NCBI GenBank assembly: GCA_001949185.1
Contig: BDGG01000001.1
Span: 2,869,324 to 2,933,323 of the forward strand
DNA: 64,000 nucleotides
Origin: Ramazzottius varieornatus
Lineage: Eukaryota > Animalia > Tardigrada
Direction of reading: 5' to 3'
Part shown: piece by piece, positions 1 through 64,000 of the stretch
How positions within the stretch are numbered: the first letter of the stretch is position 1
How the letters are laid out: every line of letters begins with the position of its first letter
Translations under genes and position numbers: made by a program
The notes under the pieces: model-generated
Databases searched by the model: none
Told to the model about the DNA's origin: nothing
What the model saw: the letters and a program-made list of their open reading frames with translations, nothing else

Positions 1-338
1 GCACTAAAGTATGCGGCGCATTCAGCTGTGCGTAAGACGTTGATTTTCCCTTGGACTTTCAGGTCCGACAAGACCGAAAGTTCGGATCGGTCAATCTCCA
101 GCTGGCTTTCAGTCTTAAAACCAATATTTGTTGATGACTTCAGATCATGTTTACTGTTTTAGATGGGTATGTAAAAAGAACTAAACTGGCAAATGGGACT
201 TTGGAATTCCGGATTTTTGCGAGGACCTTCTGGAGTAGAAAATAGGAACATAGTAATATTAGGAATTCCTTTCCTATTTTCCATCCAAGGGCATTCGGCC
301 TGGAATTTACAACCTTAGGTGGTACGGTAGTTTCTCAA

Positions 339-872
339 TTAACACTCTGCGTACGACCGTCCTCTTTGTGTATACAATGACTCAGTTTTATTCACCTCCC
401 AGTTTTAGCTTTTGGTCTTTCGGGTCTGGGTTTTTTTTTTTGCATGTACCTCGGTCTTCTCACCAAAGCAACACCAATGACCAGTGGTCAGCAAAACCTC
501 AGCACGCTGGAAATTTTTTCTACGGTTTCGGGTGGTTTGGTGAAATTTGGTGTTTCGTCTCTTTGCGCGAGACACGTGCACAGTATTCGCTTAGAAAAAA
601 ACCGGAGCACTGGGGACAGTCTTATCTATCGAAACCGAGCCTGGGATAAATTTTGTAGTCATCAGTGCGGTCAGAAGAAAATCAAGAGACCAGTTCTCCC
701 TTTTGAGAGACGGCGTTCATGGCCTGCCCATTATCCAAATTATGAAATTCGGAAAATTGTCTATTGGTCGGACCAGCCTCCGCAATACGGTACCTACCAA
801 TAGAATTCCTGTATACACAAAGAGGACCTTAGTATTCTGCGGACATGAAAACGATCGTGCTGAAAATGTTAA
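339..872. mobile_element. Non-autonomous piggyBac-type element (TTAA-flanked, TIRs plus asymmetric internal inverted repeats)
   Basis: TTAA at 339-342 and 869-872. Degenerate terminal IR (ttaacactctgcgtacgaccgt vs reverse complement ttaacattttcagcacgatcgt). Perfect 18-bp inverted repeat gtcctctttgtgtataca (359-376) / tgtatacacaaagaggac (810-827) with unequal spacing from the two ends. No transposase ORF. Confidence 0.7.
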
Positions 873-1361
873 GCTGCAAGTCTGATTTGTAACTTCCCTT
901 CTCGCACTATTTTTCTCATTCCTGCGCAAACTGGCAATTCTGAGCTGCAGATTCCATGGAATAAAACAAATAAAGCAATGGGGAGCTCCGACTTGGCGCA
1001 TTATGACTTGGATTGGATTAATCGGGTTTATCGTGCCGGACTTCGTGTAATATGGCACTCCACCTTTCTCTTCGTTGTTGCCAGCGTCGGTACTTGGATA
1101 AAGTTCCCCGCTTGTGGCCGCTGAACGACGTGCGGTCGTCACAACACCAAATTAGCGAAATCCTTCGCCTCTATCCTTCTTCGTTCGACAACCAAGTTGC
1201 ATGTTTACAGGCGAGGATGGCGCCACTGGCGTTTTCATCCATGCATCCACTTCAGACTGTAACGCAAACCCCACAACCTTCGTCGGAGTCCGGCTCGTTC
1301 TCGCATTCTTCCACCGCTTCCTCACCCATTCCTGTGATCTAATGCACGAGCATGAGATCAC

Positions 1362-1623
1362 TACAGTCCGGTCGCTCGAAATCTGGTACCTGATTTTTCG
1401 ATTTAAAAATGAAGGAATCGTGCAAAATTAACGATACTGCGAGCCATACCGACACAGCCGGTCCACATGCGGGTTGATTACTTGATCATATCAGTAAAGC
1501 TACGGTACAATTTGGGTCTAATGTAATTTCGGCCTTGGCTTGTCGTGCTGTATGGCGAATGTATAGCAGACTTCAAAACAAAATCGGAGAAATAGGTACC
1601 AGATTTCAATCGACCGGACTGTA
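1362..1623. mobile_element. Tc1/mariner-type MITE (~258 bp) with TA target-site duplication
   Basis: TA|CAGTCCGGTCGCTCGAAATCTGGTACCT at 1362-1391 and AGGTACCAGATTTCAATCGACCGGACTG|TA at 1594-1623 form a ~30-bp inverted repeat with 2 mismatches. CAGT termini and TA flanks are typical of the superfamily. Confidence 0.85.
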
Positions 1624-2192
1624 TTGAACAGTTCGCTGACGGTCAATGACTGCGGTAGATTGTAACGAGCGCACCCCTCTGTACTCAGGGGTCCTTCAAG
1701 CCATGCATGCTAGCTCTTGCTAGAATAACTGCCGCTCCGGATGGTTATATCTGATTCACAATTCGTCTCCAACTTAAATATTTGGGAAAGGTTATCTCGA
1801 TCAACCGCATCCGGATGACGGACCTGACCATTGAAGAGCGGAGATTTCTACGTTGGTTTGAACTGTTCAATCTTCAGAACCCTGCTGTTGTATCCGGATC
1901 CGATTCGAGTTGTGTCCATCTACCATGGACTGAGCCGGATCAGTTGCAACGGTATGCGAGAGTTCCTCCGTTGTGTTTTTCCTAACCGCTAAATGCCACA
2001 TTATTCGCACCAAACTGGAATAACAGCAATCATGTCATTTAACAAATAAATATGTCGGGATGCCTCCGTCTCATCACGTTATGGTGGCATCTTCTGCTCT
2101 GACTTTGATCCCGTTGGTAACGGCATTCATAGAGAGCTAGCACGTGTTAGGAACCCTCACAAAACTGCTGGCGACCCTGCTTTTCGCTGAAA

Positions 2193-2336
2193 TTTCCGAT
2201 GCTAGATATATGGACTGGGCAGGTCAAGTGGACAAGGTGGTAGCCAAATGCAGGAAAAGACTTTACTCCATCAAAGCCTTTTTCCCTCGTCGTTTCGGTA
2301 TGGTCAAGCAGCTTCTATTTTCCGATGCTAGATATA
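2193..2336 (+). mobile_element. 110-bp internal LINE fragment flanked by 18-bp direct repeats
   Basis: 2210-2319 matches 5317-5426 with 2 mismatches. tttccgatgctagatata is present at 2193-2210 and 2319-2336. Confidence 0.85.
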
Positions 2337-3041
2337 GGCTGCTTCAGTTTTACCAGCTTCTTTGCTTTCGGATGCTTGAAAGACTAACTCCTCGCCACAG
2401 ACATTTCCTACGGCAACTTGTTGACCACCCCGAAGCGAGAGACAGATTTACTGTGCGCAACGAAATACTGTAATGTGCTTCCCACCAATCACAGTTTCAA
2501 CAGCATTTACATCTGTTCTACCGACGTGGTATGCAGGCACGAGCGTCTTGTTCTTCGTACCGAGTGGTCGTACGGTGCACGCAACCCAATGGTCCTAAGA
2601 GCAACGTGCGAAGCTCGGTGGGACACATGATTCAGAAGATACTGGGATCGGACTCGAAGTACCGCAATCAGTCAATTGAACACGAGCGAGCATTACTTTT
2701 TCACTTTTTCGAAATCAGCGTGACCAAACGAACGAGTTCTAGAACTTCCCGGGTACCCGCATAACCGTGCGGCAGCACAAACATACTGCTTTTACATATG
2801 ATTTTCTCAATCTCAATTTCTCCGTTCCCCATCATCCTCTCTTGTCTGCACCTTCTTGGCCCCCAATGGTAGTTGAGAGCTCCCTGCTTGCCAAAGTAGG
2901 AACTTTATGACGCTACAGGCGCATTCGGATCGGCAGTTGGCAAGCCAAGGGACCTCCGTCGAGTGAGTCACTCCCTAAATATCTGTCTTACCGAGGAAGA
3001 TCTCTCTCTCTTTCGAGGCGTTTTCTCTCTTACAGATCGCC

Positions 3042-5979
3042 ATGCCTGTACCACAACACACAGGAGAAGTTGGGAGGAAGCTAGCAGTCCGGTACGCGAA
3101 CGGTATCCAGAACAAGAGCGAAGAAGTTAAGAAGTGGATGGAAGAAGGGAAAGCGGATGTCGTTGCGCTTGTTGAGACCATGGCTGACATGGCTACGGTT
3201 GATTGCTCTTTCTGCGACCTTGATCATTACAAGCTCGAACGATTTGATCGGTTTGGATGCAGAAAATAGTCTGGTGGTGGTGTTGCGCTAGCCGTCAAGA
3301 AAGACATCCAGATCATCAGGATGTATGAACTGGAGGTTGCAGGTCTCGAAGTTTTATGGGTAAAGGTAATAGCATTACGCATGAACTTGTTGCTAGGAGT
3401 GATCTACGCTCCTGGCTACGACGACGACGTCTTCGGTAAGCTACGTACCTCCATGGAGCACATTCCTCCCTATCTTCGTCGAAACATCGTCCTAGTCGGG
3501 GATTTCAACTGCTCGGAACTTGACTGGTCGAGGGATGCTGGCGGCGCATCGGAGAGAGAAAGAGACTTCCCGTCCCTTCAGAAAGAGTTCCGGCTATGGC
3601 AGAAAATGAAAGAACGTACGAGACAGCGTGGAAGCAGCAGCTCATCGCTCGACCTCGTCTTCTCCTCCGAATTTAGTCTAGTTCGTGGTGTGCGGATCAC
3701 TAAGCCTCCTGCAGCTACCAATGACAACCATGGCATACGATTCAGCCTCGAGATCATGACGCCAAAGACGACGGTGAAGCCAAGGAAGAAATGGATAGTT
3801 GATGACGACGGTGCAAGAAACTTTCGCACCAGCCTTTCTTCCGTTGATTGGGGTGCTTTCTCTGTTATGCACTGTAATGCTGACGTGGCAGTTATATCGT
3901 TTCAGGAACTGTTTCTCGCTACAGCAAAAGACTGCTTCCAGCTCAGGTCTGTAGGATCCAGACGCCCTCTACGTCCCTCGCTTTCGGCCACGACTGTTGA
4001 AAGTCAACGAAAGTCCAGAGGTGCCTTTCAGAAATGGAGGAGGGAAAAGGATTCGAAAGATTACGATGCTGGGAGGGAATCGGAAATCCGTAGCAAGAGA
4101 CTGATTCGCGCTGATCGATATCGAAAACTCCGTACCATCGCATCGTCATCCAAAAGAAACCAACGAGCAGTCTGGCAGTATCTCGAGAAGAACACCGTCT
4201 CAAATCCGCTCCCTCCCATTCCGATTCCAGGCAGCGAAGACAGATATCTGGTTCATCCTCAAGACAAAGCATACCATATCAGCACTGTCCTCGCCAAAGA
4301 GTACGTCGATTGTTCGGCCCACTGCAGCCAGCAATACAAGTCCCTACCATGTCGAATAACTCCACCATCCTCTGTCCATTGTCCTGAACTGCAGATCTCG
4401 ACTTCATCGATTCTGAGCATCATCCGCAAGCTGGACGCCCGAAAAGCAGCTGGATTCTCTCTCATTACAAACCATCTTCTTAAGATTGCAGGTACGACCA
4501 TCATCTACCCTCTCTCGACACTCTTCAACCTGATCCTTCTGTCGGGAAAGTTTCCCACAGCCTGGAAGAGGGCAGACGTCGTTGCCGTTCCGAAGAAAGG
4601 CGGCTTCCCCTTCCGCCCAATATCACTCCTGCCTCCCCTCTCAAAGCTCTTCGAGAAAATTCTTGCCGACCATGTCACCCACTTCCTCGATGGCAACGAG
4701 CTGTACTCTGATTCTCAGTTTGGTTTTAGGCGTCAGTGGTCCACGGAGATGCAGCTCTTGCAGGTGTGTCATTAGTTCTCGCAGGTCCTTCTGGAGAGGA
4801 AAAAAGCAGACGTCATCTTTCTCGATTGTATCAAGGCCTTCGACAGACTACCGCATGACGTCATAGTCACTAGTCTCCAGAAGCATGGCGTGGATGAACA
4901 CCTCCTGGCACTCTTCATTGACTACTTGAAAGGTGGAAGTCAGAGAGTGATGGTAGATGGTTTCTTTCCAGAAGAGATAGCAGTGAAGTCTGGAGTACCT
5001 CAGGGTTCCATCCTGGGGCCTACCTTCTTCACTGCTGCAGCCTCTCGGGAGCTGTCCAGTCAAGAGTACTACAGTAAGCAGATGACATCGTCCTGTACAG
5101 AAAGGTGAGTGGTGAAGAAGACTGCCATGCTTTGCAGGAAGACCTGAACAACTTGGCAAAGTGGTGTTCCGAGGTTGGACTCGAGATCAACCCCGAAAAA
5201 TCGCAGCATCTCCGCATCTCTAATAAGATCAAAAAGACTGCCATTCCAGCTGGTAGCTACAGCTTCAATGCAGTGTTCGTCCCGACCGAAGCCTAGGTGT
5301 GACGATCTCGAGCCGAATGGACTGGGCAGGTCAAGTGGACAAGGTGGGAGCCAAATGCAGAAAAAGACTTTACTCCATCAAAGCCTTTTTCCCTCGTCGT
5401 TTCGGTATGGTCAAGCAGCTTCTATTCAAGAGCTTAGTTCGATCAGTAATAGACTATGCTTCATCATCATGGCACACCACTGGGAAAGGGCTACAAAAGA
5501 AGCTTGAGAACATCCAAAAGAAATTCCTGCAGAGTATTCGCCTGGGCTGCTTGGAAGGTAACGAAAGACACGATGCAGACTTCGCGCAATACCGGCAACA
5601 TCTCGGCGAGACTGGGTGGCATCCCTTATGGCAAAGAAGACTAGAAGGTATTCTGTTAAATACTTACAAGATCTGGAAAGACATGTTTGCAGGTGGCGAC
5701 CTCATCATGAAAAGAGAAATGCCCGGAAGGACCACCAAGAGCCAGTCCAAAGATTTCCTCCTGTCACCTGTCAGCTTCACTCCAGCATCGTGCAAGCCGT
5801 TAGACTCCACTATCGCCTCCTTCGCCTACGTTGCTGCAGAGATTCTCAAAGATCCACTCTTTAGCCCTAGTCCTGGTCAGTTGCTCACTCTTGGCGCTTT
5901 TAAGAACTACTTGTTAAACTTTAAATTTTCAAACCTGAAGTGGTGCAAGGATTTTATCGATCCTCTGTTGGTTGTATAG
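3042..5979 (+). mobile_element. Inactive non-LTR retrotransposon (LINE, CR1/L2-like): APE endonuclease plus reverse transcriptase, disrupted
   Basis: APE motifs ADVVALVET, SGGGVALAVK, IVLVGDFN, SSLDLVF. RT motifs FRPISLLPPLSKLFEK, QFGFR, IFLDCIKAFD, SGVPQGSILGP, LQEDLNNLAKW. Disabled by stops at 3267-3269 and 4773-4775, a frameshift near 5030, YADD mutated to *ADD (TAA 5075-5077) and a break near 5295. Confidence 0.93.
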
Positions 5980-6476
5980 TTGTTGTATTTTTGTACAGCA
6001 GCTCTTTTTCTCCACGGCTTTCTTGCCAATTTTTTTATTTTGTATTATTTTTTTCAAATTTTGTCCCCTAAGCGCTTAGCCTGGCAGAGCATTCGGACAA
6101 GGTTATTATTACCAGGCCAGCGTGGTCCATCAAAAAGGCGAGGTACGCCCTGTCCGCGTTGCAAATGTACTGTACCTGCTCCAGTTTTCAGGTTAGCTAT
6201 CATAAACGTTGCCTCCGCGCCGGCTGAAGAGGGCATCCAGCCTCCCGAGTACGATACTGTCGGGGCAGAGCGAGAAGCCGGGCAGAACGAGTTAGTTGTT
6301 TGATGGAAGGACAGAAGCCTCGCAACACCCTATCAGGTCCACATCGAGCGAACCGACACCACCTGGTTGTTGCCGAAGAAGTAGCTCATGAGCTAGTGCT
6401 CGCTGCTCAGGTTGTACATAAATTTACGCTGTACGTAAAGTTGGCTTCTGTTTCGTAAACCAGTTGATATATCTTT

Positions 6477-6482
6477 TTTATT
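6477..6482 (-). promoter_or_regulatory. Putative AATAAA polyadenylation signal of the 6561-14130 gene
   Basis: tttatt on the + strand ~80 nt downstream of the stop codon. Confidence 0.4.
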
Positions 6483-6560
6483 GATGCAAAAACCCTCAGT
6501 GCTGCTCAAGCTTTCGGCTAGGAAAAAATGAAAAACAAAAAAATTTATCAGTTCAGTTTG

Positions 6561-9500
6561 TTACAGGCTAACTTCATGGGAAGTCTGATTTCTAGACTCA
6601 ATATGCCTTCTAGAAACATGGCACTTAACGTTCTCTTCTTTGTCACAAGCTTTGATAACTGAATTGAATCTAAGACCTTCTGAGCACTGAAAAGGAATAA
6701 AAGAGTCGAACTCGCAATGGAAGAACGTCCTACAGGTCTCGGATTTTTTATCCACGAACAGGCCTGTTCTTCCTTGGCAGTCGAAGTTGAATCCTTTATC
6801 AGCTTTCTGTAAAGTAAATCCTGATTAGTAGGAGTACTATGGAGTCTTCAGGCTAATCATCGCAGTTTCGGTTGTGCTAACCGCTACTCGGAGTTGAGCA
6901 AATCCCGGAGACCCAGACACCAGGCAGTTTACGTTGGACGGAAGATCGCACGCGCCAAGCTTCTCGTTGAACCGAAGCTGGAAATGAAACACACACTTCA
7001 TAGTTTTAGAAACAACAGGTACCAATAATCTACGCACGTTGTTGGGACAGGTGAAGGAAAAGTTCTTTCCGTCCACCCGGCAGTAATAGTAACCCTGGCA
7101 CTTCGTGGTTACATCCGCGAAGAACCCATATTTTCCAGGTACACAATTGAAGGGTTTTGCTCTTGGAGGTGTTCGCAAGAATGGCTCCATGCGAGACTCT
7201 TGGGCGTCCAAAGGCGTTGGTCGAATGGACATCTAAGAGAAAAAAGCCGAATTGATACAGCGAACTGCCCTTAAACCTGAAGTACAGTCGAGTACAGTCG
7301 AATACAAACCCCGATCGCTGAGTCTCGCCCTGCGAAAGCGTCGATGGGTAGATCTCGAGACATCGGGTTGCTGTTACCGGATAGTCTTTCTGGCCAGTCA
7401 CAACTTCCAATTTGGAAATTGAACACCAAATTGTCCTGACATTCCGACTTCCTGGCAGTTCCATCTTGCTCGCAGAAGTAGTATACCGATGGTGTACTTG
7501 GATTGCCAAAATATCCCCGCTTTCCGGTGCAGTCGAACTCCTGACCCTGGATGCACAGTATATTGATGAGGTACTTGAGGCTAGGAGCAGAGAGGAAGAC
7601 GTACCCCAGAATAAGGACCTCGGAAAATGTTTTCCGGCCAGTCACATGCGGCTTTTGCATCCTTGAAAAGTCTTACGTGTTACATGTCCAACAACACAGC
7701 GATATACATAGTATAAATACTATCAATATATGGCAGGTGGTTCTTACGTTGAATCTGAGATTGGAGGGGCAAACAAACCGATGTTTCCTTCCATCTTGTT
7801 CGCAGTAGTAAAACACGCGATATTCTCTGGCTGAATCTCCGAAAAACCCAGATCGGCCTTGACAGTCAAAGAACGGCGAATCGTTCCAGGTTGGCGTGTT
7901 TGCCTGTATGAAGGAAAGTCAGGTAGATGTCTGTACAGCTGTAAAAGAACACCGGGACCAAAAAGGTGGGCCTATTTGGCAGGACTAACCGGTCCCGCTC
8001 GCTGGAGCTGGCAGTTTACGTTCTTTGCCCAGTCGCATACTCCGATCGAAGCGTTGTATTTTAGATCCGCAGGGCATCGATACTGAAACTTCGAACCGTC
8101 GGCTTTACAGTAATGGTACACTCCTGCCGAGAGTTTGGATGGTAAGAATTGGTTTTCAGCGTTGGCGCCATTAGTTAAAGACGACGCCCCAAAGGTGGTC
8201 ACTTGGATAACTTACGACAATCTTCGCTCAGGTCCGGATAATAACCAATTCTTCCCGTACAGTCAAAACCTCCGCCAGTATTGATCACACCGTACGAAGC
8301 TCCGGTGCTCTGCGAAATAAGCAGAGGTAAGCATGAGACATTTTGAATCTCTAAGACCAAAAACGAACTGCGAGTACAAAGCAGTCGTGATTGACGATGG
8401 TCTTCCTGCTTTCCGTAATGAAAGGAAAGTGGCGCACCGGCGGTCGTGCCAGGAATTGGCGGAAAAGGCGTGGTTGACCGGAATGACGTCAGGCGTCTCA
8501 CATTTGGTAAACTTCATTTTTCTGGTTTTCAGAGCATTCCAAGACTCTCAGCTTACCTGACGGTTATCCCATAGTGGTCCTGAGTATCCTCCAGAACCCT
8601 GGTTGTTGCCGTAGTTAGAGTTCGAGCCGTAGGAACTGCTGGATCCCACGGGAGCAAAGTAACCGCTGCCTGACATTACGGGGCGCTGTGCGTCGTTATT
8701 CTGATCGGATGCGTATGAACTGGACTGGGCTTGATGGATTTCGTAGCCTGCATTTCCGCTTGGTCCAGAGTTCCCTCCATACCCAGGTGAGTAAGACTGT
8801 TGATTCAACGCTCCTTGGTTGTTTCCACCGTTGTTGTATCCAGGTTGTTGCTGTCCACCTGCCGAGTTGCCGTTACCGGAAGTGCTTCCATACGAACCGG
8901 ATTCGCCCGACTGTACAGCAAAGTTTTGCTGATTAAACACCTTTGGCTGAAGGTCTGGGATCGAGCTCTGTTGCCGGTTGCTTGCTGTGAAGTCTGGAGC
9001 ATGGGAGAAACCACGGGAGAACGGATTGTCAGGCTGTTGTTCATCCAGCTGGGGTCCAAAACCGTGCTGTTTGTGGAAGACGAAAGTAGGTGGCGCATTC
9101 GGCACGATTTGATTGTTGACGCTGTGTTGCTCTTGATTGACAGGGATGATACCAGCATTTTCTTGTCTGTTGATGAAGGGCGGTTGACCATTCAACAGCT
9201 GCCGTTCACTCAAAGTATTCCCGTTGTTCCTGTCGCCCACCTGGACAGCTTGATTGGGAAAAGTTGGAGCAGTGTTTTTCTGAGCTGTGGAGAAAGGAAA
9301 CTGAGGATTCGACTGGATGTTGTTAACAGCAGGTTTGCTGTCAGGAGGTACGTTCACAACAGACTGAGAGTTTCTGTCGATATTTTCCTGTTGCTGTTGT
9401 GGGTTGACTTGCTGCTGTTGGTTGAACAATGGCCTATCGTTCGATACTTGGATATTGAACTTCTGCTCCTGAATACCATTATGTACCGAATTTTGGTTAG

Positions 9501-9693
9501 GTTGCTGAATGTTCACCTCTTGAACGAAGGGCGGCCGGAAGTTCTGCATGAAAGGCTGTTCGCTTGGAACACTGTTGGGATGGACAAGCTGGACGTCATT
9601 GCCAAAACCGTTCACTGGGCGATTTGCGAACATGTTCGGGTTCTGGTTTGTATTCTGCATCGGTTGTTGGTTACCAAACGAGTTTCCAAAATT

Positions 9694-9730
<37 letters not shown>

Positions 9731-10110
9731 CGGTCTTGTGCAAAACTCACGGCGTTCGCAGGTTCTTGGTTAGCAAACGAAACCATACCAAAACTTTGTT
9801 GTCGCTCTTGTGGAATAGTATTAACCGACTCTTGACTGTTTAGGACGGTGTTCAACTGTGCTCCACCTGGACTGACTGGATTCGCTGGGACCAAGTTGCC
9901 CTGTGGCGGAAATGGACCGAAGTTCTCCCGAGGAAGGAACGACGGAGCGCTCTGGTCCACTGGTCTGAAGTTTGGCGGTAAGTCGCGAATGTCGAGTGTT
10001 TGCGATTGTCCTTGGTTTTGATTTGGCTGTTGGACGTTCTCGTTTTGATTGGGAAATATTTGCTGGAAGTTTGGATTTTGTTGAGCCAGGCCGAATTCTG
10101 GTGCTGGGTT

Positions 10111-10155
<45 letters not shown>

Positions 10156-10171
10156 TTGCTGTTGCTGCTGC

Positions 10172-10269
<98 letters not shown>

Positions 10270-13200
10270 GAGTTGTTGCTGGTGGTGCTGTTGCGCGAGG
10301 TTTTCGCTGTTGATCAGGACTTCGTGTTGTCCAATAGAATGGAGTTGAGGTGCGAAACCATTTTGATTGATGGAAATAGGCGGTAGGTTGTTGGTATTGG
10401 GTACTCCGTTTTGAATCCTCGCAATCAGGTCCTCTTGTGACCCAAACCCGAATGTTTGCTGGATCTGAGGTGGCTGTGTGTTGATGGGGATAATACCGTC
10501 TCTCTGTGGAAGGCCGGGAGCAGGTCCGACGAGTATCTGAGGCTGATTTGGGAAGAGGGTCGGTCCCACAAGGACGGCTTGACCGTTCCGCACGTCGGTG
10601 AAAGCCATAGCGTCGTTCAGGTTGTTGGTGTTGTCAAGACGGTTGTTCATATTCGCTGACAGTGTCATCTGTGTGTTGGGAATCATGGGCATGTTGGCGT
10701 TGATTTGCTGAATGTTTGGGATGTTGAAATTAGGAAACGGAACGGGCTGAGGTATCTGGCCTAGTCGGAAGTCCAGTGAGTTGTCAGTGATGCTGGTACT
10801 TCCTCCTCGACTGCACACCACGTTTCTTTCGAGATCACAGATTCCAGTCCCTGTGAAATGACTTGGGTCAGGCTTGAGTACCGTATTGCAATGCAGTCTA
10901 CGGAACGTTCGTCTAGACTTACGTTCGTTAAAGATCTGGCCTGACGGACACTGAAGCCGTGTCTTTTTGCCGAATGCATTGCAAGAGTAGTAGATATGAC
11001 AGTTTTGTGACGTATCAGCGAAGAGTCCCATCTTTCCCGAACAGTCGAACTCCTAGAACAGGAAGTCACAGGTCGAAAACAGTCAAGCTGGGGGACGTCG
11101 AGCTTTACTTACATCGAAGGTCCTTGCAGACAGCGCCAAGCAGTCGACGTTTTGAGGGTCGTCACACGCTCCACTACGAAATTACTTCCGTGTTGGTCAG
11201 TTATTATTTAATGGGTGAAGGAAGGTTTTAGATTTGGAACGTACTTCACTTCGTTGTACAGTAAAATTCCAGGGCACGTGAAACTGAAATTCGTAATGAG
11301 GAATATACATATGAGACTGGTCTGCAGATCTGTGTGTCATGTCGTTGCCTTACTTGTAGGTTCGTCCTTCACTTGAGCAGAAATAATAGGATCGACATTC
11401 GCTCAGAGGGTCGGGATAGAAACCAATCTTGTCGGCACAGAATCCACCTCCGGCCTAATGAGTAGACAAAGTTCGTTAGTCCTTTTCTGTAAACTATCAA
11501 GCTGCAGGATGCTGCGTGTGGCCTTGATCTTGTTTGATCGTTTTGTCTTGATGAGGCGAAGGAGTGAACGGACGGACATAAGCAAGAGTAGGTTCTCTGT
11601 CTTACCAACAAGGAGCTACATGAGACGCGCGACGGATGGTCACAAATCCCGAGATTCTCGTTAAATCTCAAGTGTGCCGGACATGGCATGAGATGTTTAG
11701 GACCGTTGGGCATACACACCCTACAGTCACAAACTGGCCGTTAGTATTCACACTGTTATTTAGCCACTCTAAACACATTGATCTTGACTTTGTTCTCTTA
11801 CCAGTAGGAAGTACATCCCGACGCGATATCGGCAAACAAACCGAATTTTCCGCTGCAGTCAAAGTTCTGCGGAAGATCCTGCAAAGTGTACGATAATTTT
11901 GAATTTCAGACGCCAGGAAATTTACCATGTGAGCACTGAAAAAAGTGATCTTACAAATACTCTGTAAATATGCAAAATAGGTTTTCGTTAGGCGATATTT
12001 TGGGTTGATCTTTGGAGAAACCGATGTTTTTTGGAAATTTGATAAAAAAATTTCAAAGTCGAACGTAAACGCAAACCCGCATTGGAAATGTATTTGAGGC
12101 AACATCAATTGCACGACTGACGATCAGAATATTTTCTCTTTAATGATATTCTATTTCATTGTTTGATCGTCATGACGCGGTTCTTACGTCTCTTGCGGTA
12201 AAGCCCAAATCGTTGTCGGGCGCAGGAACTTGCTGAAGATGCGTTGAAGCGGGCTGTTGGTCCAAGTTAGCAGCAATAGTAACATCCGTCTTCCCGTTCG
12301 AAGCAATAGATATTTCCACACCACCTCCAGATTTTGGCGGGTCTAAAATGAAGAGCATCACCATGAGGGGAAACAGACGCATTGCATTGTAGCGCGGGTA
12401 CTTTGTTGGTTTGCTGCATTGGTGGCGCTAATGGTGGATTGGCGACTGAATGGTCCAGAAAGCACGTAAGAGGCCGGTGTGACAGGTCCGCAGTTCTGAG
12501 GTAGATCGCATGCCCCGCAGTTCTGAAACAATTATACGTATCAACTTTTGAACATAACCTCTCCGTCAAAATTAGCTTGTCTAAAGGTGAAATGCCGGCT
12601 CTGCGACTCACTTCGTTGAACAACAAGCCGTCAGGACAGCGGAAATGACTTTTTTCACCAGACGGAGAACAGAAGAAGTACGAAGAGCGGTCCTTGCTGA
12701 ATGGGTCGTTGTAGAAGCCAGCTTTGCCCGTACAATCAAAGGCCTGCCGTGACGGAAACAAAAGGGTTTACAGAATTTGCGCCGACTGGAATAATATGTT
12801 ACGCAAACATTTAGCGCTCTGGCGGTTTCTCACAAGCAACAACTCTATATGGTTCGTCCAGATTTAGGTAATTGTTAATTGGCTTGACAGAACTAACTTT
12901 TTCATACCTTTTCTACAGAACAAGTGACGGAGGCACTTGGCTTTTGGCATGACAAGGTGTCTTGATCGAATATCAAGCCAGCTGGGCAGGATAGCTTGTC
13001 GAACGATCCACTGAAATTTGAAAGCATAATATTATCGTTGTTGATTGACTCGATCAGTCTTACGATGAATCAGGAAGTGCTGTGTAACCCGAATCAAAAA
13101 TCAAATGAAAACTTGGGCTACCTTGTAGTAACAGTACCGGATTTCGAGAGTTGCAATTATTACTTGTTGATCAATCAAAATTAGCAGACTGATAATGGGG

Positions 13201-14130
13201 CAGGAAATGAGGGACTTACTCTGGGAGACAGTTGAAGAAGGTTTGGCAGTTATGTTCCAAGTCAGCCACGTAACCAGTTTTGCCGCGACATTTGGATAAG
13301 GTGGCGCTGCGTGGAATACCGGTTGGTCTGGGAACCCATACATCAGCTGTAGGTATCGTGGCAAAGGTACCAGGAAAGAAAGGGTTAAACGAGTTATCCT
13401 GCAGCGTTTGCTTATGTGGCTTGTCGGGAGAGGCGTTGTTTTGGTTCCCAATAGTCTCGGTTCTCGGCTGTATTGAGACTTGGGAAGTGAGGATAGTATC
13501 CATCGGAGTCAGACCAAAGGTTCCCATGGTGGGTGTAATGGCAGGGAAGCGACCAGCTCGTTCTTGGATGATTTGAGTGAGGTTCTTGGTGGTTCCTGAG
13601 CTTAGAACAGCATTCTTCAAGTGATGAGCTACCGCAGCCCGAATACTCGTTGTGTTCATCGGTAAAGCTGAACTGTTCAGTACCTAATGTGTGGAGATAT
13701 GCATAGCTATGAGGATTTTCTATGAGGGATTTTTCATGATGTTCGAAAACAGTACCTTGGTCATTTCGTATTGTAGCCTCGTTTCCGGCGATATGCTTAT
13801 GGCAAGACCTACTAACTTCTCTGCGACTGGCGTATCGGGAGTTGCACGAAGCTCCGAGAATGTCATATTGCTCGAAAGTGCTAATACTGTTTGCGGTATC
13901 CATCCTACACACGAACCCGATTGTCGAAATATATACGTTAGTTTTCTTTCTAATCTGAGGCAAGTAAATAAGGATTTTTGCTTAAAAATTAAGCGGTATT
14001 ATGATGTGGGAAAAAATGTTTACTTCCTCGTTGATTTTCTACGTCCAGGACTGAACGGAGGAAAGACAGGCAGAGTGATATTTCGAGACCTACCCAGAAA
14101 TATAATCCACAACATTTGTCTTTTACGCAT
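6561..14130 (-). CDS. Multi-exon secreted chitin-binding protein (about 10 peritrophin-A/CBM14 domains) with an ~750-aa Q/N-rich linker; 'gene B'
   Basis: Spliced N-terminus MRKRQMLWIIFLG|WIPQTVLALSS (signal-peptide-like, ATG 14130). Repeated FDC-x-GK-x-GFFAD...C..YY.C.......CP..L.FN.....CDWP..V.C units at ~13300-12915, 12740-12490, 11860-11615, 11440-11120, 11045-10810, 8262-8008, 7866-7640, 7535-7395, 7147-6923 and 6780-6620. GT-AG introns. Last exon ends with a stop at 6561. Confidence 0.85.
10111..10269 (-). repeat. CAG/CAA trinucleotide tract encoding 53 consecutive Gln
   Basis: 159 nt of mixed ctg/ttg triplets on + within ORF 8548-11031. A second 12-Q tract lies at 9694-9729. Confidence 0.95.
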
Positions 14131-15674
14131 GACGAAGCGCTAGAAGCGCCGTAAAGATAGCTGGAACATTGGTGGTTTTCCGGCGATGCGTCAGCAGCTG
14201 ATGCGGGTTATCATGCGAGGTGTTGGGGGATGCAGATCAAGCAAGCGTAGAATCCAAGTGTAGACAATAGGCAATGATAAATGAGCCGGTATCAGAGTGA
14301 TTTGGATGTTGGTGTCGATGAGGAGGCACTAAGGACTAAATGTGATGATGGAGGGACCGAGGATCTGCACTTGTCCACTTCGGACTTACGGACGGTATGG
14401 CAGCTAGTTGCGCGGATTTAGGTGATCAAGACTTAAATACTCATCAGCGAGCACCGATTGTCAGCCATCCCTCGCGCACAGGTAGACTACGCCCAGCATT
14501 AAGCAGTGACAATGTTTGATCAAGAATTGCCTGCGTGTTGGCAGGTAGCATCTTGAAGATTCCGAGGAGCCTCCTCAAGTACCCAGAGTGCAATGACAGC
14601 AACGTCTGAATATGGCCATTAATTAATTGGACTTTGGCTATCGTTGCAACGGCGTACAAGCATCAAGTGCCGGCTTTGTCGCGCATAGTTCCGGTATCAT
14701 AATAAGCAACAAGGTGTCGAGGTTGTATAAAGGGCGGTCAGTACGTGCTACAGGAAGATATGACCGGTCTGACGTTCTGTTACATCCGGCCCTGCCGGTA
14801 GTGGACAGTGTCACCGACGAACAAAAGGCACTCTTTGAGAAATGTGACGAATGTAAAGTTTCTTGGCTGGTGTTATGATTTTCGTTCGACTAACGGAAGT
14901 CGAGATGAGCCAAAGGTCGTTGGAAGTGAGGTTTCTACACAGAGGGCGCTGCTGCGGCTCGTTGTCAATCGATGCAGTTTGTACTTCCGGTCAGTCTGAA
15001 GCAAAGGCAAACGCAACCGTATTTTCGCAAACTGTGACCATCTGTTTATGAGAATGAACCATCTGTCGTGAGTATCGTGATGACTTTCATAATCAAGGTG
15101 TCCTACGATCGCGGTATTTAGATTATTGTAACCGCAACCGCAAGAGTTCCCGATTATATTGACAAGGTAGGCGGCAGAATTGATACTGAAACTAGTCCGT
15201 TCATTGCTTTCTGGTTTTGTATTGTTCGCCCATTGATACTTATGTTAAATTATTTTAAATCAACATAATTAGCATCGGTTTGAGGCGCACGCAGGTCAAT
15301 CGTCGCGTGTGCCCCCGCCAAGCAGGTTTTATCTGCTTCAGTACAATGTAATCAGGAGCATGCACTCTTGCTGTCGCTCGATCAGCTTGCCTTATTCCTT
15401 TATGCAGTTTTACGAAAAGATTAAGCATTGCAGATTTAATTTTTTCATTGGGACGAAACGTACAATATTGTGAGAAATCTACGTCGAATTAGAGTGTCAT
15501 CGAAGCGGTGATCAAAGCGTGAAATGCAATTATTCGAATAAAGCTTCTTTGGTTTGGAAAAACTAACAGCCTTGCAGCATGCAACGTGCGTGAAGCAAGA
15601 ATAATTTAGCCGAGAATATTTTGTTGAGACTTTCAAAACAATCACATTTTGTAGTCATAACACCAGGGCAAAGT

Positions 15675-18600
15675 CTACCTTGTGAACTTTCGTCTCATTG
15701 ACCTCGAGTTCGCTGTGGCTAAAGCGTGCAGAACACCGCCGAAAGGTTTGCTAGGATCTCTTCCCAGTCGCAGCTCCCTGAACTTCGAACGTGGCTTATC
15801 AGGTGCCCTTACTAACGAGTTATTGGTCACTCCTGTTATTGACGGTCTCGTCTTGGCGAACAACCTTACAGACTCCGCTGCTGCCATCTGCATCAGGGCC
15901 GCGTGCTCCTGTTGTGAAGCAGCTCGTAATTGCTCTTGAGCTGACAAGGTAGTCGTTGGTGGTGTGATGTCGTTAGCCATGTCGGTCATGTTCAGGATGG
16001 CCGAGCCGTTCTCGTCGTCAGAGTAAAAGGTAGGAAGTCGTCCGAAGGCTACGGATGCGTCGGCGTACAGTGCTTCGTCGTACCCCCGGACTAGCGGCAT
16101 GTATTCCCCAACTTTGGTCCGGTGGACAGTTATGTCCAGATTCATGTTTTGGTTTGGGGTATCAGTAGCAATGTTGCTGCCATGATCTTGCTGGTAATCA
16201 GCATTGTAGGACGGACCGTAAGCTTCACCGCTTTGAATGATCTGAGAGGTTGTTACGGGTATGCGGATGTTGATGGTGCCTCCGTTTGCGGCAACGCAGT
16301 TGCAACTCCTGAAAATCAAACAGCTGCATGTGGCGCTCGACAAGTGGTTGTTTTTAAAGTGCTAATCTCCTGAAAGTGTTTGAATCTTCTCCTAGGAATA
16401 CTTGCAAACTAAATTGATTGGTATTGGTATTTCGTCAGGTGTTTTTGTACCTGGGATCGTCACAGGCGTTGATTTTGCTGTTGAACTGCAGGCCAGGTGG
16501 ACATCGGAACTGGGTACCTTGACCGTTCTGTTCACAGCTATAGAAGGTTGTACAGCTTTGCGTGACGTCGGGAAGGAAAGTGTTGGGACGATCAGCGCCA
16601 TTCAGACAGACAGGAACACTCTGAAATGAGGGAAAATTGGTCCAACGAAACTGTCAAAGATAGAATTGAACAGGGTTATTCGACACTGTACTTACGGGTT
16701 GAACGATTCCAGGTGAATCGAAGAAACAGTTCGTATTTTGCGGATTATCACAAGCTGGAAATGATATAGAGAAGATCAGCATGGTCTCTGCGCAAGGATG
16801 ACACGAAAAAAATCGCAGAGCCATCCTTGAACTTCATTCGACTTGTGAGCTTCAAGTACACAGAAGGTCCGATCTTCAAGATCAATATCTCGCCCAAAAA
16901 TGGACCTTCAGGAAATAGCGATGAACTTAATGCGCAATCACCTTTCTGAAAATACGCGGAAATCGTACCGGAAATTTGTTCATTGAAGACTTGATTGTCC
17001 GGACAGGTTCTTGTTTCTCCCACTCCATCATTGCGGCAAATCGTGTAGCTTCTGCACTGACTTGTCCTATCGGCGAAGATGCCTGTTCGGCCCAGGCAGA
17101 TGACCAGCGTGGTAGGTGGCGCTGTAGTACCATAAGGCACCGACGAAGTTCCATGGTTCGTGATAGTTATGCCAATCGTTATTCCAGACTGCCGTCCTCC
17201 TGCACCAGCTGGTGGTTGCTGTTGACTGGGTTGGACATCCGTGTTTCCATAAACTTGAGGTCTCACTTGAGGGTTTCGTTGATTCAAGAAGGATGGATGC
17301 TCGTTCTGGTGATCGTACTGATTGGTGTAGTGGACATTGTTTTGCGGCACGTATCCAGGTCTAGGCTGAAGCTGGAAATACGTTTGACCATTGTCGCTGG
17401 TGCTTCCTCCACCCGAACTTCCGGTTCCGTAACTGTCAGGAATCTCCTGCGGGAAATTTGCGTATCCAGGACCGCTTTGAACAGCGTAGTTGGGCCCTTG
17501 AGGATTACCCTGGTTCAGGAACGTAGCGTGTTCGTTCTGGTTGTTGAAGTTATCCTGTGTGTTGACGCCCGGCATCTGCCCATAGAAAGTATTCTGAACA
17601 GCGTAGTTGGGTCTATCTGAGTTAGGATTGTTGTTATTATTGCTCGAAGGGGTATGAGTGGCACTTGGTGCTTGACCATAGAACGTGGACTGCACTGCGT
17701 AGTTGGGTACTTCGTTGTTGTGCAGACCAGGACCACCTGAGCCTTCTTGACCATAGAAACTGGTTTGCACAGCAAATTTTGGCTGACCACCTTCGGGACT
17801 GTGTGTGTTACTGTTCCCTCCTTGGCCATAAAAGCCATTTTGCACGGCAAAGTTGGGTGGATTCAGGGTGTTGGGTTGATAGTAGTGCGTAGTTTCGATT
17901 CCGCCTGGGGTGGACGCGGGTCGGGGGTATATGGAAGTCGTGGTTACTGAGGTAGGGATCTGCGGGTTCCTTCCTTCGTAGCTTGAGAGTGTCTGACCAC
18001 CTTGGCCTAACTGGAACGGGAAGACACATTGACCGAGAGCTTGGTCGAAAACTGTGGTTTGCGGACACTGCATGGGCACGAAGGTGCCATCTGGTGTGCA
18101 TCGGGCGTAGATGGTGTTGTCGACTGGATTGGCGTAGAAGCCGGCTGGACGCAACCGGCAGTCTAGCGCTTCTCCGATCCATTGTCTAGAAGGTCCTTGG
18201 CCATTTCCCTATCAAGAACAAAATTTGTCTATCCATGAAGGCCTTCGCTATTCAGAAACCTACGTTCGTTGTCCCTTCCACGAATCCTCCATCGTTCATG
18301 TAGTCGGGCCAGTCGCAGACGGAAGTTCCTTCAAGAAGTATAGAGGTTGATCAGTTATGAGGCTACCTATGGACTGGCCGATCTTGTTGGAGCTTAAGGA
18401 GCTTACTTTCATTGAAAACCAGGTTGGCTGCAGATAAAAGAAAAGCTCGGTTACTACTGTAGTTACTTGGGCTGAGGGGAACGTACGTCGAGAGAAATCT
18501 TACCTGGACAGACATACTGGTATTTTATGCCGTCAGCATGGCAGAGATAGAAGACTCTTCCACCACGTGACTGATCTGCGTAAAATCCATCCTTCCCTCG

Positions 18601-21600
18601 GCAGTCAAACACTGGCGGATTTTGTGTGTTTGGTAGGAAGCCCTTAATTGAAATTCAGGATTGGATTTTGAAAATGTTTGCGCGAATGAGATCTGCTGCT
18701 ACAGATTGAATCGTGGTTTGCTTACCGGGTCAGGTTGGCTTCCACACTGCACGTTTTGCGGCCAGTCGCACACAGCCAGGGACTGCAACGTGATCGATCA
18801 AGGCTCTTGCGACCAAGGGTTTTTGTGTGAAAATTTCCTTACGTTGTTGAAGAGCAGAGTCGATGGGCAATCGAACTTCCGTGCTATCCCTTCCGGGCTA
18901 CAGTACACAAACTGTGCGCAGCCAACTTCCTGGAGAGCGTAGTACCCGATCTTTCCACTACAATCGTAGGTGTTGTCCTGTAACGTCAAACCAATTGTAG
19001 CGCGGTGCTGAACAAGGCATAAGAATAATGCGATAGATGTGAATAACCGCTTTTTCGTGCGTCACATGACAATCTCGACTTACAATGCCTAAGCCGGGAT
19101 TAGCGTTTACATCCCCTGTCGTATCGCCAAGGTCTGTGTTCTGATTATAGCCGTCACCAGGGCTGACAGGAACGTAACCGGGGCTTGGACTGTGGCTGTT
19201 TTCGTCACCGGGACCTTCGACAGGAAACGTCGATGGGTATGTTTGAGGTCCTTGGGGGATGTTGTTGGGTCCTTGAGAAAATGTTATGTTGAGGTTGGGC
19301 TGTTGAGCAGGGTTCTGTGGTATGAAGTGGGTGCCTCCCCCACCGCCGCCATAGCTGCTTGGTGGATACTGTCCAGATGGTGTATCCGCTGGTCGACTGG
19401 TAACCGGGACCAGTGGAGGCTGAAATTAAGATCGAAATTAACGCGCAAACAGAAGATTTTCTTGAATAGCGTGGGAAACGAGAACGAAGCTTACGTGGAT
19501 GGATTTTATTTGGTGCGAAATATCTCTTCGGTTGGGAGTATGTGCTTGCGGAAATTTGAATTCAAAATCTGAATTAATATGCTTGAGGTGTTTACCTGGT
19601 AGATTACTTGCGGTTGGCCGCCTCGACATTGCACTTGCTGTGCAAGACCGCAGTCAACGGTAATGGGATTCCAGCGAAGACCTTGCTGACAGGTGTGCAA
19701 GTACGTCACGCGGTTATTGCAAAAGTACGCGGTAGTGCAGTCGGGATCGTTGCCCGCGTACCACCCGTTACGGCCACTGCAGTCAAAGACCTGTTTCCGA
19801 CACACATAAAAATGAGATTAGTGGATGATGCTGATCAGATTCATCGTGTGACATTGTCTCATCTTTCGAATCAAAACCCCATCCATTGATATGACAGGAT
19901 AGCATAACCTACGCTGGAGTCGACTACAGTGCCGTAACAGCGGCTGAGGTCGTTGTCGCAGCTACTGCTCACTTCGTTGAAGGCTTGTCCACTTGGACAG
20001 TGCAGCGTCTGCCCGGAATATCCGCCACCTTGACAGTAATAATAGGTGGAACAGTCGTTGAGGTTGGCGTAAAATCCAGCTGGTCGATTTCGACAGAACG
20101 GTATATTCTAAGGAAGCAAAAATTATTTTGCGGGCTGATTTACAGACATCACAAGAAACATTTCGAAGAACTGTAAATCACACTCACTCCGTTATTATTG
20201 TTGGATAATGTGTTCGAAGGTGGTAATTGAGGGTTGGCGTTATTCGGTGGATAGGTTCCTATGCTTTGTCCACTTCCGCATCGGACTTTCTGAGCGATGT
20301 CACAGCATCCGATGAGCTCGTTGAAGATGAGCCCGTCTAGAAGAGAATCGTTGTGTAGCGGTACTCTGGTACTCCGGCTTCGAGTGGTAATTTCCAGGAG
20401 CTAGGACAGTTTCCTACCTGGACAAGTGAGCTGACGGGAGCGTCCCGATTCTTCACAAAAGTAGAAGACCCGGCAGTTCGACGCGTAGTCGGCGAAGAAA
20501 CCGCGCTTACCCGCACACTGCAAAGATACTCTGTTTAGTTTATGAGGCTAGCATGACCCAACTATCAGCTCCTTTCAGGCTTCATCCATCTTTCGATGGC
20601 TTCGCGGTTTGTACCAGGTAAAGCTAACCTCAATCGCAGGTCGCGGAGTTCCAACGCCGCCGTCCAGAAGACCCGCGCAGTTGACGTCGTGTGGCATCTT
20701 ACAGCATTGCGACGTTTCGTCAAACTGGAAGCTTCCTGGGCAAGTACTCGTAGTGACTGTTCCATCAGCGAAGCAATTGTAGAAGACTTCGCAGTTTCTT
20801 GTTGTGTCGGCCACATAGCCTATCCTTCCTTTGCATATTTCTCTGGACATGAGGGTGTTGCCGCCGGCTCCACTACTACTTGATTGATAGGAGGCGGCAC
20901 TTCCGTAGGCGGCGCTGTTCGGATACGAATTTCCCGAATTCCCATAGGCTGCACTTTGTGTCTGTAAAGAACGGTTACGTAACTGCAAGTTCTTCATGGA
21001 CTCTAATCGGATGTTTTCTTGTGTCTATTTGAGTGCTGAATTGCGCTTTGAGTTTGTCAGGGAAGGCAACTAATCGCGTGAGAGGCGCCGGGAAAATTGC
21101 CTGGATGGCGTTTAGGCTTTCTAAGGTCTGCACATGCTTTATAGACTTCGGAAAACAAACCTACCAACATTGGGAGGCTTTCACTCAGCTGTGGAACAAT
21201 TTCGACCTGTGGAAGCTTTCATACAGCTATGAAAAACCGTGGGGTTTGATTCACAGCTGACATGGCTGGTCTTCCCGATTGTGAGGGTGCCAGCAGGATA
21301 GAGCGGCGCAAGCCACAAGGCGCATAACAGCGACCGTGGTGCTTACTCGTCCGTGAGCCTCACGGCATATGACAATGTACTGCTTAGAGCTGCACAATTG
21401 GTGTTGATAGTAAAATACGCCGAGGATTATCCACAATGCGCATTAGAAAAACGACTCATCCGTACCCGGAAGTCGACTCATACACCCCAGATATCTCCAG
21501 GGTAGGACGACCAGACGGAAGTCAGACAGAGTTCTCGAATTAAGGGTTCTCTAGCTGTTAGACAGGTGGATAAAAGGAGGCCCACCTGTTGCCCGTACAG

Positions 21601-21856
21601 CTGGCGGTTCTTGTAAAAGTTCGCTTCCTCCTCATCCTCGACGTCCGATGCAATTGCGGAAAGACCACGCAGAAGTAACAAAAAGCCTGTCGAGGAAAAA
21701 CAATCAGTCAGAACTGAAAGTAGGGGAAAGCCAGCAGACATCGAGAAGATTAGGGCGAAAGTTGCTTAGGACGTTTCGAAAAATCGCGGGATGTTAGGCG
21801 AGGGAATAGGAGGAAATCGGCTTACCCTGGAGCGAAAGTTCGAAGAGCGGTGACAT
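15675..21856 (-). CDS. Multi-exon secreted chitin-binding protein (about 9 CBM14 domains) with G/N/Q/Y-rich repeat linker; 'gene A'
   Basis: Spliced N-terminus MSPLFELSLQG|FLLLLRGLSAIASDVEDEEE (ATG 21856). CBM14 units at ~20840-20680, 20525-20280, 20110-19930, 19790-19630, 18965-18745, 18610-18310, 18165-18025, 17100-16710 and 16610-16300. Final exon is the 15675-16310 part of ORF 15675-16343. Confidence 0.82.
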
Positions 21857-23989
21857 CTTCCGGAAAAGTGAGAAAAGTTCTCACTGTGTTCTGACCCAGA
21901 TGTCAGACGTGAAACGAGATCCGTTGCTCCCACGGGTACATCGAAACGATATCCAAGTCAAATTAGGGGTTGCGGTGTTGTTGAGGAGAGTTTAACGCGA
22001 TTACAAACCACTTCCTCCGCCTGAGTGCCTAGTTCTCACACTCTGATATGCATGAAGCTGATAAGTCGAGACCCCACTTAATTTTGATGGGTCGGTTGAT
22101 CCACGTACGAAGGCATGACATAAATCCACAGACCGAGGCTAGGACGTTTGGGTAAATCAGATTTCCGGGCGAAAAACTTTCCACGAGACAGAAGAAAGAA
22201 AGACGAAGAGGTACGAGAACTTGGCGGAAGTGGCGGTAGAGACTTAAAGCGGCTAAATGATCTCTATGGTCATACATGCGTGATGCATCTCAACAAGAGC
22301 CGGCATTGTGTAGACTGATCTGTAGAACCAGAGGGTGAAACTTACGCTTTAGGAACGCCCTCTGTGATATTGGTGTTGACTCAGTAACATCGCTTACATC
22401 AGCAAAACTCTTCTAGCGGCGGAGAACAATAACTTGGATTCTGTATTCTTCGCCATTATGTTTCTCTTCAACCGGCGAAACTGATTTCTTAGTTTTCTAG
22501 ATCTAACGTAACAGACTGCGAAATATCGTGGATCGGTTTTCGTTTGATATCGGATATCTACCTGTTTTATTTGCATAGAATCAGAAAGGGTTGCTGTATG
22601 ACATCAGGGGGCAAATGCTTATTTGGTGATGTTTGCGGTTCCGGATGGATGCGGCAAGCGTCTTGTGATCTACCGGCATCTTGCATAGAGCTTCGAGAGG
22701 TTAGTTGCGGCATTTGGTTGCGGTGTTCCTGAAAAGAAAACTCTACCGGCACGGTGTACCAACAAGCGGTGATGGATGAGGATCATAGTGCAAGACTGCG
22801 CGTGTTCTTTTGTTTGACTTGGATGATGCAATCCTTAACCGGTGTGTTTTTCTTGTTCTTCAGTCATGAACCTCACAAACTGCTGACAGACCTTTTTCAC
22901 TGACCGTACAGCATCACTTTGTCTTGGAACCGTGTATCGCTTTCTGTCTCTGCATGATGCGCCATGAGAAGGTGTCTTGCAGTATTGCTTCGACGTGCTC
23001 AGATTTTTCTGGGCCACATTGTTTTCGGTTGTCACAACCGAATGTGACTGATGGAATTACTTTGCACGTATATTGACTTTCGGGTTGGAAGTGATTTCTA
23101 ACTTAGTGAAATCTGGCGTTGTGCGGTATGACTATGGCGCTCGAATGTTGTCGAAACTTGATCCTGACTAACAAGTCAGTGGCTTGTTTGAGACGATTAT
23201 GAACACGATAAACGTAATTCAAATAATAATGATCATAGATTTTGACTTTCGCGTGCGAACTGACCGGTCCACTCCACCGCCTTGTCAGACGGCTTCAGCA
23301 AGATTTTGCGCTACGAGTACTACGTCATGCTACCACCTCCGATAGTTCGTGTACCATACGACGAACTATCGTTTATTAATTCATAATTTCCGCAGAATCT
23401 AACAAGCTGTAGTTTCGAAACTCAAATCTCGAAACATTCGAGCCCTTTGATATCAACGTCGGCGTTCCGCGCGGCGCTCTTTTGTTTGTCCTTTCTCCGT
23501 TTACAGGGTATTGGCCAAGACAAACCTTAGGACGTGTGTTCCATCGTAGGTGCGTGTTTACGTCTCAGAGAATGTACTCCTTTGTTTGGGGTTTATTTTC
23601 CAATAAGGCTTCCTAACTTCTGTCGAGGATTTCCTAGCGGTAGGCAGAGATTGATAGTGCCAAGAATCACATCTCTGCAGAGAGCTTTTCGACTATTTAG
23701 CACTTCCTTGCAAGATTTATATGCGAATATTGCGAGCTTGACATTGACAGTGACGGAAACTCCCCATTGGTTGCCACCTTGCTTGTGTGGGTTGTAGCCG
23801 GCTATCGAGGTACCATGCAGAGTACCCACATCAGCTGGACGAACAATCAAATGTCATTTTGTCGTAGTTTATCGCTGTGAAGCATTCTTGCAAATGATTC
23901 TAATCGCAGCAAGACCTGAAAGTCAGATTAACGAATAAGAAAGGCTCATTAGGCTTTTCTTGGGGCGTTTGACGCCTTTGAAGCCTTTG

Positions 23990-26772
23990 CTAGATTCCCA
24001 TTGCCATGGTGGGTACGAGGGTACTTCGACAACGATTTTGATTCTTCTGTACAAACAGCTGCGTTTGTTCTTCCTCGGCTTGTGATATCTTTGAGCTCTT
24101 GCGAGATGCTACTGGTGTCGGTCTGAAGCTTACTGACAGGTGTCTTTCCGCATTTTCGGACAGTACGGGTGGTGAGATACCACTGAAACGTCGAGTATAT
24201 GCGGCGCTCTTCGCAAACTTCTCAAGGGCTTCCTGGTCCTCCACTCTAAGCCTGTGAATTCCCCACGGAAATGGTCGAACTCCGTCTGCTGGTAGGGTAT
24301 TCTGTGTGGGTCGGCTCTTCTAAAAGAAGCGAAAATGTTTGAAGAAAAACAACGCTGAGGACCTGTTGTCAGAAAAAACGCTTACCGGTGTTCTCCACGC
24401 CATCCAGAACTATCGTGGGCACTTCCCCTTCCGGTCGTTGAGGGTTGGCTAATTTTCGTAGCCAGATCCAGTGAAGAAAAGCGTAAATTACCCCAACCGC
24501 CACCGAAGCAATTCCGAAGATGTTGTATGTCATTCTGGGCTTGAATTTCTCGAACATGATTCCTCCTATCAAACTTCCGACTCCACGACCTGAAAAACAC
24601 TTGATCTATTACCCAGAATTTCTGATCAGGGGAAGATATCTTTCTTACCGAAAGCTTGATGTACGGCGCCGATGATGCCTTGCAAGGTGGCCAAATAATC
24701 AGGAGCTATCTTCCCGCAGTAAACCGACGCAACCATCCACAAGAGGGATGTCGTGAAGGCTTCCAGAATTTCGGCCGGAAGTACCATGAAGTAATTCCAG
24801 ATGACGGCGTAGGAAAAGAAACTGGATCCGTAGATGATCAGGCAAAGAGCTAGAAGTTTTGTGTGCCCGCACCGTTTGATGAGGAACGTAGAGCACGCCA
24901 CCACGGGAATAGCTGAGACAGCTGCGACCGTGTTTGTGAGTCCCATAACCTTAGCGAAAGAAAAGTTTGTGAGTGAGATTACATTGACTGACGGTCATTC
25001 GGCGTGCCCATTACCCATTTGGGCGAACCGAGGCCTTCCATGAACCAAAACAGATAACTGAAAAAGAGGGAAAATCAGAAGTAAAATATGGATGAGATCT
25101 AAACAAGTAACTCGACAAGGTCATTTATCAGAGTGGCCCACACATTCAGCCAAACACACCGAAAACCTGCGCCACTTTGAAAATCGACGGTGTCGAACTT
25201 GTTTGGCAAGCTCCTGGATGCTGTTTGCTTACTTTTCGTTGAAGCCCCAAGCGCAGCCAGATAAAAACACGACCAGAACAAAAATGGAAATTTTTGCGTT
25301 GCCTAAAATCTTCCCAACATTCTGCCATATTTGTTCTGCGGAATCCCGAACGCCCATGTTCATCAAGCAACAGATAACAACGCCTATCGCGTTGAAAATG
25401 GTCAACAAGTACAAGGCGGGAGAGTAGTCTGGAACCCCACCATTGCCTTCGGTGGCTTTTCCGATCAGTAAACCGGATATTGGTGCGATAGCAGACATGC
25501 CTAACAGTGAGAAGATTCGCTGGTAACCCAGGTCCCCATTGAATTGGTCGGACATGTGGTAAGCTATCGCGTCAAGAAGAGGCATCACGGTTGAAACCAT
25601 GATGCCGGATAGGAAACGAAAGGTATCGAGGTGGGCATTCGACTTTCCACAGGGACAAGTTTCGTGCATGTCGAAGTGAAGTTGGTCTCAACATCACAGA
25701 CCACGTTACACGATCGTGAGGACTTCATAAAACATCCGATGTCATTCAAACGACCTCCTTCTTCTGTCGTGAAGCTCTGAACAACCCAGGAAGTGTTTAC
25801 CAACCTCATATCCACATGTCTTAGATAACGTTGTGGCATGGCTGATGAATAGTGCGAACAGTCATTCCGACCCATACAGATACTGGCATCGGGAAGATCG
25901 ACATCGGTCGCGTTGCATGAGATGCGGCAGTCAAGGAAATGGAGTTCTTGTGGAGATCCCGTCGGCCAGGTGGCGCTGTTGTTCTTGTCGTGGGTACAGT
26001 TTGCTTGGACGAACGACTGGTCGATGAAATAGGCGTCGAGGTTGCGGTGGCGTCGAGGTTGCTCCCGTCGCTGCAACCGAAGATAGCCTCCATTTCTGTG
26101 GTTGTGTGGTTTGTTCGAACTGTGACAGGCTGTATGGAAGGGACCACGAGGAACATTAGAAGGTGGAAGACTATGCTGGCCGTATTGAAACCAACCATGG
26201 TGGCTTTGTAGTTTCCCAGCTTATCCGCCAAAGCTGTGAAAAAGGGCGCATGAAACCACTCTTCGTAATGCTGTGCATGGTTCTTAAAATTAATATGGCT
26301 CGCTACTTACCACCACCCAAAGGTGGTCCAAGACAACTGGCGAAGGGCAGGATCACGTAGATAACAGCGGACTCTGTGAGGGATAGTCCAATAGCCTTCA
26401 TGTGGACCGTCAAGTACGGGTACAAGGCCGCCATCGCTGTAAGAACAAGGTGCTGTCGACATGCCTGGTTCGGAACTTGTAGATGGAGAACAAGGATGGC
26501 AGAACGGACTTATCACCGTAGAGTAAAAACATGAGGACTTTGAGCGGTAAGAGGGGAACGTTGACTCGGAATGTGGACTTGACTTTAGCGCTGAACGTTG
26601 GGGCAGCATCGTTGGGGGATCTTCGGGATGCTACTGGGTCCACATATAGTTTTGCCTCGGAAGCGGTACTTGAGTTCGGCGCACTTATGCGGGTAACGTT
26701 ATCGTCGAACGTTAGATCCTTCTTCGGGTTCGGGAGCCCCATTTTTTCATGAGGAACTTCTAAAGACAACAT
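23990..26772 (-). CDS. MFSD6: Major facilitator superfamily transporter, MFSD6-like (multi-exon)
   Basis: Motifs LLPLKVLMFLLYG, ADKLGNYK, PLLDAIAY..DLGYQRIFSLLG, YLFWFMEGLG, AEILEAFTTSLLW, LATLQGIIGAVHQAFG. Large Cys-rich luminal loop. Consistent GT-AG junctions. Confidence 0.82.
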
Positions 26773-27559
26773 TTTTAGAAGTGCAAACGTGTTATCGTAA
26801 TAATAACGAAGCAGAGAAATGGCATACCGGAGGTGTAGGAATGCTGTTACTTTATGTGGTTCCAGCTTTCAAGAGCAAAGCGTAGTAATGTCTGAAGGAG
26901 ATCATTACGTTCGTGCTGACACGATTCAGCCTTTTGTTGAGCATTTCACCTTCTAAATTTGCCTGACAAGTACTGAGGTACCTTATTTGGAGGAGACAAG
27001 CGATATTCGTTACATCGCCACATGGGGTTGACTACCTCAATCACGCGTCGCGGCGCGATAGATAATCACTCTCTTGGGGACAAAGTTACGTGGTAGCTAC
27101 TGTCGTTACCGTGGCCCTAGGCATGACCGAAGGTCCCAACCAACTTGTACGGTTCTCCGAAACATATTTTCGATTTCGATGTTCGCAATGTCGTGACAAA
27201 CACTCTCCCAGATTCCCAGAAACCGTTTGACTCATGGAAAATGGAGAGTTTCTGCCTTCTGTGAAGTGGTTTTGTTGAAGCTTAAATCTTCAGACAGGGC
27301 TTACTGTCACCTCACAATCTCCATTCTTTTTCTAAGGGAGAACCGACTGTGGATAGGCTCAAGCTACTTTTGACTACCTTCTCTAGTCTGTAATACTGCA
27401 GTGGCACTGAATGTCGTCCATGTCAACCTAAATCTATCAACGTTTACTGTTCTGCCCAAACTTATCAAAGTCGAAGCACTGTTTGTAAAACATGCTTTAC
27501 AGATAGGAACTTCTGTAGATAGAATCGGTACCTATTGGTACATGAAGCAGAAAAACTGT

Positions 27560-29064
27560 TTAACCGATGAAAGCAAAAGGACTGATAAAAGTGTGAGCAA
27601 TACCATTGGCAAAAGTCGGTACAATGCTAAAAAGACCCCCAGCTCCGAACATGTTGCCCATTCCAAGAGCACCCATCATTCCCATTGGGTTCATCATACC
27701 GATACCACTTCCTAGAACAGGTACTGCCGCTTGTTGCACAGGTGCAGACTGAGGCTTGGCTCCCCATCCCGATCGAGCTTGAGGAACGGCTGGTGGAGGA
27801 GTCGTTGTTGGCTTGGCTCCCCAACCGGATTGCTGGCTGCTCGACATGGTCGTTTGTCGGTAGGTGGTGGCCTCCGACTGGCTGGAAGACTGAGACTGGG
27901 CTTGCTGTTGTTGTTGTTGCTGCTGTTGTTGCTGTTGTGCTTCTTGCTGCTGCTGCTTTTGCTGAGAGACTTGTTGGGTCTGCTGAGAGGAAGACGAGGA
28001 GGAGGAGGAGGTCTGTTGTTGGACGGTGCTGGAGATGGGGATGTTGGCGACGACAGGGATCTCCACATCGGTGGTCTCGATCTCGACGGCACTTCCGACT
28101 TCGCTTTCAGGGCGGACGGGGATGACGTTGAGGGTGGCAGCAGCAGCGACGGTCTTCTTGGGTCGACGAGCGCGGAACTTCTTGTTGGGTCGAGCGTTGA
28201 CGGGAATCAGGTTGATGTTGGACAGGTACTGGTTGGAGCTGGTGGAGACGACGGCGCTGGAAGGTGCGGACTGGATGACGACGGGAACGGCCGAGCTGAT
28301 GGCAGTGGCGTGGTTCTTGCAGCAGTCAGTCGGGACCACTCTCATGGCCGAACAGCAGTCGTGAAATGGGACGACGGTGGCGGAAGGACGGCTGGCGATG
28401 TAGACGGGCGAGGCCTGGACTTGTTGGGGCATGGCGACGTAGGTGGTGATGACTTCGGTGGATGGGCGGAAGTTGGCCGAGCATTCGACATCGTGGAACC
28501 ACTTGCAGGTCTGGGCTTGGTCGTCGAAGATGGTATAGTTTGGGCACAAAAACTGCAAAAGGAAAAGTGAATGGATCGGGGCTGGAAAGGAGTGAAATGA
28601 AATGTTTGGAAATTGTTCAGAATCTTGGGCGTGGCTAGGTGGGAAATTCCTTACCGAGCCAGCGATCTCGCCTTTGATGGAACACTTGTGGAAAGCTTGG
28701 CAGCCGGTCTCGGGATCCGCAAAGTAGGAGTCGACAGGAAGAACTTTGGGTGTCTTGCAGGAGAAGCTGGTCACGGGAACTTCACTCAGGATGGGAAAGT
28801 CCCTGAAAGTGCAAGAAATAGCTGATGGGTGTGAGGTCTTTTTGCGCAAACCAACGATCAGTTTAGGTAAAAAATGCAAAGACAGGAAGTTCGACAAGGT
28901 ACTTACACTCCCGGCCTGGCGTGGAGTTGGGCTGCTTCCGCTTGGTCAGCTTCCAGAGGAACCAGGCTGATACTTCGGTAGTCCCTCCTTAGCGTCATGC
29001 TGGATGGAACGTCGACCGCTGCGAGGAACCCGACACAAGATAGTAGAACAGCCGTGGACAGCAT
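27560..29064 (-). CDS. Secreted single-CBM14 protein (CPAP1-like) with V/S/T/Q-rich and Met/Gly-rich C-terminal tail
   Basis: ATG 29064, MLSTAVLLSCVGFLAA signal-like start. Splicing yields PGVDFPILSEVPVTSFSC...YFADPETGCQAFHKC...FLCPNYTIFDDQAQTCKWFHDVEC, the typical CPAP1-type CBM14 context. Stop at 27560. Confidence 0.85.
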
Positions 29065-29211
29065 GATGGATCTTCGAAGGAAAACCTAACCGTAAAGATA
29101 TCGGACTTCTTGGGCAAAATTGAAAGTATGGAGCTGGAGAGATTTCACTACGTACAAGCTTGAAAATCTTCGCTGGAGATGCTATGAAATTCTAACTCGA
29201 AACGTATGAGC

Positions 29212-29218
29212 TTATATA
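29212..29218 (-). promoter_or_regulatory. Putative TATA box of the CPAP1-like gene
   Basis: TATATAA on the minus strand ~150 nt upstream of ATG 29064. Confidence 0.4.
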
Positions 29219-30215
29219 TGGTTTGGTTTGGCCCAGGGGATTCTGAAACTTATTGCTTTTCGGATGACAATAGCGCACGGTCTTGTCTATATTTGCGAAA
29301 CAATGAGCGCAGGAAAGCGAAAGTTTTTGCCTCAGAATAGGGAAAGTCTTGGGGAAAACTGCTTGAATAGAAACAACTCAATACCGCGCAGAGGTTGACA
29401 TTCACCTGCAATTGTTACAAGCTAGTTGTATTTTCTGGGTAGCGAGGTCGCCGTCTTTTCTTAACAGTTCTATTATTTCGACCTGCAGGTCAATTATGCC
29501 TTTCCACGCTGCACAAAACCTGAGGAGTTTTTGTCTTGTTGAATGGTGAAAGTCGGCGCCAAAAGAGACTAATGTGCATCACTTTCCTAAGTTTCCTTTG
29601 TTGTGGACATCAGTTCAGATCAAGCGTTCCTGTGTTTGATTCCCCGGTTTGATCGTTTCCGCCTAATGTTTGAATCCGGGAGAAAACCGAAACTGAATTT
29701 AATAACTTGAATGCAGAGCGATGGATGATTACAATGAATTTCCATAAAGTTCAGTATCACAGCGTTCAGTCAAAATCTACAGCAAACAAACCGCATTCCT
29801 ACTAGTGCAAAATTTTGATTAGCAGGTGTCTCGACAAGACTACAGGGCCTGCGAGTGACTCGCTAACCAATAAACTAGCCAGAAATTCGCATCAGTGCAT
29901 GGGGATGCATTTTGTACGCTGTACTGTATAACTAGGCGATACTTATGCAGCGACTGCGATATATCCAGGTTTCCTTCTCCGGATCTCTGCACTGGACTTT
30001 CTTGTTTCTTTCATAACTTGTTGAATTCACTGTTAGGCAATTTCTCTCCATGTCAAAATCTGTGGCGCAGCAATCTCGGAGATAGTTGATCCCAGCTACG
30101 ACGAAGCCGAATTATCCTGTTATATTGTAAACTACTACTTTGTATTGCAGATCATTCTTACCATTGCCGTATGGGAACGGGTAAGCCGGCGGACATTTCA
30201 CCCGTTGCCCGCTTT

Positions 30216-31744
30216 TCAACGCTTCAGGAACACACTCATCACATTACGAAAGACTCTGGGTTTCAATGGCATAATCCTCTGTCGTATCGTGTCAGCATGC
30301 CGTAGTTGCTCCTCATCCCTCATCGAAGAATACCATCTCGGGACCGTAGAAAGTTTCCAATCCACGACGGTCCAGTTGCTGTACCCTAGACTGAAGCTCT
30401 TCGGTGTCGACGGGAAGTTCTTGACGGTCGCGTCTTCCAGAGAAGGCTTCGGCGCACCTTCTGGGATCACGCCTGGCTCCTTGTCCGGTGCGTTGACACG
30501 CAGGTTTCTATATTCTTCATGTCGCAGCGCTTTGCACTGACGAAGACGACAGGTGGATTCTTGTTTGAGCATTCCTCCAGTTCCCCACATTTCATGGTAT
30601 TCGAGTCGTTGGGTTCTCGAAGGGGATTCGTTTAGAGTATTAAGGGAAACTTGTAGGTACCGGAAAGGGGCTAGTCGTACAGTATGTCAGCGCCTCCTAC
30701 AGGATAAACGCTGTGACTCACTGGTAAACACTTTTTTGAGCTTTTGTCCAGTATTTAGGCTCTTGATCGAAGCCGATCTATTTAAATGTATGTTTGAATT
30801 TGTTTAGTGATTTTAGAATGGAACATGCCTGTTTGGGAATTTGGAGACATCCAAGTGTCGAAGATCGTGGTGATGTTTTCCGGTGGCCCATAGGTATCGC
30901 TTTAAGTTTCAACCAACGATCTATCCCATTCGCTACCTTCTTCTTTCACATACTCTATGTACTTCCAGCTGTTTTCAGATGTTGCCACGCTTTGGCGAAG
31001 TAAGGAACTGGCTAACATCCATCATAATGATCCACTCGGTGAGGTTGCGAACGCATGTAGCAGTCGATCATGGCGTTATACTTATTCCAAGCTGTGTCGC
31101 TAGGGTCGCCGTCTGGACCTCGTTGCTCCTTTGGAATAAACTTCGCGGGAACATAATCGATCAGATTGGTAATTTTTTGTCCTTGTGGAACATCGGGAAG
31201 TAAACTACCAACAAAAAGGCAGTGAACTGGGAGCTTGGCGAATAAACTCGTTTTTTCCAAGTGGCGCTCGCTTCCAGCCAGTAGCACCGCAGAAGTGCGC
31301 CACTTGGGTCTTGTCGAGATCGTTTGGTGAACGCCCAATCATACACCGAAGTTCGCAAACAAATCAGTCAGGTAGAATCATCGTACCTGCCAAGTCCATG
31401 CTGCGATAGTCATATAAAGCAAAATGATTTACACCTTGCAGACGGTGATGCTCGATCCACTCGGCCAAGTACGGCGCCTCGTTAAAGACCATCGCGCAAA
31501 CACAGACGTCCCACCGTCGAACCTGGGGTTTAGATCGGACCGGAAGTCGCTCGTCCAGGAGCCGAGTGGTGTACCAGTCGATATGCGGCGTGACGGAACC
31601 CGAATCCGGGTAATCACCACTATCAGGTACAGAGGTATACACAGGTATACTGGCCGAATACGAAAGCAGTAATTTGAAAAAGCAAACGGTGCAGCGTACG
31701 CGCAATACCCGCACCGGTGCTGCCCCGGAAGTCCAGCTTATCAT
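30216..31744 (-). pseudogene. Degenerate glycosyltransferase, family 92 (DUF23)/GT2-like
   Basis: VCVCAMVFNEAPYLAEWIEHHRLQGVNHFALYD is the GT92-type N-terminal motif. AMIDCYMR is followed by a frameshift near 31050 into RNLTEWIIMMDVSQFL (DxDE motif eroded), then an in-frame TGA at 30975-30977. Confidence 0.65.
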
Positions 31745-31833
31745 CTTCTTCCTTCTACTCGAATCAAATCAAACTCAATTACGAATAACGGAATTTGAGA
31801 TCGAGAAAAGGAAAGTGTTTGTTATTTGTGATC

Positions 31834-31839
31834 TTTATT
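31834..31839 (-). promoter_or_regulatory. Putative AATAAA polyadenylation signal of the DUF2807 gene
   Basis: tttatt on + ~175 nt downstream of stop 32012. Confidence 0.4.
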
Positions 31840-32011
31840 GCTAACTTTCGATGAGCTTGTAGACATGGACATTTAGCCGGTTTGTGTAAAAAATACTGCT
31901 TCCGGTAAGCGTTGTGATGCGAGATTTAATACAGTAAGCGTTCATACGTGACGTGAAGAACAACACGTGTGGATGTGATTTTCTACCAGATGAGTTCGGT
32001 AGGTGGAAAGA

Positions 32012-32837
32012 CTAGATTGTTCCGGAGGGGAAGACACCTCCGGAGCCGTTAATCTGCTGGCTGACTCTCGGTTGACCGCCGAAACGCACGTCTCCGGATC
32101 CATCGATGTTAACGGTTAATGAGGTGGACGTGTAAACTTCGACATCTCCCGAACCTTGGATGTTGACGTTGGTTTGTTGTGTGCGCAGGTCTCTTCCGTT
32201 GAAGTTGCCCGAGCCGCTAATGTTGATGTTGGCGTTCCTGGCGGTCCCGTTCGTGAAGAAATTCCCCGAGCCACTTATCACGATGTTAAGACCGCTGGCT
32301 TCCATTGGGACCTGCACATCTCCGGATCCACTGATGAGGATCTGGAGATCGCCTGCTTTCAAGAAGGGAGAGAGGCTAATGGGTCCCGAGCCTTGGTTCT
32401 CCAGGTTCGACAAGGCTTTGGCGCTAGCGTAGACATTGATGGGGCCGTTGAAGAATGGGATGGGCTGATTGTACAGAAGGTTTGAAAAACGAACCTGAAA
32501 TAAAAACGAACCCCAAGCAATTTTCAGGGAAATTCCAAGTGATTTGAAATAAAGATAAAAATCCGGAGTTCTGCTCTGGAATGACGATTCTGATTCGTAC
32601 CTGTAGGACCAGTGGGAACCATGGCTCGACCACCGTTTCCACGTATTTGATGATGGTCGGATCAGCTTCGACGCGAACGGCTTCGGTAGTTCCCATTGTG
32701 ATTATAACATTGAAGGGTCCTTTATTTGAGATACTGCGGAACATGGTGACTGGACGGTCTTCTGTTACTCTTTGGCCTCTGCAAGGGGATGCCGAGAACG
32801 CCATCAATATCGCGGACAGAAATAAGGATGTCGCCAT
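32012..32837 (-). CDS. Secreted DUF2807 / head GIN-domain beta-helix protein (bacterial-type), 2 exons, 239 aa
   Basis: Exon 1 32837-32601, intron 32600-32495 (GT..AG, phase 0), exon 2 32494-32012, open reading frame. Signal peptide followed by RVTEDRPVTMFRSISNKGPFNVII...VRVEADPTIIKYVETVV and repeated I-[SQDN]-G-S-G-[DN]-[VF] units ending GQPRVSQQINGSGGV. Confidence 0.85.
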
Positions 32838-33509
32838 GTCGTTCGCAACGTAGGCAGAGGTTTGTAATAATTGTTAACAACGATCAGCTGCAATATTTCG
32901 CATAACTGATGGCTGTATTTTACGGCTTTCAGTGGTGAAAGTCGTCTGGAGGGTTATGCAAGAGGCTGGAAATTCACCTGTACATGGTGGAGACAAGCTT
33001 TGGAACAGTCAGCTGGTGAGACAGACTGATGACCGGAGGCTTCCCTGCCGACCAAAATACATACGGCTTACTGTGGTGGAACCACAAGTGGAACGATTTC
33101 CTTGATCTGTACTTACCGGGTAAGTGTACCGAAGCGTGGTGGCTGCATAAAGCTCTGCCAAAATAGTCTAGCACACGGAAATATCTTCATAGTTGTTGGT
33201 TGTTTACATCGAAATTTTTACACGTCAGCTGAATGAGTCACAACAAAAAACACCGATAGCACCGAATTTAATGAGACGTAAAACGTGAAAGTAGAGGCAG
33301 CAGGAATAAGGCATACAACGTCTGCGAACAATAAAAACCCGTTTGACAGATGGACGATGGTCAGCTGCCGGTCTACACTGCTATAAGATGCCAAAATGAA
33401 AGCAGCCGCTGCAATCATGTTGTCATGTCATGTCGTACTACAGGCGTGTTAGCTGGCATGACAGTACTGAATTTACTGTACGTCCCGCTTCGCCTTTGCG
33501 CATGGCTTC

Positions 33510-33764
33510 CTATCTGCCAACAGCGAGCAAAGATAAGAGTATACTCCCGAATCCAGAGGCTCCGGATTTTAGCAAGTAAGCAGGGACGTCTCTGATGAGA
33601 CTCTGGTTAGCTGGGCTCAGGGTTCCTACTGAAGTCAAGGGTGCGCCAGTGGCAGTGGGTGCGTTGTTTGCAATGGCATCACCCGCTTCTCCCTCAGTAC
33701 TACTCATCTGAATCCATAAGACGACCAACACACAAAAAACCGACAACGATGTCCAGAAAGACAT
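33510..33764 (-). CDS. Small putative secreted orphan protein (84 aa)
   Basis: MSFWTSLSVFCVLVVLWIQMSSTEG signal-like N-terminus, A/T/P-rich middle, hydrophobic C-terminus SGASGFGSILLSLLAVGR. No recognised domain. Confidence 0.45.
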   Translation of the reverse strand: MSFWTSLSVFCVLVVLWIQMSSTEGEAGDAIANNAPTATGAPLTSVGTLSPANQSLIRDVPAYLLKSGASGFGSILLSLLAVGR

Positions 33765-34059
33765 GGTAACAGGGGATATTGCGGAAAATTGATTCAAGTG
33801 TGGCTGTGTATTATAATTGTGTTCAGAATGGATAATCATGCGGAATGTACTTTGGGTCGAGTCTACTATCTGTTTTAGAAGACCCTAATTCGAGAGCATC
33901 CGCAGCCCGAATCGGCTTGTCATCAAAATTAATTTCGGAAACGCCAGCAACTAAGTTGCCTTTGTTTATATGCCAGTGATGAAAGTTTACCGACTCGCTT
34001 ATTGCTGTATGTGCGAGGACCCAGCCGTGATTCTCCGGCAGGAGCTACAATGAAGAAAT

Positions 34060-34174
34060 TACTGCCCTGCCGGCGATAACATTTTGATTGGCATTTGTGG
34101 ACACATTACTGCAGTCGCGGTAAGCTTGTTCGGGTGCACTAAACCAATCAAATGTTATCACCGGTAGGGCAGTA
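34060..34174. repeat. ~31-bp inverted repeat / hairpin (mini-MITE or hairpin RNA)
   Basis: tactgccctgccggcgataacattttgattgg (34060-34091) pairs with ccaatcaaatgttatcaccggtagggcagta (34144-34174). TA at both outer ends. Confidence 0.8.
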
Positions 34175-34741
34175 CTTGTTTCCATAACCAGTGCAGCGGT
34201 GTTCTAGAGTTTGTTCTACCGTGGTGGCGGTAACGACGACTGCGCATTCTACGAATCTAGGACAAGGATACGTCACTTCTTTGTCTTTCAAGTGTGGAAA
34301 GAATATGAAGAAGCGGTTACGGATGAGAAAGCTCAGGCCTGGTTGACAAAAGAAGCAACAGGTTTGAAGTTCCGAAGTTACCGTGTTTGATACGATGTTC
34401 CCCGAAAACAATCACTTGAAGAACCAGATTCATGAATGATCAAAGTTATTAGTGGCCCATCCAGCTTTGCTGTGCCGATTGGAAAGGTGAATATTTGAAG
34501 TGCTTCTTTGTCGTGAATAAGGCGACCAAGATTCGCAAGCTTGAGCTACCCTTCTATACCACCTGTCGTGACGGTACACTGCGGTCTCAAATACATAAAT
34601 GACAAAACGAAATGCCTGATTTTTCTTTTGCTTTCCCCATCGAGGTTGCTTTCCCTCTCGTTAGTAGTTGCTGCTTGCTATACGAGGCCGTTTCGCATTG
34701 TCAGTTACCGATTTAACCAACCGACATCTCTTCCTGAAGAA

Positions 34742-35081
34742 ATGAAATTCGATGGTGCATCATTTATTTGTCTTGTTATGTTTTCATTATGGCTTTTGGT
34801 GACGTACTCGCATTCGGCTTCCCCTCCTAAAAAGCATCCCGAGAGTGCCTACAGCAAAAGTAAGACCTCAGTGAAGTTAGTTGGTGCACACTACTTTGTA
34901 TGTGCTGATACTGTTTGTAGGTATCCGCAGGATGAGAAGTGGTCTGGCACCAACTTGCAGCATGCGTGCCTGTGGTCCCGGCGACAAGAACGCCTGCGCG
35001 TCGCCTTGTAAGTGCTCGAACCAAAACGAAGCCCGAAGACGAGGAAGGTGCTATGCCAGCATAGGCAGCGGATCGGAATAG
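34742..35081 (+). CDS. Secreted six-cysteine knottin-like prepropeptide (92 aa, 2 exons)
   Basis: Exon 1 34742-34859, intron 34860-34920 (gtaag...ttgtag), exon 2 34921-35081. Signal peptide, propeptide ending RRMR, mature SGLAPTCSMRACGPGDKNACASPCKCSNQNEARRRGRCYASIGSGSE. Confidence 0.75.
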
Positions 35082-36210
35082 GGTACCTTATCATTCTGAC
35101 TCAATTTTGCCTTGAATTTTGTAAAGTTCCTTGTTCCGATTTTCACTGTTAATCGGCTGGATTTCGTGGGAAATCCTATTATTATTATGATTGGAGAGCG
35201 GAGCCTTCGCAGCCACTCACCACGGGACAGTCGTCGGACCGCCTCCGAGTAAGAAGGCTGTTTCTTGCGGCACTATATAAACACTTCGCTTGAATAGCTT
35301 CCCTTACTTCATTCCCTATTCGCGTTGTTTCCGTTGCTGTGTTGTTCGAGTTTCCCACCCACCCACACCTCTGGCTGAGATGTTTTTATTGTATACTCGA
35401 CCTGCCGTCGAGGAGGTTTGCAAACATACGCGTACACACGCACATCTACTGCTGTTGTTACCAGCTTTATTTGGTAGTTTACTGCCACTGGTTCGCTATA
35501 AACCTATGCTTCTCGAGTACTTTCTCCTTCGGTCTTCGGCTCGCAGCGCCTCTAGGGTAGTACCAGAAATAATGGATGTAGATTCCACAGTTTGCTTTTT
35601 AATCATCTTTCCACTTGTGTGCTGATTTTGCCTTGTGCGTGGAAAATGTCTCGTCAAAATTCGAGATCGGTGTGACGTTTGTTTGTCAGAACTGCGCACT
35701 GAAATGCCGGACATACCAAATTGTGAGTCATGTAAGGCCGAGTTACAGCCGAACGGAGAAGCAGCTCTGGCGACCTCAGCGTACCGTGCAGGGTCCTTCC
35801 TTGAAAGAGCGTCGCAAGGTTAATTGTTGGTGCGTTGTATTGTGGCTGGTGGAGTAGGCTGATAAAGAGATTGGTCAGATTACTTAAAGCCAGTGGCTCG
35901 CTGCTGCTGGCTTGCTTGAGAAAAATGAGATTTAAGAAACTTGATCAGTAGCGTGGTACAGGTCATTTTGTTGACAGATCGTAAACCCGGGCTTTTGAGC
36001 GACTACAGGTACGCGTCAAACTCGGACAGCGCTTCGTGCCGCCGCCGTTTAACTGATACTGTGGGCACCGGAAGTTCTCTGGGACTCGAAGCCGCTGTTT
36101 CCAAAAGATTTTCCCGCTGTCGTGGTCGTCTATTTTGACTTTCAGCACTTTCAGAATGAACGACTGATTCTTCAATAACTGGCTTTTTCAATTCTGATTG
36201 AGCTCTGGAT

Positions 36211-39200
36211 ATGTCGTTTTTGTTGAACGGCTGGACAGCTATTGTTTTTCTCTGTGTGCTGTTTGGGCATCAGAGAGTCGAATCGGTTCGTGCAAAACTC
36301 AAGGATGACTTTCGTGTCACGTCTTTTCCCATGCTCATTATCTTCCGCTGTTTGTAGCAAAACCGACATGTGCTGCCCACTGGTTCCGAAAACCTTGCTG
36401 GGCTTTCTGGATTGTCCGGACTGGACGTGGGAATACTACGGGAAATTGCGGCAGCGTTGAATATTCCAGGTCTGTCACAATCGCCCACCGAATATGCACC
36501 ATCCGCCAACGTCAACCCTACTCAAGCTACCTACTACCAGTCAGCACCTCAAACCGGCACACAGACCGACACCATCATGTTTTCCGGAGGGATGGTCTCA
36601 CCATCATGTACCGGGAAGGGAGGGTTCTTCCCTGATTACACGCAGGGTTGTCGCGTATACTACCGGTGCTCACCCGATGGCAGAATGGCGCGGTTCGAAT
36701 GTCCACTGAATTACATCTTCTCGGAACAGCTGAAAAAGTGTGACGTCCCGGAAGTGGTAACGTGTGGTGTGAATAGTCAGAAGACCGTTCAGGCTCCGTT
36801 CGTCAACCACCAGAGCACTCATTCCGGAGGAGTCCCGCAAGCTTGGCCCACGCTGACGCACAACGAGAATGGCGGAGGGTTCTACGAAAGCCTTCTGGGA
36901 GCGGTTACTGAACGAGTCGAAGGCTTTGGTCACCCAGCCATTAAAATAATGGTACTGTTCTTCCATTTTGTCAGAACCTGAGTATTGTGGAAAGCAGAAA
37001 TGCTTCTTTGTAGGGAGACCCAAATGCGGCACTTGATATGGACCCAATGATCTGCTATGGTCGGCCGAACATGTACATTGCCGATCCCGATACGGGGTGC
37101 CGTGGATATATCAAATGTGCGGCATCGCCTGCTACCCCATTCCAGACTTTCATCTGTCCATCGGGAATGCGCTTCGATGTGAAGTCCGAACAGTGCCTAC
37201 CTCGGGGACAAGTACGCTGCGCCGACGTCGAGCCGTTGCTACCGGTGAGTCCAACCAATCTAAATTCTTAAGGCCAGCCTCATTCCGATCCACAGGTTGG
37301 TACGACAAACTGTTACCTGCTTGTTCACCGACGAAGTACAGTATTTAAAACTTCACGACCTTATTTATTTATCTGAGAGCTTTGCAGACAGTTCGGACAA
37401 GATCGTTCTCCCAAGTGGCGCACGATTTCAGCGTTGGTGGTCGGAAGTGTGCGCCACCTGGCAAACAATCTTGTCAAGTCTGCTCGCCTTGGTTCCACAT
37501 ATTACCACACAACTGTTTTATCATTTTCACTTTCAGCCTGGATTTGGACTGGCGGGTGTGGGTGCCGGTGCCGGCTTCGACATAGTTCCTCGTTCAGGAC
37601 TGGTGAACCCTCGTTTGACAACAATAGCAGCTGCCACGATGTCTCAATCAAAGCAAGTCGGTGGTCCATGTCACGGTAAAACGGGTTTCGTTCCCGATTA
37701 CCAGCAACAATGTCAGGTGAAACACATCATCCGTCTTATTCACTTCACTGTTGAATACCCAAGAATGATTAATTATTTTTGAAGGGGTTTACCATTTTAG
37801 GTCTATTTCTACTGCAATGCCGATGGAACTAGCCTGAACTTGACATGTCCAGCGGAAATGGTCTTCAATCCGGCCCTACAAAGCTGTGACTTCTTCCAAA
37901 CGGCACCTGAATGTCGTGCACCAATGCCCACTCCGCAAAAGATGAAACCGGTTGAGCAGGCTGCCGCTAAACCTCATGACCCATCTAAGACACTCGTGCT
38001 GACCATGACTAACGAACAACTGGCGCGAACTGTCACCTCGCCGCCAGTCCTACAGGTGGCGTCCTCCAAGAGATCGAACCCTGGCGTCGACGTCAAGTAC
38101 GCCCGAAAGACACCGTCTCTCCTCACCATGGAACATCCCAACGACGCAGTCCGACAAAGCCCATACGACCTCAGACCCAAGCTTTCGCCGCAGTCGAATC
38201 CGACTATGAACACTGCTTTCCTTGAAGGCTTTCTTACTCCCGATATGCTGCTCCCAATGCGCCCAGAAGGGCAAAGCAATAATATCAATACTGGCAAACC
38301 GGCCAAGAACAGGCCAGCAGTACTTCCGCTACATTCGGTACACTCGATGCAGCCGAAACATCCTGTTCCTATCCAGCCCGCAGTGGACAATGGTCCGCGC
38401 CGTCATTATCCTCCTGCTGCAGGCTCCACGGTACCTGCCACCATGTATGAAGTAGAGTGCGATGGAAGTCAGGGATACTTCATCGAACCAGAGTCTGGCT
38501 GCCGGTAAAAGGATCTGGATAGCATTGATAAATGTAGATAACATAAACGAATATTTCCACCACAGGATATTTCACTTCTGTCATCCTAACATGACGCTGG
38601 ACACCTACTCATGTCCACCAACAGAAGTCTTCGTAATCCGATTCAAGTCATGCGTACCTCAAGGTGCCGCCATCTGTATCGATCCGGTGTCTAACGACGC
38701 ACGGGATGCCATGCAGCGCGTATGGAGTTCTCCTGTGGCCCCAGCTGCTCCAGCCGGTCCCCAACTAACATCAACGGTACGTTTGAGAAGATTCTAAAGT
38801 TACTTCAAGGACCCCTTCTGGCTTACCTATCACCCACTGACCCTTTCACTGTTAACAGTAAACGGGAGGGCGGCAATAGAAATGTGCAAGATCGTTCTCT
38901 CTAGTGGCGCACTGTTCTGTTGATTGTGCCTGAAAGCGTGCGTCCCTTAAAGTAACGATGCAAGACGTTTCGCCGACTAAAACTTAATGATTGCAGTTCG
39001 CTGTGTAGACGGCGCCACTCTGGACCGGTTATGTAACGAACTCACTAATGGTTGCCACGTGCGCGTATGCCACGCAGTGTGGTCGCTGATCCTTATGGGA
39101 CACGCTAATTTTCCTTTCATCTCCCACTGAGTTGATTGTTGCAGGTACTTCCCCTTGATGTGTCGACAGGAGAGACGGGAGCTCAGTCGACCTCGGCGCC

Positions 39201-39408
39201 GACCCTGGAGTCGTTATGCGCAGCTGGAGTACCGGGCGCATTTGCCGATATGAGTTCCAACTGCGCCAAGTACATCGAATGTCAACCCGACGGGTCCTTC
39301 GTCGTTCACAGTTGCCCCATGAATTTGCGTTTTAATGCCAATCTCAAAGCCTGCGACTGGCCGCAGTACGTTAATCCGAGGTGTAACGAAATGAAAATGA
39401 GACGGTAG
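36211..39408 (+). CDS. Secreted peritrophin-like protein with 5 CBM14 domains; 'gene C'
   Basis: Exon 36211-36285 encodes MSFLLNGWTAIVFLCVLFGHQRVES (signal) and splices to 36358. CBM14 units at ~36607, 37050, 37668-37915, 38458-38680 and 39217-39385. P/T-rich spacers. Stop at 39406-39408. Confidence 0.85.
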
Positions 39409-42400
39409 TTGAGAACGACCGAGTCGCGACTTCATATGTTTATATATATCAGATTATCCAGGGCTGAAGGCCCAGGAGATACACTTGGTCTAATGGGAAG
39501 AGGTGTTGATTCTGAGGTATAACATAAGGAAAGCAAACAGGAAATTTGTATCGTTGAAAGCACCTGTTATTTACTCGGCTCCTCTGGGAGTGAAACTCAA
39601 ATGCCAGACTTCCGGACAGAACCCATGTCGATCGAATAAATCAATGAGAACTGTTGCAAGATCGACTGCAAGGTGCTCGGGACCCAGCACGGCTATGTCG
39701 GGTCGGGAGAAATCTGCCTGTGATGTGTAGAAGCTAGATTGGCCAAACTACTGCAGGGTTTTGTGACTCTTGTCGACGTAACTTCACATCCGGCAATAAT
39801 ACGACCTATCGCACAATTCGCCAAATTAAGTGACTGAGATAGGCAGTTTGAATACTACGGTGAAAAAAGAGGTGTGTGTTTGACCGGGTCAGGTATATAT
39901 TGGTACTTGATCGCTTCGTCAAATGATCAGCCGCGTTTCGAAATCCGACAGGAGTATTTTCTACATGTGACAGGCCAAGCTGTCTGATATCAAACAAGCA
40001 CATAGAGCTGTGATAAACAGAGACCTTAGGGAGCCAGCAAAGTGTGACCGGTTCCGCCCCGATGACAGCTGAGCCCCAAGAAAATTCAATCTATGATTTT
40101 TGAATTAAACCCATCCAGTGGGTAAATATCAGATGTCGAAGGAGGCAATCCGAGTCAATATATAAGTCGTTTGTCAGATCAAACGACAATAGATCTAGAT
40201 CCGGTGCAGACGGGCTTGACGAGATTCAAACGAAAGGCTCGGGATCGAACAGCTCAGACGACAGCGGGAAGTTCCCGTTTACAATGTCATGTCTGCGATC
40301 AATCAGGACTATTGAGTAAAGATGACCTTTTTGTGGCTGTTTTCTTTGTGTAAATTGGTTGTCACTATATTATGTTGCCAGCTAGGAGCAAAAAGGAGCC
40401 TGATAAAAGTACTTTGTAACAATGTCACACATTGTACGTCCGTCCCGCCTTTTCCTCCAGTTACACACTGTGTGTACTTTGCCGACGCGGGTGAAAAAAG
40501 GACGAGATGTTGTCAGCAGCTGGATCGTTCCGATGGATCGCAATGAAAAGGAGGTGAAATCACGGTGCTGGATCGGGTTGTTAAGCCTTTTCCTGTGTGA
40601 ACAATCCCTCTAATTCCTGGCAGCTTGTCTTCCCCTTTCCCATCATCAGAGCAAGTCGTCGTTTGGCAGTGGAAAGAGTGCTCTTGTGTGCGGTCTTTGC
40701 AATCAGAATGGGACGCGTGGTGCGTGCCGACAAAAGTTACAGCCGCCATTAGCCCGCATAGGCTTGCGATACTGACGTAAACGGTTTCCTGAACGCCCTC
40801 TTTGTAATGCCGTTGTACTTAGGATTCTTGCTGCCTGCATGGGATCACTACTGCTCCTTCCGTCTTACATGGGCAACAAGCCAGTCCGCGCATGTGACTC
40901 TCGTACAGGAAAGGGAATACTGTACCTCGCTTTACATCTCAGCCATCCGGCAGTCCATCGTTAGCGCGAAGTAAAAGATTTCTTTCTCGGCCAACGATCC
41001 CTTTACCAGTAATCATGATCTTGATTAACCTTTAACCCTATACTCGCCCAAACGAAACTTGCGCGACATCAACCCTGGCTTTGGAAAGCGAGATGACGGG
41101 ATTCTAAAGTGGATAAATATTTACTATCGTTCCGGACGTGCCCGAAGCCTTTTGCTGGAAAAAGTAAGCCCGGTTCTGTTTTATTATTAATACAAAATTG
41201 ATAAGAATTTCTACATTTTTGGTACCCGGATTATCTAGAACGGAAATTTCGTCGATCAAAATTTACTGTCGGGGAATTGGTAGTGTTTGTCTGAAGAATA
41301 TGGTACGACACGCCCATCAAGGTCGAACAGAACTGGCGCCGACAGAGATATTTGTCATCCTTGGTTCCAATTAGGCTTGACGCAATGTGAAATTATAGAC
41401 GAAATTACCACATGTTAAAATGTTAATTAGATAATAGACAAAATATTCCAGTCATTAGTTTACGACCACGCGCATACTGCGTTCAAGGCAACAGTTAATG
41501 ATTTGGCGGAATGCGCAGGAGAAAACCTAGCTCTGTGTTTGATGCTCTTCATAATTGGTGTCCTGTCGAAGGGCGTTATCGATGTGTTGCTTGAAGAAGC
41601 CCGTCGGAATTCCACAAATACGCTCGTCAAGTGTTGTGTTTGGCGGAGAACGCGAAACATCGGAAGCAGTTCTAAGAAGTGGTATAATTTTATATCATAC
41701 GGAATAGACAGTATCTGGGACGTCGACAAATGAATTAACAGGACTTTTCTTTCAAGTGGCGCAATCTTCCAGCCAGAAACGTTGAGACCATGTGGCCACA
41801 TGCCATAACTACCATTTTAAATCTTTTTGCCGACGTCCCATCTATATTTTATACTTTTGCTTTTCGCGAAGTTTGAACAGTGTTCGGGGCATTTGTCCGC
41901 GATTCGACAAGTGCATTAACCATCTTATATTGCGGTTGACATTCTTTTCAACGTTGTGTGCGAAAACAGACGCCTTTAAAGACAGCAACAAGGAATATCA
42001 TTTTGACGCGCCGTGTCAGAGGAGATGACTCTAAATTTGCGGATGTTACATGCACAGGCATCACAGATCTGCTATCTTTGTATATTTACATAGTTACAGT
42101 ACGTGTTGACGTGCCGACGACACATGTGTTTTCCATGTAAAGAGCGGCCAGCGCTATTGACGATGATACTAAACAAGTTACTTGTGGGGCAACGTGGAGA
42201 ACCCACTGCGCCAGGAAGATATGAGAGCGATTTGCTTCAAGACATTGTGGTGGCTCGCGGCAGTTGACTCTTATCGGGCAAATCTCTTTCTAATGTGCTT
42301 ACACGTCACTCGACGGTACACTGCTCGACAAGGGAAGGGGTCCGTAACGGCAAGTCATTACAATCTCCTGGGACTGCAATGCTTCAACACCGCTAAGTTT

Positions 42401-45400
42401 GTGGTTCTCTACGATTAGCTTGGCGAACTGCTCCGTTCCAAACTCCCATTATCAACATCATGACGCAATCGCCTCCAAGTAAGAGTAGGATTTCATGACA
42501 CAACAAAGCTTTCCTTTCATTCATGGGAATCTTCTTTGTCGGTGTGACGCCCCTAAAAATAATCGGAGAACCTGTTTGCTAGATCCGCATGGTACGACTG
42601 TACGTGAAAGGGAGGAAGAAAATAATTAGATTGTCTGAATATCTCAAAGACCGCGTAAAGAAAAGCCAATTTTGCATGTGTCAGTTTCAATCGCGCACAA
42701 AGGAAGTTGGACCAATGAAAGTTTTGACAATTTTGGCGTAAAGGCATGACCAAGGAATTTCTGCGGGTAATTTTTCGGAAGCCACAGTTTGAAGTGAAAT
42801 AAAAGTTTCGGGGTAATGGCAAAAACAGGTAGCTGAAATGGTTGACTGTCGAGAATGAAAGATTTATGTTGAGGTAATTGTTCTACAGGGAGCACGCGGA
42901 ACCATTTAGACCCTTAGTTGGGTTCTCGACGGGAAAAGTTTCGGCAATGGCCGGATGGGGTCATTAGCAAAGCAAAGAGCAAGGAAAGGGACCGTTATGG
43001 TAATGGGAGTGTGGTGGTTGGCGCTCTTACTAGGATGACTGGCTCTGTTTGCGCTGGCTGGCAGGTTACAGCTCTCCGTCTGCGGTATTACGCTGTAACT
43101 GTTGCAGTCACATTAAGACCCTCCCGGGCACTTCCGGTCATCATTTCTATTCAATCCATCCATCTCCATAATTAAAAGATGTCCTGTAGGCTAAAAACTG
43201 GCTTCGAATTCAAATTTGCCGGCGCACAAAGCATGGTCAACGCTGCGAGCATGAATAGGGGGACTTCTCCCTGCTCCACTTTAGTTCATCACGGGCCATT
43301 GTGCACTGTTTACTGTACAGATTCATTACACTTTCCCATGAGCTTCGAACCCCATCAAATCTTCCTCTATATTAAGGCCATATGTACTTGATGACAACAC
43401 ATGAGGCTCTATTGAATAAAGATTTGCCATCACGTGTCTTGACCCGCTATTCCTTCCTGGCGAGAAATGCATCGCTTAGGAGGTCGGCAGATACATATTA
43501 CAAGATAAGTGGGACACCCCTTAACAACGCCAAAAGTGCTCCGCTTGAATTAAAGGTCTTGAACCTTTCGTTGCCGTCCTCCCGCTTGATTTTGTCTTAC
43601 TAGACTATTGTGCTAGACTATTGTGTCCTCGAAGTAGAACTGATGGTCATACTCTGGTCTTCCTACAGGACAAAGACTTGGTTTCTGTCCCAGAGAACCA
43701 CTAGAAAGGGATAACCCTTCGACCTGGAGTTGGTTATCTGGTGAGATCATTTCTGTTCGAACAGAGCATTCAGCTCGCGGAAAGATCTAGGACACACAGC
43801 CGACTGCAACAAGGAGGAACACAATACACCATCAATCCAATTTTACAATATCATCTCTCTGTGGATCGAAATTCGAAGTTCCCTGGCTTTCTTCGCCGAT
43901 GGTCCGATAAATCAATGCATTTTGCCAGGTCCCTAGGCAGAAGCGGACAAAATTAAGAAAGGAACCCGGATAACCCTAATCTGCTTATTCCGAACAGTGT
44001 GTGTCAAGGATGATGCTGCATGTACCATGCCAGCATGATGCGTAATTGTACGGTTTCCAAAGATCTGTCAGGTACAATCAGCCATAGATTACTGGGCTCC
44101 CTGTTGAAGGGTGGCTATTTTTTACGCTTGAATGTAACCAGATAATGCAAAGATCTGACACTAGGTTGCAAAATCCCTTGTTCACTAACGCTTCCATGAT
44201 CATATTGACATGTGGGTTCCGCCTGCTCCTGTCGCAGATTCCACAACAAGCTGGATCCTTGTGACCGTCGGTTCGGGAGGCCGGCTGCCGGCAAACGATC
44301 TCCGGATGATCGTCATCTCGAGTGGCGCACACCTCAGGCCAATGACAAGGGGCACTGCGCGACTTGCGACAACGATCATTTCCATGTTGTTTACCGGCTT
44401 CTTATTATTTTATCCTTCATCCCCAGATGAAAAAAACCCTTGTGAGATACCGAATAGTAAGAAAATGTGAGTTCACGATAGCTATAAGCTCTGGAATTTG
44501 GAATATCAACTCTATTAGCGAGAGATCCTTGTCGGCTAAATGTTCCACCGTATCTTCACCAACGCCGTGAAGAGTCCTTCACTTTAATGGGCGTAGTTCT
44601 TGTTATCCACTCGTAGCACCATGACACATCCGCATCCGGCAACACGTCTTTGAGCAGGGTTAGGCTTCTTTTTCCACGTGATTCTCCCCCGCTACTGCGA
44701 CGTGGGTCCTTCATCGTCTACGCGAGACTACGACAACAGCTGCTTATAAATGCACATGTAACCTACTCATGCATAGGATCTCGATCAAAAAATATCATAG
44801 TATTTAGTAATGTACGGACAAGAGATTTTCATGTTGATGGGCGAATTAGTTACTCGACAGCGTTAAATAACGTAATCAAGCTGGACGTCACGATGTGCTT
44901 CCGTCAAACACAAGATATTTTCGTATCTTCCGCTGTTTACAGCTCGTGGCATGTCCACACCATGGACTCAGTGGTTTCCCCATACAGCAGAGTATAGCAT
45001 CGTAATTATTATCATCTTTAACCGCTTTGACCTCCATGTCAAGCTTCCGCAAGCCGATTTTGCTGAGAGACGCGGATGGCCACCAGGGAACGGGATATTT
45101 CCGCATTGCCAAAAAGGGTCATTAGCGTGTATTTGGAGTGTCCATATGGGTATATCTGATTGCGCGGGTCAGACACGTAGGGGATAGATCAATGCAATGG
45201 GCTTATTACAGCGCAGTACAGTCAACATGTACGGCCATTATTATTCCGCCGGTCGAAGGTCCCGATCGATATTCAGAGTTCATTAACAACGTTTCTGTCA
45301 AGAAGAAATATCCGGGGAGATCATGATTCCATATATCAAGTTCTAGGATGACTGCCTCTAAACAACCAACTGTATTCCGCAAAGTCTTGTACGTGACCTA

Positions 45401-45972
45401 TAAGCTAAAAACGACCGACTAGTGCGCTCTTTTGCTTTCGCGCAATCTTGCTGAAGGCCCAAGACGACATTGAAAGTGCCTTCGTTTGCGTGATTTACTG
45501 TGGGCGCTACAGTAATTATGGCGCCATTACTGTCCTGTTCTGTTATTTTGTTGCGTTGTGGAAAGAGACAAGTTCCGTGAAGACTTATATGCATCCGTTC
45601 TTTCGTTTAGTTCCTCCCAACGCCGTAGCCAGACTGGAGAACTGTTGCATCGTGACCTTGGCGTTGCATTAACGTGCTTTTGTGCCAGGAGGAGTGGCGA
45701 GTTATGTGGGAACCTTCTTTTCAATCAGCGCCGGATCTTTCGGAAATGCTGGATGTTAGCCAAGCGTCCAGTGTGATACACAGACATTAGCAAGCTGTCC
45801 TTCAAACTTGATCCGCTACTTCCTTCCCTGATGCGTCGCCACATCTTTTTGCCCATTGATCATTCCAAGACAGACTGTCTTCATCTCTCCATATTGAAGC
45901 CTGTCTTCATCTCTCCATTCAGCTTGAGTCGCCACATTCTTTGCGGAATCCCTCATTTGTTCTGACGTTTGA

Positions 45973-47533
45973 ATGGATGCATTAAATAGATCATCGCCTA
46001 CCTGCGTTACGTTGGATGAATGGCTGAACGATACCGAGAATGAAGGGTCGGAAAGGGCCGAAATCTTCTACCGCAACATGGTCAATTTTACGCAGATTCG
46101 GGACATCAAGTACTCCATACCGGTTTATGGTTACTTGACTCCTTGCCTGCTGGTAATCACCTTCTTCACCAACGCGTTCATGGTTGCGGTACTGTCGCGG
46201 CCCCATATGCGATCCCCAACCAATGTGATATTATGTGCTATGGCCATCTCGGACTGCGGGACGCTCGGGATCCCAGTCCCCATGTTCATCTACCAGTATA
46301 CGCTAGGGTACCACTCCCATCCGGTACCTTGCTACCTTGCCATGCTGGATCTGGTCACGACGGACATCTTGCCTACAATGTGCCATAGTGCCTCAATATG
46401 GTAAGGACAACCTGAGACTTGCATTCCACTTCCAAATTTCATCTTCCGAAGATGGTCCTATATTTCCTGTGTCACCGGTAGGAATGCTTCTCCTTCCTTC
46501 CTGGCTCAGCTTTGCCCGTTTTCTACGAATAAATCAAGCAGTGTGCGACGCTAATTTGCAGGCAATCTCGTAGACAAAAGGCGAAACGAAACTGGCGACC
46601 AGTGAACCTCCACCCGACTAAACCGAGGCTTCAGTTTTCGCATGTTTGTTGATGACCATATTTTTCTGCGGCAGGTTGACCTTGATGTTGGCGGTGCAGC
46701 GGTACCTTTACGTCTGTCACCCATCGAGAGCGCGGACCCTCTGCACAGTGCCCCGCGTAACGTTCGGCATCGCCGTCATCTACACGATCGCCATCAGCTA
46801 CAACCTTCCGCGGTTCTTCGAAGGTGTGTCCATCACCATTGACTATCCGTGGAACTGTGAGATACACAATCAGTGTGTGCGGATAGATGCTTACTGGGCC
46901 GATTGGTACTTGCCGGTGTATTACTGGTTCCGCGTCACATGCGTGAACGTCATACCTTGTCTTCTCCTGGTAGTGCTCAATGTCTTCTTGGTTGTTTCCC
47001 TTAATAAAGCGCAGGCCAACCGAAAACGTCTGTTCAGTGAAAGGAAACAGGAGTCTTCGAAGCAACGAGACTCCAACAACACAACCATGATGTTGATCGC
47101 CGTCGTCTTTGTCTTTTTGGCGGTGGAACTTCCCCTCGCTGGAATCACCCTAGTCTTCATCATACAAAATACGTGGAAGCTGAGCATTATCCACCCTCGC
47201 GAACTGGCCGTCATCATCACATTTTCCAATTTGTGTATCGCCTTGTCATACAGTATCTATTTCCCCATTTATTGTTCCATGTCCAGACAGTTTCGCGACA
47301 CTTTCAAAAGCCTGTTCCTGAAAGCAAAGCAATTTACACAGGAAACAGCCCGTAATGGCCGAGCCTCCAAGCGCCTCCGCAATTTGCATGGAAATAACGG
47401 CGAACCCACTGTTTTCGTCTCGACAGCCGCGACAAGCGACGACGACAGCGTAAGGACGAGAGTCGCCGTGGCCCAAGTATCAACAATGAGTATGGGCGAC
47501 GAGATGGATCGGGAAAACGAAACACTGCTTTGA
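45973..47533 (+). CDS. SPR: Class A neuropeptide GPCR, sex peptide receptor / myoinhibitory peptide receptor-like (428 aa, 2 exons)
   Basis: Exon 45973-46400, intron 46401-46674, exon 46675-47533. Motifs YGYLTP, VLSRPHMRSPTN, AMAISD, PTMCHSASIWLTLMLAVQRYLYVCH, YYWFRV, RDSNNTTMMLIAVV, FPIYCSMSRQFRDTFK. Confidence 0.9.
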
Positions 47534-47977
47534 GCTGTTCAAAACAACATCTGAATACCGTTCCACAAAACGAACGCTACCGGCTGTTGCTTTCTACTCT
47601 ATTCAAATTATGAACTAGCTTTTTACATTGTGCCGTCTACCCATTACCTGGATTCTGGAACAGCTCAAGCATCTTCGTGGAACATTTTATCCACTGAATG
47701 AAGCACGGTATGTTTATGCCTCACCGCATCTCGAAACGTCTATAATGTCTCGAGGAAGAGCTTTAACGAGCCATGCTGAAAGTAAACTCGTTGATTAGTC
47801 TAAGGTCCAGTCAGATTACGCAAATTAGTGATTTCAACGTCTCGAAAATTTCTGGATACGCTATAAAGACAATGATCACAGACAAAAACGGTAGAGTTAT
47901 GTTAAAGACGCGACGCGACCAAATTTTCATAGATTCGTCACGGTTCAGAGAGGTTGATGGAGTGCCCTTGAAGTCCT

Positions 47978-50391
47978 TCAGTATCCCAGACGCTCGTTCA
48001 AGCTCGTCCGTCCATCACCAGCTTGATCTGTACAATAAACACAACGGACGTACTGATATAACCAAGATGAAATATCGCAAACTGTCAATGACATCACTAA
48101 TCTGTTACGGAAGTAGCACCAAGTCATTTGGCTCATTCCCACCTTGTGGAGGGATCCACATGGCGTAATCAGGATCCGACGCGTCGTATTCCACGGTCGT
48201 CTTCGCCGGCGCCCTCTTCTTCTTTGGCTGAGACTGGATATATACCAAAAAAAATCTGCCCAACAGTAATCTACCTTTCTAAGCTGTCTCGGAAAAAGGT
48301 TTGCCTTTTTTGTACCGGTTGAATATACGGCTGTAGTAGCTGAGGGGACTCTTCCGGTTGGAACGCCACAACCTCTTTCGTCGGTTCATTCTTCGAGCCA
48401 GCTGGAATATTTTCAGTCACCGGAAAAGCTTTCTCTCGTTTCACCGGAGAAGGCTCCTCTTTGACCGGAGTAGGCTTTTCTTCCGCAGAAGGCTCCGCCT
48501 CTTCTTCTTCCTCTTCAGGAACGAACGGTCGTTTCAGTCCATGGTCATACACAGGCGCTGCTGAAGCTGGAATCGCTGGTACCTTCACTCTGCTGACCGG
48601 TGTTACTTCCGCTTTAGTCGACGGCCAGATCGTCGGACATATCGGAGGTAAGTCTAACGGTTTGGCAATATTAAGCATTCTAACCAACATACTTTCTTCT
48701 TGCTTCAGTTCTGTCAAGCGCTGCTTCAGCTTGATCCTCGTCTTCGAGTCCATGATGAGACCAGACTTGACGGCGTTCATGAAAGTGTCCAGATCGTCCA
48801 AGCTTCCGCCACCTATGCTGTCTATCTTATTCTTGTCAGCTTGCTGCAACTTTTGGCTGATTTCATCTACTTCCGCTTTGAGCAGTTCCATCTTCTTAGT
48901 CAAGCTATCGAAAGTTTCAGCAGCTTGAGTTTGCTTCCCGGACTTTCTTATTCTTTCTTTCCGTTTCCGTTCAACTGTACCGGTCCGATCCAGGTAAGTG
49001 TCCTCGTCCGAGTCGTAGAAATCCTCATCGGCCCAATTCTTTGCTTTATGTTTCTTCCCGATGCTTGTTGTACCTGTAAATCAAAATCATTCTGGGGCGC
49101 CTGACTCAGAAAAATTTTGAGACTGTCATCTCACAGCTGTTTATAACTGTGCAAGGTACGAGGAACAAGTCGGCTACGGCAAACAAGTCAGTCATCCACT
49201 GAAATTCGCCCATCTACATGGGTGACCGAGATACTGCCTATACCGCGAATCATCGCAACTGGCTTATTAGCCGTTCGGGATCGAAAATCGGTGAACTTAC
49301 CTTTTAACATGCCCTGTGAATGTAGAATTCGACATGCTTCAACGATCGCTTGAGCCAGCGCTTCCTTCTTCTTCCCGTTCGTCGTCGCTTCGGCCATGAT
49401 CTGTCGACCATTCGGTGTGTCGATAGGCAGAGGTATCCGGCAGTGGAACTGCCGTTTGTTACCATGACCGATCTCTTCTATATCATACTCCATATCCACT
49501 CCTTCACGCGTGAAGAAAGCTTTCAAGGCTTTCGCAGGGTCGTCCGCGTAGTATGAGATATCTTTGTCAGCTGTAGATATCGAGTCCAGGAAACCAATGT
49601 CCTTCTCCTCTTCTTCCTCCGTAGCGTCAGGACCGAAACCCCAGTCGACTCCATTGTCCTCTTCCTTCGGAGGTACTTTAGCTTCAGGTCTGCTGTTCCC
49701 TGTTACGGGAACAGACGTGTCTTCGTCATCTTCGGAAGGTCCTTGCACGATGTAAAGCCGCGTACTTTCTCCGAACTTGATCACATAGCCAACCTTCAGG
49801 GGAACGTATGTCTCGGGAGCAACTTTAATTTTATTCACCGACGTTCCATGTGTGCTGTGGAGATCGTACAGGTAACATCCATCCTACAAATTCGAAATAC
49901 TGTTATGATGAAGCTGCGTTAAGCACATATCGGTTTCAACTGTGGAGTGGATCAGTGTGTACCTGGGAGAGTAGGTTGTTCTGAGGGTTCGAACCGAACT
50001 GAAGGACAGCGTGAAAACGGGAACAAGACGGGTGTTCGACGTATATGTCGCACTGGCCTGGTAGGCGACCGACGACGAAGTGGGACTTTTCTTTCAGGCT
50101 GATGCTGTTAACCAGTGTTCCGTTCTTCACGACTTCGAGAACGTAGTCACCGGAAGCTGAAGTAGCCCAGGACGGCTCCGTGTAATTAAACGCGGGTGAT
50201 CGAGCCGGACTGTCTGAATGGCCACTGGCAGCTTTGTCAGTGGCATCGGTGGCTTTCCGGTGATCGGCGACTTGAGTAGAGGGTTGCTCTTCACAAGCAG
50301 AATGAAGGCTATCCATAAGCAACGGAGGTTTGAAGTCAGACGAAGAGGCGTCGTTAGGCGTCTCCTCGTGATTTGTAGTCCCGTCATCCAT
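47978..50391 (-). CDS. SLC4A1AP: Kanadaptin (FHA domain, dsRBD-like region, coiled coil), multi-exon
   Basis: YTEPSWA..YVLEVVKNG..VVGRL..CDIYVEHPSCSRFHAVLQF..YDLHSTHGT FHA domain. DPAKALKAFFTREG. Characteristic C-terminus DQAGDGRTSLNERLGY* (stop 47978-47980). Confidence 0.92.
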
Positions 50392-51198
50392 ATCTCCCTG
50401 TTGAATAATAAAACGGACAGAATCCCGTATAGTTGTACGTCGTGAGGATCGAGGGCTGATTTTGGAGCGTCAGGATCGCGATTTGGAAATTGATACTTGG
50501 GAGGGAAGAGCCGCAAGACTCTTGAGGTTCAAGCCTTTTGATCCATGATCCAGCGTTGATCTTCAACAATCAAGATTATCGCAAGATTGAATTTGCAGTC
50601 AACCTGAGCAGTGGTGAGCTGCACAATATGGCCTTGCTGGAGCGTGAAACACGGGTTTGAGCGGTTGATTGATTGGGTTCCGCTCACAAGTAGGCATGGC
50701 GATATGGCGTTGTACGTCATATCCACATGTCACACAGTATGTAATGTGATTTCATTCACATACGGAGAAACTCAAAACAAGTTTTTCGCTCAATCAAGAA
50801 ACGAGAACAACGGAAGAACAATGTTCGACTTAATTACATATAGACCACACGGACAACGGCAGTAAGTGACGAAAAGCTTGCTTGATTGGACATCGGGTTG
50901 ATTGGTGAATATGTCGTCTGAACTTACAGCGGGTGCGTTTGATTGACTGATCCACTCAACATCGTCTGGTTGGCCGCTGTCAGAATGATTGTTTTGGTTT
51001 TTGACTTCTCCACTCTCCAGTCTCCAGTTTCCGGCGGAAACTTATCGTCTTTTGAGTTTTGACAATTGACCTCTCTCCAGTCAGAGTTCCGTAAAGCTTT
51101 CCGCTGCATCTTGGACTTATCGGAGAGCATTGTTCACATCTCGCGGTCCACTACAGCTTCAAGTCATTCCACCTCACTCAGTCGTCCTAGAACGAAAG

Positions 51199-52323
51199 AT
51201 GGCCAACTGCTCCGGTGTTGATAGTTGGCAGGCTTATGAGGAGACTACCGCTTCGGCACCGAAAGCTCTTCGCCTCGACCCGAACTTTTGCAGTGTGACT
51301 TTTCGGGTCGGAGACGATGTTGACGAGAAACTAGACGTTCCCTTATACAGGTAGGAGACTAATGAGAGTTCTGTATACGTATCAAGACTTGGTAACAAGT
51401 CTTGGTATCAAGTCTTCGCATTCGTAGCAGTGTTCGGTTCGCTTAATGATATTTCTGGTGGCCTCACGACTTTCGGTTCACTGTAGTGCTCTGCTGGCTG
51501 CCTGAAGTCCTGTCTTTGTCACAATGTTGTATGGATCGCTCGCGCAGAGAAACGACCTGACTAATGTGACGGATATCAAGCCCGCCATCTTCCAACTAAT
51601 GATGAAGTAACTACCACCAGCATCGGATGAACTGATTCCCGGTTTCCCATGACTTACCCAGTTCCTGTTTTACAGATTTAGATATACTGCCGACACATCG
51701 GGCATCGACCATACGAATTTTGCCGAAGTTTATAAAGCTGCTGACAAGTGCGACATCGTTCCTTTGAGGAAGAAACGCGCCACAGCATTCGGCAGATATA
51801 TCTGTATGGAACAAATCGGCGAGTTCTTAGCTTTTGTAAGTCGGCGAACTTTCTCAGACAGTGAGGAAAATCCGCGAGAAGTGCTTGGTGAAGCCCTGGA
51901 CTTTATCCGTTTCCCGCGAATGTCGTTGAAGTGGTTTCACGAGATTACCCAAGAGGTAGAACCTCACAGTTATACTTGAGGCGAAGTTGCAAACTAACTC
52001 ATCTCTTTCAGAGTACTTTGCTTACATGGAAGGAAGTAGCAGAGATGGCTTTCTACAATGCTGTAGATGGGAAGGTCCCTTTTGCAAAATATTTCTCTGG
52101 CAAAGTTCGTCATTCAGTGAAAAGTAAGATAGTTGAGAAACGTTGGTTTGCTGATACGTCTCTTTTCCTGTTGCATTTAGGAATGTTGCTCCTGTTCGGT
52201 TTAGTGAAGGCCCGTCTGTCCCGTATACCGATGGCTGAGGTTTCGTTCCCCGGGGTAATTGGCTACAGGAGGAGGCCCGAGGAAATTCGGTACGTTTACC
52301 TTCAAACCGTACGGAGCTTGTGA
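51199..52323 (+). pseudogene. BTB/POZ(-BACK)-domain gene with in-frame stop
   Basis: CSVTFRVGD...ALLAA*SPVFVTMLYG...DIKPAIFQLMM..YT..EVYKAADKC..L and LDFIRFPRMS. TGA at 51503-51505 falls at the usual R of LAARSPVF, and the BACK region looks shortened. Confidence 0.65.
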
Positions 52324-53470
52324 TCACTACAGCATCATCCTGCATGTTCTGCAGAGGCGCTTTGGAGTACAACATCGCTTCGAATGACCATTCGTTTCCA
52401 TTCCTCTGCCCGCGCCAAACTGCGATCATCTACCAAAGCATTTACGAACTGTAAGCTGTGTGGGATTACTTCCTAATTATTGGTTTTTGAAGACCTTCTG
52501 AAATCGAGAAATGTGGAACATACAAAACGGAAGTATTCCAGTCTTAGGAGAGCCAATGATAACACAGCCACCTTACCGCTTAAACAACAATGCATGTACG
52601 CGTAAGGCATTGGCGACGGTGGCTTATACTTGGCTGTCGACTCACCCGAGCTCCTCAGGTACGAGAACCGCGAACATCTAAACCCGCGGTATGTTTACTT
52701 AGCTCGTTCTGCAAGATAGCGACGAATATCAGTGTATGAACACATTGCTGGAAGAATACGACGGCCAGCTGACCGCTGCGGTATTCAGGTTCCACGACCG
52801 GTGGCAGGCTCAGGCAGCATGACACCACGTTCGGGACTGCATAGGCATTTAAAGCTCTAGTAGCACGCTTAATAACTTATTTAGTTCCACCAGCTTTTCA
52901 TAGAGAGATGGGCAGTTGTTTGGTCGATCACTCGTACGACGATGTACAGTAATTTCTGCCGTCATCATGACTTGGAATTAATTTCGCCTGACGCTTAAAC
53001 AATATTTGCCGAGGTAACCTTCAGCGGATATCATCTCTTCTAGACCAAGGTTGCACCCGCACAGCAGTGGCAAGATGTTATAGCAGCTTTCAGCGGGCGA
53101 ACCATTGTTTCATCCACGTACCATTGTTTCTCCGGTTCTTCGGGGTTTTGGTTTCATTTTGCTTGATATTAGACTCTGGTACCCCAGAACAGCTCAAGGC
53201 GGGAGTGAGCCAAAATTCTGGATTTATATCTGGGTGTTTTTGAGTTTTTCTTGTGTACTCGGAATTCGAGGAATAAAAGCCGGTAAGGATGGTGCCGTTT
53301 TCGCCGCCCGCGCTCTTGGCACTTATCGTCCTGGGTTGTTTTGCGTAACTAATTCGTCTTGTTTTCGCAGGTGTCAACTGAGGATCTCAAGATGAAACAG
53401 ATACGAGACCTACCACGGAATTTATAATCCCAGCGTTATTTTACCATGGTGTCTCATACTAACGACTAGA

Positions 53471-56400
53471 ATGGAACTGAGGCTAAGGCTTCCGGGTATG
53501 TGAGATATTCGTACCAATTTTGGCTAACCTGCATCGTGTCTGATTTGGCCTACATTCCTCAGCGTGTGGGCGTTTTCAGCAAGGTTGTTACTTGCAGTCG
53601 TGCTGCTGTGTATCTGTGTGGAAACCTCTTACGGCGCGGGAGCGACTTCGGGGACGACTGCCGGAAGTCCGGTAAGTCTGGAGAAAAATAGCCTTCCCTT
53701 TGAAAGTGGCTCTAGCGTAAACTGACTCTGATGGATGTTTTTCTGATTCATTTTGCGTCGTAACCGCGAAGCTCGCGTCCATGCCGGCCATATAATCATG
53801 GGTCGACTTTCTGTATTACCGGTTTTTTGGCCGATCAGATGTCTTAATAGTGCGAACTATTGCTGAGGGAATTAACGCCATGGGTGTCATAAGGTGCCTG
53901 ACCGGTGATCGGTCAAATGCATTGCTGTGGAAGCTTCCTTGCGACACTAAGTTCTGCGGAAGAACTCGATACAAGCGAACCTCACGTTTGTGAAATCTTT
54001 CTTTCGCAGGAGTCGCTGCCCTCTTCAACCGCGCTGACGGAGAGCCCTTCCATGACATTTTCTTGCGCTGGGCGGAATGGCTTCTACGCCGACCCGTCCC
54101 ACAGTTGTACTCACTACTTTCTCTGTTCTCCCGACGGATCTCGCGTCAAGTTTCAGTGTGCCACAGGGAAATTTTTTGACTTCAAAAGTCAATCCTGCTT
54201 GGACAGGTCGAACGTATCGTGTTTCACCAATGTGAGTAATGTAACAGGTTCAGTGTCGCTCTCAAGTGCTCATAATACTACGAAATACATCGAGCTCTGG
54301 TGTGCCAGATTTTTAACCCTTGAAATCAGGACAAAAAGCACCGCTTACGAGCCATCAATTTTGTCCAAAATCAACAGATTAAATATTTTTTCTAATTTAG
54401 GAGTTAGAATGTAGATTGTATCATCACGACATTTTTAAATGTTCGTTTTGACAAGAAATTTTATTCCATCCCTTTTTCTTCTGTATAATGTTTTCATCGA
54501 TAGGAGACTGTTGTAAGAAGTGCGACGAATCCAACCTTTACCAAGGGTCTCCGGAGTTCGCCAGAAGTCTCTCCGTCGAACCCTGCACTGTTCTCTGGTT
54601 GGCTGAAGGGCGGTTTCTCCCAGAGTCCATCGCCATCTAACACGTCAGAAAACATGGTGACGGCGGCTTCCGACAACAAAGAATACTTCACGAAAGTCTC
54701 GCCTCGCATTGGCGGTATATTCTCGAAGAAGATTCCTACCAAGACGGTTCTGACCCAGGCTGCGTCCAACAACGTCTTCGTGACTGACAAGCCTCTCGAC
54801 GCCACCTTTGATTGTTCTGGTCGTACTGGATATTTTCCCGACGTGAGCTCGCACTGTAATTTCTATATTTACTGCGACACCACAGGGAAAGCTCTCCGCT
54901 TTCAGTGTCCACTTGATCTGGCATTTGACATGCAAGACCTCGCATGTGTATTTCCTCACAAAACCAAGTGTGGTAGTGAGGAGGTGGGTGTCATGGAAGG
55001 TTTAGCTCCCAGACAACTGTTGAACAGCGGCGATGGCTATGGCGGCTACGGTCAGGGTAACGTCGGACAGGTCACGCAACAGGGAAACCAAATCAATGGT
55101 GGAACGTTCAGCCAAGGTGGACAGAATCAGTTCCCGAACAATGATCAATCTTCGACATTCCAGAACAACAACCAGCAAGGCTCAGTGAACTCCTTCACGC
55201 AACTGCAAGGTACACAGCAGCAGGGGCTCCAGCAACAGCAACAACAACAACAACAACAGCAGCAGCAGCAGTTCCCTCAGCAGGGTGGGCCTTCATCTTA
55301 CGGAGGACAAAGCGGCGCAACCAATTCTTTCCAAAATCCATCTTTCAGTGGACAACAATCTGGTGTGAATCAAAACTTACAGGTGGGTTACCGCGCATAT
55401 ATAGCAGCAATAATTGAGAGCTCGGCAAACAAGGTCGACAAGAGCGTTCTCCCAATTGACGCACGTTGACGGTGTTACTGGCTAACAGCGTGCGCCACTC
55501 GGAAAAACGATCTTGACGAGTTTATTTGTGTTGGTCAGAAGCTTCAGCTTTTTATTTGCAGCAAACATCTCAGTTTGGTGGTACTTCACAACAAAGCTTC
55601 GGTGGCGCTTCCTTTGTACCTACCGCTAGCACTGCTGAGTCTCAAGGATATGGAAACCAAAATCAAGGGTCGCTCAACTTCCCGACCAACTCGGTCAACA
55701 ACAATAACAATAACAACAACAACAACCAGCAACAACAGCAGCAGTTCTCTAACAGCCAGAACTCTGTTAATTTCGGTTCCTTAAACGGGTTCTCCAACGC
55801 TCCACAACAAAACTTTCAGAACACCCAACAAGGAAGTAACCTGTTACAGGGCAATCTAATCAATCAACAGCAGGGCCAACAAATCAGTCAAGCCCAGTTT
55901 CCCCAGTCAAATCAGCAGCAGCAGCAGCAGTTCAATCAACAGCAACAGAATTTTGCAGCGCTGCCAGGTGGCGCTGGTGGTTACGGTAGTCCGAGTCCCC
56001 AGCCGTCACTTCCAGTAATCCGCCAACCCGTCCAGCAGCCACAGATTTTACAGCCCAGTTTCTCTTCCAGTCCGCAACCGAGCGGTGGATATGGCGGAAC
56101 GTTCTCCCCGCCCAGCTTCCCGCAGCAGCCAACAAGCCAGCCGACTCCTCAAAGTTTCCCCACCCAGTTTCAGTCACCTCAACCGTCGCTCAGTAGCGGC
56201 TACGGGTCTTCGTCGTACACCCCTTCAATTGTGTCCCAACCGATCATTCAACCCTCACCGAGCCCTCAACCTTCCTTGACTCCAGGTCTCACTCCACAAG
56301 TTTCAATTCCTTACCAAAGTCCCAGCCCTAATCCAAGTGGAGGATATGGAATATCACAGTCTCCCCAACCGCAAGTAACGTTGCGGCCACAACCATCCCC

Positions 56401-59400
56401 TTCCCCCATAGTCTCCATCCCTTTTAGCGTGCCACAACCAAGTTATGCCATCCAGGGACCGAGTGGCGGCTACGGCTCTTCAGCGCCACTTCCGCAAGTC
56501 ACACAACCCGCTCCTATTGTACAAATCCAGCAACCTCAAATCTACCAACAGCCTACCCAACAACCTCAACCGATCATTCAGTTCCCTACTTACTCACAAC
56601 CCGCACCTCAGATTCAGCAACCTGTGTACACCCAGCCAACTCCTTCTCCACAACAACCCGTCATTCAGTCTCCCACGTACTCTCAGCCTCAGCCTCTACC
56701 ACAGCCACAGCCACAGCCACAACCAGTCTACGTCCAGCCAACCCCTTCACCTGTTATCCAAACGCCCTCGTACTCCCAGCCGCAGCCACAGCAGCCAGTC
56801 TATGTTCAACCAGCTCCTTCTCCACGGCCAACCTTCTCTCCTCAACCTCAGATCATTCAGACACCCTCACAGCAACCACAGATTCCATACGCGATCCAGG
56901 GTCCAAGTACCTCTTCCGGATACGGACCACCTTCGCAAAACCAGCAGATACTTTCGGGCTCTTTCCCGGGTAACCAACAGGCGACACCTCAGCAGCAACA
57001 GTCTGGGTCAAATATACAGCAGCAGTTCCCTCAGACCCAAAATATTCAGCAACAGTTGGGCCAGAATGGACAACAGGGCCAGTTTCCCCAAGTCCAACAA
57101 GCTGGTGGAAGTGCCTTCAATAGCAATAGTTTTGGCTCCGGTGGTACCTTAAGTTCTGGTGGTAGTTACAGCGCAGGTGGCGCTTTCTCCTCCGACCAGG
57201 CACCTGGCTCGGATCTGGCCATGGTGATACCTGCCGTAGAAGGTGTGGCCTTGATAAAAGCTGTAGATTCGTTCACTAGTCCGGTGAAGCAAGATGGTTT
57301 ACAAAGCTTCCCGACGAAGGAAATGACTCAAAGACTGCATGAGATTCCACAGGTGGATGCATCGTGTGATGGGCGTGCCCGAGGGTTCTACCCGCTACCA
57401 GGATGTCAAGACTATTTTTACTGTTCGACGTTTGGGGAAAGACTCAACTATACGTGCCAGCCTGGACTTTTGTGGAACAGCGGAAAAGGCCTGTGTGAAG
57501 ACGAGACTCTGACCGTTTGTACGAACCCGACAAACAGAAATGTGAGTGGTTGAGAACTTCTCGATGAATAAATTCGTGTTCTCTCAAAATGAAACTTCTT
57601 ACTTGTTAGCTATATTTAGATCATCAGCAGCAAAGAATTTTGAACACATTTCGAGGCAGACTAATGCGGCGACTTGCTTTGACCACTTTATAGGGTTTTG
57701 CTTTCAAGAGAGATTTTCTCTCATCTATAAATGGAGCAGGAACCGGGTGAACAGATATGTCGTTACGAAAAAGTTTGACTTCTCGTTTATTGAAAAGAGC
57801 TTCTTTGTCGTAGGGAAAATCCTCAGCGATGTTACTTACCATACGAGTGCGTAGCGATGAAAATGGCAGTCAGGTAGAATTAATCATTTCGGATTCATAG
57901 TTACTTCTCTTCTGACTCTCCGAACTGGACTTTGAATATCTACAGGTAATCCGCCGCACCGTGATTACAAACGTCCTTGTTTTTCAGAGTATCGATGGAG
58001 TGGCGGACGACCAACCCGGAAGTTTCGAGTGCGCGGGAAAGCTGGGAATATTTCCCGATCTTCGTTCTGGCTGTCGGTTCTTCCACCGCTGTGCGCCGAA
58101 CGGGCAAATGGAGACGCACCAATGCGCTGGCATCACGATATTCAACCCACGCGCTGGTATCTGCGTGGACCCAAATACCTTTACTTGTCCTACGACCAAC
58201 ACAACGCAGGTAACGGGAAGGACCATCTCCTCTGCTGTATAGCCGTTAAAGCAACACTTGTCATGATTGCAGCCAACTTCGATGACGGAAAGAATGCTGA
58301 GACCAAAGGAATTCGATTGTCGAAAACAGAACGGCTTCTTTGCCGATGTCTCGAATGGGTGCCGGTAAGACTGGCCGAAGAAAGTTCTGAGGAAACTCAA
58401 AACCAGCATGGTGTTTATTTGCAGGTCGTACTATTTTTGTGCGCAAGACGGGAAATCCTACAAGTTCGTTTGCCCTCTTAACTACCAGTACTCGGAGGTG
58501 AAAGAAGCGTGTGACGCGCCAGACCGGACTCCGTGCGAAAGTCACCTTTCAATCGCAAAAAACCTGGTTCCCACCACGGGGGAGATGGTCGCACAAGCTT
58601 CAAACAACTTCGTTACGAGAACACGCTTCCAACCTCCTGCGAAATCCCCTTCCCCCAAAACCATAACGAATGGCTGGATATCAGCCCCAGAAACTCCCAG
58701 CAGTAGATCGGCAACTCGACAGGACTCCACCTGGTCCTCGTTTCCCGACGACCAGCACTTCGTGGTGTCGTCCCATTTGGAGTCTCCAACGCCACCCAAC
58801 AAGCCCAACTTCCCTTCTTCCGGTCCAGTCATCGTCCAGCCAGTTCCACAAAGCCCGCCAAGTCCGCCGATCAACAACCAGCAGGTCGTGAATGGCTTCA
58901 TAGTAGGGACTTCCCCGAACGGTCACCTACACTTCGATCCTTCATTCAGTCGACAACTTCAGCCAAGGTTTTTCCATCCCCCACTTTCCCCTCCGCTACA
59001 GGGTGTGGCGCAAACTGTCATCAAGAATATCACTCCTCCGAACGACATGCGAGCTTTAACACACCGTACCTTTCCGGATGGGCAGTTCGTCGGTCAGTTG
59101 CGACAAGGAGAGAATATCAAACCTTCATCGAACTCGTTGTTCTCCATCATTCCGGCGAACGCCCCTCTCAGTCAGCTCCGAGAAAACCTTCGACCAGATC
59201 CGAGCTTGGTCATACAGGAGCAGTTGCTGGCTTTTGAGATGGCTCGACAACGGAATGCTCAGCTCGTGGAACTTCAAGAACGAAAGCGTTTGCAAGATAG
59301 ACTGAACCAACTGAAAAACACCGGTCCGCCGTTTTCAGGTACAGTAATTTCATAGCTGTAGTATTATTTTTCCGTCTGATAATCTTTCGCGTTTCTCAGC

Positions 59401-62400
59401 TTATTTTTCTCTGAATTTTCGACGTACAGGGCAATTTGTGCATCTGACTACGGACACCCAACCAGTCCATAAAGTCTCTTCATCTCAAAAGGAGCTACTG
59501 ACTCGGCATCCTTTCGATCTCCAGCAAGATATCCCGCAACGAATATTAAGCCCCGCCACGTTCCCTTCAGTCGACACCCTAACGAACCAGCCTGGAACCG
59601 AGTGTACACTGGGTGTTCGCGGGTACTTCCCCGATGTCTCCTCCGATTGTCGCAACTACTTCTTTTGTGATGGTCGCGGTCATAGAATTGAGCATACGTG
59701 CCCGCCAGGAATGGCATTCAACACGACTTTGATCGCTTGTGATCTGGATATGTTTCCAACCTGTCGGAAGACCCATTTTCTGATGTCAAAATCGATGGCT
59801 ACTGGACTACCTGTGGCTGATCGCGGCAACACGTGCTCAGGCCGCAAGACGGGCTACTACGCTAATTTCGCTCATCGATGTGCAAAGTACTTTTACTGTT
59901 CGATGAGAGGGGACCAGATTGAGTATAGCTGCCCGATGGACTTCTTTTTCGATGAGTTTCGCGGAGTTTGCGTGGAGTTCGGTGACTGTGTGCCATCGTT
60001 TGCCCATATCGAGGGCGCTGCGACGACTACGCAACAGTTGAAGGAGATGGGTTTCGCACTGGCTGGACGCTTCCCTCGGCAGTTCGACCAGGTAACCAAA
60101 TGCTCTCAATCCGCTGCGGTAATGACTGAATTATGGGAACTAGGCAAACAAAAACGTCGAGATCGTTTTGACAAGTGGCGCACGATATCCGTTAACAGTA
60201 GTTGAAACATGCGCCACTTGGGTAAATGATCCGGTCTAGTTTATTTGTCGAGCTCTGGTGATTTCTCCGCTCTTTGTCGAATGATAATTTTTATTCCATA
60301 CGCAGATTGGACATCAAGTTACGGATATTTTCGGTCCTGCCTTGAGTTTACTAGGAAGGCGGACCGAAGAGTTCAGCTTCCCTTGTCGTGAGATCGGGCA
60401 CTTTGCTGACTTTGATAGCGGTTGCAATGGGTTTTGGGCTTGCACAGACACAGTGTCCATGGCGAAACTGGTAAAGTGTCCGATGGGACAGCAGTTTGAC
60501 CCAGTCAAGAAACACTGCGCACCTGCATTCATGGTGCAATGTCTGCCACCTACGGAACAGAAGAGGAGCCTAGGTACTGCTGGATTCAGCTGTCTGGGAA
60601 GAACGCCGACGTTCCATGCGGACATAGCGGAACAATGCCGGAAGTTCCATCATTGTAAGCAATGCTCACTTGAATAACGCGATTGTAGAAATGCCATATT
60701 AGTTCTTCAACGAGCTTATTCCTTTGAAGGTACCATCGAGGGCGAGATGCTCAGTTATACTTGTCCCTTCGACTGGCTGTACAATGAGGTGCGATAACCC
60801 ACTGATGAGTTGGTTAATTTGGTGTGTCGCGTCTTAACTAAAATGTGTAACTGTTTTCCGTTGTAGCAAGCTGGGGAATGCGTTGCACCCGACAACTTCA
60901 CCTGCCCTAGCCAGAAGAAGTCCCAGCATTACACTTTTGACTGGTAAGCTATATCTCCATAGGTTTGAATACGCACCCATAAAAAGTCGAACATTGTTGA
61001 AATCTCATTCACTACAGCGTGGGAAAAAGTGGGTACTACGCGGACTTCGAACATCAGTGCCAGTTCTTCCACTTGTGTCTCCTGAACGGAACGAGGACGA
61101 CAATGGCCTGTCCGACTGCGATGGTCTTCGACGAGAACGAGTCAAAGTGTGTGTATGGAACACTTTGCGCGCCCACTCCAGCTTCAGCGGACCACGTAAG
61201 CCTAGTGCACATGTAGTGTGTACTGTAAGTCTGACGTCGCTCGATCTTGTTCATTATCCAATGCTCCTGTATGTAGCTGGACATCTCGTTTGGTAACAAT
61301 GGAAATACTGAGTCGTCCTTCCAGTGCCCCATAGGGGTAACCGGCTTCTTCGGCGACCCGTTGTTCTCTTGCCGAACTTACTGGCAGTGTACGGCAGGAG
61401 CGCGGCTCAACAACCGCAGTTGCCCCGGTAAGTACTTCCAATATGGTATGAGTACCGCACTTGACAGTGTAATATTCACAAATATATATCGGAATGGTAT
61501 AGGCTTACTGAGATTCAACGCCACAACACAGACTTGTGAACAAGCACGACATGTAATCTGCGCTGATCCCTTGGTTCTTGAAAGCCTCTTCCCTGTAAGT
61601 CCACTCCCTTGAAATACCGTAACTCTCAAGTCATCAATCGTGGATGCGCTGGTTTCTACAGGGATTACTTCATGGACCCGGAAGTATAGCTCCGCGTATG
61701 CAACCCTTCAATCAGTTCAGTCCATTCAGGCTACCACTCGATAGCTTCAACAAGTTCTTCGATCCCTCAGTACAACCAGTGGCGCCACCACCGGACTTCA
61801 CTTTTAGTCCGAACAGGCTGGTGTGCGAACCTGGACAGATTGGATTCTTCGCGGAGCCGAAAAGCAATTGCAGAAGTACAAATCCTATTTCTGATTTCTG
61901 AAACAAGTGTTTCTAATTCAAACATTCTTGCTCTGTAGCATTCTTTTACTGCGAAGCAGACGGAGTTAAAAAGCACTTTGCTTGTCCAAGCAATATGCTC
62001 TTTGATGAAACCGTAGGCCGATGCCAGGACGAGACCGCGTCAGTGTGTGGACCGCGAGTCTTCTTCCAGCAAAGAGCTCTCAATCCAGCAAACTTTGGGG
62101 TAAGATCCTTGGCAATAATATTTTGTATTTCGCTACCGATATTGATCGAACTGTTTTTAGTTTGGACAGGAAGGTGCCTCGGAAGGAGTTCCTGTAGGAA
62201 TCTGCGGAGGTCGGGTAGGGCTCTTTGCGGACATCAGTAGCGGCTGCCATAACTTTTTCATGTGCCACGCGAATGGGTCTTTGGTGAACCAGTCGTGCCC
62301 AGGTTCCTTGCTCTTCAACGAGAGAAGCTTCATGTGTGACTGGCCGACAAACGTTCGGTGTGGAGAAACTGCTGTTCAGTCTCAGAATCTCCTGCTGGGC

Positions 62401-64000
62401 ATGCCTGTCGGACCACGGTTCAATCCCGTAAGCGACGAATGGTCCAGCTCCTTTTCATATTTTGAGTTCTGCCACCTCGTTCTCTATCTCATCGACTCGA
62501 TAACATTTTCCACAGATAGATCCGTCTGGAAATGTGTTGTTTATACCGGGCTCTATACCTGGTTCCCTGTTCCAAGTCCCAAGTTTCGGTGAACAATCGC
62601 CAAACGATCCATTTTCTCGGAGTATGACGCCGTTCCAGCTGTCACCATCAGAACAAGCGTCCATCGATTTCCCGAAGTACTCGGCCGATGGCAAGCACTT
62701 GGAGCTCGCCTTGGGCTCTTCCAACCCATCAAGATTTTCTCCCGTCGACGCCTACGGTCGACCGCATCCCGGTGTGGTAGACACAAACCTTCGACTCCAC
62801 CCTCAACTACCCGTCTCCCTTCAAGGTTCGAGGATGGTCGGTGAATCGTATAGTCCCTATGGATCCAGAGTAAAATGGCTTGCTCGGCGGATGACGACGA
62901 CGACAACTGCAGCACCTACTACAACAGGCCTACCAACTACCACCGGCAGACCAGGTACTGAAAACATGCTAAGTACTGTATGACGATATCGCGAGCACCA
63001 GCGAAACAATTCACATTGTTATTACCACTGTTTCTTGCAGGGTGGGAAGAGGGGGAGTACGAGCCAGAAGAAGGTGTGATGCCACCGGCTGTCACCACCA
63101 CGGCCATCCCGCTTCCCGCTGCTACCACCACCCCGATCGCTGTTGTACGGTCCATGCCGCTGATGTACGACCCTCTCCTAGGTTATAGCAACCTGAATCA
63201 TCCGCTCAGCGATGCCATCAAGCCAAAGAGCAAAATACCGACGAGTACGATGGATCCCGTGAAGAGTTTCGGGGTAGACTGTTACGGAAAGAAGGGCTAC
63301 TTCTTGTCACCCGGAACCTCTTGCAAGAGCTATGTCTTCTGCAAACCTCATGGGGCTATATACTCGTTCACCTGTCCTGGTGAATACCTTTACAACGCAG
63401 AAAAAGGTTCGTATACATACTTGGGTCCATCACAGAGAATTTTGCAGGACAGTCCCAGTTTTCCCCCTCTTGTTTCAGAAATATGTGACTGGCCAGACAA
63501 TGTCATTTGCGCATCGACAAGCTCTCGTACCGCTCCGAAAGGTTCTCTCAGAAGGTGGCGACGCGCACTTGCTTCGAGCAACGTTGCGATTGATACCTTG
63601 TCGACTAGCGCTATCGGGGTAGTGGACTCCAGTTTTGTCTGTCCCAACGCTAGCGGTTATTTTGCCAACCAAGACGATAGCTGCTTCAGGTAAGTCTGAT
63701 CCTCGCACATCCAGGACATCTCTGACTTCAAAGGTGATCCACAGCTTACTGATCCTTCATTTTAGTTTCTTCTATTGTGATGAGAACCAGACTGCCACCA
63801 GACACGAATGTCAAGATCGCAACCTCCGGTTCGACGAAGCGCGCGGAGTATGCGAATGGAGCACCAGAGTTCGATGCGGTAACGGTAGTTTGACGGCCGA
63901 CTCGACCATGAGTTCGACCATCAATGTTTCCCAGAATTTCTCTGTACGTTCTTTGGAAGTGAATACAACTTATACAAGCAGTACACTTGATTGGTTTGTT
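53471..64000 (+). CDS. Very large secreted multi-CBM14 protein (>=15 domains, Q/N/P/S/G/Y-rich linkers), continues beyond window; 'gene D'
   Basis: Spliced N-terminus MELRLRLPGI|VWAFSARLLLAVVLLCICVETSYG. CBM14 units begin near 54062, 54811, 57364, 58030, 58318, 59603, 59834, 60384, 60591, 60940, 61325, 61824, 62203, 63280 and 63640. Apparent ORF stops at 57553, 59355 and 60205 lie in introns with in-phase GT-AG junctions. Confidence 0.83.
55960..56930 (+). repeat. Coding P/Q/S-rich imperfect tandem repeats with GGYG/SGYG punctuation
   Basis: Repeated SPQP..SGGYG, QPVY[TV]QP[TA]PSP, IQ[FST]P[TS]YSQP and YAIQGPS units in ORF 55526-57553. Confidence 0.8.

What the first reader, a model, noticed from the sequence alone, without database searches (positions are those of the whole stretch)
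32012..32837. Bacterial-type DUF2807/GIN beta-helix gene domesticated with a spliceosomal intron inside an animal chitin-matrix locus
Seen: an intact 239-aa ORF split by one 106-nt GT-AG phase-0 intron, with a signal peptide, a downstream AATAAA and a TCAGTT Inr-like motif at ~32904-32909. It is flanked by animal genes. Established: the I-S-G-S-G-D-V repeat architecture and ~240-aa size are typical of DUF2807 (putative autotransporter adhesin head GIN domain), which is abundant in Bacteroidetes and not a standard metazoan family. Inference: a horizontally acquired, secreted beta-solenoid repurposed for the cuticle or gut matrix (adhesion, polysaccharide or ice/surface binding). The predicted cleavage CRG|Q also resembles the Gln-after-signal pattern of Bacteroidetes secreted proteins.
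Basis: partly seen in the sequence, partly recalled or inferred. Interest (0 to 1): 0.9.

Follow-up and report, generated by a model that had tools for sequence, protein, structure and literature searches.

The report
Bacterial beta-helix gene in tardigrade genome
This is a real, intron-bearing tardigrade gene (Ramazzottius varieornatus RvY_01030) for a secreted beta-helix protein of the bacterial DUF2807 family, acquired long ago from soil Bacteroidota, and a 2017 supplementary table already lists it as a horizontal transfer, so only its function remains open.

Summary
A minus-strand two-exon gene (exon 1 32837-32601, 106-nt GT-AG phase-0 intron, exon 2 32494-32012) encodes 239 aa. Its exons match Pfam DUF2807 at profile positions 2-40 and 57-181 (exon 2 E 4e-33). 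It is identical to GenBank RvY_01030 of the tardigrade Ramazzottius varieornatus.

It is not contamination. It lies on a 9.3-Mb scaffold, 270 bp from a GT92 gene, inside the genome's largest chitin-binding (CBM_14) cluster, and its base composition is host-like.

The genome has two more intact paralogues and one decayed fragment. Hypsibius exemplaris has an orthologue at 51% identity. In a careful ML tree all 11 tardigrade-type sequences form one clade (97/95). That clade joins sequences whose named members are all Sphingobacteriaceae (85/95). This points to one old transfer followed by triplication.

The AlphaFold model (pLDDT 93) superposes on Bacteroides DUF2807 crystal structures (TM 0.82-0.90) and not on ice-binding proteins.

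The transfer is already published. Yoshida et al. 2017 (PLoS Biol, S4 Data) list all three DUF2807 genes as high-likelihood HGTs. The cuticle, gut and ice-binding ideas have no support beyond gene neighbourhood.

The parts
32601..32837 (-). Exon 1 (79 codons). It holds the start ATG at 32837-32835, the signal peptide and the first strands of the DUF2807 domain.
   Evidence: Pfam profile 2-40, E 6.9e-5. Equal to P0001 residues 1-79.
32775..32837 (-). Coding region for the predicted signal peptide (residues 1-21, MATSLFLSAILMAFSASPCRG, followed by Q22).
   Evidence: Hydrophobicity profile. Low pLDDT and a helix at 8-14 in the model, with the domain starting at residue 24. Positionally aligned with the bacterial signal peptides ending in A-Q. 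The cleavage site is inferred.
32495..32600 (-). Spliceosomal intron: 106 nt, GT...AG, phase 0, 37% GC, single copy in the genome.
   Evidence: Read-through breaks the frame. The junction matches the GenBank model and the gap-free homologue P0002.
32012..32494 (-). Exon 2 (160 codons plus TAG at 32014-32012). It encodes the beta-helix body with the repeated SGSG turns.
   Evidence: Pfam profile 57-181, E 4.2e-33, 115 bits. Equal to P0001 residues 80-239.
31925..31930 (-). ATTAAA, a candidate polyadenylation signal 81 nt after the stop.
   Evidence: Seen in sequence only; no 3'-end reads.
31834..31839 (-). AATAAA, a candidate polyadenylation signal 172 nt after the stop.
   Evidence: Seen in sequence only.
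32904..32909 (-). TCAGTT motif 67 nt upstream of the ATG. It is present but not statistically meaningful.
   Evidence: 38 matches in the window against 45.5 expected.
31364..31744 (-). First coding exon of the downstream neighbour, a glycosyltransferase family 92 gene (context, not part of the gene).
   Evidence: PF01697, E 1.7e-8.
20575..20997 (-). Nearest strong CBM_14 (peritrophin-A chitin-binding) exon on the low-coordinate side (context).
36370..36981 (+). Nearest CBM_14 exon on the high-coordinate side (context).

Best explanation
**Identity.** The gene is RvY_01030 of the tardigrade Ramazzottius varieornatus. It is a genuine nuclear gene that descends from a bacterial DUF2807 ('head GIN' / Toastrack) gene.

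**History.** A Sphingobacteriaceae-like soil Bacteroidota gene entered an ancestor of Ramazzottius and Hypsibius once. It then duplicated into three lineages, RvY_01030, RvY_12128 and RvY_14593, and left one decayed copy. The copies took on host base composition and acquired introns at different places.

**Product.** The gene makes a roughly 218-aa secreted, soluble, single-domain right-handed beta-helix. It has no membrane anchor and no recognisable catalytic domain. The N-terminal signal peptide is positionally inherited from the bacterial one, including the Gln that follows it.

**Shown here.** Gene structure, family membership, fold, physical integration in the host genome, single origin, and bacterial affinity.

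**Inferred.** Splicing and secretion in vivo. Also a role as an extracellular binding or adhesive module, by analogy with the one tested family member, Porphyromonas gingivalis PGN_1547, which is needed for biofilm formation and cell attachment. I put that functional reading at about 35%. The target (microbial surfaces, polysaccharide or matrix) is unknown.
For: - Structure and family.
- Identity to RvY_01030 on a 9.33-Mb scaffold, and a 51% orthologue, BV898_04518, on a 744-kb Hypsibius exemplaris scaffold.
- Three intact loci plus one fragment in this genome.
- Introns differ among paralogues. RvY_01030 has one after residue 79. RvY_14593 has one GC-AG intron near profile position 131. RvY_12128 has none.
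- Host-like composition. Exons are 50-53% GC with GC3 0.56-0.66, like the neighbouring genes. The intron and flanks are 37-44% GC.
- Eukaryotic neighbours.
- Nearest relatives are all bacterial apart from tardigrade-type sequences.
- Careful IQ-TREE. The tardigrade clade has support 97/95 and is monophyletic in 96% of bootstrap trees. It joins 41 rows whose 12 named members are all Sphingobacteriaceae, with support 85/95.
- Fold. pLDDT 93. Best match 3pet, TM 0.82/0.90, rmsd 1.6 A over 218 columns. PDB sequence hits 3jx8, 3lyc, 3ljy, 3pet, 4opw.
- Signal-peptide homology.
- Published support. Yoshida et al. 2017 (PMC5531438) S4 Data lists bHd17574.1 with homologue RvY_01030.1. Its best metazoan hit is 38.1 bits and its best bacterial hit is 95.5 bits (9SPHI). 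[quoted passage not shown]
- R. varieornatus gene models were built from RNA-seq of six states merged with ab initio models (PMC5034306).
- Adhesin phenotype of PGN_1547: PMC10949514.
- Toastrack definition and 'sporadic in eukaryotes': bioRxiv 10.1101/2020.09.24.301986.
Against: - I could lay no RNA reads on the junction.
- Six of the 11 'tardigrade-type' sequences are unnamed metagenome or Logan proteins. I assign them to tardigrades only because they fall within the clade.
- Support for nesting among Sphingobacteriaceae is moderate (UFBoot 85). The bacterial rows were chosen from the best hits, which biases sampling. The tree is unrooted.
- No evidence bears on the function in the animal. 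The bacterial family itself is poorly characterised.
- The H. exemplaris locus could not be fetched. Synteny and its intron count (0 in S4 Data) are unchecked.
Confidence: 0.85

Rival explanations
1. The three tardigrade DUF2807 genes come from two or three separate transfers from related Bacteroidota, not from one transfer followed by duplication.
For: - The published per-gene RAxML trees place each H. dujardini gene singly among different bacterial neighbours.
- The paralogues are only about 30% identical to one another.
- They sit on three different scaffolds.
Against: - When analysed together they form one clade with support 97/95, monophyletic in 96% of bootstrap trees. FastTree and quick IQ-TREE agree.
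- The published trees each held only one tardigrade sequence, so they could not test this.
Confidence: 0.08
2. The gene is an ancient eukaryotic or metazoan gene inherited vertically and lost almost everywhere else. Its similarity to Bacteroidota reflects slow evolution, not transfer.
For: - The Toastrack superfamily is described as sporadic in eukaryotes.
- The gene has an intron, host composition and a eukaryote-compatible signal peptide.
Against: - No named metazoan or other eukaryotic protein appears among the best hits of four searches.
- The best metazoan hit in Yoshida S4 Data is 38 bits.
- The clade is nested with one bacterial family.
- Intron positions differ among paralogues and between species, as expected for recent gains in an originally intronless gene.
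Confidence: 0.04
3. The locus is a bacterial contaminant or a misassembly, and the intron is an artefact of gene prediction.
For: - Tardigrade genomes have a history of contamination-driven HGT claims (introduction of PMC5034306).
- Gene finders are built to place introns.
Against: - The gene lies on a 9.33-Mb scaffold.
- A GT92 exon starts 270 bp downstream and CBM_14 genes lie on both sides.
- The non-coding flanks are AT-rich and the coding composition is host-like.
- Without the intron the DUF2807 domain is split by a frameshift.
- Orthologues exist in a second species and assembly.
Confidence: 0.02

Closest known systems
Stand-alone DUF2807 / 'head GIN domain' proteins of Bacteroidota, especially Sphingobacteriaceae (Mucilaginibacter, Pedobacter, Sphingobacterium). 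Solved examples: 3PET, 3LJY, 3LYC, 3JX8, 4OPW.
   Same: - Similar length (about 230-245 aa).
- Same layout: signal peptide, Gln, (E/T)TR-V-S-F motif, then a beta-helix with SGSG turns.
- 33-38% sequence identity.
- Same fold (TM 0.82-0.90).
   Different: - Encoded in an animal nucleus.
- Interrupted by a spliceosomal intron.
- Host codon composition.
- Fewer canonical SGSG-type turns by a simple motif count (3 against 7 in a Mucilaginibacter homologue).
- Acidic mature protein (pI about 5.1 against 8.1 in that homologue).
- Three N-glycosylation sequons.
The DUF2807 HGT candidates of Yoshida et al. 2017 (PLoS Biol 15:e2002266, S4 Data): bHd17574.1/RvY_01030.1, bHd17075.1/RvY_12128.1 and bHd07466.1/RvY_14593.1.
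   Same: This is the same gene and the same conclusion: prokaryotic origin, expressed, retained in both species.
   Different: - The paper lists them only in a supplementary table and treats each gene on its own.
- Added here: the single-clade result, the fourth decayed copy, differing intron positions, the structural model, the inherited signal-peptide layout, and the position inside the CBM_14 cluster.
Porphyromonas gingivalis PGN_1547 (DUF2807 adhesin, mSystems 2024, PMC10949514).
   Same: Same Pfam family. It is the only member I found with a tested phenotype (biofilm formation, attachment to host cells).
   Different: - It is a bacterial surface protein of an oral pathogen.
- Its homology to the tardigrade protein is distant and was not aligned here.
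- Its phenotype may not carry over to a secreted animal protein.
Toastrack domains of the LiaF, LiaG and PspC envelope-stress systems (DUF2154/DUF4097/DUF2807).
   Same: Same beta-helix superfamily. Structure-based Atlas neighbours include LiaI-LiaF-TM fusions.
   Different: The tardigrade protein has no transmembrane segment, and no PspC or LiaI-LiaF-TM partner is fused to it (the paralogues' flanks showed none either). It belongs to the stand-alone secreted type.

Membership tests
DUF2807 / head GIN domain (Pfam PF10988; Toastrack superfamily) | Sequence match to the Pfam model above the gathering score (24.2 bits). | tested here: met
   Exon 2 alone scores 115.1 bits, E 4.2e-33, on profile 57-181. 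Exon 1 scores 23.1 bits on profile 2-40.
DUF2807 / head GIN domain (Pfam PF10988; Toastrack superfamily) | [quoted passage not shown] | tested here: met
   AF2 model pLDDT 93.1. Foldseek gives 3pet_A E 4e-13, TM 0.82/0.90, rmsd 1.6 A; 4opw, 3ljy, 3lyc and 3jx8 give TM 0.72-0.78.
DUF2807 / head GIN domain (Pfam PF10988; Toastrack superfamily) | Periodic (S/T)G(S/T)G turn motifs along the helix. | tested here: met
   ISGSGD, ISGSGN, ISGSGN, QGSGD, DGSGD and NGSGG are read directly in exon 2. G/S columns are invariant in the 120-row alignment.
Bona fide horizontally acquired gene in an animal genome | Physical linkage to undoubted host genes on a long assembly. | tested here: met
   9.33-Mb scaffold. 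GT92, MFS_1_like and CBM_14 neighbours. Not checked with long reads.
Bona fide horizontally acquired gene in an animal genome | Phylogenetic nesting inside the donor group. | tested here: met
   The tardigrade clade (97/95) joins Sphingobacteriaceae-type rows (85/95) within wider Bacteroidota. Support is moderate, the tree is unrooted, and sampling was hit-biased.
Bona fide horizontally acquired gene in an animal genome | Absence from other animals. | tested here: inconclusive
   No named non-tardigrade eukaryote appears among the best hits. The best metazoan hit is 38 bits in published S4 Data. Most database hits carry no taxon name.
Bona fide horizontally acquired gene in an animal genome | Retention in related species and expression. 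| tested here: inconclusive
   The orthologue in H. exemplaris was found here. Expression comes only from the literature ('hiexp' for the H. dujardini orthologue).
Trimeric autotransporter adhesin (the source of the 'head GIN' name) | C-terminal beta-barrel membrane anchor and coiled-coil stalk. | tested here: not met
   The protein is 239 aa with one domain covering residues 24-235. No other Pfam domain was found. It is not a TAA.
Ice-binding beta-solenoid proteins (DUF3494 / IBP-1 type) | Structural similarity to solved ice-binding proteins. | tested here: not met
   The best ice-binding entries (9lhr, 3uyu, 6bg8, 3vn3) score probability 0.1 or less and TM 0.11-0.23.
Chitin-binding matrix proteins (CBM_14 peritrophin-A) | Presence of a CBM_14 domain. 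| tested here: not met
   No CBM_14 match in either exon. Only the neighbouring genes carry it.

The most novel reading that the evidence does not exclude
The DUF2807 family was captured once from a moss or soil Sphingobacteriaceae bacterium and kept its bacterial export signal. After triplication it became a tardigrade-specific set of secreted binding proteins. One copy, RvY_01030, was recruited into the chitin-based extracellular matrix programme. That would explain why it sits in the 16-kb gap of the genome's largest CBM_14 cluster. Its differing introns would then be datable, lineage-specific intron gains in a gene known to have started intronless.
Probability: 0.12. Interest if true: 0.5.

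Novelty: already known. Interest (0 to 1): 0.25.

Why it matters
Claims of horizontal transfer into tardigrades have been disputed, so well-documented cases are useful reference points. This one has linkage to host genes, an intron, host composition, orthologues in two species, and paralogues forming a single clade.

Because the ancestral gene had no introns, every intron in the three paralogues is a gain. The intron counts differ between Ramazzottius and Hypsibius orthologues (1/0, 0/1, 1/0). That gives a small natural experiment on intron gain.

The function of a secreted bacterial adhesin-like beta-helix in an animal is unknown and testable. The core finding is not new, however, and nothing here links the gene to tardigrade stress tolerance.

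Tried and rejected
- **Fetching the H. exemplaris locus.** Synteny, the orthologue's intron status and the P0002 contig could not be examined.
- **Named bacterial loci.** With a single Mucilaginibacter protein it returned only that protein's own locus. Its neighbours (AHSA1-like and unknowns) said nothing about function.
- **Metagenome scans.** Two scans of metagenome contigs, for group-A relatives and for P0275, found nothing.
- **Literature.** Full-text searches for RvY_01030, the accession numbers, 'DUF2807 + tardigrade' and 'GIN domain + tardigrade' were blank. The gene appears only in a supplement. Supplements of Hashimoto et al. 2016 are not held.
- **Single-sequence AlphaFold.** It gave a poor model (pLDDT 57.5) and was replaced by the alignment-based run.
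- **Introner hypothesis.** Rejected. The intron plus its exon edges has only its own match in the genome.
- **TCAGTT as initiator evidence.** Rejected as chance level.
- **Ice binding.** Rejected on fold comparison.
- **A family-wide link to chitin genes.** Rejected. The paralogues' 20-kb surroundings showed no CBM_14, and no CBM_14 matches lie near them.

Full report
**1. What is in the sequence**

The gene reads on the minus strand:
- The ATG is at 32837.
- Exon 1 runs to 32601 (79 codons).
- The intron is 106 nt (32600-32495), begins GTACGA, ends in a pyrimidine-rich tract plus CAG, and is 37% GC.
- Exon 2 runs from 32494 to the TAG at 32014-32012 (160 codons).

The intron is needed. Read-through shifts the frame and ends at 32424.

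Exon 1 matches Pfam DUF2807 (PF10988) at profile positions 2-40 (E 6.9e-5). Exon 2 matches positions 57-181 (E 4.2e-33, 115 bits).

For whole-length analyses I used the database protein P0001, which the exon-2 search returned. A script confirmed that its residues 1-79 and 80-239 equal the two exon translations. That same script counted stop codons over alternative donor and acceptor pairs in memory.

Twelve in-frame GT..AG pairs exist nearby. The 106-nt pair is the one used in the GenBank model. It is also the one that keeps a gap-free alignment with the independent 79%-identical protein P0002.

Other sequence features:
- The TCAGTT at 32909-32904 exists but is at chance frequency.
- ATTAAA (31930-31925) and AATAAA (31839-31834) follow the stop.

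**2. Whose gene it is**

P0001 is GAU88304.1, 'hypothetical protein RvY_01030' of the tardigrade Ramazzottius varieornatus, on a 9.33-Mb scaffold. The window is C1:2869324-2933323 of a 55.8-Mb assembly.

The neighbourhood is eukaryotic:
- A glycosyltransferase-92 exon starts 270 bp downstream (31744-31364).
- An MFS_1_like gene lies at about 25-26.7 kb.
- CBM_14 chitin-binding genes lie on both sides.
- Genome-wide, 27 of the 80 CBM_14 matches fall in this window and two more just beyond it. The gene sits in a roughly 16-kb gap between a minus-strand and a plus-strand CBM_14 array.

Composition is host-like. Exon GC is 50-53% and GC3 is 0.56-0.66, like the neighbouring genes. The intron and flanks are 37-44% GC. 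Contamination or misassembly is very unlikely, although I could not check long reads.

**3. A small family, not a singleton**

The genome holds two further intact DUF2807 genes and one decayed copy:
- RvY_12128 on C7 has an intronless CDS and is 241 aa.
- RvY_14593 on C10 is 250 aa, with one intron near profile position 131. The annotated protein requires a GC-AG intron.
- A decayed fragment with two in-frame TAA codons and a frame change lies at C1:9199366-9199602.

All three intact proteins begin with a hydrophobic signal-like segment.

Hypsibius exemplaris has an orthologue of RvY_01030, BV898_04518, at 51% identity on a 744-kb scaffold.

Seven unnamed metagenome or Logan proteins fall in the same clade: P0002, P0121, P0125, P0180, P0275, P0276 and P0347. 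One of them, P0276, is a near-copy of RvY_12128.

**4. Origin**

Every other close relative is bacterial and mostly Bacteroidota. This holds in the word-indexed search, in the exhaustive representative search (21,616 hits at E 0.001 or better) and in the ESM Atlas.

I ran a careful IQ-TREE analysis (LG+C20+F+G4 PMSF, 94 rows, 243 columns). The rows left out were those over 300 aa or under 190 aa, plus random thinning of the 375-row FastTree set. The results were:
- The 11 tardigrade-type rows form one clade with UFBoot 97 and SH-aLRT 95. They are monophyletic in 96% of bootstrap trees.
- This clade joins 41 rows whose 12 named members are all Sphingobacteriaceae (Mucilaginibacter, Pedobacter, Sphingobacterium, Olivibacter, Pararcticibacter), with support 85/95.
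- Other Bacteroidota, Ignavibacteriales and Betaproteobacteria lie further out.

FastTree on 375 rows agrees.

The simplest history is one transfer from a Sphingobacteriaceae-like soil bacterium before the Ramazzottius-Hypsibius split, followed by two duplications.

Caveats: the tree is unrooted, the bacterial rows were drawn from the best hits, and nesting support is moderate.

**5. Already published**

Yoshida et al. 2017 (PLoS Biol 15:e2002266, PMC5531438) list three H. dujardini genes in S4 Data:

| H. dujardini gene | R. varieornatus homologue | Intron count in H. dujardini |
|---|---|---|
| bHd17574.1 | RvY_01030.1 | 0 |
| bHd17075.1 | RvY_12128.1 | 1 |
| bHd07466.1 | RvY_14593.1 | 0 |

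- All three are annotated DUF2807 and classed 'prokaryotes', 'hiexp' and 'Phylogeny_and_expression_and_perdurance'.
- Their best hits are Sphingobacteriia proteins.
- For bHd17574.1 the best metazoan hit is 38.1 bits and the best bacterial hit is 95.5 bits.
- The per-gene trees each contain one tardigrade sequence, so the single-origin result is an addition made here.

Compared with the R. varieornatus genes (1, 0 and 1 introns), the intron count differs for every orthologous pair. Because the ancestor was an intronless bacterial gene, these are lineage-specific gains, or gains followed by loss. I could not verify the Hypsibius gene structures.

The RvY_01030 intron is single-copy, so it is not an introner-type element.

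No paper discusses these genes in its main text.

**6. The protein**

With a 120-row alignment, AlphaFold2 gives pLDDT 93.1 and pTM 0.86. Residues 1-20 are of low confidence, with a short helix typical of a signal peptide. Residues 24-235 form an all-beta solenoid.

Foldseek against the PDB puts the Bacteroides and Parabacteroides DUF2807 structures first. 3pet scores TM 0.82/0.90 with rmsd 1.6 A. 3ljy, 3lyc, 3jx8 and 4opw score TM 0.72-0.78. Ice-binding proteins score probability 0.1 or less and TM 0.23 or less. Sequence hits to the same PDB entries agree.

The protein has no second domain, no C-terminal hydrophobic tail and three N-X-S/T sequons. Its mature pI is about 5.1.

It is not a trimeric autotransporter, despite the Pfam name.

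The N-terminal layout is aligned between tardigrade and Sphingobacteriaceae proteins: a hydrophobic segment, then Gln, then (E/T)TR-V-S-F. The export signal therefore appears to have been inherited, not newly invented. The Gln recalls the Bacteroidetes 'Q-rule' of signal peptidase I substrates. That rule is from my own knowledge and was not tested here.

**7. How it most likely works**

Shown: the gene encodes a secretory-pathway-type, soluble Toastrack/DUF2807 beta-helix of bacterial descent, conserved in two tardigrade genera in three copies.

Inferred: it is exported and acts outside the cell as a binding or adhesive surface. The only tested family member I found, P. gingivalis PGN_1547, is needed for biofilm formation and attachment to host cells (PMC10949514). 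The wider Toastrack superfamily is coupled to envelope-stress sensors. I give the binding-module reading about 35%. I have no evidence for the ligand.

The position in the CBM_14 cluster is striking. The cluster covers about 0.1% of the genome.

**8. Verdict**

The functional speculation is unsupported, and for ice binding it is contradicted by fold comparison. The finding is already known from a 2017 supplementary table and from UniProt's automatic naming.

The increments here are:
- the single origin with triplication and one dead copy;
- intron positions that differ among paralogues and between species;
- the inherited signal-peptide layout;
- a confident structural model;
- the genomic setting.

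Noticed in passing
window 6600-64000 (C1:2875944-2933777): The window holds the genome's largest cluster of CBM_14 (peritrophin-A chitin-binding) domains. 27 of 80 genome-wide matches lie in it and 2 more just past the window end. All matches left of about 20.8 kb are on the minus strand and all right of about 36.6 kb are on the plus strand, so the two arrays are divergent around a 16-kb gap.
   Followed up: partly
L003:1425-1505 (G000:C10, gene RvY_14593): The paralogue's single intron appears to be GC-AG (exon ends ...AAT GTC GTG | GCAAGT...TTGCAG | GTG AGT GGC). The GenBank protein (NANVVVSGSG) and the repeat register both require the GC donor and not the nearby GT.
   Followed up: partly
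L004:1325-1737 (G000:C1:9199190-9199602): A decayed fourth DUF2807 copy. It is about 32% identical to RvY_12128 over 76 codons, with two in-frame TAA codons and a frame change, so it is probably a pseudogene.
   Followed up: partly
window 27560-28897 (-): A long open frame with a partial, weak CBM_14 match (E 1e-3), a long poly-Gln/Ser tract and a Gly/Met-rich tail. It looks like a low-complexity matrix protein.
   Followed up: no
window 31364-31744 (-): A glycosyltransferase family 92 gene begins only 270 bp downstream of the DUF2807 stop, on the same strand, with an N-terminal hydrophobic anchor. The tight spacing leaves little room for separate 3' and 5' control regions.
   Followed up: no
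window 34742-35081: Another first-stage note (s1-790011) flags a two-exon knottin-like prepropeptide here, about 1.9 kb upstream of the DUF2807 gene. I did not examine it.
   Followed up: no
L008:1950-3356 (G000:C10:1504949-1506355, -): A GatB (Glu-tRNA amidotransferase subunit B) open frame of 469 aa without interruption lies about 6.5 kb from the RvY_14593 paralogue. It is presumably the mitochondrial enzyme's nuclear gene.
   Followed up: no
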